Of a DNA stretch of 64,000 nt, positions 1-64,000 are shown one piece after another. This DNA comes from the human T2T-CHM13v2.0 reference genome, Homo sapiens: assembly GCF_009914755.1 (NCBI RefSeq), contig NC_060932.1; one strand, given 5' to 3'. The notes under the pieces are model-generated. The model saw only the letters and a program-made list of their open reading frames with translations. It had not been told where the DNA came from and did no database searches. The translations under genes and the position numbers were made by a program. Every line of letters begins with the position of its first letter. The stretch's first letter is position 1.

Positions 1-1660
1 AAAACAAAAAATTCTACCAAAAAATTATTATAAGCAAATTGAATAAAGATGAAGGATTCAAAATCAAAATATAAAAATTAGTAACATTTCTATATACCAA
101 TAATGAAATAGTCAAAAAAGAAATCAAGAAAACAATTCCACTTAAAGTAGCTACCAGTAAATATATAAATATATTTTTTTCACCCATATACATATGAAAA
201 TACCTAGGAATAAATTTATACAAGGGAGTAAAATATATCTACAAGAAAAACTACAAAACAGTAATAAAAGAAATTGAAGAGGCCATAGACAAATGGAAAT
301 TCATTCTAAGCTCCTGGATCAGAAAAATGAATTTCATTAAAATAACCATACTACTCAAAACAATCTACAGATCCAGTGCAATCCTTACCAAAATACTATC
401 ATTTTTCACAGAATTAGAAAAAAAAATCTAAAATTTGTATAGAATCAAAAAAGAGCATAACTAGCCAAAGCATTACTGAGCAAAAAGAACAAAGCTGGAG
501 GTGTCACACTGACTTCAAAATATAGTACAAGTCTATAGTAACCAACACAGCATAATATTTATATACAAACAACACAGACCAATGAAATAGAATTAAAAAC
601 CCAGAAATGAATTCATATATTTACAGCCAACTGCTCTTCCACACAGCTGTCAAGAACATACAATGGGGAAAGAACACTCTCTCCTATAAATTGAGCTGGG
701 AAAAGTCAACTGAAAGAAGAATGAAACTTGACTCCCATCCCTCATCAAATACAAAATCAACTCAGGATAGATTAAACCTGACACTATGAAACTACTAGAA
801 GAAAAGATAAGGACAACTCTTCAGAAATTGGTCTAGGCAAAGAATTTATGGCTAAAACCTCCAAAGCTTAAGCCACTAAAACACAATGGGATAAATGGGA
901 CTATATTAAACTACAAAGCTTCTACACAGCAAAAGAAACAATCAACATGGTGAAGAGACAAACTCTAAAATGGGGAAGCAAACCGGGCAAGGTTGCTGAC
1001 GCCTATAATCCCAGCACTTTGGGAGGCCACGGCAGGTGGATCACCCGAAGTTAGGAGTTTGAGACCTGCCTGGCCAACATGGTGAAACCACATCTCTACT
1101 AAAGATTCAAAAATTAGCCAGGCATAGTGGTGGGTGCCTGTAATTCCAGCTACTTGGGAGGTTGAGGCAGGAGAATCACTTGAACCCAGGAGTCAGAGGC
1201 TGCAGTGAGCTGAGATTGCGCCACTGCACTCCACTCTGGGCAACAGAATGGGACGCCATCTCAAAAAATAAATAAATAAATAAATAAAATGGGGAAACAT
1301 ATTTGCAAACTACTTAATCATCTTACAGGGTACTAATATCCAAAATATACAAGGAAGTCAGGTAAGTCAACAGTAAACACAAAATAATCTTATTAAAAAT
1401 GGACAAAGGACATGAATAGACACTTCTCCAGAAAAGATACACAGATGGCCAACAAGTATATTTAAAAATGCTCAGCATCTCTAATCATCAGGGAAATGCA
1501 AATCATAATCACAATGAGAAATTTTCTTACCCCACTTAGAATGGCTATTATTAAAAAGAAAAAAATAGAGTTACAATTATGTGGAGAAAAGAAAACAAAC
1601 AATGTTGGTGGAAATATGAATTAGTAAAATCACTATGAAGAACTGTGTGGAGGTTCCTCA
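1..1660 (+). mobile_element. Old L1 (L1M/L1PB-like) ORF2 3' region, decayed, interrupted by an Alu
   Basis: A-rich sequence with recognisable L1 ORF2 motifs (GCAATCTACAGATCCAGTGCAATCC, AAGAACAAAGCTGGAGG, GAAATGCAAATCATAATCACAATGAGA); many stop codons; end approximate. Confidence 0.85.
981..1285 (+). mobile_element. Alu (AluS-like) inserted into L1
   Basis: Dimeric Alu with (AAAT)n tail; TSD AAAATGGGGAAGCA (967-980) / AAAATGGGGAAACA (1286-1299). Confidence 0.95.
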
Positions 1661-1830
1661 AGAGCAGAAGCAAAATTGTAAATTCATGTGAGGGCTCAAG
1701 CCCTCTTGCAAATTCTGGCATAGTGGCTATAATGCCTACTAGCTGTGACTAGTCCTGGGGTCCTCCATGACCTCATGTTAGTAATTTCCCTCCATCCTGC
1801 CCACATATTTGTATAATGATACTTTATTAA

Positions 1831-1958
1831 CATATTTATGCCTAGTGTTCCATTATTGGAATGCCAAGCTTGTGGGAGTTATTTACATCCTACTGCTCAA
1901 GGTCATCACCAACGTCTGATTTTTCACAAAAAGTTTTGCAACCTCTGGTATAAATGGG
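1831..1958 (+). mobile_element. MER85 non-autonomous piggyBac element (PGBD3-derived MITE)
   Basis: TTAA at 1827-1830 and 1959-1962; termini CATATTTATGCC...GGTATAAATGGG; internal GTTCCATTATTGGAAT palindrome and TCCTACTGCTCAAGGTCATC match the recalled MER85 consensus. Confidence 0.9.
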
Positions 1959-4138
1959 TTAAATTGTTCTCAATCACCACTTTTGACCATGCCTTCTGTT
2001 TCCTGCCTGGATTTGAACTGATATCTTCATTAACAATTGAATGATGTATTACTTTTTTGTTTAACAGCTATACATGGTTATAAAAAGAAGAAAAATAAAG
2101 TCTATTATTGAAAATCTATTAGCTGTCTTCTTTGTTTCTTATATTTCATTTCCAGCAATGCTCCTAACAGATTCCAAAGGGAGTGTATGAAAATCTAACA
2201 ATCAGTAAATAGAGTCTACAGTGGACTTTATATTAATATTACTCATTCTGTGGATAAACATGTGTTTCTTTCTCAGAGGCATACTAGAAACATAAGTCAC
2301 TAAAACGTCTTTGATCATTATTGTCAGGGGAAAAAGGAGAAATTAGTAAAAAGAAAAAGATGTTTATAGAGTACATAATACATGTTAGGTACTGTGCTTG
2401 GCATTTTAAAAATGCTATTTTATTAGTCCACACTTTTCAGAGGGAAATCAGCAAGTGCAACCTACTTCTGAAAGTAAATTAAGATAGAAAAAAGAAGGAT
2501 TAATTTGTTTATTGATTTCACTTAGAGTAATAAAAAGACCTTCAAACCTTACGGGATATAGTTGTTAAAGCTACACTAGAAATGGACCATCAGGCACAAT
2601 TATTACTCTTATTCCTATTGACATGCACCATCAAGAAGAGTAATTTAGGACACCCTCAAGGTCACTAAGAAAGAGAATGATTTCATTAAAGCTATCAAAC
2701 TTAACTATTGTGTTTCTCATTATATTCTAACATATTCTTCTTTAACAGAAATAAAACTGAAATTTGAATTAAATAAATGTGTTTAGCAGCAGCCATTTCT
2801 CAGGAAATGCAATCAATGCACAATAATTTCCCAAATACACAGCAATTTGTGAAAGGCATGTACTATTATGAAAATATATAATTAATGTCAGATATATAGC
2901 ATAAACCATACAATATTCCTCATTTTGTTCATAACATTTAAGAACATAAAATTAAATTCCACACCTTCTTATCCAATTATATATTTTTAACTTAACTAAA
3001 GAATGTATTGGTCTATCAAAAATATGTTTGTCAATTAAACTTTAATTGATTCAGGTTGAAACTATAAATATGAAACAGAAAAGTGTTTATTATCTAATGA
3101 ATTTATCCTTTTCATGAATACATTTTTATTTTGAAAATTCAGCTCTATTTTTTACTTCAGTTATCTTTTTAAAAATACAAATATAAGATAATTTAAAAAT
3201 ACAACAGAAAATTCCACATACCTAGCTTACGTTAGGAAACCCCTGGAGGGTGCCTGGTCAATTGGCTATATGTTCTTCCTAACAAGTACAATTTTAAGAC
3301 AAGAAATAATTCCTGGATGATCTATCTGCAGATTTTTTTTTCACAAAGTGGAGGCTGTAAATCACAAATATAAAATGAAACACTAGATGAGAGTAAACTA
3401 TTAGGCTGCAGAACTACAGGGACTAGATGACATCTGTGACTTATGCTTAAGCTCTTCAGAACAGACTCACGTATATGCATATGAAGGTAACTGGTGTTCA
3501 TGTACAGTGTAATAAACAAATGAAAATAAAGTAAATAAGAATATGGCAAGAATGACCTCAGAATGTAGTTTTAAATATCATGTCATCCTTGGATATGAAA
3601 ACAAAAGAAAGCAAAATAAATATTGCCTTGGAAGTACAAAAATAAAATAGGATTTTAATAATGGGGAAGTTATGATATTTTTAAAATGTGCGTAAATGAC
3701 TTATGGCTCTGAGAAGCAAGAACAAAATTGATTTTACCATTTTACTATCATAAAAAATTGATTTTACCATTTTTTCTTCCCCTCTAACTTGAGGTAAGTA
3801 GTGTCCACATGTGACTCAAGATGTTCATGAAGCAGGGGTAAGAAACAGGTCCTTGTTTTTCAACCACTGAGATTCCTGGCAAATAATAATAATAATAAAA
3901 TAATAAAAATAACTGTCATAAAATACACCTAACAAATATAGCAAGAATAAAGAGGCAGTGGAGTCATTGGGAAGAACACTCGTATTTTAGACTGGTAAGA
4001 TGACTATTCATATTACATAATCTGAAAATATTTGGTAAAACTCTTCCTTATGATAACTTGGAAGACAAAGAATCTCCCCAAAGAGAAACCAGGAATTATA
4101 TAATAGTTTTAAAGTTAGAACTATTTATTGTTTCCAGT

Positions 4139-4632
4139 TGTTATATATAAAGTTCCGGTGCCACAAAAGAAATAGCACTCGGATATAAAATTTTCTAATT
4201 CTCAGCAAGGCAAGACATTTCTACAGAAGGGTGCACCCTTACAGATGGAGCAATGGTGAGCGCACACTCGGACAAAGGAGGGGAAGGGGTTCTTATCTCT
4301 GACGCATGTGGCCCCTGCTGCTGTGTCTTTCCCCCAGCTGGCTAGGGTTAGACTGCACAGGCTAAACTAATTCCGATTGTCTAAAGAGAGCAAGGAGGTG
4401 AGTACTTTGGTGGGAGAAAAAAAATGGTTATGCAGGGTGGAGAATGTGTCAGGGCAGAGCAGGTAGCAGGTAATCTGAATGAGTCAGGTTGGAGTAGGTA
4501 ATCAGAATGAGTCATGGTGGAGGAGGTAATCAAAAAAGGTTGCTTAAAGTTAAGTTTAAAAGTAGAAGGCAAAGAATTGAACATACTGACATATTGATTC
4601 TTTGAAGAGAAATTTAGACCTTATATCTAACA
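4139..4632 (-). mobile_element. Solo LTR10 (HERV-I family; LTR10A/F-like)
   Basis: Minus strand starts TGTTAGATATAAGGTCTAAATTTCTCTTCAAAGAATCAATATGTCAGTATGTTCAATTC, matching the LTR10 5' end; TG...CA termini; 4-bp flanks CAGT/CAAT; internal repeat carrying TGAGTCA. Confidence 0.85.
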
Positions 4633-5349
4633 CAATCAATATAAAATAAGAATATCTGGAGAAGATAAGGGCTTATTACAACTCAGCCTCTTGACCAGGC
4701 ACACTTCAAATATTTGACTATTGATAAAAACCTCTGAGTAGATTAATTTGTCCAATAGTGAGTTTACTAAAGTTGGACAAAATTACTCAAGTAAAAGAGG
4801 GTAACAGTGTGGCTCTCCCTTTTTTGTGTGGTTTCAAGTTGACCACAATGAGGTCTAGAGAAATAAATTTTTAGAAAAATGTGTGGGTGTGGGTATCAGT
4901 ACAGGTAACAGACTAAAATTGCATAATATAGAAAGCCAACCAAATTTTCGAGAATTTTGTACTGATTAATATAGAAACCTAAATTATTGATTAAACATAT
5001 TATTTGGAGACAGAAAAGAGAGTCTAATCAAGAATCCTCAACCCTAATGGTAAGAGAGTCTTGAAACATCTGCCCAGGTGGATTTCAGAATTGTTATGTA
5101 TTGGTACAGTACATAATTTATGTCTCCCATTGTTTCCTCTCCAGATGTGATGTTTATTACAGTTATCCCTTTACTGTTCTTCATTTAGGTTTAGTTGACA
5201 TGGAGAAGTCATTCGTCTTTTTAGTTTACAGGCCCCAGAGCAAAAGGAGTCACGACAGATGTAATTTAGAGATAATGAGATCCTGGATATAAGTTTACTG
5301 TAGATATTGTATGAAATATTTATGTTACCTTTCTTTGAGAATGGTTGAG

Positions 5350-6020
5350 TTTTGTTTTGTTTTAAAAAATTTAAGGGAAACCAGTGCAGTTTTGTTATAC
5401 GAATATGTTGGGTAGTGATATGGTTTGAGTCTATGTTCCCACCCAGCTCTCACCTTGAATTGTAATAATCCCCATGGTGTCAAGGGCAGGACCAGGTGAA
5501 GATAACTGAATAATGGTGGGATTGTTTCCCATGCTGTTCTCCTGACAGTGAGTGAGTTCTCATGATATCTAACGGTTTTAAAAGGAGATTCTCCCTTCTT
5601 TTGGCACTCATTCTCCCTACTGTTACCCTGTGAAGAGCCGCCTTCCACCATGATTGTATGTCTCCCGAGGCCTCCCCAGTCATGCAGAACTGTGAGTCAA
5701 TTAAACCCCTTTTTTTTAAATAAATTACCCAGTCTCAGGTATTTCTTCATAGCAGCATAAGAATGAACTAATACACGTATTAATGAAGTCTGGGCTTTGA
5801 GTGTAGCCATCACCTGAGTAGCATACATTCTACCCATTAAGTAATTTCTCATCCCCTACCCTCCTCCCACCCTCCCAATGATCCAAATCTCCAGTGACTA
5901 TTATTACATATTCTATGTCCATGTGTATGCATTATTTAGTTCCCACTAAATAGAACATGCTGTATTTGGCTTTCTGTTTCTGAGTTGTTTCACTTAAGAT
6001 AATGACCTCCAGTTCCATCC
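5350..6020 (-). mobile_element. L1MA-like 3' end fragment split by a THE1/MST LTR
   Basis: GTGCAGTTTTGTTATAC...GAAGTCTGGGCTTTGAGTGTAGCCATCACC...CTCCAGTTCCATCC is the antisense L1 3'UTR, continuous across the LTR insertion. Confidence 0.75.
5416..5775 (+). mobile_element. THE1/MST MaLR solo LTR
   Basis: Starts TGATATGGTTTG, ends GAACTAATACA; contains GAACTGTGAGTCAATTAAACC; 360 bp; decayed 5-bp flanks GGTAG/CGTAT. Confidence 0.9.
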
Positions 6021-6078
6021 TTGGGCTTGTTTTACATGTGAAATTAAAATAAATGAGTATCTGTGGCTAAGGGGAAAA

Positions 6079-6497
6079 CTGTAGTTGCTTTTACTCTTAT
6101 TCAAAATATTTGTTCAGCATTATATGTTCATCAGAACTGACATACACTGCCCCTTACTGGGGAGCTCATAGTACTCTGTCCATTTTAAGTAACAATTAGC
6201 CATATAATGTGTTCAAACCAATGAAGTGTGAGTTAAAGAAATGTGTGTCAAAAGAATAAATTTTAAGAATCATTATATGGTTCCACCCTGATTTATAATT
6301 TTTTGTGTTATAATATCAGCAACGTACTAGTTAGGCTTTGCCACTTAGCTTAAATCCCTGCCTTATGAAAACATAGATAAATGTTAAAATTCAACTTGTC
6401 ATAAATACCTAGCATGAATCAAATTCTTTGTTGTAAACCACTAACACATTGAGATTCAGTTTCATCATGGTAATTTTGCCTATGCTAATTAATACAA
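6079..6497 (+). mobile_element. Ancient MLT1-like MaLR LTR; possible MLT1-internal remnants upstream at about 3950-4130 and 5040-5330
   Basis: Degenerate MLT1 motifs (CCAATGAAGTGTGAG..., TTGTTGTAAACCACTAA..., terminal CTAATTAATACA); highly diverged. Confidence 0.5.
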
Positions 6498-8473
6498 TGT
6501 GAATAATCACAGATCGTTTATTTCAAATATAAATAAATTTTAAAGCTAGAAATCAAACTCAATGCAAATACCAATGTTGGTTTTTCTTGTCTTTCATAGC
6601 AAAATAATAGTGAAATTTATTCTTTGGTATAGTTACAAATAAATATTTCTTTAACTGTGAATAACAAAATTAACAAATATGAACAGAAGATATTGTTAAA
6701 CTTTTCCCAAATAAATTTTCACAAGATAATATGAAAATAGATATTTTTAAATATTTTTGACATGTTGCAATTTTTAAGTCAGGCTGAATTTGGAAGAAAA
6801 AAGATAAATTATAAATTTATAATTATAAAATTATAAACAATTCAGTGGCTTTCTAGTCTACAAATGTCCAAGGAACTTTAATATTTATATGTGATTTTAT
6901 GGCAGTAACAGCTAGGTTCTGTGAGTAAATCATGTTCATTTCTGTCATTGCCTCTGGTAATGATAAAATCAATTTCGAACCTTTAAGACTTGAACCCTAA
7001 ATTTATAGCCATCATTTTTAGATTATTAGATAATCACAAAATTTTGTAGCTCTTACCAGGCAGTGTTTATTATCTTTAATAGAGAAAACAGAGACTGATC
7101 CATTACGTTTCTTTACACATAAAGAGTGTTCAGTTGACATCCAGTCTGAACATCGGCGGAGACGATGTACTACCACTTTTGCTGCAATCATAAAACAATT
7201 TTATGTTCCGAATGATGTGTTTTAACTTAGGTTTGAACTTTCTAAAATTTTGGAAAATTTGAGTTTTCCATGAACATATTTGAAATACAGCTTAATATTA
7301 GTTAATTCTGTGTGCCCTAAAACTTTATCCAGTGACAACATTACATATATGTTTGTGTGTATCTGTTTGTATTTTACTACCATTCTCTCACTTTTATTAA
7401 TATACTAAAAAAGTTGTTGTTAGCATTGTCATTAAAATATCTTGTTTTCTCCAGGTAAGAAAGTAAATTTCATTATTATATGCTGTCACCTTTTCTGAAT
7501 AGTTTTACAAAAGATAAAAAAATACAAATTATATCTTTAATTTATTTCAATGAAAACATAAAATTCTACATATACTTTCATATTCAGCACACAAATTGAT
7601 AATGAAAATTCTACATTACTGTGTAGTGAGGGTTTTGGGAACTATTTTTAACATGTTCAAAATGCTCCTCTGGGCATTCTTCCAATGTTTTCCTCTCTTA
7701 TATTAATGAATGTTGGGGCTGGCTAATAGTTAATCTACTCTCTTTCTGCTACACAATGATTATACCTTTAAAAAATCTGGTTAAATCATAAAGCCTCTAC
7801 CTCTGACTATAGCGATGGATGAAGAGACAAGTTGTGACCCAAATAAAATCAATCAGAATTCTTCCCTGGGATCCTTGATATTGAAGTAGTCAGTAAAGCA
7901 TAGAGGCTTTACTCTGTTGTGATTATAGAAACCTGGAGCCAGGTTTCTCATAAATTTGTGGAAGTTCATCTAGTAGAAAAGAATGAATTCAAACTTTAGA
8001 AAGAAGAGATAGCTGGAGAAAAGAGAGTATAACCTAATTTAAGTATACAATTAGAGTTTGTGTGAAATGAGGACTATTTTGATTTTGAATTATTGTTAGA
8101 TAAAACTGAAACTGAAATAGTGTATTTTGCAAATATTGAAGAAATTGAAGTATGAAAAACGGGAGGAAATAATTTTTAATTCAATCAAAAATGAACTATT
8201 CCTATAATAGCAGAAATAGAATTATACTGAACAAGATAAAACATTGTATTGTTTAAATCTTATAATTGTTTGACATATTACTGGCCAAATTTTCAGCTGA
8301 TCAATTACTCCTATAATGTTACCATTTTTGTTTTATATACTTGTGGGTATGTTAAAAATGTCTATATGTTTATAATTGATTGATCTTCTTGATGAACTTC
8401 CTTATCATTTTGGGTTGATTCAATTTGTATACTGCCCCCATTTTTTTTTTTTTTTTTTTTGGTGTAAGGTTTA

Positions 8474-8474
8474 C

Positions 8475-8517
<43 letters not shown>

Positions 8518-8806
8518 TTGAAACAAGAGTCTTACTCTGTCACCCAGGCTGGAGTGCATTGGCGCATCATGGCTCAATGTAGCCTCAACCATCTGGGCTC
8601 AAGCTATCCTCTCACCTCAGCCTCCAAAGTAGCTAGAAATATGGTGCACACCACTACAACTGGCTAACCTTTTTATGTGTATTTTGTAGAGATAGAGTCT
8701 CACTATGTTGCCCAAGCTGGTCTTGAAACCCTGGCCGCAAGGGATCCTCCTGCCTCAAATTCCCCAAAGTGCTAGGATTACAGGCATGAGCCACTGCACT
8801 TGGCCT
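8474..8806 (-). mobile_element. Alu (AluJ-like) with (TTTA)n tail
   Basis: Antisense Alu with J-type GGCTCAAGCTATCCTCTCACCTCAGCC; ends TGGCC. Confidence 0.92.
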
Positions 8807-10733
8807 AGTTTGACCCTTATAAAAATGTCTACATCAAGTTATTTGGCTTGTATTTGCCTAATATTTTTAAAACTTTGCCTTTATATTATATTTGATATTA
8901 GATTCAAGATTTCCATATTTAAAATATTTTAGTAGTTTTTATTTCAATTATTCAAATTTTTCTGTTATACATAGATTTAAAGATTATTTCCTTATTTTTT
9001 GCCTTGTTTCTTTCTTGTCTTACATTGAATTATTATAATTTCTTTATTTCTTATTTTTATACTGGTTTTTAAATTATTACCTTTCTTTCAGCAGTTACTT
9101 GGAAATATGCCATGAACTTATTAAATAATGAAAACCTACAATGTATTTAGGCACAAAAAAGAAAAAGAATCTATGCATTGTTTTATCTTTTTATACTTAT
9201 TTAAAGAAATAGACTAATTTTGCCTAAATGTAGGCAACATGGAGGTAAAAAGAAACCTTAGGAAACTATTACAACAATTGTAGTAATCAATGGTGGTTGC
9301 TTGAACTAAGAGGCAGTTGGCAATGTCAGATTCTTTTAATCAATTTTAGAAGTTAAAGTTGATTGTACTTCTAGATTGACTGATTATGGAGTTCAAGGGA
9401 AAGACGGACATTAAAGAGGACTCATGTTTTTGGTCTTGTGTGGGATGAGTAGATATGGCTTTAAAATTTTAAAAGTTATGTTTTGAACCTGTTCAGTCTG
9501 AGAAACCGACTTCATATCCAAATGAAAAAGTCAAGGAGACACTTGTATATATGAGACCATTATTCAGGAAAGAGACCTAGAATACAGCTGTAATTTTCAG
9601 TGCTAAATATGTACAAAAGATATGTAAAGCCAATGGATTGAATAAGACCACAGAGTACATACAGAGAGAATTTAAATAAGTCAAGGAACTAAGAAGGAAC
9701 TCAGAAGAAGAAGCTGTATATAATAGGAGGAAAACCAAGAAAGTGTGCCATCTGGAAAGCTAAGTTAAAAAAACCAAGAAGGGGGCATGATCGACTATGG
9801 CAAACCATTTCCTGTAGTCAAGTGAGAGGAGGGAACTTGATTTTTGAATTCACCTATAAAGATACTTTTGATCAATTTGTATAGGCCCCTGAGAGAATAG
9901 GAGGTGATGAAGTGGTGAGAGGGGTACAGGTAACTACTTTCTTAAAAATTTTTTTTTCCACCAAGGAACCAAAATGTAACAAGTGATAGTGGGAAGAGGA
10001 AAATAAATTTAAGAGATCATTAAGTCTAATAACCCAATGCTTCATGTGTATGTTATTTCCTTAGCTTTGTTAAAAATGACATTCGTACTTGTGATTCTGT
10101 TCATTTTTAGAGCTTCTAAGTTATTTGGGTTCTCTGAGAAAAGAAAGAGAATGCAATAACTTTATTCCCTGAATTTAAAACTAAAAGTTGCATATGAAGG
10201 AAACAGATAGAAACACCAACACCTGGATATAGCAACTTGATAAAAAGCTTTTATAGCACAATTTGATCATTCCATTTATGCTATAATTATGCCAAATATA
10301 TGTTAATATGAATTATATGTGAATCAAATTAACATTTAATTTACATGATGTTAAATATACATTTGGCTGAATTAGATTATCTCTGTGATTTTTGTATCAC
10401 TGGGATAGAGAAATAAATGAGATTTTAAAATACATATTTTTTATTTGTATGATAATGTTATCATTACAAAATGTAATATAAAAGTATCATCACCAAAATT
10501 TAGTAGTAAAGAATTTCTACTTTTATATTATGTTGCAAGAAAATAATTTATCAGTACTCTAAATAGCTGATTCCTTTGTGTTTGTTCAACTATATCATTT
10601 TCATCAAGAAAAAAAATTCCATATTTTCCTTTTTCCTTTAAGAAAGTTTAAAACTATGATTGGTGCTTGTCAAATCTTTTAAAATATTTTAACTTCAACA
10701 GTTGGTATTGTGTAGTTGTCATTTTGAAAATAG

Positions 10734-11078
<345 letters not shown>

Positions 11079-13312
11079 AAAACTCACCTATTTTAAGTGT
11101 AACATGAAAGCTTTTTAAAAAATATTTTGCTTGCTATCTATTAAAAACTGTAAGGGTTCATTTTTCTGTATTTTTAGAATTTATAGTTTCAAATAGGATG
11201 AAAAAATGTATTTTGACTATCTCTTGTTTTTCTAATAATTTTCTTCTTTTTTTATACTCTGTATTCTGAAGTAAATATATTATGTCTAAAATGAAGATGA
11301 TTTGTTGTACTTTTATTTTCTCCTCATTAAAGTAAATTATGAAGTTATAAAATTGACATTTTGCCTTTGATTCTCAACATCATAGACTACTTCTATATGT
11401 ATTGTTTCTTAAAATATTCATAAATAAATTATGCTAAAACACTAGAAAATAAATACGGACCTTTAAAGTCATTAAGAATCATAATGCCATAAACAATTAC
11501 ACCACAATTAAAATTATAATCCAACCTAATATATTTTCTTCTACATTTAATATTTGGAACATTTTTATAAAGATTTACACAAACAATGGAATCAAAGTAT
11601 TAAATATTTTTCATTTACAAAATTCAAGGGCAGAGTCAACACTAAATAATATATTTAAGTCTATAAAAAGGTAGAAACTGAACTTCACATTCCATATCAC
11701 CAATTCTATTTTCTGCACCATTACTTCTGCTTTTTGTTCCTTCTTTGAGAGCTTATATTCTTCTAAGGTACTTGTCTATTTCCATTATTTCCCTTTCTCC
11801 TAATTCTCCAAACAGCTCTCCTTTCATTTGTTTATTTTATTATTTTACCTCTGGTTATTTTTCAAATTCATGTCATCTTAAATTTACTGAGACTTAAAAT
11901 AGAATTTCAACACATTTTTTAGCTAATTTTCCTAACTGCATTTTGTTTACCACCTTATACGATTATTTGAAGATACATACAAATTATTTTTTTTCTTATT
12001 TAGTCAATTGTGAATGGTGTTTCAGGCTTCTAGTTAGCCTGTAAATTGATCAAGATTCTTCTTTATTTCCTTCATTTAGTTCCAGATAGCTATTCAAAGC
12101 TTTCTTTCTAATTTTTAACTTGAGCATTCATTTCATATAATGAGTATTACCTGCTAGCTGTTCCTGAAATAAATGGGGGCAAATCTGGAATTATACATAA
12201 TCTCACTTGCGGAATTTAATTTCAGTATAACCGTTCATTGTAACTTTTGAAGCAAATTATGTCCAGTCTCTTTATCAGGTGTGACTCTCTTTCACAATAG
12301 CAGAAAATTTCCCACATCGTGGAGAAATCTCATTTCATTGCTAACTTTCAATTTGACACAGCAACTGGGATTCTCATCATAGTTCACTGTTAACATTTAA
12401 TCATCAGCAATAGAATTTGATTGTTCCAGCTTTTCATGCCTCAGCCAATGTGACTAATAAATGCAAGTAGAGTTTAGACTAAAAGTTATGACACTGATGT
12501 TTAATTTCTTAATTTGAAGCTTCCAATAGGTGTTTGGCATTTTACTGCTTTATCACAGTTGTGTTACAGTGTGCTGAGATACTGATTATCTCATCCTTTT
12601 CAGTAAGATCCCCTGCATGAGTTGTCTCTACTCAAGTGCAGTCTCAGTTTGTTTGTTTGTTTGTTTTTTAGATTGAGCTCTATAAATGTTATCAGATTCT
12701 ATATTTGTCAACATTTTGAAAATGTTGAAAAAACTGTTATATATTATTGTCATCAGATTTTTATACAGGCTATACAATACCCATGTCTCCATGGATACAA
12801 ATTGATTTAAAGTTAGAATCATTGTCATACATAGAAAGTTTTCTGCATTAATCATTAGCCATACGGAGCAGCATTAAATATCTGCCCATTTCCTAAGGAC
12901 TAAAGAAAACATAGATATACCCAAATTTGGTCTTTACGTTTATATAAATATTCACCAACAGTAGATAAGAATTCTCAATGAGGTAACCCAGTGAGAACAT
13001 TCATCATCAATAATCTGATTGTCTTCACTGATGGATAGGAGGATGCTGACTGGTTGAGGCATAAGGGTCACTAACTCAATGTCCTTGACTAAAAGAGCAG
13101 GTAACTAGTTGCACTGAGATGTCATTACAAAAACATTAAATGTTTACTATCATTGCTATGCTGAAATAAATACATATATAATAAATAAATCAGTAAGAGC
13201 ACTACTCATATATGCAAAATATATGTAATATATATTTATCTTTAGCTTTGGGGTGACAGAATTTTTAAAAAATGTTTTTTATTATCAATAAAGTCAAACA
13301 AAATGTAATGTC

Positions 13313-13686
13313 TGTATTAGTCCATTCTCATGCTGCTATAAAGGACTGCCAAAGACTGGATAATCTACAAAGGAAAGAGGTTTAATTGACTCACAGTTGC
13401 ACATGACTGAGGAGGCCTCAGGAAACTTACAGTCATGGTGGAAGGGGAAGTAAACACATCCTTCTTCACGTGGCAGCAGCAAGGAGAAGTGCCTGGCAAA
13501 GGGGGAAACACCCCTTTTAAAACCATCAGATCTTGTGAGAACTCACTCAATATCATGAGAACAGCATGAGGTTAACCAGCCCCAGGATTCAATTACCTCC
13601 CACCCACTCCCTCCCACAACATGTGAGGATTATGGGAACTAAAATTCAAGATGTAATTTGGGTGGGGACACAGCCCAACCGTATCA
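13313..13686 (-). mobile_element. THE1 MaLR solo LTR
   Basis: Plus strand TGTATTAGTCCATTCTC...GGGGACACAGCCCAACCGTATCA; perfect 5-bp TSD ATGTC at 13308-13312 and 13687-13691. Confidence 0.93.
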
Positions 13687-14239
13687 ATGTCTCAAAAGAC
13701 TTTTTAGGCCACACATTCTCTAGAGTCTAAATATTTCAAAAGTTAAAAATTAAATGTAACATGCTTCAAGCATTTTCTTCTTGTTTGGAACCAACTATAC
13801 CCCACAGTTAATGGGTGCAACTTCAGAATTGTAATATTCATTACATTATAATTCTTCAACTTTATACTTAGTCATTATTGTATTATAAAAATTTTAACAA
13901 GTTATATCAGCTGATTTCAAGTGAACTGGGGAAAGCTTAATGATCTAAAATTAAATGATTAAAGTTTAAAACAAAGCAGAATCACTCTAATAGGAATTGA
14001 GTAATTTAGTATTATTAAGCATTTTTATGGGCTACTTAGCCATTTTAAAATCTATGATTGTTTTGTTGTTGTGTTCAGAATACATTGTATGACACACAGG
14101 CTCAAAATGAAGTACATTATTTGTGAAGATTTCTTCATAACAATTCATTTTAAGTAATGTTATTACATTTACACTTGTTTAAAACACATTGGGATTCATA
14201 GCAAATAGTGACTCCAATTACATTTTACAAAATATATGA

Positions 14240-14535
14240 GGCCAGGCACCCTGGCTCACACCTGTAATTCCAGCACTTTGGGAGACCCAGGTGGGCAAAT
14301 CACTTGAGGCCAGGAGTTTGAGACCAGCCTGGCCAACATAATGAAACCCTGTCTCTACTAAAAATGAAAATATTAACTAGATGTGCTGGCACACCCCTGT
14401 AATTCCAGCTACTCTGGAGGATTAGGCATGAGAATCGCTTGAACCCAGGAAGCAGAGGTTGCAGTGAGCTGAGATCCTGCCATTGCATCTAGCCTGGGCA
14501 ACAGAGCAAGACTCTGTCTCAAAAAAAAAAAAAAA
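14240..14535 (+). mobile_element. Alu (AluS-like)
   Basis: GGCCAGGCACCCTGGCTCACACCTGTAATTCC... through the poly(A) tail. Confidence 0.95.
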
Positions 14536-15327
14536 GAATTTTATATATATATGTATATATTTAAATTTATACATATGAAAACTTCCTGTATGAATATAAA
14601 ATTATCAACTCCTGTGCAAAGACTGAATAAAACAGCAGTATTGGGGAATTATATATGAAAATGCTAAGAACACAGTGTTTAAGTCTGACATATATGCATC
14701 TGAGAAGTAGCCAATAATACATGGTCAATCACAAAATGCTAACATAAAATGTAAGTCATTGTAATATACTTCTAAAATTCCTCATTCTATTTTGAAAGTG
14801 GACTATATCTACTTTTTTTAATCCAAGCTGAAAATTAATCATGTAGTGAATACAAAGGAAATGTCTAAAGTTTATTTTTTGGATTGTCATGTTGATAAGT
14901 TTCTACAAACTTTTCTTCCCAGAAGTCTGTTATACACATTCTATGAATTTACATTTGCTTCAGAAATTTTCCCACCATTGAGTTTTCAGCCTCACAGTCC
15001 CAGTCAATTACTTTTTACCTGGATAAGTAAGCAGTTTTCTAAATATTTGGAAAATAAAACTTTATAATGTAATAATATTACTGAACTTTCATCATCCTGA
15101 GGACAATATGCTTAATGTGATGCATTTCCTTGTAAGATAAATGAAATAGCATATTAAAAGGTAACATCAAACAGGGAATCTGCATTGATATCTTAAAAGC
15201 AGTATACAAATGTGATTTGCTATTCTTTATTGTAATCAAATATTTATTAACTGTGAAAAGATAAACAATAAATAATGTCAGTAAAATTATCTAGAATAAT
15301 GCCCTGCTCATGCTAGGTGTATAATAA

Positions 15328-15728
<401 letters not shown>

Positions 15729-18435
15729 TGATAAAGCAAATGATAAATTAAAAATAATTACTGATATAATCTAGTTTGTGTTATATGACTCAGACTGAAG
15801 TAAATTCTGCTTTCTTGGAATTACTATAACCCTTTATTGTACCTTTTCTGTATTATTTGTCTCTAAGTTATATCTGACAGATAAATAGGTTGACACATAC
15901 ATATATACATGAATATTTGATTTTGGAACTTCTTTGTAGATAGTTGGCATCGATTTAATACACCATATACTCTGTATGATGTTTGTTGTATAATTGCTCA
16001 ATAATAATGACAATGATAGAGGAAAGATAGCAAGAGGGAAAATGATAAAAGCTTACTATAGGAACTTGAACTAGGACATGTGGACTGGGTATCGCTGGGA
16101 AGAAAAAAAATACAGGATAAGTAAGAAAGCATTCACAGAATAAAACAGCCTAACAGAAGAGTGGAAGCAGGTGTACCTGTAGCATGCTTGGGAAACAGAG
16201 ATTACACAGAATTGGATGAAACTAAGAACAGTGAATGGTATACGGGGAGTTCTTCTGTTTAAGACACTCCAACACAAAATGATGTTCAAATTATGATATT
16301 GTGGGTAAAATGTTCAGAGGTCTCATTTCTTCTGGTGAATGAACAGAGGAAGAGCACAGCCTAACTCTGTTGGTAGAGCTGCTCATAACCAGAGAAACTA
16401 AGCAATTGGATTCACTCATTAATTCCCAACTATTCTTTTCTGGCATGCATTAGAGAATACAGTAATTATGCAACCCTGGAATGTTAAAATCTGACAGCTC
16501 TACTAAAAGTCTTTCTGGTGCTGTATTTTTTAATGGTTCTGCTTCACCAGCTGGGGAAGGTTTCAGTAGTTGCTGTAAAATATAACCATTCTCATCTTTT
16601 CAAGCCATTAGTATTTTGGTGAAAGTCATAGCAAGTCCAGATTCCATGCTGAGGACATCTGCATCTGAACATCCTAAAGCAGTCTTGAACTCACTGAAAA
16701 CCTTAGTGCAAAAATTAGCTACTGCATTGATTTGAATATGAGTGCACAGTATTGGTTTTCTTTTTTCGTCTTTTTATCTCCAAATAATTTGATCTGAGGG
16801 CCATTGCATGGTGTGTTACAAAATTAGTGATAATTACTCATACTGAAAAAAGTAAAAACTAAATTAATAATACAATTAAGGGTGAAATCAAGGGAGACAA
16901 ATTTTATATGATTTCCTCATATTAATTTAGGTCATCTGTTGTATAAAAGCAAATTTTATAAAGCTGTTATAGCATATGAAGAGATTTGGAAAACAGATGA
17001 TGAACAAAAGCTTAAAAAGTTCAAATTATCATCATGTGCTGAGTCATAGGTTATATCTAAAGGCTAAGCCCTTAGAAATCTTCCCTTTCTTGCTTATAAG
17101 TATGTGGATTATTGAGTAAGTTTTATATCCTAAAATTATATTCTCTACTGAGAATATATTTTTCCCTCCTTCTAGACTTGAAAAGTTTCAAATTTTTGAG
17201 CCTTCATAGCACTCTGAACCTCTTCTTAGTACTTTTCAGAGAACACTTAGTGAGAATTTTGCCACTAGACACTAAATTCCATAAAGGTCACTGTCCATCT
17301 GGAACACGAATTTATCCTGAGCATAAGCCAACGTCAACATACAAAAAACAGACATAAAATATGTTTTAAATGGATGGACCTGTTAAGCGATTATAAAAAT
17401 GCTGAGTGTTATAAAGAAGAAATGTAAGCAGTGAATAAAGGTGGACCTATAGGAACTCACACTTAAACTGAGATATGAAGTTTAAATATGGATTGGCTAT
17501 GAAACCAGAGATTATTGAAGTGTAGAAAAGGGCATTCTAGGCTAAGGGAGCTATGATGCATTCGATAATTTTTGAATCACTACAGCCTGTACGTATGTGT
17601 ATGTACGTGTATGTACATATCTGTGTCTATGTACATATTAATATATATATTTATGATATAATGACTGTGCATAAAATATATTATTTATGTGATTCATATA
17701 CTATGATTAAGAATATGAAGACTTCTTTATTATTTCTTTGTCCTGCCTTCTCAAGAATCTTTAGTCCACCATTTGGAAGCCACCTAAAATCAAAGTCTTA
17801 AAGATAATTCTAAAGGCCTCTAGAATTACATGGAATCACAGAAGTTGAATTTGCATGACTAAATTTAAGTGAATATTTTCTTCTGTAATTTTTCCGTCCT
17901 GCCTAACCTAATAATAATGTGTTCTACTTCTCTGTTTCTTCTGTCACTTCTCTTATTCTGATCTTAAAAATGCGGACATCTCTAGACAAATTTCAGACTA
18001 TGTTTGCTATCTTTGAGTAGATATGTGTATGCCACCTTTTCTCTCTCTCTCTTCTAAAACCCATCTCTAATTTCATTTTATTCATTGCTACTAGTCCCGC
18101 TGTCAACTCTGGGACATGATCTCTTCTTATTTAAATTTCTGATGTCATTTTAAAACTTTAGTCATGAGTTTCAAAATGATCAGTAGATATTTCTACCTAA
18201 ATAAAATGCCATTGTGTTAAAATGAAGTGATTAAAAAAAATGAAGGTCCCAGAAAGAATATGTAGAATACAACTAGAAAATGACTGAAGCTAGAATTCTG
18301 AGGATTATCAACATTTACATTTAGGGAAAGTGGAGACTGGAAATGAACTAAAATTGAACAAATAAAGAATAGTATGGAAAACCTGGGGAGTCATATCATG
18401 GAACAAAAACAGAAAGTGAAAGTGCTACCTACCTT

Positions 18436-18490
18436 CTATCTATCTATTATCTATCATCTATCTATCTATCTATCATCTATCTAATCTATT
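18436..18490. repeat. Imperfect (TCTA)n/(GATA)n tetranucleotide microsatellite
   Basis: TCTATCTATCTATTATCTATCATCTATCTATCTATCTATCATCTATC seen directly. Confidence 0.9.
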
Positions 18491-19814
18491 TTTGAATCAA
18501 GAATAATGTTCATTAATTATTATTTTTAGTATGTTATCTGAGACCTTGAGGAAAACTTCTAAACAAGAATTGGTAAATATGGAATCAGTATTTGTCAAGC
18601 TATGAAATAAGTGGATGGGAAGATGTCCATTTATTTGTCCATCTGGGAGACAGATAACATATCTATTCATCTGAAAGTTTGGATTTCAGGATGTCTTTGA
18701 TACAATTACAAACAAAAATATCAAAGAGGAACATCAAATTCAACCTTACACCTCAAAAGGCTTCTTAAGAGATGGAATGTGAGTTGTGTCTTCAAGGACA
18801 TATTTTTTATAAGATGCCAAGAGCAATCAGAATGCATTCTAGAACAAAAGGGCAAAAACGTAAGACATCACTGAGAAATTACAGTAGAGCAAAGAAGGAC
18901 AAATTCTTTATGAAGATATAAATGAAGCTGGAAAGAAAATGAAGAGCCAATTTGTAAATGGTCTTATATGTAACTTTCTAAGATACTTTAAACTTAATTT
19001 TAAAAAAAGTTAGTTTCAGTCAACTATAGTTAAATTGCTTCAGACACTATTTTAATTTTTTAACTAAGCCATTTATTCTTTTATAAAAATATTATATAAT
19101 GAATGTTAAGAATATGAACTCTGAAAACTGACTGCCTGGACAAATTACTTAACCTCTCAGTGACTATTTTCTCATCTGTAAAACTAAAATAGTATATCAA
19201 CTTCATAAAGTTGGTGTAAGATTTATTTAATAAATATGTATGGAGAGGACTTGGAAAAGCATTTATGTAATAGCACGAAAATATTTACTATTATACATCT
19301 CCACTTTTATAAATTAATTGCTTATATTAATCAATTGACTCGTGAAATTTATTTAGTGAGTAGTTGGCAGAGCATGAATAAGAGAGCAAGTCTAGTCTCA
19401 ATGTTTATATTCTTGATATTTGAAATTCATATAAAAAGCAGGTTTCCAAGGAAATACATATTACTTAATTTTGGACACAGTAATTATGAGATACTTCTTG
19501 CAGTAGAAAGGTAGGTATTCAGGGCTTCTACTCAGGACAGTAATCTAATACGTGACTAGAGATTTTGTCAGTGTACGGTTGGCAGTTATTGAAGCTATTT
19601 TCTGGGCAAGCTTGACCTCATACTTTATGTAGCACTAATGAGAATTAGGTCAGAAATGGAGGCTTATGGAATGTCAATATATTGAAAGGAAGAAAAGACA
19701 TCCATTAAAAGCCCAAGAAGAAATGCCCTTCATCTTCGAAGTAGTCTTATTAAATAGTCTGAGTTTGACTCTGTCTCCAAATTCAACCACCCATTTAAAA
19801 GAAATACAGAGATA

Positions 19815-20133
19815 TGCCCAAGAGCAGTGGCTCACGCCTGTAATCCCAGGACTTTGGGAAGCCGAGGTGGGTGGATTGCCTGCGGTCAGGAGTTCGAGAC
19901 CAGTCTGGCCAACATGGTGAAACCCGTCTCTACCAAAAATACAAAAAAAAAAAAAAAAAAAAAATTAGCCAGGCATGGTGGCACTTGCCTGTAATCCCAG
20001 CTACTCAGGAGACTGAATCAATGGAATTGCTTGAACCAGGGAGGTGGAGGTTGCAGTGAGCCAAGATTACACCATTGTACTCCAGCCTGGGTGACAGAGC
20101 GAGACTCCATTTCAGAGGAAAAAAAGGAAAAAG
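19815..20133 (+). mobile_element. Alu (AluS-like) with an expanded internal A-tract
   Basis: Perfect 18-bp TSD AAAAGAAATACAGAGATA (19797-19814 / 20134-20151); about 21 A in the linker. Confidence 0.95.
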
Positions 20134-20477
20134 AAAAGAAATACAGAGATAGAAAATGCCATTAGCAAAACTGAGCCTCTGGAAACTTCTAATGACAAAT
20201 TTTCCAATTCACTTTTCCAAATTAATTGGCAGTGTTGGTATGGTGACAGAGAGAGCAAGATATGGAACAGAAAGCCTATAGATTAAAAGAATCTTAAAGA
20301 CTCCATAACTGATTACAAATTATGAACCTTTTTTTGGCTCCAGTTTCCAGCAAATATTTTGTAATTTACATAATGAAATTTGTAGGACAATTAGAAATTT
20401 GATTACTAACCAAAGATACTGATATTAAATAGTTGTCAATTTATAGATGTATGAATGCCTTGCCATTGTGTTTTATT

Positions 20478-20770
20478 TTTATTTTATTTTTTTGAGATGT
20501 AGTTTTGCTCTTGTTGCCTAGGCTGGAGTGCAATGACTCAACGTCGGCCCACTGCAACCTTGCTTCCCAGGTTCAAGCGGTTCTCCTGCCTCAGCCTCCA
20601 AAGTAGCTGGGATTACAGGCATGTGCCGCCATGCCCAGCTCATTTTTCATATTTACTAGAGACGGGGTTTCACCATGTTAGCCAGGCTGTTCTCGAACTC
20701 ATGACCTGGTGATCCACCCACCTCGGCCTCCCAAAGTGCTGGGATTACAGGTGTAAGCCACCGCCTGGCC
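20478..20770 (-). mobile_element. Alu (AluS-like)
   Basis: Antisense Alu; TSD-like TGTGTTTTATTTTTT / TGTCTTTTATTTTTT. Confidence 0.93.
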
Positions 20771-21298
20771 TGTCTTTTATTTTTTAAATAACATTTATGT
20801 TTTAAAGATACATCCTGATGAAACACTCTCCAATACATTTTTCTGTGAGATTTGCTTTAAAATAATAGCTGCAAGGAATGTGGTGGATATCATGAAATAA
20901 GATTGGTGTGAGTTGATGACTGTGCAAGCTGGATGTTGTTATAGAGGAGGAACAATTACACTATTGCAGATTTGTGCATATGTTTACATTTGGTTAATGT
21001 ATATTTCATATACTTAACAGATATATGTGATGCATGTTTAATGTAATATGTTTAAAATAAAAATTAAAACAAATATCAAAGAATCATCCTTTCTAGAGAA
21101 ATAAAGGTATGACACAAAACATAATCCAAAGTAAAGAGTTTCAAGATAAGCAAAGCTATATAAAATCAAGTAAAATATGGCAAGCTATAGTTCAATGAAC
21201 TTGACAATATTGAAATGATTGACGACTTGCTTATTTTTATTATTAACACAATCTTCCCAATCACATAATAACACATTTTTGTCATAGTCTTGTATTTC

Positions 21299-21348
21299 TA
21301 ATTCTTCTTCAAACCCCACATTCATTTTTTCCTCCCTCAAGTTTAAAG
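21299..21348 (+). repeat. 50-bp direct repeat, copy 1 (copy 2 at 23895-23944)
   Basis: TAATTCTTCTTCAAACCCCACATTCATTTTTTCCTCCCTCAAGTTTAAAG is identical at both positions. Confidence 0.97.
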
Positions 21349-21708
21349 TTGTGCAAGGGCTAACTTTTCTTTCACATCAGAGTTTTCAGAATGTTCTTTT
21401 CTTTCATGCATCATCTTTTCTCAGTGTTACAGTTGTCACTGCATATTGATCTCTATTGTAAAAGCTTGCTAGTTTCTTTTCTTTTCTTAAGCTGTGTTCC
21501 CCTCCACTGTATCCTGCAGCAACCCTTTCTACTCATCATAGCATTGGTTATTTAATTGCTAGGATCAAACTTCTTAGTTTTGATCCACTAAGAAAAATAT
21601 ATTTTTGCCTTTCATAGTAATATTATTCTGTGACACTTAAGTCACATTTCTAAATGTATTTAGCCTCAGATACATGCCAATAAAATAATTTATTGATTAT
21701 GGTTAAAA
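21345..21708 (+). repeat. 364-bp inverted repeat, left arm
   Basis: Reverse complement of 23531-23894; manual comparison found one mismatch (21625 A vs 23614 G). Confidence 0.97.
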
Positions 21709-22524
21709 ATGTTTTTTCTTTGGATTTTTCCAGACAATAGCCATTCATTAATTTATGAAAGTCATCAATCTTTATACCAACAGATTTCTAAGCTGTGGAA
21801 CAATTTCCCCTCTTGAAAAAATTAAGATCTTTCTAGTATCAACTTACTGGTTTTATGCTAACTCAGATAAAGAATTCTGCTGTGATTTTAGAAATGGTAA
21901 GTCAAAAATTTAAGTATTCTTTCTTTTAAGGTCAGAGACAACATAAATTTTAAGATGCTCCAAAGGGTAGCACTTTAATACAAATTTCAATAAATGTCAC
22001 TAAACGTACTTGAATCAATTTAAACATTTTTTGACTTTGTATTTATACTCTGTGGTAATTTAATATGTATTTTACATAGACAAGTTGATAACAGAATATT
22101 CTATAAAGATTTTTGACCAAGTCTGAGCCATGGAAGTTTGACTGTTCAGTCACCCTAAGTACACTGTTGTAACAGAAACTGACAGTTGTTTTTATTGATT
22201 ATAGATGTCATTAATTGAATGACATCAAAATTCTGTTTTTTGGTTTTGTTTTGTTTTTTTTTTCCTGAGTGTGCCATTTCTTTCTTGCTATGTTACTTTC
22301 TTTTTCACCACCAACCTTCTATCCCTTGGACATACATACAACTTCTTGAAGCTATTTCATCTTCTGTAAGGCAGAATTAATTCTGGTCTCCTCATCAATG
22401 AATTGACAGGAGCATGCTCAATAAATTGTGGCTGTTATTGTTGTTGTTGTTCATTAGCATTTGTCTTTAATATGCACTTCTGTAAATGCCCAATGTTCTT
22501 CTAGACTTGCAATCCTTACAGAGA

Positions 22525-23025
22525 CTGGTTTATTCATTTTATATTGCGGTTTTAACAAACCATCCCCAAATTTAGCAGCTTAAAACAACACAGTATTTTA
22601 TCTTATAGTTCTGGCAATCAGATGTCTGAAATGGGTTTTATTGAGCTAATATCAAGGTGTTGACAGGGCTGCATTCCCTTCTGCAGGCTTTATGGGGAAT
22701 CAGTTTCCTTGTGCTTTTCAGCTTCTAGAGACCATCGGTATTCCTTGAATAATGACCCCAGTACTCCATCCATGGCCCTTTCCTCAACCTAGCAGTGCAA
22801 GGTCTTCAAACCTCTCTCTATCTCTGACACTCCTTCCTCCCTTTTACAGTTATAAGGATCATTGTGATTACATTGTGCCAATCTGGCAAATCTAATAATC
22901 TCCCTATCTCAAACATTTTAACTTAATCTCATGTGCAAAGTCTTTTTGACAAGACAGTAATATATTCAGAGATTTTGAGGATTAGGGTGTGTATATTTTG
23001 TAGAGCCATTATTCTGCAGGTCGCA
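22525..23025 (-). mobile_element. MLT1 (MLT1C/D-like) MaLR LTR inside the inverted-repeat spacer
   Basis: AAATTTAGCAGCTTAAAACAACAC...ATCAAGGTGTTGACAGGGCTGCATTCC...TGTGATTACATTG...TAATCTCCCTATCTCAA are typical antisense MLT1 motifs. Confidence 0.8.
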
Positions 23026-23530
23026 CTAGTTTTTCATTTAATAATTTTAAAAAACCAACTACTGAGTTTTTTTGTTAGTCAAATGTCTAGATTATGGTCT
23101 CTTCAGACTATTTGCTCTCTCTACGTGTGTATTCTTTTCTATATTAGTTATTTCTGCATGTCACATTCTATATCATTGTAAGGCTTTTCTTAAGTAGAGG
23201 TAAACTTGTGGCATGGTTAATTCTACTCAGTCATTTAAACCTATTTGACTTAATGCAAATGTCAACTTTTCTAAGCCACATTTTATTTATGTGTAAAAAT
23301 GAAAACAAAAAATGTGAGATAATGCACACAAAATGATAATAATACCTAGAATGAGAAATACTTAATAAAGTTAGCTATTAAAATTATTATTGTTATTGAT
23401 AGTATCTGGTGGGCAAATAGGACCTTCTATTGTTCAATTTCATTACACTTGCCATGTAAGGAAATTAAACAATTTTATTTTTGCTTTAAGATAAAGTATT
23501 AAAATCAGCTTGTCATTAGGTTACTGTCAA

Positions 23531-23894
23531 TTTTAACCATAATCAATAAATTATTTTATTGGCATGTATCTGAGGCTAAATACATTTAGAAATGTGACTT
23601 AAGTGTCACAGAAGAATATTACTATGAAAGGCAAAAATATATTTTTCTTAGTGGATCAAAACTAAGAAGTTTGATCCTAGCAATTAAATAACCAATGCTA
23701 TGATGAGTAGAAAGGGTTGCTGCAGGATACAGTGGAGGGGAACACAGCTTAAGAAAAGAAAAGAAACTAGCAAGCTTTTACAATAGAGATCAATATGCAG
23801 TGACAACTGTAACACTGAGAAAAGATGATGCATGAAAGAAAAGAACATTCTGAAAACTCTGATGTGAAAGAAAAGTTAGCCCTTGCACAACTTT
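23531..23894 (-). repeat. 364-bp inverted repeat, right arm
   Basis: Reverse complement of 21345-21708. Confidence 0.97.
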
Positions 23895-23944
23895 TAATTC
23901 TTCTTCAAACCCCACATTCATTTTTTCCTCCCTCAAGTTTAAAG
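23895..23944 (+). repeat. 50-bp direct repeat, copy 2
   Basis: Identical to 21299-21348 and abuts the right inverted arm. Confidence 0.97.
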
Positions 23945-23966
23945 CTCTATACAGAGTTATATCTGT

Positions 23967-24116
23967 TATATATATGTATGTATGTATATATATATGTATA
24001 TGTGTATATGTATATATATGTATATGTGTATACGTATATATATGTATATGTGTATATGTATATATATATATATGTGTATACGTGTATATATATATGTATA
24101 TGTGTATATATATATA
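23967..24116. repeat. Compound (TA)n/(TG)n alternating purine-pyrimidine microsatellite
   Basis: About 150 bp of TATATATGTATGTATGTATATATATATGTATATGTG... Confidence 0.95.
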
Positions 24117-24453
24117 AATTCCACCTTCCCCACTCCCCAGTGGCAGAAGAGTTTATCATGATCCTCATGATCATGTACATCATCTATATTTGTTGAAGTG
24201 TTATCCATATAACAATGAGACTTTTATATTCACAAGGTGATATTTTCCAAAATACTAAATTGATAATATGGGCCACTAAATAACGTTATTTCATTATATT
24301 TGTTACTCTAATATAATATCTATGTCATCTGAATAGTAGCTTCTGAAATGACTGTGTGAGTTTTCCTGTGGATAGCAGAAAACATGAGGTAAATTGCACG
24401 GTATCTGCATAAGGAGAGATAAGTAAAGACACTGGCATATGATCAGTGAGAAG

Positions 24454-24904
24454 TGTCGGGCCTCTGGGCCCAAGCCAAGCCATTGCATCCCCTGTGACTT
24501 GCACGTATACGCCCAGATGGCCTGAAGTAACTGAAGAATCACAAAAGAAGTGAATATGCCCTGCCCCACCTTAACTGATGACATTCCACCACAAAAGAAG
24601 TGTAAATGGCCATTCCTTGCCTTAACTGATGACATTACCTTGTGAAAGTCCTTTTCCTGGCTCATCCTGGCTCAGAAAGCACCCCCACTGAGCACCTTGC
24701 GACCCCCACTCTTGCCCGCCAGAGAACAAACCCCCTTTGACTGTAATTTTCCTTTACCTACCCAAATCCTATAAAACGGCCCCACCCTTATCTTCCTTTG
24801 CTGACTCTTTTCAGACTCAGCCCACCTGCACCCAGGTGAAATAAACAGCCATGTAGCTCACACAACGCCTGTTTGGTGGTCTCTTCACACGGACGCACAT
24901 GAAA
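24454..24904 (+). promoter_or_regulatory. 5' LTR7 (LTR7up-like) promoter/enhancer
   Basis: TGTCGGGCCTCTG...GCACATGAAA; ACAAAAGAAG at 24541-24550 and 24591-24600; TATAAAA 24770-24776; AATAAA 24840-24845. Confidence 0.93.
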
Positions 24905-24906
24905 TT

Positions 24907-24924
24907 TGGTGCCCTGACTCGGAT
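24907..24924 (+). other. Primer-binding site complementary to the tRNA-His 3' end
   Basis: TGGTGCCCTGACTCGGAT vs canonical TGGTGCCGTGACTCGGAT (1 mismatch), immediately after the 5' LTR. Confidence 0.95.
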
Positions 24925-25043
24925 CGGGGGACCTCCCTTGGGAGATCAATCCCCTGTCCTCCTGTTCTTTGCTCCCTGAGAAAGATCCACCTATGACTTC
25001 AGGTCCTCAGACTGACCAGCCCAAGGAACATCTCACCAATTTT

Positions 25044-25056
25044 AAATCAGGTAAGC
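25044..25056 (+). other. HERV-H leader splice donor
   Basis: AAATCAG|GTAAGC at 25050/25051, a near-consensus 5' splice site about 150 nt into the leader, where the HERV-H major donor lies. Confidence 0.8.
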
Positions 25057-25564
25057 AGCCTCTTCTTACTCTCTTCTCCAACCTCTCTCACTGTCCCTCA
25101 ACCACTTTCTCCTTTCCACTCTTCAATCTCTCCCTTCTCTTAATTTCAATTCCTTTCATTTTCTGGGAGAGACAAAGGAGACACGTTTTATCCGTGGACC
25201 CAAAACTCCGGCGCAGGTCACAGACTGGGAAGGCAGCCTTCCCTTGGTGTTTAATCATTGCAGGGGCACCTTTCTGATTATACACCCACGTTTCAAGGGT
25301 GTCAGACCACGCAGGGACGCCTGCCTTGGTCCTTCACCCTTAGCGGCAAGTCCCGCTTTTCTGGGGAAGGGGCAAGTACCCCAACCCCTTCTCTCCTTGT
25401 CTCTACCCCTTCTCTGCCTTTCTGGGAGAGGGGCAAGTACCCCTCAACCCCTTCGCCTTCACCCTTAGCGGCAAGTCCCACTTTTCTGGGAGAGGGGCAA
25501 GTACCCCTCAACCCCTTCTCCTTCACCCTTAGTGGCAAGTCCTGCTTTTCTACGGGGCAAGAAC

Positions 25565-25899
25565 CCCCAATCCCTTATTTCCGTGCCCCAACCTCTTATC
25601 TCTGCACCCCAATCCCTTATTTCCATGTCCCACCTCTTATCTCTGTGCCCCAATCCCTTATTTCCGTGCCCCAACCTCTTATCTCTGTGCCCCAATCCCT
25701 TATTTCCGTGCCCCAACCTCTTATCTCTGCGCCCCAATCCCTTATTTCTGCACCCCGACCTCTTATCTCTGTGCCCCAATCCCTTATTTCTGTGCCCCAA
25801 CCTCGTATCTCTGCGCCCAAATCCCTTATTTCCGTGTCCCAACCTCATATCTCTGTTCCCCAATCCCTTATTTCTGCACCCTGACCTCTTATCTCTCAG
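25565..25899 (+). repeat. HERV-H leader VNTR: about 16 x 21-bp units forming about 8 x 42-bp dimers
   Basis: Alternating CCCCAATCCCTTATTTCCGTG and CCCCAACCTCTTATCTCTGTG variants. Confidence 0.93.
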
Positions 25900-25999
25900 C
25901 CCGAACCCCTTTTCCCACTTTTCTGGAAGGTAAGAACCCCCGAACCCCTTCCCTCCATTTCTCTACTCTCTCTTTTCTCTAGGCTTGCTTCCTTCATTA

Positions 26000-27210
26000 T
26001 AGGAAACCTTCCACCCTCCATTCCTCCTTCTACTCCCTTGGCCTGTGTTCTCAAAAATTTAAAACCTCTTCAACTCACACTTGACCTAAAACCTAAATGC
26101 CTTATTTTCTTCTGCAATGCCGCTTGACCCCAATACAAACTCGACAGTAGTTCCAAATAGCCAGAAAATGGCACTTTGAATTTTCCCATCCTGCAAGATC
26201 TAAATAATTATTGTCGTAAAATAGGCAAACGGTCTGAGGTGCCTGACATCCAGGCATTCTTTTACACATCAGTTCCTTCCTAGTCTCTGTGCCCAGTGCA
26301 ACTCGTCCCAAATCTTTCTTCTTTCCCTCCCACCTGTCCCCTCAGTACCAACCCCAAGCGTCGCTGAGTCTTTCTAATCTTCCTTTTCTACAGACCCATC
26401 TGACCTCTCCCTTCCTCCCCAGGCTGCTCCTCGCCAGGCCGAGCTAGGTCCCAATTCTTCCTCAGCCTCTGCTCCTCCACCCTATAATCTTTTTATCGCC
26501 TCCCCTCCTCACACCTGGTCTGGCTTACAGTTTTGTTCGTGACTAGCCCTCTCCCTCCTGCCCAGCAATTTACTCTTAAAAAGGTGGCTGGAGCTAAAGG
26601 TATAGTCAAGGTTAATGCTCCTTTTTCTTTATCCCAAATCAGATAGCATTTAGGCTCTTTTTCATCGAACATAAAAATCCAGCCCAGTTCATGACTTGTT
26701 TGGCAGCAACCCTGAGACACTTTACAGACCTAGACCCTAAAAGGTCAAAAGGCCGTCTTATTCTCAAAATACATTTTATTACCCAATCTGCTCCCGACAT
26801 TAAATAAAACTCCAAAAATTAAATTCCGGCCCTCAAACCCCACAACAGGATTTAATTAACCTTGCCTTCAAGGTGTACAATAATAGAAAAAAGTTGCAAT
26901 TCCTTACCTCCACTTTGAGACAAACCCCAGCCACATCTCCAGCACATAAGAACTTCCAAATGTCTCAACTGCAGCGGCCAGGCGTTCCTCCAGAACCTCC
27001 TCCCACAGGAACTTGCTACACGTGCTGGAAATCTGGCAACTGGACCAAGGAATGCCCGCAGCCCGGGATTCCTAAGCCGCATCCCATCTGTGTGGGACCC
27101 CACGGAAAATCGGACTGTTCAACTCACCTGGCAGCCACTCCCAGAGCCCCTGGAACTCTGGCCCAAGGCTCTCTGACTCCTTCCCAGATCTTCTCGGCCT
27201 AGCGGTTGAA
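26000..27210 (+). pseudogene. HERV-H gag remnant
   Basis: ORF 26873-27202 has the nucleocapsid knuckle CYTCWKSGNWTKEC (CCHC His replaced by Asn); upstream part disrupted; 5' boundary approximate. Confidence 0.8.
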
Positions 27211-27269
27211 GACTGACACTGCCCAATCACCTCGGAAGCCCCCTAGACCATCACGGACGCCGAGCTTCA

Positions 27270-27600
27270 GGTAACTCTCACAGTGGAAGGTAAGCCCGTC
27301 CCCTTCTTAATCAATACAGAGGCTACCCACTCCACATTACTTCCTTTTCAAGGGCCTGTTTCCCTTGCCTCCATAACTGTTGTGGGTATTGACGGCCAGG
27401 CTTCTAAACCTCTTAAAACTGCCCAATTCTGCTGCCAACTTAGACAATACTCTTTTAAGCACTCCTTTTTAGTTATCCCCACCTGCCCAGTTCCCTTATT
27501 AGGCTGAGACACTTTAACTAAATTATCTGCTTCCCTGACTATTCCTGGACTACAGCTATATCTCATTGCCGCCCTTCTTCCCTATCCAAAGCCTCCTTTG
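27270..27600 (+). pseudogene. HERV-H protease remnant
   Basis: VEGKPVPFLINTEATHSTL...CPVPLLG followed by a stop; the catalytic DTG reads NTE. Confidence 0.85.
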
Positions 27601-27660
27601 CATCCTCCTCTTGTATCCCCCCACCTTAACCCACAAGTATAAGATACCTCTACTCCCTCC

Positions 27661-29420
27661 TTGGCGACCGATCATGCACCCCTTACCATCTCATTAAAAC
27701 CTAATCACCCTTACCCCACTCAACGCCAATATCCCATCCCACAGCACGCTTTAAAAAGATTAAAGCCTGTTATCACTCGCCTGCTACAGCATGGCCTTTT
27801 AAAGCCTATAAACTCTCCTTACAATTCCCCCATTTTACCTGTCCTAAAACCAGACAAGCCTTACAAGTTAGTTCAGGATCTGCGCCTTATCAACCAAATT
27901 GTTTTTCCTATCCCCCCCGTGGTGCCAAACCCATATACTCTCCTATCCTCAATACCTGCCTCTATAACCCATTATTCTGTTCTGGATCTCAAACATGCTT
28001 TCTTTACTATTCCTTTGCACCCTTAATCCCAGCCTCTCTTCGCTTTCACTTGGACTGACCCTGACACCCATTAAGCTCAGCAAATAACCTAGGCTGTACT
28101 GCCGCAAGGCTTCACAGACAGCCCCCATTACTTCAATCAAGCCCAAATTTCATCCTCATCTGTTACCTATCTCGGCATAATTCTCATAAAAACATACGTG
28201 CTTTCCCTGCTGATCCTGTCCGACTAATCTCCCAAACCTCAATCCTTTACAAAACAACAACTCCTTTCCTTCCTAGGCATAGTTAGTGAGGTCAGAATTC
28301 TTACACAAGAGCCAGGACCGCACCCTGTAGCCTTTCTGTGCAAACAACTTGACCTTACTGTTTTAGCCTAGCCCTCATGTCTGTGTGCAGCAGCTGCCGC
28401 TGCTTTAATACTTTTAGAGGCCCTCAAAATCACAAACTATGCTCAACTCACTCTCTGCAGTTCTCATAACTTCCAAAATCTATTTTCTTCCTCATACCTG
28501 ATGCATATACTTTCTGCTCCCCGGCTCCTTCAGCTGTACTCACTCTTTGTTGAGTCTCCCACAATTACCGTTGTTCCTGGCCCAGACTTCAATCCGGCCT
28601 GCCACATTGTTCCTGATACCACACCTGACCCCCATGACTGTATCTCTCTGATCCACCTGATATTCACCCCATTTCCCCAAATTTCCTTCTTTCCTGTTCC
28701 TCACCCTGATCACGCTTGATTTATTGATGGCGGTTCCACCAGGCCTAATCGCCACACACCACCAGCAAAGGCAGGTTATACTATAGTACAAGCCACTAGC
28801 CCGCCTCTTAGAACCTCTCATTTCCTTTCCATTGTGGAAATTTATCCTCAAGGAAATAACTTCTTAGTGTTCCATCTGCTATTCTACTACTCCTCAGGGA
28901 TAATTCAGGCCCCCTCCCTTTCCCACACATCAAGCTCGAGGATTTGCCCCACCCAGGACTGGCAAATTAGCTTTACTCAACATGCCCTGAGTCAGATAAC
29001 TAAAATACCTCTTAGTCTAGGTAGATACTTTCACTGGATAGGTAGAGGCCTTTCCTACAGGGTCTGAGAAGGCCACCGCAGTCATTTCTTCCCTTCTGTC
29101 AGACATAATTCCTCAGTTTAGCCTTCCCACCTCAATACAGTCTGATAACAGAAGGGCCTTTATTAGTCAAAACAGCCAAGCAGTTTTTCAGGCTCTTAGT
29201 ATTCAGTGAAACCTTTATATCCCTTATGGTCCTCCGTCTTCAAGAAAAGTAGAATGGACTAAAGGTCTTTTAAAAACACACCTCACCAAGCTCAGCCACC
29301 AACTTAAAAAGGACTGGACAATACTTTTACCACTTTCCCTTCTCAGAATTCAGGCCTGTCCTCGGAATGCTACAGGGTACAGCCCATTGGAGCTCCTGTA
29401 TAGATGCTCCTTTTTATTAG
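27661..29420 (+). pseudogene. HERV-H pol remnant (RT/RNase H/integrase) with stops and deletions
   Basis: SPYNSPILPVLKPDKPYKLVQDLRLIN, YSVLDLKHAFFTIPL and LPQGFTDSP motifs; no YxDD after LPQG; integrase-like SIQSDN near 29130-29150. Confidence 0.88.
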
Positions 29421-30040
29421 GCCCCGGTCTCATTCCAGACACCAGACCAACTTAGACTGTGCCCCTAAAAAACTTGTCTTCCCTGCTATCTTCTGTCTAG
29501 TCATACTCCTATTCACCGTTCCTAACTACTCATACATGCCCTGCTCTTGTTTACACTGCTGGTTTACACTGTTTTTCCAAGCCATCACAGCTGATATCTC
29601 CTGGTGCTATCCCCAAACTGCCACTCTTAACTCTTGAAGTAAATAAATAATCTTTGCTGGCAGGACTATGCTGAATCTCCTTAGGCACTCTCTAATCAGA
29701 TATCCTGAGTCGTCCCAATTCTTAAGACTTTTTATACCTGTTTTTCTCCTTCTGTTATTCCATTTAGTTTCTCAATTCATCCAAAACCGTATCTAGGCCA
29801 TCAGCAATCATTCTATAGGACAAATGTTTCTTCTAACATCCCCACAATATCACCCCTTACCACAAGACCTCCCCTCAGCTTAATCTCTCCCACTCTAGGT
29901 TCCCACGCTGCCCCTAATCCCGCTTGAAGCAGCCCTGAGAAACATCGCCCATTCTCTCTCCATACCACGCCCCAAAAATTTTTGCCGCCCCAAAACCTCA
30001 ACACTATTTTATTTTTCTTATTAATATAAGAAGGCAGGAA

Positions 30041-30491
30041 TGTCAGGCCTCTGAGCCCAAGCCAAGCCATCACATCCCCTGTGACTTGCATGTATATGCC
30101 CAGATGGCCTGAAGTAACTAAAGAATCACAAAAGAAGTGAATGTGACCTGCCCCACCTTAACTGATGACATTCCACCACAAAAGAAGTGTAAATGGCCGG
30201 TCCTTGCCTCAAGAGATGACATTACCTTGGGAAAGTCCTTTTCCTGGCTCATCCTGGCTCAAAAAGCACCCCCACTGAGCACCTTGCAACCCCCACTCCT
30301 GCCCGCCAGAGAACAAACCCCCTTTGACTGTAATTTTCCTTTACCTACCCAAATCCTATAAAACGGCCCCACCCCTATCTCCCTTCGCTGACTCTTTTTG
30401 GACTCAGCCCACCTGCACCCAGGTGAAATAAACAGCCATGTTGCTCACACAAAGCCTGTTTGCTGGTCTCTTCACAGATACGCGCATGAAA
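30041..30491 (+). mobile_element. 3' LTR7 (polyadenylation LTR)
   Basis: TGTCAGGCCTCTGAGCC...GCGCATGAAA; AATAAA 30427-30432; about 30 differences from the 5' LTR by manual count. Confidence 0.96.
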
Positions 30492-31762
30492 GGAAGATTA
30501 AGAAAAACAAAAAAATGTAAATTTACTGGACACTGAATATATACTAAGTACTGCTTAAGTGATTTACATGTCAAGATTAAAATATTTTGCTTTACTTTAA
30601 TTATCATCATATTCTTCATCCATCTTTCATTTCATCTTCATCATGCCATTTCTTTCTCCTTCCCCTGGGCCTGAAATTTTATCAAGAAGACACACTTGCT
30701 GTGTGACTTGATTAATTTACTTAAGCATGGTAAGCCTTTGTATAATATGGAATTAGAAAAAAAAGTCTTCTTAGAAGTATTTTATGAAAACGACATGAGA
30801 GACAGTATGTATATGGTTTGCATCACATGTCTGGCATTATTTACCATTAATTGTTTTATTCTCTTAATTTGAGCAATTTACTTTTGAAATGCTATCTGGA
30901 AACGGTGTTAATTTTAAGAAAGGTTGGGCCTCTATGTAAAAATACTGTAAGAGGTCACAACAACAAATATGTCTTAAATTCTGATGATGTGTTAAAAAGC
31001 TTGAGAAGCACTCAATAACAAAAACATACTCACTGACATACAGGAAGGTGAAATGAGGTGTCCATGGCTAGACAGCTAATAAATGTAAGAGACAGATTCT
31101 GATCTCAGATGATTTGATCAGAAACTTTTAACCACTATATGCTGAATTAGCACTAAAATATAAATCTAAAAGTTGTGTTCTTTTTAACTCTTACTAGGTA
31201 CTATTTGTTAAGACATTTTAAGAATACAGTATAAAGATTTTTGCCAACTTTTTCATGCTTAATGCTTATGTAAATTAATTTCTTAAGTAAGATAGCATGC
31301 CTATAAAAATCCTAGGGATAGTGTATTACCCATGAGATTTCTAAGCTATATTTTTTAATGTAGTAAATCAAAGTGGGTGTATTCCAATTTCTTACAACTA
31401 GAAAAGCTAATTTCGATAAAAATGAAATATTTACATGAATCAACTGCAAGGTTTTTAAAATATATTATTTTTAATTAAAAATAATCGCTGGCGAGCAAAA
31501 AGGTTATTTTGGCTATATTGTTCGTATCTTGAAAGTACCCATACCGCATTAGTGTATATCCAAAGTAATTTATATTTTGTCCTAAATTAATATGGTGTTG
31601 GTTGAATTTTCTATGTAGAAATATTTTTGTTTTAATAGAAAATACAATTTTCCATTTTGGCAGTTACACAAATATAAAATATATTTACACTTAACTGTAT
31701 AGTTCAAATGTTATTCAATTATTTTATATTTATAATTATTGCAATATAATTTAAAAAAATAG

Positions 31763-32105
<343 letters not shown>

Positions 32106-32124
32106 TAAGAGAGGTTATTTTTTT

Positions 32125-34330
32125 AAAAAAACAGTTTTAAGTTTACATCAAAACGGATGGGAAGGTACCGAGACATCCTATGAACCTTCTGCCTCCACAC
32201 ATGCATATTCTCCCCTATTATCAACGTCCCTTACTGAAGTGGTGCATGTGTAACAATTGGTGAACCTACACTGAGACATCATTATCACCCCAAATCCACA
32301 GTTCATACAAGTCTTCACTCTTGATGCTTTGCATTCCCGGGCTGGACAATTAATAATGACATGTATCCATCATTATAGTATCACACAGGTTACTTTCAGG
32401 GCACTGAAAATAACGCTATCCTCTGCCTATTCATCAATCTCTCTGGACCAACCCCTGCAACTATTGATATTTTTACTATCTTCATAATTTTTCCTTTTCT
32501 GAAATGTCATCTAGCTGGAATAATACAATATGTACCCTTTTCAGATTGACTTCTTTTATTCTTTCTTGAGATTTAATTTGCTTTACCTTTATCTTCCTAA
32601 GGTGGAAGCTTAGATAATTGCTTGAGTTCTTCTTGTATTCTAATGTTAATGCTATACATTTTACTCTAAACACTGCCTTCACTGAATCTCACACATCTTG
32701 AGAACTAGTGCTTTTATGTTGATTTAGCTCACAATATTTTTAAAATTTCTACTCTTTCTCCAACCCATGTGTTATTTTGAGGTATGTTGTTAAATCTCCA
32801 AATATTTTGTAATTTCTCAGCTATTTTTCTGTTATTGATTTCTAGTTCAAGTCCATTGTGGTCAGACACCAGACATTATGTAATTTTTATGTTTAAAATG
32901 TGTTTAAGGTGATTCTGAAGGCCCAAAATACAGTCTATTTTGTTGAATGTTTCATGTGAGCTTGAGAAAAATATGTATTCTGCTGTTGTTGGATGAAGTA
33001 GTCAGTAGATGTCCATTATATCTATTTGATTGATGGTATGGTTAATTTTAGCTATGCACTTACAGATTTTCTGCCTACTGGATCTGTCCATTTCTGTTGG
33101 AGTGTTGAAGTCAATTATGATACTGTATGCATTTATTTCTCCTCATATTTCTATGGGTTTTGCCTCACATATTTTTATACTCTGTTGTCAGGCACATACA
33201 CATTAAATATTGTTATGTCTCATCGAATGAGTCCTTCATTATTACATCATGCTCCTTTTTATTCCTGACAACTTTCCTTACTCTGAAATTTGCTGTGTCT
33301 GAAATTAATATAGTGCTAATTCTGGTTTCTTTTTATTGGTATCAACATGATATATCTTTCTCGATTTATTTAGTTTGAATCTATAAGTGCCTATAAGAAA
33401 GTGCGTTTTCTGTAGGCAACACATAGTTGGGCTTTGTTTTCTGATTCTCTCCTGACAAAGCTGGATTAATATCTACTATATTTGTTTCAGTTTTCTAATT
33501 GCTGCCATTATTTTTTGCTTCTATTTTTATTTTTCACTCTTTTTCTGTCTTTTGTGGTTTAATAGAGCATTTCTTATGGTTCAATTTCCTCTTTCTCTCT
33601 GTTAATTCCAGCATGCCTGCTATGTCTGAGTCTGGTTCTGATGCTTGCCCTGTCTCTTGGAATTATTATTATTTTGTCTTTTGTTATGTATTGTAAATTG
33701 TTTTCTTGATAGTTGGAAATGGGCTGGTTAAAAGGAATTGTAAATAGGCCTTTAGTAATGCGACGATATGGTGTACTAGGAGAAAGGGGGTTTTCTTTAA
33801 TCCTGTTAGTAGCTCTAGTCTTTTCGTGAGCCTGTGCCTGAGTTGTGAACTTCGAATCTGCTTCTCAACTTTTTTTTTTGCTTTGTTTTCCCACCCCTTT
33901 AGGTGGGACACAATGGCTAGAGTGAGCTGGGTTTCGGCATTTTCCACGTAAAGAAAGGAGGGGCTGGAGTTCTGTGTTTCCCTTCCCCAAGGTCATGTAG
34001 GCTCAGATAAAACCCCAGCAGTTTAGGCTTTCTTTAACTGGTTTCTCCTGTAGGTAAATCTTGTAAAGAAAAGACTGTTCTGGAAAATTTCAAAATGGTT
34101 CCTTTACCCACCCACTGCTGAAAGCTTGAGGGTAATTTTCTCTGATATTCATTATGAGAACCTGGCAGAGCTCCTGAAGGCAAAACTCAGAAACAAATGG
34201 GGGGGGGGGTCCCAAAGACTGTAGCACAGGAGTTTTTAATCTTTCAGACTCTTCCATAATGAGCCTCCAGCAATTTGTCAAGAACCCTTAAGTTTTTCCT
34301 ATTTTGACACTGGTTCCTATGGAGATTGCT
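32125..34330 (-). mobile_element. Old L1 (L1MC/MD-like) fragments
   Basis: Antisense L1M 3'UTR motifs (ACAATTGGTGAACCTACACTGAGACATCATTATCACCC) and T-rich internal motifs (GAGCTTGAGAAAAATATGTATTCTGCTGTTGTTGGATGAAG). Confidence 0.75.
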
Positions 34331-36929
34331 GCTCTTATAAGTTGTGAGAAATTTAATTGTTTTTTACTTTTGATATAAATACCTCTACATGAGTAATACA
34401 TCTGTATATTTGCTGTATTTCAAAATAAGTAAGATGGGTCCATGGGCACTATTCAGTTACATGCTCAAGCAATTTTTTAGGGTGTAAGTAATAAGTACCC
34501 TTTAGTCAATAACATGTATATATTACTTATTTTCATGGTAAAATGACTAGATGATTTGATATTCCTTCCTCCCTGTCCCTTTTTATAGATTAAATTTAGC
34601 ACATATTCAGGATAACAACTAGATGTCAGATATTTGATTACACAGAATCTGTGAAATAAACCAATAGATAAGATCTTATGCAGCATGCAAACCCATTTTT
34701 TTGCAGTATTCACTGCAAAATCTTATAAAATCCTATTTCAAGGTTATAAAATTTAATCAACTAGGCATTTTTAAGCCAAAATCTTGTACTTTCTACATTT
34801 TAAGCATGTCGTAAGAAAAGAATATAGACTCTGGCTGTTTCCATTTTGAAACATCTTATTTTGATCATATAAATAAGCAAAAGATTACCCTGAGCCAGAT
34901 TGGTTTTCTCTCTTATCATTAAGGCCTCCACTCATTTCTGCCACCTGAGTCTTCTTATACAATTCTGTAATTATACACATATTAACATCAATTGAGTAAG
35001 TAAATGGATAGCATCATTTTAATTTATATTTTTCCAAAGTGAACAAAACACATGTTTTACAGAAATTAATAGTTGTATGCAGTTTGATTACAAAATAATA
35101 CAGCTGATATTTCAAGCAGTTTGTAGCTCGCTAGCTCATTAATTTTTGCTCATTAATTACACTTTTTCTCTCTCAACTCTCTTACTCTAATCTACTTTCT
35201 CTCTGCACCCTCAATACACACATAAAATGTAAGTAATAGCAGAGTCTGACATAAATCAGTTTAAATTACAGTTTTGCCAGTCACTGTTTTTGACACTACG
35301 GATAAATTATTCAATAACTCTGAGGCTCATTTTCCGCATCTGTGAATTAGGGATAAAAACGCTTATCTTATATTGTTCCTGTGAGTATCTAATGAGGGCA
35401 TATCTGTAAGTGCATGTTACCTAGGCTTGCACAGTATTTTCTAAAAATGAACTATATATATAATCATAGTTTCCAGATCGTTAACCTTCATTTTAATGGT
35501 GCAGAATATTTTTGTTCAGTTGGTCTACAATTTATACACATATATTTAAAGCTACACAAAAATATATTAACTAATAAAAAAATGGACTATAAAATCTGAA
35601 AAAGGAAGACTTAAGAACGGTGATGGGTTAATAAATAGCTCAATGCAGACTTGTTAAGGGATGACTAGCTGAATAGGTGTGTCAACAATACAATCACACA
35701 ATCGTCTTCAAATAATTTTTAAATAAACATATTACTGGCATTTACTAATACAAAGAAGGGTTTCTATCTATAAGATAATTTAATAGGATCTTTCTGCACA
35801 GATTAAGTTGATTACCATAAATAAACTAGAACTGATGTATTCAAGGGGCATGGCTGTTTGAAGAACAGAAGGTAGCCACATGAATGTGTTCTATTTAGTA
35901 ATTAACAGTATGTAAAATGAAAGAATACCTAAACCAAAATGGCTCCACTTAATCAACTGTTTTGTTGGTAGATTACCTAGACCCAGATCCTCTATCACTA
36001 TCTTCTCAGGAGTCCTAAGCATATTAATGCACTGCTCTTGAGTTTTTAGAATTTGTTCAGAGTGTTTAAAACTACATACATGTAACATCTGTTTTATACA
36101 AGATACTTCAAAAACCAAAGTGATTACTATAATACATTCTATTAAACCTAAACCAACATGTGTTCAAATGCAGAGAACAAAAAGGAATGTTTTGTCAGAT
36201 GTTGCATCTGATGGATTGAAAGAGTTCTATAAAATAGCTCCTCTATAGCTTGTGCTTTCTGTATTTTTGAGTCTTTAGGAAAGTTTAATGCTGGGGAATA
36301 TCTGTGATGTGTGTGTGTGCCTAGGCAATTCAACCCTTTGTGGTAACACAGCATTCCTAGCTATCATTCTATCGTATGACAATTTATTAATTATCATAAT
36401 TTACTGGCAGTAATATTTTTCTTTAATTCCTCTTTTCAAACTTGTCAGATTCAGTAAGAAAAACCAATGTAATATGCAAATGTCTCCACTCTATCATTCC
36501 ATGAGTTATGAGTCCTTTCTTACCAACTATATCATTTATAAACTAAGTACATGAATACTACCAAGTAATATACTATCTTATCATTAACATTAATCAACTT
36601 ATGCAATACTTTTTATATATTGAAAAATGTCTACTAGAGTATAAAAAAATTGTAAAAAACTCAAACTCTTTTTTTCTTCTTATTTTGACTGCTGCCTGAT
36701 GTAAACAATCAAACTTTTCATATAGATCCCTATTTCTATTTCTATGTACTACTATTGTAACACGCTTTCTCATTATCTTAATTTATGTTTATAAAAGTCA
36801 AAACATATTTTTGTCATGAGTAAGATGGTCTTTTCATATTATGCACTGTGTTAATCGGAGGGGAAGTAGGGCAGGGAGAAAAGGAAACTATAGTATATAA
36901 AAAAACTACTAAGTCCCAGAACTGCAATA

Positions 36930-37210
36930 CCCAGTAGTGTAGCAACTAATCTCTTGAAACTATTGAACACTTGAAATGTAGCCAGTGGAAATAGTGAAGT
37001 GCGGAAGGTGCAGTATACACATTGGATTTTGAAGACAATACAAGAAACAGACAGACAATGAATAATACTGGTATCTTGTATTTATCCCATTTTGAGATGA
37101 TAATATTTTTGATATATTAAGATATATTATGATTAATTATACCTGTTTATTTTCACTTATTAATTTTGTTTTTTAGGAGATTAAAATTACATTTGTGATT
37201 CATATTTTAT
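36930..37210. mobile_element. MER3/MER33-like hAT MITE
   Basis: CTATTGAACACTTGAAATGTAGCCAGT...TTAAAATTACATTTGTGATTCATATTTTATTCTTATTGGAGAGGACTG resembles the MER3 family. Confidence 0.65.
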
Positions 37211-40200
37211 TCTTATTGGAGAGGACTGTGCCAGATACTTCACACTAACACTTTGAGTTATGGAGGAACATGATCCCTTCTACCTGTATCATGAAGTTTG
37301 AGAATTTGAAAATTATAGTCCTACTTGAATTAATTTTATATTACTATATAAAAATACCAAAAACTTAGTAACTTAAACAACATCCATTTATGATCTTACA
37401 TTTCTATATGTTACAACTCCAGGTTTGATTTTACTGGATTCTCTGCTAAAGGAGTTTCACTCAAGGTATAGAGGCTCTGGAGAAGAATCCACTTTGAGCC
37501 CCTTTGGGTTGGGCCCACTGTTTTCTGTTACATGGACCCCTAAATCTTCAAAGAGAAGTTGAATACTTTCTGTATTTTGAGTTACGATTTTTTCCTCTGT
37601 CTCTGACCTGTAGAACCTTATGTGAAAGTTCATGTGACTTGGTCAGGTCCATCTAAATAATCTCCCTTTTCATTAACTCATTTACAAAATTCCTTTTGCC
37701 AACTGATTTGGCTCAAAATTAGTAATTGATGTTATAGAAGCCTGTGGGTTTAGGGAAAGGGGAAATTCACCAAGAACCTAAATAGCTCTGTCTGCTTTGT
37801 CTTTTTTCCAAATGTACCATGTGGTAAATTGCTAAACCTTATTGAGACAGTGTTTTCTCAGTTGACAAACTGAGTGTACCAACACGCTACATTTCTGTAT
37901 CATGGGGTTGATAAGGATTTTATATGTATATATGCAGAAAGAGACTATAGAGGCTTGTATATATGTATATGTGCATATGTATATGAACACAAAATTCTAC
38001 AAAGTGCTTATACCAATATAAGTACTATCGCTTAGAATGCACCTTTTTAGCTACCTTTCAGATTCTTGTCCACTAAGCATTGCCAAGTCTTCAAAGGTAA
38101 TTGCTGCAATTTTGGCAAAATCTCTAAGACTACTTTTCTGTTCTCATGAAACTCTGTTTAAATAGGAAAAACACAAAATAGGTAGGCAAACTTTTTTCTT
38201 TCTTTCTTTCTTTTTCCACAGGAAACGACGAGGCTGAATCCTGTTGGAGTGATTTGTTCTTCGGACTTTGTATCTTAAATGAAATCTTCTCCCTTAGAGG
38301 CCACATAAACTGATGGTACAATCTGCAACTCTAAGCAAATTCATAGGTTATACTTTTTCTTCTTCATACTTGACATTTGAACCTAGCAAGTTTGAATAGC
38401 CTGTAATTTGAAAACTCCCTTGCACATCTAGCAGATCAAGGTAGCTTGTTCTGCCTTCTGGACAAATGGTGCCCTTAAGTCAGCTTAGGGAGACTGTTCC
38501 GATATCAAGATTCTGTTTGAATACTATATACTCTCAGCTGCTTATTTATTCATATATATATGACACGTTTATCATGGAAGTATTTCAAAACTATCTGAAA
38601 ATGAATATTGATTATTAAGGCATTCAGTTTTAGGAAGAAAACATACATAAATATATGATCTTCATTATTTTCCTTTCTCCATGCAATTTCAATAGATATT
38701 TATCAAGAACTCAAAATATGCCTAGCACTGCCTAGGTGTTGGAAACATTAGAGAAATTAAAACAGATAAATTCCTTCCTTTAGTAGACTTAGTCTAACTA
38801 AATAAATGATTTTTAAAAGGGCATAATAAATGGTATAAGCAAAAGAAAATGAAGGTGAGGGGAATAGGGCATGCCAAGTAGGGAGCTGCTATTTTAATGA
38901 GGCCTAGGAGAAAACCATTTATAAGGTGACATTTGAGCAGAGACCTAAAGAAAGTGAGAAAACGTGATACATGTATGTACATGGAAAAAGAATATAATAA
39001 GCAAAAAAAAAAAAAAAAATGGAGGCCAAGAGGGAATCTTATGCATTACACAGATTTTGAACTAAAAGCAAGAAGGCCATAATGGCTAAAAATAAATGAG
39101 GATTCATTAAAGAGGGTGAAGAATATAGAGAGTTAGGACTATTGCTGTGATGTAAAGTCATTGGAGAGATGACCTGAGAGATTAGAACCCTGGGGTAACT
39201 TACATTTCATTTGCTGTTTTATTCCAAAGTGATATTCATTATCTAAAGAAAAAAATCAAATATACAGAAATGATAAAATACAAAACAATGCTGACCTTTA
39301 AGAAACATTGACCTATAAATACTAAGATGTTAAATATTTGTTTCTTGTGATTTGTATCTTTATTGATGTGATAATTATGTATCTATAAGTTTGTGAGTAA
39401 AATACATAACAAGCCTGGAATGTATTTTCTTTATAATTCACATTAATTTTTTGCACTAAAATTCAATCTAGTAAATTTCCTGTTATAGTCAATTAATTTT
39501 GACAACACATATTTTAATGCTCCATGGTATTAACAACCCATTATGATTTGCATTTAAGATTATTTAGAGTATTCAGTGTAATAAATAATGCAAATGTAGG
39601 CAAAAGCTTTTCCATGTATACACACACACTACACACTATATTTTTAATTATTTCATTCACATAGATTAAAATAAACTTTTGTTTAATGTAAAACAATATT
39701 GATGCTCCCAACTCCCTAGTTACTTTGTACAATTTGCATGCCTACCAGCAATGATGAATATCCTAATTGCCTTAAACATATCTATATTATGTCAAATCTT
39801 TCATGCACTTTCAGTGTCTGACTTCTTTAGCACTGAAGTTCATGCTCAGATTTAAAGGGCCTGTATGAATAGGTGAGGCCCACCTGAATACTCTGCAGAT
39901 AACCTGATTTGGTACCTTAATTCCATCTTTAAAATCCTTTCTAGCAACACCTACATTCATGATTGATAGACTAACTGAGAGAAGGTATATACACCACGGA
40001 CTGCGAATTTTGGAGGTCACTTTAGAATTCTGTCTACCACGGATACATTTGAATATATCTGCACATTTACATATAGTTGTCACCACATTAAGGAAAATTA
40101 ACATATAGATTACCCCGAAAAATTTCCTCAAACTATTTTATAATTCCTTAATCCCACCCCTTCTTGCCCTCTTTACCACCTTCAATTCTAGGAAACTGCA

Positions 40201-40550
40201 CCTATGCTTTTTGTCACTATGATTGGTTTGTTGTGTCTGAGATTTTATATAAATGTCACCATACACTATGCACTTTTTGTCTGACTTCTTTCAACTAGCA
40301 TAGTTTGAGATTCCTATATGTTTTATCTATCAATAGTATATTTTTATGGCTGAGTCTTATTTTATTATATGACTATATTCACCTTCATGACAATAGACAT
40401 TAGGTTGTTTCCAGTTTGGGGCCTGAGAAATAAAGTTGTTTTGAACATTCATGTACAAGTATTTGTAAGGACATATGCTTTTATTTCTTTTGCATAAATA
40501 CTAAAAAAAAGAGTGGCTGGGCTATAAGTGTGTTTAGCTTTTATAAAACC

Positions 40551-41490
40551 TAAATAATTCAAAAAGCAAAAAATGAAAATCTCATTTAAAACAATGGGCA
40601 AAGGACATAAACAGACATTTCTCAAAAGAATACCTACATGCAGCCAACAAACATGAAAAAATTCTCAATATCACTAATTATTAGAGAAATGCAAATCAAA
40701 ACTACAATGGGATACCATCTCATATCAGTCAAAATGGCTATTGTTAAAAAAATAAAAAATTACAGGTGTTGGTGAGGTTTCAGAGAAAAGGAAATGCTTT
40801 CACACTGTCAGTGGGAATGTAAATTAGTTCGGCCACTGTGGAAAGCAGTTTTGAGATTTCTCAAATAACTAAAAAAACAGAACTACTGTTCAACCCAGCA
40901 ACCCCATTGCTGGGTATATACCCAAAGGAAAATAAATTGTTTTTTCAAAAAGACATGTGCACTTGAATGTTCATTACAGCACTATTGACAATAGGGAAGA
41001 CATGGAATCTACCTAGATGTATATCAGTGTTAGACTGGATAAAGAAAACATGGTACACATCCACCATAGGATACTATGCAGCCATAAAAATGAACAAAGT
41101 CATGTCTTTGCAGCAACATGGATGCAGCTAAAGGCCATTATCCTAAGCAAATTAACAGAGGAACAGAAAACCAAATACTACATGTTCTCACTTATAAGTG
41201 GGAGCTAAACATTGAGTTTAGTTTACACATAGACATAAAAATGGAAACAATAGACACTGGTCACTGGGGACTTCCAGAAGGGGGAGCGTGGGAAGAGGAC
41301 AAGGGTTGAAAAATTACCTGTTGGTTACTATGCTCACTACTGGGTGACACAAACATTTGTACTCCAAACCTCAGTGACGCAATTCATCCATGTAACAAAC
41401 CTGCACATGTACCCACTGAACCTAAAATAAAAACTGAAAGAAAAAAATATATTTTTAGCTGTAGCTGAAAAAAAAAAAAGGAAACAGAAA
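40551..41490 (+). mobile_element. 5'-truncated primate L1 (old L1PA-like) 3' end
   Basis: End of ORF2 (MFSLISGS then stop at 41208), 3'UTR, CATGTAACAAACCTGCACATGTACCC, A-tail; AAACC flanks on both sides. Confidence 0.9.
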
Positions 41491-41673
41491 AAGAAACCGC
41501 CATGCTATTCTTCAAAGTATTTGTGTCATATTACATGTCCAGCATCAGAGAGTGAGAGTTCCAGTTCTCCAGCACTTGGCCTTGTTCTCTCTAACTTCAG
41601 ATATTCTACAGGATGTGTAGTAGTATCTCAATGTGCTTTCGTTTCCAGTTCCTTAGTTACTAATGATGTTTAA

Positions 41674-42092
<419 letters not shown>

Positions 42093-44957
42093 GTTTCTTA
42101 TAATTGGATTTTGAAAACTTTTTTATATATTATAGATACATGTCTTGTATCAGTCATGAAATTTTAAATATATTCTCCAAGACTGTGTATTGTATTTTCA
42201 TTCCCTGAAAAGTCTTAATAGAAGAAAAAAATTGCTAATTTTGATAAAGTCAAAATTTTTAACTTTTCTTTTTCATGAATCATAATTTTGATGCCATCTA
42301 TAAGAAATATTTGCTTGGAACGCATTCATAAAGAATTTCTCCTCTCCTTCTAGTAATTTAAGAATTTTCATTTTTATATTTTGGGACAATTGTCATTTTG
42401 AGTTAACTTTATATATGATGTGAGGTATGGATGGAAGTTTATTTTTGTTGACAAATGGTTATCCACCTGTTCCTGTGAAGAAGCATTATCTTATGTCCAT
42501 TGAATTCCTTTGTACCTTTGATAAAAATCAGTGAAATATATGAGACTATTTATGTACAGTCCATTCTGGTCCATTGAACTGTCTTCACACCAATGCCATA
42601 CTGTCTTGAATACACTGTAGCTTCATGGTAAGTCTTGAGGTCAGATAGGATATACAGTTCAAATTTATTTTTACTTTTAATTGTTTTGGCTATTCTAACT
42701 CTTTAACATTTTCATTCAAATTAACCTATGAATGTTTTCAAACAAGCCTACTATAATTTCAAATGAGTTTCTGTTAAAATTTTGTTGATCAATTTCAGGA
42801 GTATTAAAATTTTCCTAATATTGAGTCCTTGGATTCATAAACACAGTTCATCTCTCCATTGATTTTTGTCTCTTGTATTTGTGTCAGTTAAATTTTTGTA
42901 GTTTTTAATATATAGGTCTTTCACATTTTTCATGGTTTAAGCACTAATAAAATTATACTTGTATATTATAGAAAATGATATTTTATTTTAATTCTGATTA
43001 TTGTTTTTGAATATAAAAGTACAATGGAATTTTATGGGTTTTGTATCTTGTGACCAAATTAATTAGTTCTAGGTCTTTATGTAAATTATAGGATTTTACA
43101 TGTATGATAACATCATTGTGATAGTTTTACTTCTTCCTCTGTAATCTGAATGCCTTTTGTATTTTTCTTGCATTTATTACACAGACTAGAGCTTCCATTA
43201 TAACGATGAATAGAAGTTGTAAGAGCAGATGACCTTGACTTTCTGCTACCATTAAAGGGGAAATGTATAGTTTACGATAAACTATGATGTCAGCAAGAGG
43301 TTTCTCTGAAATGCCCTTTTTTAGATTGAGGAACTTCCAAATGATTCCTAGATTGATGACAGTATTTATCAGGGATGAATTTTTGGATTTATCAAATGTT
43401 TTTTTCTGCATTTATTGAAATTATCATAGTATTTCCCTTCTGTGAGTTTGTTAAATATGATGACATACTAATTCTCAAAGGTTAGAATACTTTCACTTTT
43501 CTGATTCACTTTGTCAGGTTATATTAACACTTGATTTTCTTAAAAAAACAACTTTTGATTCATTGATTCGATTTATTGTTTTTCTATTTTTTATTTTGTT
43601 GATAATTCTTATCTTTATTAACATTTTCTATTTATCATTGGCTTTAAGGAACTTAACTTTTATATGACTTGATGTAGTTTTCTTCATATTTCTAGTACTT
43701 GGGCTTTGCTGAACTTCTTGGCTCTGTTGGTTGATGTTTTTTAATAAAACATGGAAACATTCCCATCATTTTTTCTCAAATATTTTTCTGCCTCTCTTAT
43801 TATCCTTCTAGACCCAAATTGTGCATGTATTTGATCACTTAAACATATCCCATAATTCACATAAGCTATTTACTACTTTTAAGACCCTTTTTAATCCATA
43901 TTTTACTTATATAGTTTCTATTGTTGGACTTTAAGTTAATTAATATAGTTTTATGTTTTGCTTGGTTTTCTGCAGTTTCTAATCTTTTATTTCATAGATT
44001 GTGTTTTTCAGAGCTTTCTTTTTTATGTCTGGAAGTTAAATTTGAACTTTTTTATATTTTCTATATTTATTAATACCATCAATTTTTATATACCTCGTTG
44101 AATATATAAATTTGATTGACAAAAATAATTTCAATGTCTTTGTCTACTGAGTCTATCATATTATTTCTATGTGTGATTTGGTTTATTATTCTCCCAATTA
44201 GTGATCAGATTTCTATGCTTTCTGAATGCCTGATTAATTTTGACTAGAGTTTATATACTGTGAATTTTTTACCTTTATCCTGCTAGCTCCCATATATTTG
44301 TGTATTCACAAAAATGTTATTGAGCTTTGTTCTAAGACACAGATAAATTTCTTGGAAATAGTTTGTTTCCTCTAAGGCTTATTCTAGTCTTTGTACACAG
44401 GACCCAATAACCTAACAATCTGTTGCTAATTTATTTTTGCCACTACTGAGTCAATATCCTTCCAAATAAGAATAGAAAATATTATCCCATTTTTATTAGC
44501 ATTGGGGATTATTTTTTCTGCTTTTTTTGGGTGGTGCTTTCTCTGGCTTTTTTTTTATATATACACTCATATGCTGCTTAGTCTTCAAGTAAAATCTTGA
44601 CAGAGACATCTGGATCTCTCTCTCTCCCTCTTTCTTCTAGTGTGTTTTCCTGCAAACTCTTTGTGCCTCCTGAACTAGGAAGATTCCTAGGCTCCAACTT
44701 TATTTTATCTTCCTGTACTGCAGCGTCAAACCACATTGCAGTTAGTATGCTGGGGGATCATAAGACCATTTCTTTCCTCTTTTTCAGGAAATCTCTCTTG
44801 CAATTCTTAATATCTAAAGTCTGAAAACTAAAGGTTTATTCTTTTATTATTTTTCCAGAATATTTGACTCTTTCAAGCAGTAGAGTATATCCCATATCCC
44901 ATCCCTGTTATTCTACCTTGCCCTGAAAAAAAAAATCACTTTTTGACTTGTAATTTT

Positions 44958-45250
44958 TTTTTTTTTTTTTTGAGACAGAGTCTAGCTCTGTCACCCAGGC
45001 TGGAGTGCAGTGGCGTGATCTCGGCTCACTGCAACCTCCGCCTCCTGGGTCAAGTAACTCTTCTGCCTCAGCCTCCTGAGTAGATGGGACTACAGGCGCG
45101 TGCCACAATGCCCAGCTAATTTTTGTATTTTTAGTGGAGACGGGGTTTCACCATATTGGCCAGGCTGGTCTCGAACTCCTGACCTCATGATCCACCCAAC
45201 TCGGCCTCCCAAAGTGCTGGGATTATAGGCGAGAGCCTCTGTGCCCGGGC
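44958..45250 (-). mobile_element. Alu (AluSc/Sg-like)
   Basis: Antisense Alu; perfect TSD TTTGACTTGTAATTTT on both sides. Confidence 0.95.
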
Positions 45251-47329
45251 TTTGACTTGTAATTTTAAAAACAAAATGTAGAGGTATCAGTTGTTTCAGA
45301 CGTGTTGTATTAATGAGGAAAGTAATAGAGTAAAACTATTGATAATATTTCATGCTTACTATACCATTGATGTACAATATTCCACATACAGTGTTATAAT
45401 TTAGTGGATTTTTTATATATTACTATTTAACCAATGTCACTGGATTCAGAAGTATTTATGTTAAGATGTAAAGGATAAATAAAATATTTTATGATTTAAA
45501 AATATATCAGAAATTTAATCACCTGGTAAACATCAATATAAAGCCAATTGAAACTAACAACATTTTTCTTTGAAAACATAAACCAATGTGCACATGCTGA
45601 AATTGGGAGCAACTTTGTTAAAATTCATCAAAGAAAATGGAAAGAAGAAAAGTTCACTTTAATTCCACTGGGTAATATAAAAATACATTTTTACTGTGAG
45701 ATTATTTGCAAGTTATATTTAAAGATACCATCTCTGTGAATATTTATGTACTGTTAACATGACTCCTCTTCTAGTAGTCAGAAATTTGTGTTCAGCTGTC
45801 ACTCACCGCAGCTACTTCAGACTTTCTGCTTTAAAAAAATCGTTGAACATTTTAGCATCTTTCTTCAAGGACATTCTTTCATAGGATGTCAAGGAGCACC
45901 CTGAAAAAACACAAGATGTAACTTTATGCTTCCTTTTGGAGGAAAGTTACCACCCCATAAAAACTTCAATTACAATTTCCATGATATATTTTGGAGCAGG
46001 CTGGGGTAGGCTTGAGCTTGGATAATGTTTCAAAACCCTATTTCATTTTTTAAAAACACAAATAAAAAAATTGTAATCAGAAATATTAAATAAAATTTCT
46101 AATGCTATGTTTTACTCTTGGGGCAAATTGAGTTACTGTTAATATTGATGAAATTTAGACTTTTCTTTTAAAATAAGTGTTGTACCTACCACACTGGGTT
46201 TCTCAGACCATTTTTAAAACATTTACTATGTTTTTAAGTTTAAAATGTTTTTTTTAATTCACAGAAAATTGGCAGAGATACTGCAGAGAGCTCTCATATG
46301 CTCAACACCCAGTTTCCTTATTATTAGCATTTTAAATTAATATGATTTGTTATAATTAATAAACCAATATTGATACATTATTATTAATGAAAGTCCATAC
46401 TATATTCATATTTCCTTAGTTTTTATCTAATGTCATTTGTATTTTCCAGGATCTCACCTAGAATGCCATATTATATTTAGTTATTTTTCTCTTTAGGATT
46501 GGCCACAACACTTTTTTAGACATTCTTGTTTTTGATAACTTTGACAGTTTTGAGGACGACCAGTCATGTATTTGGAGAATACCCTTTATGGATACCTTCT
46601 CATGTTTAAACTGACTTTTTACGTATTTTTTTTTAAGGAAGATCATGGAGGTAAAATGACATTTTCATTCCATCATATCAGATATATACTGTCAACATGA
46701 TTGATCGCTGATGCTGTTGATCTATCAGCTGTTGAGATAGTGTTTCTTAGTTTTCTTCACTGGAAAGTTATTATTTTCCCATCTTTTTATATTGTACTCT
46801 TTGGAAGAAAGTCACTGTGTGCAGCCCACTTTAAAGGGAAGGCATTACAACCACCACCTGAATATGAGTTTCTACCTAACGTGACTGGTATTTTTCTTGA
46901 TGAGATATTTATTTTCTCCACTTATATTTATTTACTCAATTATTTATTTACAATACTATAAACATATTTTACACCATTAATTTTACACTTTGGGAAATAA
47001 TCTATTATGACATTATTCATTTTGCTACTCAAATTGCGATAGTTTTTATCATTGGGAACCCTTTCCCTTTGTTTCTATGTGCCTTTGATATACCACCATT
47101 ATTGTGTGAAGGTTTTTGTTTCGGTTCGGTTTTTGTTTTGATTTTTTTAAATACTTTCTTACTTTCTAGAACTGCAGGATTCTCCAGGCTCATCTTGTAT
47201 ATTTCATGGCTCAGGCGCTGAATCACCATTTTCTCCATGGAGCACTTGTACCTTGTATTGGAGAATAACATCAGAAATCAAGATTTAGTTGTGTTCTCAA
47301 TTTCTTTAAAGTGTTTTCAGTTTTAAGTC

Positions 47330-47560
47330 GGAGCTTAAATACTGAGTACACATGGACACAAAGAAGGGAACAACAGACACAGAGGCCTGCTTGAGGGTGA
47401 AGAGCGAGAGGAGGATGAGGATCGAAAAACTACCTATTGGGCACTATGCTTATTACTGGGTGACAAAATAATTTGTACACCAAACCCCCGTGACATGGAA
47501 TTTACCTATACAGCAAACCTTCCCATGTATTCCCAAACCTAAAATAAATGTTAAACAAAA
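47330..47560 (+). mobile_element. Short primate L1 3' end
   Basis: CACATGGACACAAAGAAGGGAACAACAGACAC...GTACACCAAACCCCCGTGACATG...CCTAAAATAAATGTT. Confidence 0.85.
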
Positions 47561-49043
47561 ATCTGGGTGCTAGGTGTGCTATTGTTACAAGAAAGTCAAT
47601 GTTTCTAGGCTCTGTTAACTGACAAAGTAAGGAAATACATACGCAAACACTAACTCATGTATACACTACACATTATCTATCATCTATCTAAATTTACATA
47701 AGATGAAACACGAATTGATACCGATTTCTCCAACTCTAATTGAATACCACATATATCATTCTAGTAGTCTCATCTTGCTGGTTTGTTACCTTCCACTGTA
47801 AAAGTGAGAAACCTGCATTGTATAAGAAGACTCTGTTCAGCTTTGAAAGAAACTGTAAAACCATTTTCCAAAGTGGATGTACCAAGTATACAATTTACTC
47901 AATTATTCAACTCAAATGTACATGTACAGGATTGTTAACATATGCCCTGTCGGGACAAGATATGAACTTGTACAGTGCAGAGTTTATGTAAAGATTACAT
48001 TGCCTTCAGTCTTAACAGAATCCACCCTTCTCCAAAGTTACTTAGGTCAGCACCATTTGTGCATTGCCTTCAGGTAGGTTGCTTCATACATTGGTAAATA
48101 CAGTTAGATTCTTTTATCACACTCAACATTTCATCCTGGGATTCCTTGACTTCCTATTTCTTAATAATTTGCATATATCAGCTTTCATGTCCTGTGCTGC
48201 AAGTGCAATAGGTTTTGACAACTGCAAAGTAGTATGAATCCACCATTATGATGTTATACAGAATAATTTCAATGCCCTAAGAAAATGCATGTGCTTCATG
48301 AATTCAACCTCTGCCCAAACCCTTGACAAACACTGCTTTCTTTATAGTTTCTACAGTTTTGCCGATAAATTGCAATCATGTATTAGATAGTCTTTACAGA
48401 ATGCCTTTCTTCATTTAGCAATATTCATTTAAGATTCATCATGACTTGGAATAGCTTGATGGGTTATATCTATTTATTGCTGAATAATATTATACAATAT
48501 ATTTTTCTGTTCCATATTTAAGAATATATTGGTTGTTTCCAGTTTATTGTGATGATGTATAAAGCTGTTGTTAATATCTACATAAAGATTTGTGTGGGGA
48601 CAATTTTTCAAATCACTGGTTAAGTAACTAGGATCACAATGGCCTGATTGTAAAATAAGCCTATGTTCAGCTTTGAAATAAACTGTCAAACCATTTCCAA
48701 AAGTGAATGTAGCAGTTTACATCCCCACCAGCAACAAACGGAGCACTAGTTGTTCTGAATCTACAGCAGTTGATATTGTTTAATTTATTTATTTTTACTT
48801 TAGCTATTCTAATAGGTGTGATGTTATACCTTACAGATTGAATTTGCATTTCAAATAGCAAATAATGTTGATCATCTTTTCATCTGTGTATCCTCTTACC
48901 TGAGGTGTCTATTTAGATCTTTTGCCTATTTTGTAATTGTGTCATTTGTTTAGTTTTAGGTGTTCTTTGTGTATTTTTTATTGTTTAGTTTTAGGTGTTC
49001 TTTGTGTATTTTAGATACAAGTCATTTTGAAAAAAAAAATGAC

Positions 49044-49718
49044 TGTGTCTGGTTGAGGAGATTAACTCCTGGTTCAAAACCTATATGTGATTTTTTAGAC
49101 CTGACCACAGGCAACTACAAAGGCTTTACCTGGCAGGACTCATGGGAATAAACTGCACTCCCACAGACCAGACTGGGTACACAGACAGTTCATTACAGTC
49201 TCTGAAGGGAGTTGCAGTTGAGAACTCAGGGCCTCTTGACTGGTCAGGCTCTTACGGTATTTAAATTCCTAGTGCCTTCATTCCTAGATCTCTTTATCTG
49301 AGGTCTAGGACAGAGAGATCTTCTTCAAGTATCTCTGCTGAGACCTCCTGGAGGAGAAAAAGGTGGGAAAACTTCAAGATATGCTTTTTTTCCCACTTTG
49401 ACTCAGCACCCAGTAATTTGTCACTCCCAGCTCTTCCTCCTCATCCTGCCCCTGACACCAGGGTCTATAAAGCTGCCTGACTCTATTGTTTGCGGCTTCC
49501 TCAACAGGGAAATGATCCACCTCTCTGTGCAACAGAAACCCCTCCACCTGTGTGCCCTTCCATGGGAGGGATGAGACAGAGAGTTGGGGCTTCCTTTGGT
49601 TTTAGACTCCTGCTTATGCCATCACAGTATGTGAATAAAGGCTTAACTCCTTTATTTTTAACTTGTTGCTTTAATTGGATCCTCCAACACTTGCTTTAAT
49701 TGGAGCCTCCTGATGCTA
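49044..49718 (+). mobile_element. Probable ERV solo LTR, family not assigned, inserted in L1
   Basis: More GC-rich block interrupting L1; starts TG; TCTATAAA near 49465; AATAAA near 49635; 3' end uncertain. Confidence 0.5.
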
Positions 49719-52700
49719 GGTTTTCCTTTCTCTTTACAGTGCATTTCAGGGAAACATAGTTATTAATTTCAACAAAGTCCAACTTATCAATTTTTTTTCT
49801 TTTTTTTTCTCTCAGGATTGTTCTTTTGGTGTTGCATTGAAAAACTTGTCACCAAAACCAAGGTCATATAGATTTTCCCTTATGTTTTATTTTATAAGTA
49901 TTATAGTTTTACATTTTACATTTAGGTCTATGAGCCATTTTGAGACAATTATTAAGAATATAAAATGTGTTGGGTCTTTGCACAGGTATTTATTTTTCCT
50001 TTTTGCACATGGATATCCCATTGTTCCAGAAACATTTGTTATAGTCTATTCTTTCTTAATTAAATTGGCTTTCAATCATTGTCAAAAATTAATTGATTGT
50101 ATTTTATTGGTTTATTGCTGGAAATCAATTTTGTCCAATTTACCTATGTTTCTATTCTTTTGTCAATAATATCCTGTTTTGATTCTTATAACTGTAATTA
50201 ATGTAGAAATTGAGTAGTGTGAGTGCTCTTATATTTTTCAGCAATATTGCATAGCTATTCTAGGCATTTTGCCTTTCTATATAAATTTTAGAACCTTTTT
50301 ATTAACATCAATAATAGTTTGCTGGGATTTTGATTACGATTGCATGAAATGCACAGACCAAGCTGGAAAGAAGTGACATTTTAATAATATTAAATCTTTC
50401 AATCCGTGAACATGGAATATTTCTCCATTTATTTAATTATTTGTTGATTTTTTTCACCATATTTTGTAGTTTTCTACAAACAGATTCTGGAGATATTCTA
50501 TTAAATTATGTAAAGATTAGAACTTCCCTCTGCCTCTACTTTCTGGGAGATTTTGTAAAAATTGGTATTATTTTTCTTTAAATGTTTGTTAAAATTCTCT
50601 AGTAAAACCATATGTCTAGTGCTCTCTCTTTTAGAAAATTTGTAATTATTTAATTTGTTTAATATATTTTGAAATATTCAAGCATTATTTCTCCATTTTT
50701 CATTTTTGGTAGTCTTTTAAGAAATTGTTTCATTTTACCTAAGGCAGAAAATTGGTGCCTTTGAGATGTTTGTTGTATTTTTTATTTAAATTTTACTGCC
50801 CGACAGTTGGTAGTGATGGACCCCACTCACTCTGATGTTGTAATTTGGGTCATCTCTCTTTTTTTCTTGATTAGTCTGGATAGAGGTTTTTGAATCATAT
50901 CAATCTTCTTAGAGAAAAAGCTTTAAATTTTTTTTTAATTTTAATTTTGATTTTTGTGAGTACATAGTTGATATATATATTTATGAGATACATGAGATGT
51001 TTTGATACATACATGCATTATGTAATCATCACATTATGGAGAATGGGGTATCCATCCCCTCAAGCATTTATCCTTTGTTTTAAAGAACAAGATTTTGGTT
51101 TCATTTTATTTGTTTTGTATTTCAATATTCTTGATATTTCTCTAATATTAATTTTAATTTTATTCTACTTTCTGACTGCCTAACTCAGTCTTTATTTTCT
51201 AGTTTCTTAGAGACTTGGGTTATTGATTGTAGATCTACCATATTTTCTAATATATTAATTTACTTCAATAAATTTTTCCTAAGCATTGTTTTTCCTACAC
51301 CATACAAATTTTGATACATTTTATTTTTATTTTTTTTACCAGTTTATTGCTGTAGAAGCTCCTGTTCCAGGTAAGTAGATGTTGGCCATGACTCTCTGGA
51401 GTTATCTATCACCCCAGATATTGGATTAAAAGTTTGCCTTGCAAATTCAGTTCTCTGTTGGTCAAAGAAAATTAATTGATTTTAAGTTTTTCCAATTCAT
51501 CTTGTTTTAAAGATAGAAGTCATGACTTCCAAGCTCTTTAAATGTCAGAGCTGAAACTAGAAGGCCACAATTATATATTTTAAGAACATAAAATGTCTCC
51601 CTTATTCCTATTACACAATAGGTTACAAATACCTGTCAGCTATGCTTTCTTCCTTCAGTAAACCTAAATTGGTGTACAACCACTGAGTTCCAGGTACTCA
51701 GCAAGGTGTCTAAGATTTACTAAAGACACAACTTGACCTTTGTTTTCCAGGAGACTTTAAAGCTTTTATTCACCTTTTACATTATACCAAGTAATTTTCA
51801 CAGCTGCAGGGAAGTCACTCTTCATCTTTCCAATTAGAGTTGTTATACTCAAATGGTACTTGCATTTAGTATGTAATTTTATCATTTCACTCCGCTATAA
51901 ATGACAGCTACCCAAGCTACCAGTTAACAATAGAAATAATATGCAGGAGCATCACACTAGAGAAAACTTCAACAAATAAGAGTTAGAGCACAAATAATTG
52001 AACGAGAAGCTTCTGAATTTTTAAAATATTATTCAACGTTATAGAAGTGTTTCTCTTTCATATTTACCTAAGCCCATTCTCTGAGTCATATGTCAGGCAC
52101 TTAATAATAGTTTCTTGTCTCTGGTGCATCTGTAACTGAGTTCCTAATATAGAAGTTATCATCTGGTACAATTATACTACTGATTGCTATAAAGTTCACA
52201 GAAATTTCAGAAAGTCTCTTCAAAAATCCATTATCCTGTGTTGTGTGTTAGATTAATCCTAAGGACTGTATTTTATGTAGTGGATAAATTTGGATTTTAT
52301 AATTAATAGTGACTTTTCCTATAATACATGAAGTGATATTAATGAATAGAATAGATAGTAAAAACAAGATGAAACAAAACAAAATGATAAGAACCTTTAC
52401 ATGTTCAGATTTAAAAAAAGCTTTAGAATTGATTTTGGAATGACATGGTCTACAAGACAGTTTGTTCCGCTGGCAAGTGAATTCAGTTCTATTTTTCCAA
52501 GAACTGAATTCAATTTTGAGTTAAATAGCCCATTTACCTGTGATTTCTCAGAACCTCTGAAACTGTCTCACGTTTTACATCTACACTTTCAACTAGAAAG
52601 AAAAGTTTTGATCTGAGGCAAACAAGATTCAGCTTTAAGTCCAGTTTTATTCCGCTATTTCCATAATTCAGAGGGAATTTAAGTTAAATCTTATAGTCAG

Positions 52701-53925
52701 ACACTCTTTAGATAACTAGCTTAAGACATGCTCTCATTCTCTGAAGTTAGTTCCTTTCTGAAACACTTCTAGCATCATCATTCATATTTCCATTTTGTTG
52801 TTTTACAAATATATCACTTCTCGTAATATATTTTCTTGTGTATCTATGGAAAATTTTAGAAGACGGAAAGTATCTTTTATGATGATTTTGTTTAAATAAA
52901 GCCATTAAAGAGGTATTTTAAGTTAAGCTGTGGTTCATGCCCATCTTCTTTGGAAGAAGTTCAAATTATAGCTTTATTATTTAGTAAATGTGTGACCTTG
53001 ACAACTCACTTAACCTATCATGTTTCAGTTTCTTCATCTGTAAACTAAAAAACTAACAATATACTGTTTAGCTACTAAACACAGTACTTATCAGGTTAAA
53101 TGACTTAATATAAATAAAGTTATCTGAGGGTACTGGTTAAGAGCATGGATTTTTAAAAAGCTAAACCAAGAAAATAGCGCAAGATCTACTTTTAGGCAGA
53201 GATAGATTCCAAATCATATTAACTTTTCTACTTGTGCCTGTAGTAATTGTTTTTCCTCCTACTTAAAAAAAATAAGCCATTAAGCCATTTCTGATTTACA
53301 TAAAATAGTGTCATTCTAGATTGATTTCTTTATTTTTCTCTTAGACACCAAAAACAATGACACCCATCATTGATTCTCTCAGGTCTTATAATGGAAATGG
53401 TCTCCTTTTGCCTCTGGTACAATGATATTTTCTTTACTTGTGTATCATATCACATCTGTTTCATTCAGTCTCTCTTTCTCATTCTCTTTCTCTTCCTCCC
53501 TCCTTTCTTCCTCTTCTCTTTCTCCTTTTCTTTCTCTCCTTGACCCTTAACTCTTTTTCTCCCCACTCAAGCTTCTTGAGTTGTCTATGCTTGTTTGCTA
53601 TGTGTATTTTATTTCTTTCTTTCACCCTTCAACTGACTGTTGTCTGTTTGCATCCCAAAACACAAATTAATGTTGTCCTCCAAGATCTCCACTGACCTTT
53701 TCAATCTTTAAGCTACTTTAAATCTCTGCATTATTTTTCACTGTATGCCATTCATTTCATCCTAATATGTTTTCTAACGGGACAACAACCTTATCTAGTT
53801 AGCTTCAAAGTATTTGAGATTCCACTTCAAAGATGACAATTTCCTTACCTTTTCTATAAATAATCAAGATAATCCTTTCTAGTTCTCTCTTTCCTCCCGC
53901 ATAGCCCACTCTCCTTGGGCAATGC

Positions 53926-55351
53926 TGAGAGGTGACAGCGTGCTGGCAGTCCTCACAGCCCTCACTCGCTCTTGGCGCCTCCTCTGCCTGGGCTTCCACT
54001 ATGGGGGCACTTGAGGAGCCCTTCAGCCCACTGCTGTACTGTGGGAGTCCCTTCCTGGGCTGGCCAAGGCCAGAGCCGGCTCCCTCAGCTTGCAGGGAGG
54101 TGTGGAGGGAGAGGCGCCAGCGGGAACCGGTGCTGCGCGCGGCGCTTGCGGGCCAGCTGGAGTTCCGGGTGGGCGTGGGCTTGGCGGGCCCCGCACTGGG
54201 AGCAGCCGACCGGCCCTGCCGGCCCGGGAAATGAGGGGCTTAGCACCTGGGCCAGCGGCTGCGGAGGGTGTACTGGGTCCCCCAGCAGTGCCAGCCCACC
54301 GGCGCTGCGCTCGATTTCTCACAGGGCCTTAGCTGCCTTCCCGCGGGGCAGGGCTCGGGACCTGCAGCCCGCCATGCCTGAGCCTCCCACCCACTCCATG
54401 GGCTCCTGTGCGGCCCGAGCCTCCCTGATGAGCGCCACCCCCTGCTCCACGGCGCCCAGTCCCATCGACCACCCAAGAGCTGAGGAGTGCGGGCGCCCGG
54501 CGCCGGACTGGTAGGCAGCTCCACCTGCAGCCCTGGTGCGGGATCCACTGGGTGAAGCCAGCTGGGATCCTGAGTCTGGTGGGGACGTGGAGAGTCTTTA
54601 TGTCTAGCTCAGGGATTGTAAATACACCAATTGGCACTCTGTATCTAGCTCAAGGTTTGTAAACACACCAATCAGCACCCTGTGTCTAGCTCAGGGTTTG
54701 TGAATGCACCAATCCACACTCTGTATCTAGCTTCTCTGGTGGGGCCTTGGAGAACCTTTGTGTCCATACTCTGTATCTAACTAATCTGATGGGGACGTGG
54801 AGAACCTTTGTATCTAGCTCAGGGATTGTAAACGCACCAATCAGTGCCCTGTCAAAACAGACCACTGGGCTCTACCAATCAGCAGGACGTGGGTGGGGGC
54901 CAGATAAGAGAATAAAAGCAGGCTGCCCCAACCCGCAGTGGCAACCCGCTCGAGTCCCCTTCCACACTGTGGAAGCTTTGTTCTTTCGCTGTTTGCAGTA
55001 AATCTTGCTACTGCTCACTCTTTGGGACCACACTGCTTTTATGAGCTGTAACACTCACCGCGAAGGTCTGCAGCTTCACTCCTGAAGCCAGCGAGATCAC
55101 GAGCCCATTGGGAGGAACGAACAACTCCAGACGCGCTGCCTTAAGAGCTGTAACGCTCATTGCGAAGGTCTGCAGCCTCACTCCTTAGCCAGCGAGACCA
55201 CGAACCCACCAGAAGAAACTCCGAACACATTGGAACATCGGAAGGAACAAACTCCAGACGCGCCACCTTAAGAGCTGTAACACTCACCGCCAGGGTCCGT
55301 GGCTTCATTCTCTAAGTCAGTAAGACCAAAAACCCACCAATTCTGGACACA
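53926..55351 (+). mobile_element. Solo LTR12 (LTR12C-like, ERV9)
   Basis: Starts TGAGAGGTGACAGCGTGCTGGCAG, ends CCAATTCTGGACACA; perfect 4-bp TSD ATGC; CpG-rich U3; repeated CCAAT/TATCTAGCT units; AATAAAA-type TATA at 54911-54917; U5 tandem repeats. Confidence 0.96.
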
Positions 55352-56371
55352 ATGCTACCTACATCTATAGCTTTAATTATTCCCATATCTATATCTCCAT
55401 GACTTCTCACTCTCTCTTAAGTTTGAGAGCCATGTATCCAGCTGTCTTTGGTGTTTTATTTTTTCTAGATGCTTAGCAGTTCCATTGTGCTCCAACAATT
55501 TTGGCTGCTCATTTTAGGACAAATAATTAGGGAAAGAACTTTAATTTGGGGCACCAGCAACTTAATTATACTTCCCAAAATATAGATAAAATATATGCCT
55601 CCTGACAAAGTGACTATCTGTTAAAATACTTGTGCACTACAAGATGAAGCTTGATACTATAGCATGGTGTATAAGATACTCCGTGACATAACCCCTGCTT
55701 GTAAATCTCGGCAATCCTTCTTAAATTTAGGCCCTCTGTGAATATGGTTAAATGTAAAAAACTGCCGATACTCTGCCTTTTTCCAAGTTAATCTTTAAAC
55801 TTAAAGTGTCTTATGAGATCATTTGTAGTCTCACTGCTTGAAACTACTCTAAAATAGAGTAAGTAGTGAATTTTTTTCTAAGTCATTAGCTATTCTAGGT
55901 TTCCAAAATTATGCCATTAATGGCTCAACCATTAAAATATTCAATATTTTTGATATTTAGAAACATAGGTGAATAGTGTATTTATCTTGTAGTCTTAACT
56001 TAGTGACAGTAAATAATTATATGTCAACTGTGGCATTATTTGGCAACTGTTTATAAACAAAACTGAGCTTCAGTTACAATATAAACTTGGATTTTTACTT
56101 CTATTTTGTAGATTCCACATTTTCTGTCTTTTCAGACTACTAGTTACAATGACTGACTTATTTATAATTTGATCTGGTGTCCAGATGTGCAAACTTTCTT
56201 AAACCAAATGTTACTTTTATTTTCATCAGTTTGTTTTCATTATATGAGAAAGCATATTAGAGTGGCTATTAAAGATCTAATGTATTCCATTTACTGTGAC
56301 TTTTTTTTCAACCCAAATGCTGTTTTGTTATGTATTATTTAGTCAAGGCCTTAAATGTAATATATTTTATC

Positions 56372-56962
56372 TTTTTTTAACTTTTATTTTAAGTTTGGGC
56401 ATACAAATGCAGGTTTGTTACATAGGTAAACTTTGGTCATGAGTTTGTTTTACAGATTATTTCATCAAACGGGTATTAAACTTAGTATGCATTAGTTATT
56501 TTTCTTGACGCTCTTCCCACCCTCCACCCTCCAAACCGCTTCAGTGTGCATTGTTGCCCTCTGTGTATCTATGTGTCTCAACATTTAGCTCCCAATTTGA
56601 GTGAGAACACGTGGTAATTGGTTGTCTGTTCCTGTGTTAGTTTGTTAGAGATAATGGTCTCCAGCTCTATCCATGTTCCTGCAAAGAACATGATCTCATT
56701 TTTCTTAATTACTGTGTAGTATTACACGGCATGTATGTACCACATTTTCTTTAGCCAGTCTATCATTGATGGACATTTAAGTTGATTCTATGTATTTGCT
56801 ATTGTCAAAAGTGCTTCAATGAACGTGCGCATGCGTGTATCTTTATAATAGAATGATTCATATTCCTTTGGGTACATACCAGGCAATGGAGTTGCTGGGT
56901 TAAATAGTATTTCTGTATTTAGGTTTTTGAGGAATCACCACAGTGTCTTCCACAATGGCTGA
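56372..56962 (-). mobile_element. Primate L1PA 3' end, 5'-truncated
   Basis: TTTTAACTTTTATTTTAAGTTTGGGCATACAAATGCAGGTTTGTTACATAGG...GTCTTCCACAATGGCTGA. Confidence 0.9.
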
Positions 56963-57977
56963 CTGGCAGGGATGAATCTCTTAAGTGGAAATATTTATAG
57001 CAAAGAAAAAAATAAAGAAATACATACCTGTACTCTAAGAGGAATTTATTGGTGAGAAAAAACGGTAAGATAGTTACAAAAAAAATCTATATGGAAATCA
57101 CAAAAAGAAGACAATAAAAAGAAAAATGGTAAGTGACTTTTCAGGATTTTGATATATGTGTTTGGCCTGCTAATTATAACAAGGCTTATATTTCTTCAAT
57201 GATTATTCTCATAATTATTCTTATATCTCTGAAATGGTAAGTAAAACATGGTGGGTAAAAACAAGAAAACAAAACAAAAGAAAAATAAAGCTTATAGATT
57301 TGGTGTTATGTATACCAGGTTTGAATCCTGGTTCTATTTTTTATTGATCATAGGGTTGTGGCTAGGATACTTAACATCTCTTAGCTTCATTTCCCTCATT
57401 AATAAAATAAAACTAAAATAATATTTTAGGGCTAATATAAAAATAAAATGAGGTTATATAAGTAAAGGACTAGGAGCATTGTCAATTTTAATTACCTGTT
57501 AATTCTCTTCCCATCTGTAGTAATAAAAATATGATTACCTTTTTTCTTAATTAATACTTAGGAAATGTGTTCTACTTTTTTCTCTGAATTTTGAACATAT
57601 TCGTATGGAATCCTAAAAGGAAGTTGAAATGTTATGTCCTTGTAGTATGTATGTAATTGTTGTAAAGTGATTCTTTTAAATTAATAATGCACAACTTTTA
57701 AGCTTTTCTTTTTAAACTTTGGTAGTTGTTAATCATTAGAGGTAGGTTGGAGTTAATCATATTTTCAAAATGGCAAAATTAAGTCAAACCTGGCTTATAA
57801 AATCCAGATTGTATGTCCACTGGATTTACAGAATTATCAGATGGATAATAGATTGATCTTAATTCTGCCCTTTAAATTAAATGCCAGAGTATTATAAACC
57901 TGGGAGAATGACATTTGGGAACCAGAGTTGTATCCTCTGATCGTCTTTCATAATAAAAGTCTTCAAAATTGTAAGGA

Positions 57978-58251
57978 ATAATCCTAGCACTTTGGGAGGC
58001 CAAGGCAGGTGGATGGCTTCAGCCTAGGAGTTCGAGACCAGTTGGACAACATGCAAAAATGCATGTCTCTACAAAATTGCAAAAATTAGCCGGCCATGGT
58101 GGCATGTGCCTGTAGTCCCAGCTACTCCGGGGGCTGAGGGACGAGTATTGCTTGAATCTTGGAGGTTGAGGCTGCAGTTATCCATAATTGACTGAGCCAC
58201 TGCACTCTAGCCTGGGTGACAGAGCAATAATTTGCCTCAAAAAAAAAAAAA
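57978..58251 (+). mobile_element. 5'-truncated AluJ-like element
   Basis: TAATCCTAGCACTTTGGGAGGCC...GAGGCTGCAG...poly(A). Confidence 0.9.
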
Positions 58252-58644
58252 TGCAACAAAAAGAGTGCCAAAGATAAGATGTTATCTCATGGAAATAGCA
58301 TGGAATAGGATGATCTACATGAGTTGATTCACTAGTTGTATTTATTAAAAATAACTGCTTCGTATAAACTAATACTACCTAATATTATTGATAGTTTACT
58401 TATGTCAGACATTATTCCTTGACCTTTTACATATAGTATTCATTCCTCAAAATAATCTCATAAATTACATACTATAATTATTATTTAATGAAGATAAAAC
58501 CACTGAGGCAGAGAGCTTTTAAGTAACTTGCCTAAAGTCTAACAGTTAAAGAATTGATAATGTAGAATTAAAACCTAGGCATGTGGCCCTGGAGGCCATA
58601 TTCTCCAATGCTACAATACAATTGATTATGTCATAGTGTGTCTA

Positions 58645-58820
58645 TGGGGCTGACTTAATGGACCTATGACCTGTCCAGTTGCACAGGGCACCATGCTTAC
58701 ATGGATCTGCTCTTGGTTTAATGTTGTGCTGCTGACATTTTGGAATTTTTAATAATTTGCAAAAAAAGACCCCACATTTTCATATTGAATTGAACCCCAC
58801 AAATTATGTGGCCAAATCTG
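58645..58820 (+). mobile_element. MER45A-like hAT-Tip100 MITE
   Basis: GGGGCTGACTTAATGGACC...CTTGGTTTAATG...ACCCCACATTTTCAT...CCCCACAAATTATGTGGCC matches the recalled MER45A consensus; about 176 bp. Confidence 0.75.
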
Positions 58821-61061
58821 TGTATGACTCTCTTGGCCATGAAATAATACACTTCATAGGTAGAGATGATATGAGGAAGCTCCTCTCACTGACAATTATT
58901 ACAATGTGTAATTTAAACCAGTGGGAGAAAAATGAAACTATCACTAAATAAGATATTAATTACACTCTTTATATAGCAAATAATGAATTGTTATTTATAA
59001 CAAATAAACATAAGCCAACTAGTCTCACAACTTCCTTATGAATATAAGCCTAAGAATATAATTACTTGTCTTCATGCTTACCATAAAAGGGAATATTCAA
59101 TAAATCCTAATATATTGGGAGTTTCAAACATACTTCTGTTGCCAAAATATTATTGGAGGAATGAGAGTCTGTTGTTGAAAACTTAGAAAATAAAAAGACA
59201 TGGTGCTTAACAGTGAAATATCAAATTAAATCTAGTAAATATGTTATTATTCTCACCTGTTAATATTAACAGCAAAGTAATTTTAATGTTTTCAAGAGCT
59301 GAAAAAAGATACCATGAATTGTGTATTACCATAAAAATTTGAGGTAATATTACAAAACCTAGTTTTTTATATATGCATAAAAATAGTTTTCACTGATTAG
59401 TAATTTAATTTTTTAAATAAATGCCTGAAATTTAAAACAGCATTATTGTAAAATTATAAATGGTTCTTTTTTTGCTGAGTAAAACAAATGAGCAACATTC
59501 AATTCTTGTTACAAAAGTGCTATATTTCTGAGTACATTTATGAGAGAGATTTCTGGATTTAATTTTCCTCATCTACGCCATGTAGCTTAGCAATAGTGTC
59601 ATTTGGGATAAACATATTTTCTTTACAAACAAGCTAATGAAGAGTTTATGGATGGATAATCTACATAAGTTTTGTTTCTGCCACGTTGTATTTATTGAAG
59701 TTTTATTTGATAACACATGATATGTTTATGTATGATCACTTGGATTTTATCGTTTGAGGTAAATTGCCTTATATCATATTGAGTTCCAATTTATCAAAGT
59801 AAAAAGTGACTTCCAATAATCATAACTCTGAAATCTATTAAAAAAATATTTGGCATATGCAATTACTCATTTCAGACATTCTTTTACATTTGAATCTAAA
59901 ATTCATGTACAAAATTTTATAAAATAAACCAGAGTAACATTCTATAAATATTCAACATCTGCTATTTTAAAAAGCCTGAACTTATTTCACTAATTGTTAT
60001 GTGGTGATGTTGAAAATAACTGAAAAATCAAACAGCTTCTTCCAGGATGTGCAGTGTAGCCAATATAAAGCCTGTCCAACAACAGCAAGAAACAAAAGTA
60101 GATATAAATCACTGAATTAAATCTTATTACAGTCTAAGTGCTTCTCCTCTAATGATACTCACATAATTCTTATTGTGTAATTCAAAAATATTAGAATAAT
60201 TAAAATGATGTAGAATGCCACATCTCTTGGAAGCATTAGATTATTGTTAATTCTGACAGATTTCTATAATCCAAGTCACAGTCTTCTTTTCAGACTGTAT
60301 GATTAACTTACTTATGACTTATTCCTAATGTAAACAATATCTCCATGGAGAAAACTATTACTATTTAATGGCAATTTTAAAAAGCATTAAATTTGTTCAT
60401 ATTGTCAGATAATGAACAATATAACAGTGTATATTAAGCACCAATCCTATGTATACTACTTTGGTAAAACTAAAAGGACCAGAAAGAAAAAACATAACTA
60501 TATTGCAATTTAGATGATATTAAAAGTCATAAGTAAAAAGAAAAGCAAAATCTTATAACAGACATTGAACAAAATAGGCTTTCATTACTATGGAACACAA
60601 AAGAGGAAGGAAAGTGTTGATATGAAATATCTGTGTCTAGATACTGGCTTCTTGATGATTTTTTTTATCTTTTATTCCTTATCGTATTCATTCCTTTAGT
60701 TATTTAAATATCCAGCAAGGGTTTTTGGACATCTTTGAGTAGAGAATACTTAAGTAATTACATAATATGGATCTGAAGATATGAGCTTTATGATTAATTC
60801 CTATAAATAAGTTATGAAGTTCCTGTTACAGTGGTCATAAATATAGGTAAGAATCCATTATGTATCTGGGTGGGAGTACAGAATGGAGAGCTGAGGATTG
60901 TCTCTGATTACATATGAAACTTCCACTAACTATGAAGTTATCGGTCAGTGTTTTCTGGGGAAAGCACTTCAACATAGGCAAAGTCTTTCTAACCTAAAGA
61001 AATTTAAATATAGGGAATAAAGTAAATCAAAACAACATTTTGATATTTTGTGTATTTTGTG

Positions 61062-61677
61062 TTTCTTTTTTTACCTGCAATGTATGAAATGTGTTTCCTT
61101 TGTTTTGATTTCTTGGGCAGACTGAAGGGTAAAATATCCTTGCTGAAATATATCACTGCCAAACAAATTCACTAAATCCAGCTACAGGAGATGCATAGGG
61201 TTTTGACTGACACAGATTCATCTGATTCCTTCCACCTTGAAGTCTCTGATGAAGTAGCAAGGCAAAAATGTTCAATCTTTCTCCCATCTTCTTCGGATTC
61301 ATTAACATATCATATCCTTGAAGTAATTGCTGACTCATTGATGTCTCATTTGATTTATCTAAAAGAATCTTCAGCTGGACATCGATACCCATATTTTAAA
61401 AAAATGTGGGTTGTTTTATTGGGCCCAGAGAGCTACTTTTCCCTGTGCCATTCTTTGCAAATAACTGAAATCCACATCAGCTTTTAGATCCGCTGTTCCT
61501 GGGGGCAATTAAGACATCATGAAACTTGTGGCCACAAAACCCTCTGAAGGTCTCTGTCTTTGTTCCATCATGACCATAATCAGCAACCTCTGCAGCACCT
61601 CCAGTTAGTGCAATGCATTGAGAAAGTTCCTCAGTGATAACACCAGCCTCAGGAAACACTTCAACTTGATTGCTTGT
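61062..61677 (-). pseudogene. NDUFAF7: Processed, 5'-truncated pseudogene of NDUFAF7 (mitochondrial complex I assembly arginine methyltransferase), C-terminal part plus 3'UTR
   Basis: Minus-strand frames join to VEVFPEAGVITEELSQCIALTGGAAEVADYGHDGTKTETFRGFCGHKFHDVLIAP / GTADLKADVDFSYLQRMAQGKVA / LGPIKQPTFF*NMGIDVQLKILLDKSNETSMSQQLLQGYDMLMNPKKMGERLNIFALL...VAGFSEFVWQ*, closely matching the recalled NDUFAF7 C-terminus; intronless; two frameshifts; stop at 61396-61398; A-rich tail. Confidence 0.93.
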
Positions 61678-61885
61678 TTAATCTAGTGACTTCAGCCATT
61701 GCGACAATCTACTGTAATTGTGATTCGAATTAAAATTTTAATTAAGTGAATAAAATGGAGCTACTTATTTCACAAATATATAATGTTATTGCAGTATTTA
61801 AGACTATAAGGGCCCCTTATATTGATAAAGTTAATACTTACTTGGGAAGGTTTTGGTAGTAAGGCAATTAAGGCATATTTAATAG

Positions 61886-62010
61886 AAATATTAGCTGGGC
61901 ATGATGGTATGTATCTGTAGCCTGAGCTACTCCGGAGGGAAAGTTGGGAGACTGACCGAGCCCAGGAGTTTGAGGCTGCAGTGAGCTGTGATCAGGCACC
62001 TGCACTCCAT
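61886..62010 (+). mobile_element. Alu monomer fragment (FRAM/AluJ-like)
   Basis: TTAGCTGGGCATGATGG...GAGCCCAGGAGTTTGAGGCTGCAGTGAGCTGTGATC...CTGCACTCCA. Confidence 0.85.
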
Positions 62011-63153
62011 TTCAGTTAAAATATGCTGAAATTTATAAATTAAAATAATTTATAAGTTAATACCAAACATTTGGAAAAAAATTCACTTTTAAAAGTTGTA
62101 ATGTTAAATCAAAGATTAATATTTAAAAGAAATTATGAAGTAATTTTTAGCATGCAAAGAAATGTTGCTCTCCAAAACACCTGTAAGTTCATATTTACAT
62201 ACAGTCCTGCTCCATGTGTGGTATGGATAGCATAAACTTGACTTTCTTCTCCATCTATGCTTTTACTATTCTCCTCACCAAGAATTCCCCAATTAATACT
62301 CTATTTCCACCTATTGAAATAATAGTCAAATTTAAAGGACTGAGCCTAAATTTCATTATTCTATAATATTTTCCAGATCCCTCCTTTTAAAATAAGTTAT
62401 CTTTTTTGTATTTTTTACTGATTTTTCCCAATGATACACTTTGCTTAATCATAACACAAGTAATAAAATATTACATTAATTTACTTTAAATATTTGCAAA
62501 TATCTGTCCCTTTCTCTATATTGCAGACTCCTGATATTAAAGGGACTGTTATAAATTTGCTTTCAATAGACAACCATTGGATTATAATATCAAAATCAGC
62601 AGCCATGCCTAGCCAGCCTATAAATGAATACTTAGCTTTGACTGTAAAAACAATATAGTACGTTAGATGAGAAAAAAGTTACCAATACTAGATAAATTCA
62701 ATTCAAACTCCACATTTCAATACTTACAAGTCTGTTTTACATAATTTCTATTACAAAACAGTTATTTGCTGACTCATTGGGATCCTTTTGGACAAAAGTT
62801 GATTCAGTAAATTTCATGTCATCAATAACATTGAGTTGAGAAAAAAAATCAATGAATAACTGTACAGTTCATCAAGTGAACAGTCAATAAATTGAACTTT
62901 GTATTTTCCACAAGTTCTATTTTAAGGCATTTGATTTAAAACCCAGATTTTTTGTCAGTTCATTGAATAAAAGTTGGTAACATGAATAACAGGTATTAAA
63001 GCTAATAATATAGCTCTATGAAAATAAAGCTCAAATACAGCCGATTACATGTTATAATTAAAATGTGCATTTAAAAGGTGACTTTATAATAAAATGTATT
63101 GTACATGTTAGAGTATTAAAAAATCTAAATATTTTGGATTAAAACATTCCACT

Positions 63154-63478
<325 letters not shown>

Positions 63479-64000
63479 ACATTCCACTCTGTTTTTGAAA
63501 AGCAGTTTTGAAGAGCAGAGCAGATTCAGTTACATGACCAAAGGTAGCCCAGCCTACAGGATTTTATAAATTTCAAAATCTTATATGACAAGAGCAGTTG
63601 AATAACTTCATATTCTTGGAAAATATTGACATAATGTACCTTTTTTATTGTAATTCTCTTGCCATTAAAATTACAATGACGTTTTCTTTCTACATTTTTG
63701 TCTTCAATACAGCAGCCTGCCATATTGCTGAAGGTTTGTGAGACACAGCCTAGAAGTTTGTTATCAATCCTCATTGGTTGAGGCTCCTCCTGCTGTAGTT
63801 GAAGACTGTCTACTGCTAAAAGGAGAGAATATACTAGAAAGAAATAAAATTACTTGATGTATTTAATTTTTTCTGTTACTTCCTGTCCATTTGTTACTTC
63901 CTGTCCCTTTGTCACCGGAAGACATTCTGTATTTTCGTCCTGAGGCATCAAGTGCATTGAGAACAACAGAATGTAGACATTTGTGTGCTTCAACAAACAA

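What the first reader, a model, noticed from the sequence alone, without database searches (positions are those of the whole stretch)
21299..23944. Near-perfect inverted plus direct duplication (A-B-spacer-B'-A): probable template-switch scar and potentially invertible 1.8-kb segment
Seen: 21345-21708 is the reverse complement of 23531-23894 (364 bp, one mismatch found), and a 50-bp block is identical at 21299-21348 and 23895-23944. The arms do not resemble any repeat I recognise. A and B overlap by AAAG microhomology at the left junction. Identity is far higher than between the neighbouring HERV-H LTRs (about 30 differences in 451 bp), so the event is either very young or homogenised by gene conversion. 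Inference: FoSTeS/MMBIR-type replication template switching copied A forward and B backward. The inverted arms could then support recurrent inversion of the 1822-bp spacer (21709-23530), which contains an MLT1 LTR.
Basis: partly seen in the sequence, partly recalled or inferred. Interest (0 to 1): 0.8.

Follow-up and report, generated by a model that had tools for sequence, protein, structure and literature searches.

The report
Young inverted-plus-direct duplication scar, chr8
A gene-poor stretch of human chromosome 8 carries a real, almost perfect 364-base inverted copy plus a 50-base direct copy of neighbouring DNA, most likely an ordinary scar of one faulty break repair or replication event beside a fragile TA-rich repeat.

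Summary
21345-21708 is the reverse complement of 23531-23894 (364 nt, 1 mismatch). 21299-21348 equals 23895-23944 (50 of 50). AAAG is shared at the left junction. These are the only self-matches of 94% identity or more in the 64-kb window.

The arms, both flanks and most of the spacer are single-copy in the T2T-CHM13 assembly, and no ORF inside the structure exceeds 84 aa. A transposon origin is therefore unlikely.

The two copied stretches abut on their template. The patch ends 22 bp from the window's only TA/TG microsatellite, which folds into a long hairpin. I read this as one locally templated repair or replication accident. It fits the short-range "inverted duplication" class that Sudmant et al. 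2015 found to be the commonest inversion-associated variant.

The MMBIR label is weakly supported: only 0 of 3 or 1 of 3 new junctions show microhomology of 2 nt or more, depending on which copy is ancestral. Estimated age is about 1-3 My, with a wide interval.

No ape or pangenome sequence was available, so ancestral state, polymorphism and spacer flipping are untested. Ordinary; modest interest.

The parts
21299..21348 (+). A, left copy of the 50-bp direct repeat
   Evidence: 50 of 50 identical to 23895-23944
21345..21708 (+). B, left inverted arm (364 nt); its first 4 nt, AAAG, are also the last 4 nt of A
   Evidence: Reverse complement of 23531-23894 with 1 mismatch at 21625; in the genome only at this locus
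21709..23530 (.). Spacer S, 1822 nt, between the arms; its orientation relative to the ancestor is unknown
   Evidence: single-copy except for 22519-23017
22519..23017 (.).
   Evidence: 42 partial genome matches at 68-80% identity, all to this stretch; 1637 first-look candidates
23531..23894 (-). B', right inverted arm
23895..23944 (+). A, right copy of the 50-bp direct repeat
23967..24116 (.). TA/TG microsatellite 22 bp right of the structure; the likely break or fork-stall site
   Evidence: The only such array in the window. As single-stranded DNA it folds into a long hairpin: -23.6 kcal/mol, z = -3.0, 1 of 200 shuffles as good

Best explanation
This is a passive structural scar from a single, evolutionarily recent DNA repair or replication accident. 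A break or collapsed fork arose beside the hairpin-forming TA/TG microsatellite. It was patched with about 410 nt copied from two abutting stretches of one nearby template 1.8-2.2 kb away: 364 nt read backwards (B') and 50 nt read forwards (A). My preferred mechanics are inferred, not shown. After resection, the long 3' single-stranded tail served as template for both broken ends. Its own 3' end snapped back and copied B, with the spacer as the fold-back loop. The other end primed next to it and copied A. The two extended ends were then joined. That would explain why the two template tracts meet at 21345-21348. The mirror-image event (right copy ancestral, patch at 21298|21709) and a version in which the spacer was flipped in the same event are equally compatible. 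The result has no evident function. It leaves a 364-nt, 99.7%-identical inverted pair that could in principle flip the 1.8-kb spacer by homologous recombination.
For: The structure is exact and unique in the window. Arms, A, both flanks and most of the spacer are single-copy in the assembly, although the same kind of search detects 68%-identical repeat copies for the spacer's repeat. There is no Rfam hit and no ORF longer than 84 aa inside. The two copied tracts abut, with a 4-nt overlap. Both are near-identical to their templates: 1 of 364 and 0 of 50 differences. The right end lies 22 bp from the only TA/TG array in 64 kb, which forms a hairpin. By my own post hoc arithmetic, the chance that one point falls that close is about 0.3%. 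The geometry matches published classes. [quoted passage not shown] Fold-back spacers measured 766-70,466 bp, median 3,428 (PMC3907307, passages).
Against: No outgroup or second human haplotype was available, so one event, its direction and its age are inferences. Junction microhomology, which MMBIR or fold-back priming predicts, is absent or scarce: 0, 0, 0 nt, or 4, 0, 0-1 nt. The spacer/arm junction has only an imperfect 2-of-3 match, against 2-8 bp in 13 of 21 junctions in PMC3907307. Published snap-back or templated patches at breaks are mostly tens of nucleotides, not 364 (abstract of PMC11724301 in the listings). The link to the microsatellite was noticed after the fact.
Confidence: 0.65

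Rival explanations
1. The duplication is old, predating the human-chimpanzee split or earlier, and its arms are kept nearly identical by gene conversion, as in chromosomal palindromes.
For: One mismatch in 364 nt gives a wide interval of 0.07-15 My at 0.5e-9 per site per year, a rate I recalled. The 50-bp repeat is too short to date. Inverted arms 1.8 kb apart can convert each other.
Against: The 50-bp direct copy is also perfect, although such a short repeat is a poor conversion substrate. Arm divergence (0.27%) is about 1/25 of that of the neighbouring LTR pair (6.8%).
Confidence: 0.12
2. The structure arose in two or more separate events, for example an inverted dispersed duplication of B followed later by a 50-bp duplication of A, or the reverse.
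For: None specific. Complex sites can build up stepwise.
Against: The template tracts of A and B meet within 4 nt, the copies lie directly adjacent, and both are near-perfect. Independent events would need two coincidences.
Confidence: 0.08
3. A foreign or mobile fold-back element (B-S-B', with 364-bp terminal inverted repeats) inserted into X-A-Y, with a 50-bp target-site duplication.
For: The layout direct repeat / inverted arm / spacer / inverted arm / direct repeat mimics a transposon with a target duplication. Both ends of the insert are the same B terminus.
Against: The arms and most of the spacer have no other copy in the genome. No ORF exceeds 84 aa. From recall, a 50-bp duplication is far longer than the 2-10 bp of DNA transposons. 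There is no poly-A at either end. The spacer carries an old resident repeat.
Confidence: 0.05
4. Assembly artefact in the T2T-CHM13 sequence.
For: None found. It cannot be tested without reads.
Against: The whole 2.6-kb structure is far shorter than the long reads such assemblies are built from (recalled), and both junction sets are clean.
Confidence: 0.02

Closest known systems
Short-range inverted duplications ('Inverted Dup' / inv-dup) of the 1000 Genomes structural-variant map (Sudmant et al. 2015, PMC4617611)
   Same: A duplicated stretch under 1 kbp (364 nt), in inverted orientation, placed within 5 kbp of the other copy (1.8 kb), with no sign of retrotransposition.
   Different: This one carries an additional 50-bp direct copy beside the inverted one. 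Whether it is polymorphic in people is unknown.
Duplication-flanked inversions and interspersed duplications (dupINV/INVdup, iDUP) of Collins et al. 2017 (PMC5338099)
   Same: A segment bounded by an inverted duplicate of one flank. The paper attributes these to MMBIR/FoSTeS or to synchronous repair of several breaks.
   Different: That survey used long-insert libraries to map large variants; this structure is 2.6 kb. Whether the spacer was inverted at formation cannot be told here.
Fold-back inverted duplications with a spacer (Hermetz et al. 2014, PMC3907307)
   Same: Inverted copies separated by a single-copy spacer of kilobase size, interpreted as the loop of a snapped-back 3' tail after resection.
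   Different: Those are megabase duplications with terminal deletions via a dicentric chromosome, with 2-8 bp of inverted microhomology. Here only 364 nt were copied, the end was rejoined locally, and there is no perfect microhomology.
Polymerase-theta-type templated insertions in cis (snap-back) and in trans (Kent et al. 2016, PMC4912351; abstract seen in a search listing only)
   Same: One patch made of a piece copied from the end's own strand in reverse and a piece copied forward, then end joining.
   Different: From recall and from the abstract of PMC11724301, such insertions are usually a few to tens of nucleotides. The enzyme involved cannot be inferred from sequence.
Inversions mediated by inverted repeats (Giner-Delgado et al. 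2019, PMC6748972; PMC13629690)
   Same: Highly identical inverted repeats flanking a short unique segment.
   Different: The arms (364 nt) are shorter than the 654 bp-24.2 kb of the NAHR set. No second orientation has been observed, and the locus was not found in the 612-region table.

Membership tests
Short-range inverted duplication SV class (Sudmant 2015) | Duplicated stretch under 1 kbp in inverted orientation | tested here: met
   364 nt, reverse complement, 1 mismatch
Short-range inverted duplication SV class (Sudmant 2015) | [quoted passage not shown] | tested here: met
   1822 nt between the arms
Short-range inverted duplication SV class (Sudmant 2015) | Not a retrotransposition product | tested here: met
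   No poly-A at either end of the copied block; arms single-copy
Short-range inverted duplication SV class (Sudmant 2015) | Segregates as a variant among people | not testable with these tools
   Only one human assembly is held. No hit for estimated hg19 positions in the one supplement file held for PMC4617611
MMBIR/FoSTeS complex rearrangement | Several template switches to nearby templates within one event | tested here: inconclusive
   Every candidate ancestor needs three new junctions, with templates 1.8-2.2 kb away. A single event is inferred, not shown
MMBIR/FoSTeS complex rearrangement | Microhomology at the junctions | tested here: inconclusive
   0, 0, 0 nt if the left copy is ancestral; 4, 0, 0-1 nt if the right copy is
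Fold-back inverted duplication (Hermetz 2014) | Single-copy spacer of about 0.8-70 kb between the inverted copies | tested here: met
   1822 nt, against 766-70,466 bp
Fold-back inverted duplication (Hermetz 2014) | Short inverted microhomology (2-8 bp) at the spacer/inverted junction | tested here: not met
   0 nt perfect; only 2 of 3 positions beyond the arm pair
Fold-back inverted duplication (Hermetz 2014) | Terminal deletion or dicentric history | tested here: not met
   The sequence continues normally on both sides; the flanks are unique and contiguous in the chromosome
DNA transposon / fold-back element with terminal inverted repeats | Multiple copies in the genome | tested here: not met
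   The arms match only this locus. The same kind of search found 68%-identical copies of the spacer's repeat
DNA transposon / fold-back element with terminal inverted repeats | Short target-site duplication of fixed length | tested here: not met
   The flanking direct repeat is 50 bp. The usual 2-10 bp figure is recalled
DNA transposon / fold-back element with terminal inverted repeats | Transposase gene or a remnant of one | tested here: not met
   The longest stop-to-stop frame wholly inside is 84 aa; no protein-family search was run on it
Inverted-repeat-mediated (NAHR) invertible segment | Inverted repeats more than 90% identical flanking the segment | tested here: met
   99.7% over 364 nt
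Inverted-repeat-mediated (NAHR) invertible segment | Both orientations observed | not testable with these tools
   No other haplotypes or ape genomes were available. Not found in Table S1 of PMC13629690 at my estimated hg38 position
Segmental duplication | At least 1 kb at 90% identity or more (recalled definition) | tested here: not met
   The copies are 364 and 50 nt

The most novel reading that the evidence does not exclude
The 1.8-kb spacer toggles orientation in human populations through recombination between arms of only 364 nt (longest perfect tract 280 nt). That would make it one of the shortest repeat pairs known to drive recurrent inversion. Separately, the abutting forward and backward template tracts would be a rare germline record of two broken ends copying from one single-stranded tail.
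Probability: 0.15. Interest if true: 0.45.

Novelty: new member of a known kind. Interest (0 to 1): 0.25.

Why it matters
The locus lies in a gene-poor region with no annotated gene within 100 kb on either side, and nothing suggests a function, so it matters little in itself. Its value is as a clean, datable example of the commonest but mechanistically least settled class of human inversion-associated variants. All junctions are readable to the base. The two template tracts meet at one point. A hairpin-forming microsatellite sits at the insertion edge. If the ape and pangenome states were added, it could show which junctions are new, and so whether such events need microhomology. It could also test whether 364-nt arms are enough for recurrent flipping.

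Tried and rejected
**Transposon or terminal-inverted-repeat origin.** Rejected on copy number and the lack of ORFs.

**Structured RNA.** No Rfam family reached threshold in 20500-24800.

**Further pieces of the same event.** None found elsewhere in the window: the self-BLAST at 94% identity or more gives only the two known matches, and a word-size-7 self-BLAST of 20500-24800 adds only a 47-nt repeat inside the neighbouring LTR.

**Using old repeats cut by the junctions to find the ancestral order.** This failed because all junction flanks are unique sequence.

**Inversion and variant catalogues.**
- PMC3961182 main text lists chr8 entries only near 2.2-2.3 Mb.
- PMC6748972 has no 'chr8' in the main text or in the 12 of 18 supplement files that were searched.
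- PMC12350169 supplements give one unrelated number for T2T positions 115402-115406, and the file was cut when stored.
- PMC13721702 supplements have no chr8.
- PMC12058530 and PMC8755829 supplements are unreadable PDFs.
- PMC4617611 supplement gives no hit for estimated hg19 prefixes 11526-11531.
- PMC13629690: 'chr8' is absent because chromosomes are given as bare numbers. For prefixes 1142 and 1143, the only occurrence that falls in Table S1 is a length in a chr11 row. This is inferred from the order of the occurrences shown; the remaining occurrences were not seen.

**Not available.** Porubsky et al. 2022 (Cell) is not held.

Full report
**Observation.**
The repeat finder on 20500-24800 reports inverted arms 21342-21711 / 23528-23897 (370 nt, 99%). 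It also reports a direct pair 21296-21348 / 23892-23944 (53 nt, 98%). A base-by-base comparison fixes the strict cores. B is 21345-21708 against 23531-23894: 364 nt, one mismatch at 21625/23614, and perfect tracts of 280 and 83 nt. A is 21299-21348 = 23895-23944, 50 of 50 identical.

The order on the + strand is X - A - B - S (1822 nt) - B' - A - Y. At the left junction, AAAG (21345-21348) is both the end of A and the start of B. At the right junction, B' ends at 23894 and A starts at 23895.

A self-BLAST of the whole 64-kb window at 94% identity or more gives only these two matches. The other 11 of the 12 inverted pairs of 120 nt or more are 72-82% complementary. The feature is real and is not chance.

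**What it is not.**
Searched against the window's own assembly (T2T-CHM13; the window is contig 8, 115382001-115446000), A plus B matches only itself, the inverted arm and the right A (3 matches, 2 first-look candidates). The left flank 20812-21298 and the right flank 24117-24436 match only themselves.

The spacer is unique except for 22519-23017. That stretch has 42 listed partial matches at 68-80% identity (1637 first-look candidates, 40 scored).

Because the same kind of search detects 68%-identical copies, a transposon family containing the arms should have been seen. The tool does warn that very common words are skipped. The longest stop-to-stop frame wholly inside the structure is 84 aa, no Rfam family matches, and there is no poly-A at the block's ends. 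A mobile-element origin is therefore unlikely.

**Anatomy of the junctions.**
The derived sequence has six adjacencies, and every linear ancestor containing X, A, B, S and Y once needs three new ones. I scored perfect microhomology for four candidate ancestors.
- Left copy ancestral (X-A-B-S-Y, patch B'+A inserted at S|Y): 0, 0, 0 nt.
- Left copy ancestral with the spacer flipped in the event: 0, 0, 0 nt.
- Right copy ancestral (X-S-B'-A-Y, patch A+B inserted at X|S): 0, 4 (AAAG), 0 nt.
- Right copy ancestral with the spacer flipped: 1, 4, 0 nt.

Two junctions show an imperfect 2-of-3 match next to the breakpoint (21709-21711 / 23528-23530 and 21296-21298 / 23892-23894), which is not significant. 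The 'AAAG microhomology' therefore counts as a junction microhomology only if the right-hand copy is the original. The MMBIR/FoSTeS label, which predicts microhomology at most switches, is at best weakly supported.

The more telling feature is that the two template tracts (A forward, B backward) meet and overlap by 4 nt on the template, and that their copies lie side by side. By my own arithmetic, two independent copying events drawn from a 2-kb neighbourhood would meet within a few bases well under 1% of the time. This points to one event in which both pieces were read from the same template molecule.

**Context.**
The only TA/TG microsatellite in the window (23967-24116) begins 22 bp to the right of the structure. 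As single-stranded DNA it folds into a long hairpin: -23.6 kcal/mol against -17.2 +/- 2.1 for shuffles, z = -3.0, with 1 of 200 shuffles as good. Such arrays are known from general knowledge to stall forks and break. The chance that a given point falls that close to the single array is about 0.3% (my arithmetic, made after the fact).

**Proposed mechanism (inferred).**
A break or collapsed fork arose at the edge of the microsatellite and was followed by kilobase-scale resection. The exposed 3' tail then served as template for both ends. Its own 3' end snapped back, leaving the spacer as the loop, and copied B for 364 nt. The other end primed beside it and copied A for 50 nt. The first synthesis stopped where it ran into the second, with 4 nt of overlap, and the two extended ends were joined. 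The mirror-image event is equally possible.

This combines two published ideas: fold-back priming with a spacer loop, and templated extension in cis and in trans at broken ends. Fold-back spacers measured 766-70,466 bp, median 3,428 bp (PMC3907307, passages read). For the second idea I saw only the abstracts of PMC4912351 and PMC11724301 in search listings.

Two points count against it. There is no perfect inverted microhomology at the spacer/arm junction, against 2-8 bp in 13 of 21 junctions in PMC3907307. And the copied tract is much longer than the usual tens of nucleotides.

**Age.**
One difference in 364 nt, or 1 in 414 nt counting A, gives 2.4-2.75 My at 0.5e-9 per site per year, a rate I recalled. 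The Poisson 95% interval is about 0.06-15 My.

On a local scale, the arms (0.27%) are about 25 times less diverged than the neighbouring LTR pair. That pair spans 24450-24904 against 30038-30491: 455 columns, 30 mismatches and 1 gap, 6.8%.

The event is thus probably younger than the human-chimpanzee split, but an earlier origin or homogenisation by gene conversion is not excluded.

**Comparison with what is known.**
Sudmant et al. 2015 (PMC4617611, passages) report that 54% of sequenced 1000 Genomes 'inversions' were inverted duplications. [quoted passage not shown] This locus meets those structural criteria (364 nt, 1.8 kb).

Collins et al. 2017 (PMC5338099, passages) list the related dupINV/INVdup and interspersed-duplication classes. 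They attribute them to MMBIR/FoSTeS or to synchronous repair of several breaks.

The extra 50-bp direct copy adds a junction to the basic pattern. It does not make this a new kind of event.

**Invertibility.**
Validated inversions have flanking repeats of 140 bp to 134 kb (PMC13629690, passages). The 24 NAHR inversions of Giner-Delgado et al. 2019 have repeats of 654 bp to 24.2 kb (PMC6748972, passages). Arms of 364 nt are therefore plausible but short substrates.

I could not test orientation polymorphism, because no other human haplotype or ape sequence was available. Catalogue searches gave no hit. Several files were cut or unreadable, Porubsky et al. 2022 was not held, and my hg38 and hg19 positions are estimates. 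These negatives are weak.

**Verdict.**
This is a real, locus-specific, young inverted-plus-direct duplication of a known and common class. It has no sign of function. Its ancestral state and its polymorphism remain open. Interest is modest.

Noticed in passing
window 24450-24904 and 30038-30491: A direct repeat pair: 455 aligned columns, 93.2% identical, 30 mismatches and 1 gap.
   Followed up: partly
window 23967-24116: A 150-nt TA/TG microsatellite (24-nt consensus period, 6.1 copies), the only one of its kind in the window. It forms a long hairpin as single-stranded DNA (z = -3.0).
   Followed up: yes
window 25330-25551 and 25565-25911: Two tandem arrays: 64-nt period with 3.5 copies, and 21/42-nt period with 8.3-14.9 copies. 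They lie inside the repeat-masked block right of the 5' LTR.
   Followed up: no
window 985-1289, 14239-14487, 15424-15689, 19947-20145, 31796-32103, 41761-41959, 63172-63415: A set of mutually inverted matches of 128-261 nt at 72-82% complementarity. They look like copies of one interspersed repeat family, Alu-like by size, but the name was not tested.
   Followed up: no
window 22519-23017: An old interspersed repeat inside the spacer, with many genome copies at 68-80% identity. It lies well away from all junctions, so it says nothing about the ancestral order.
   Followed up: partly
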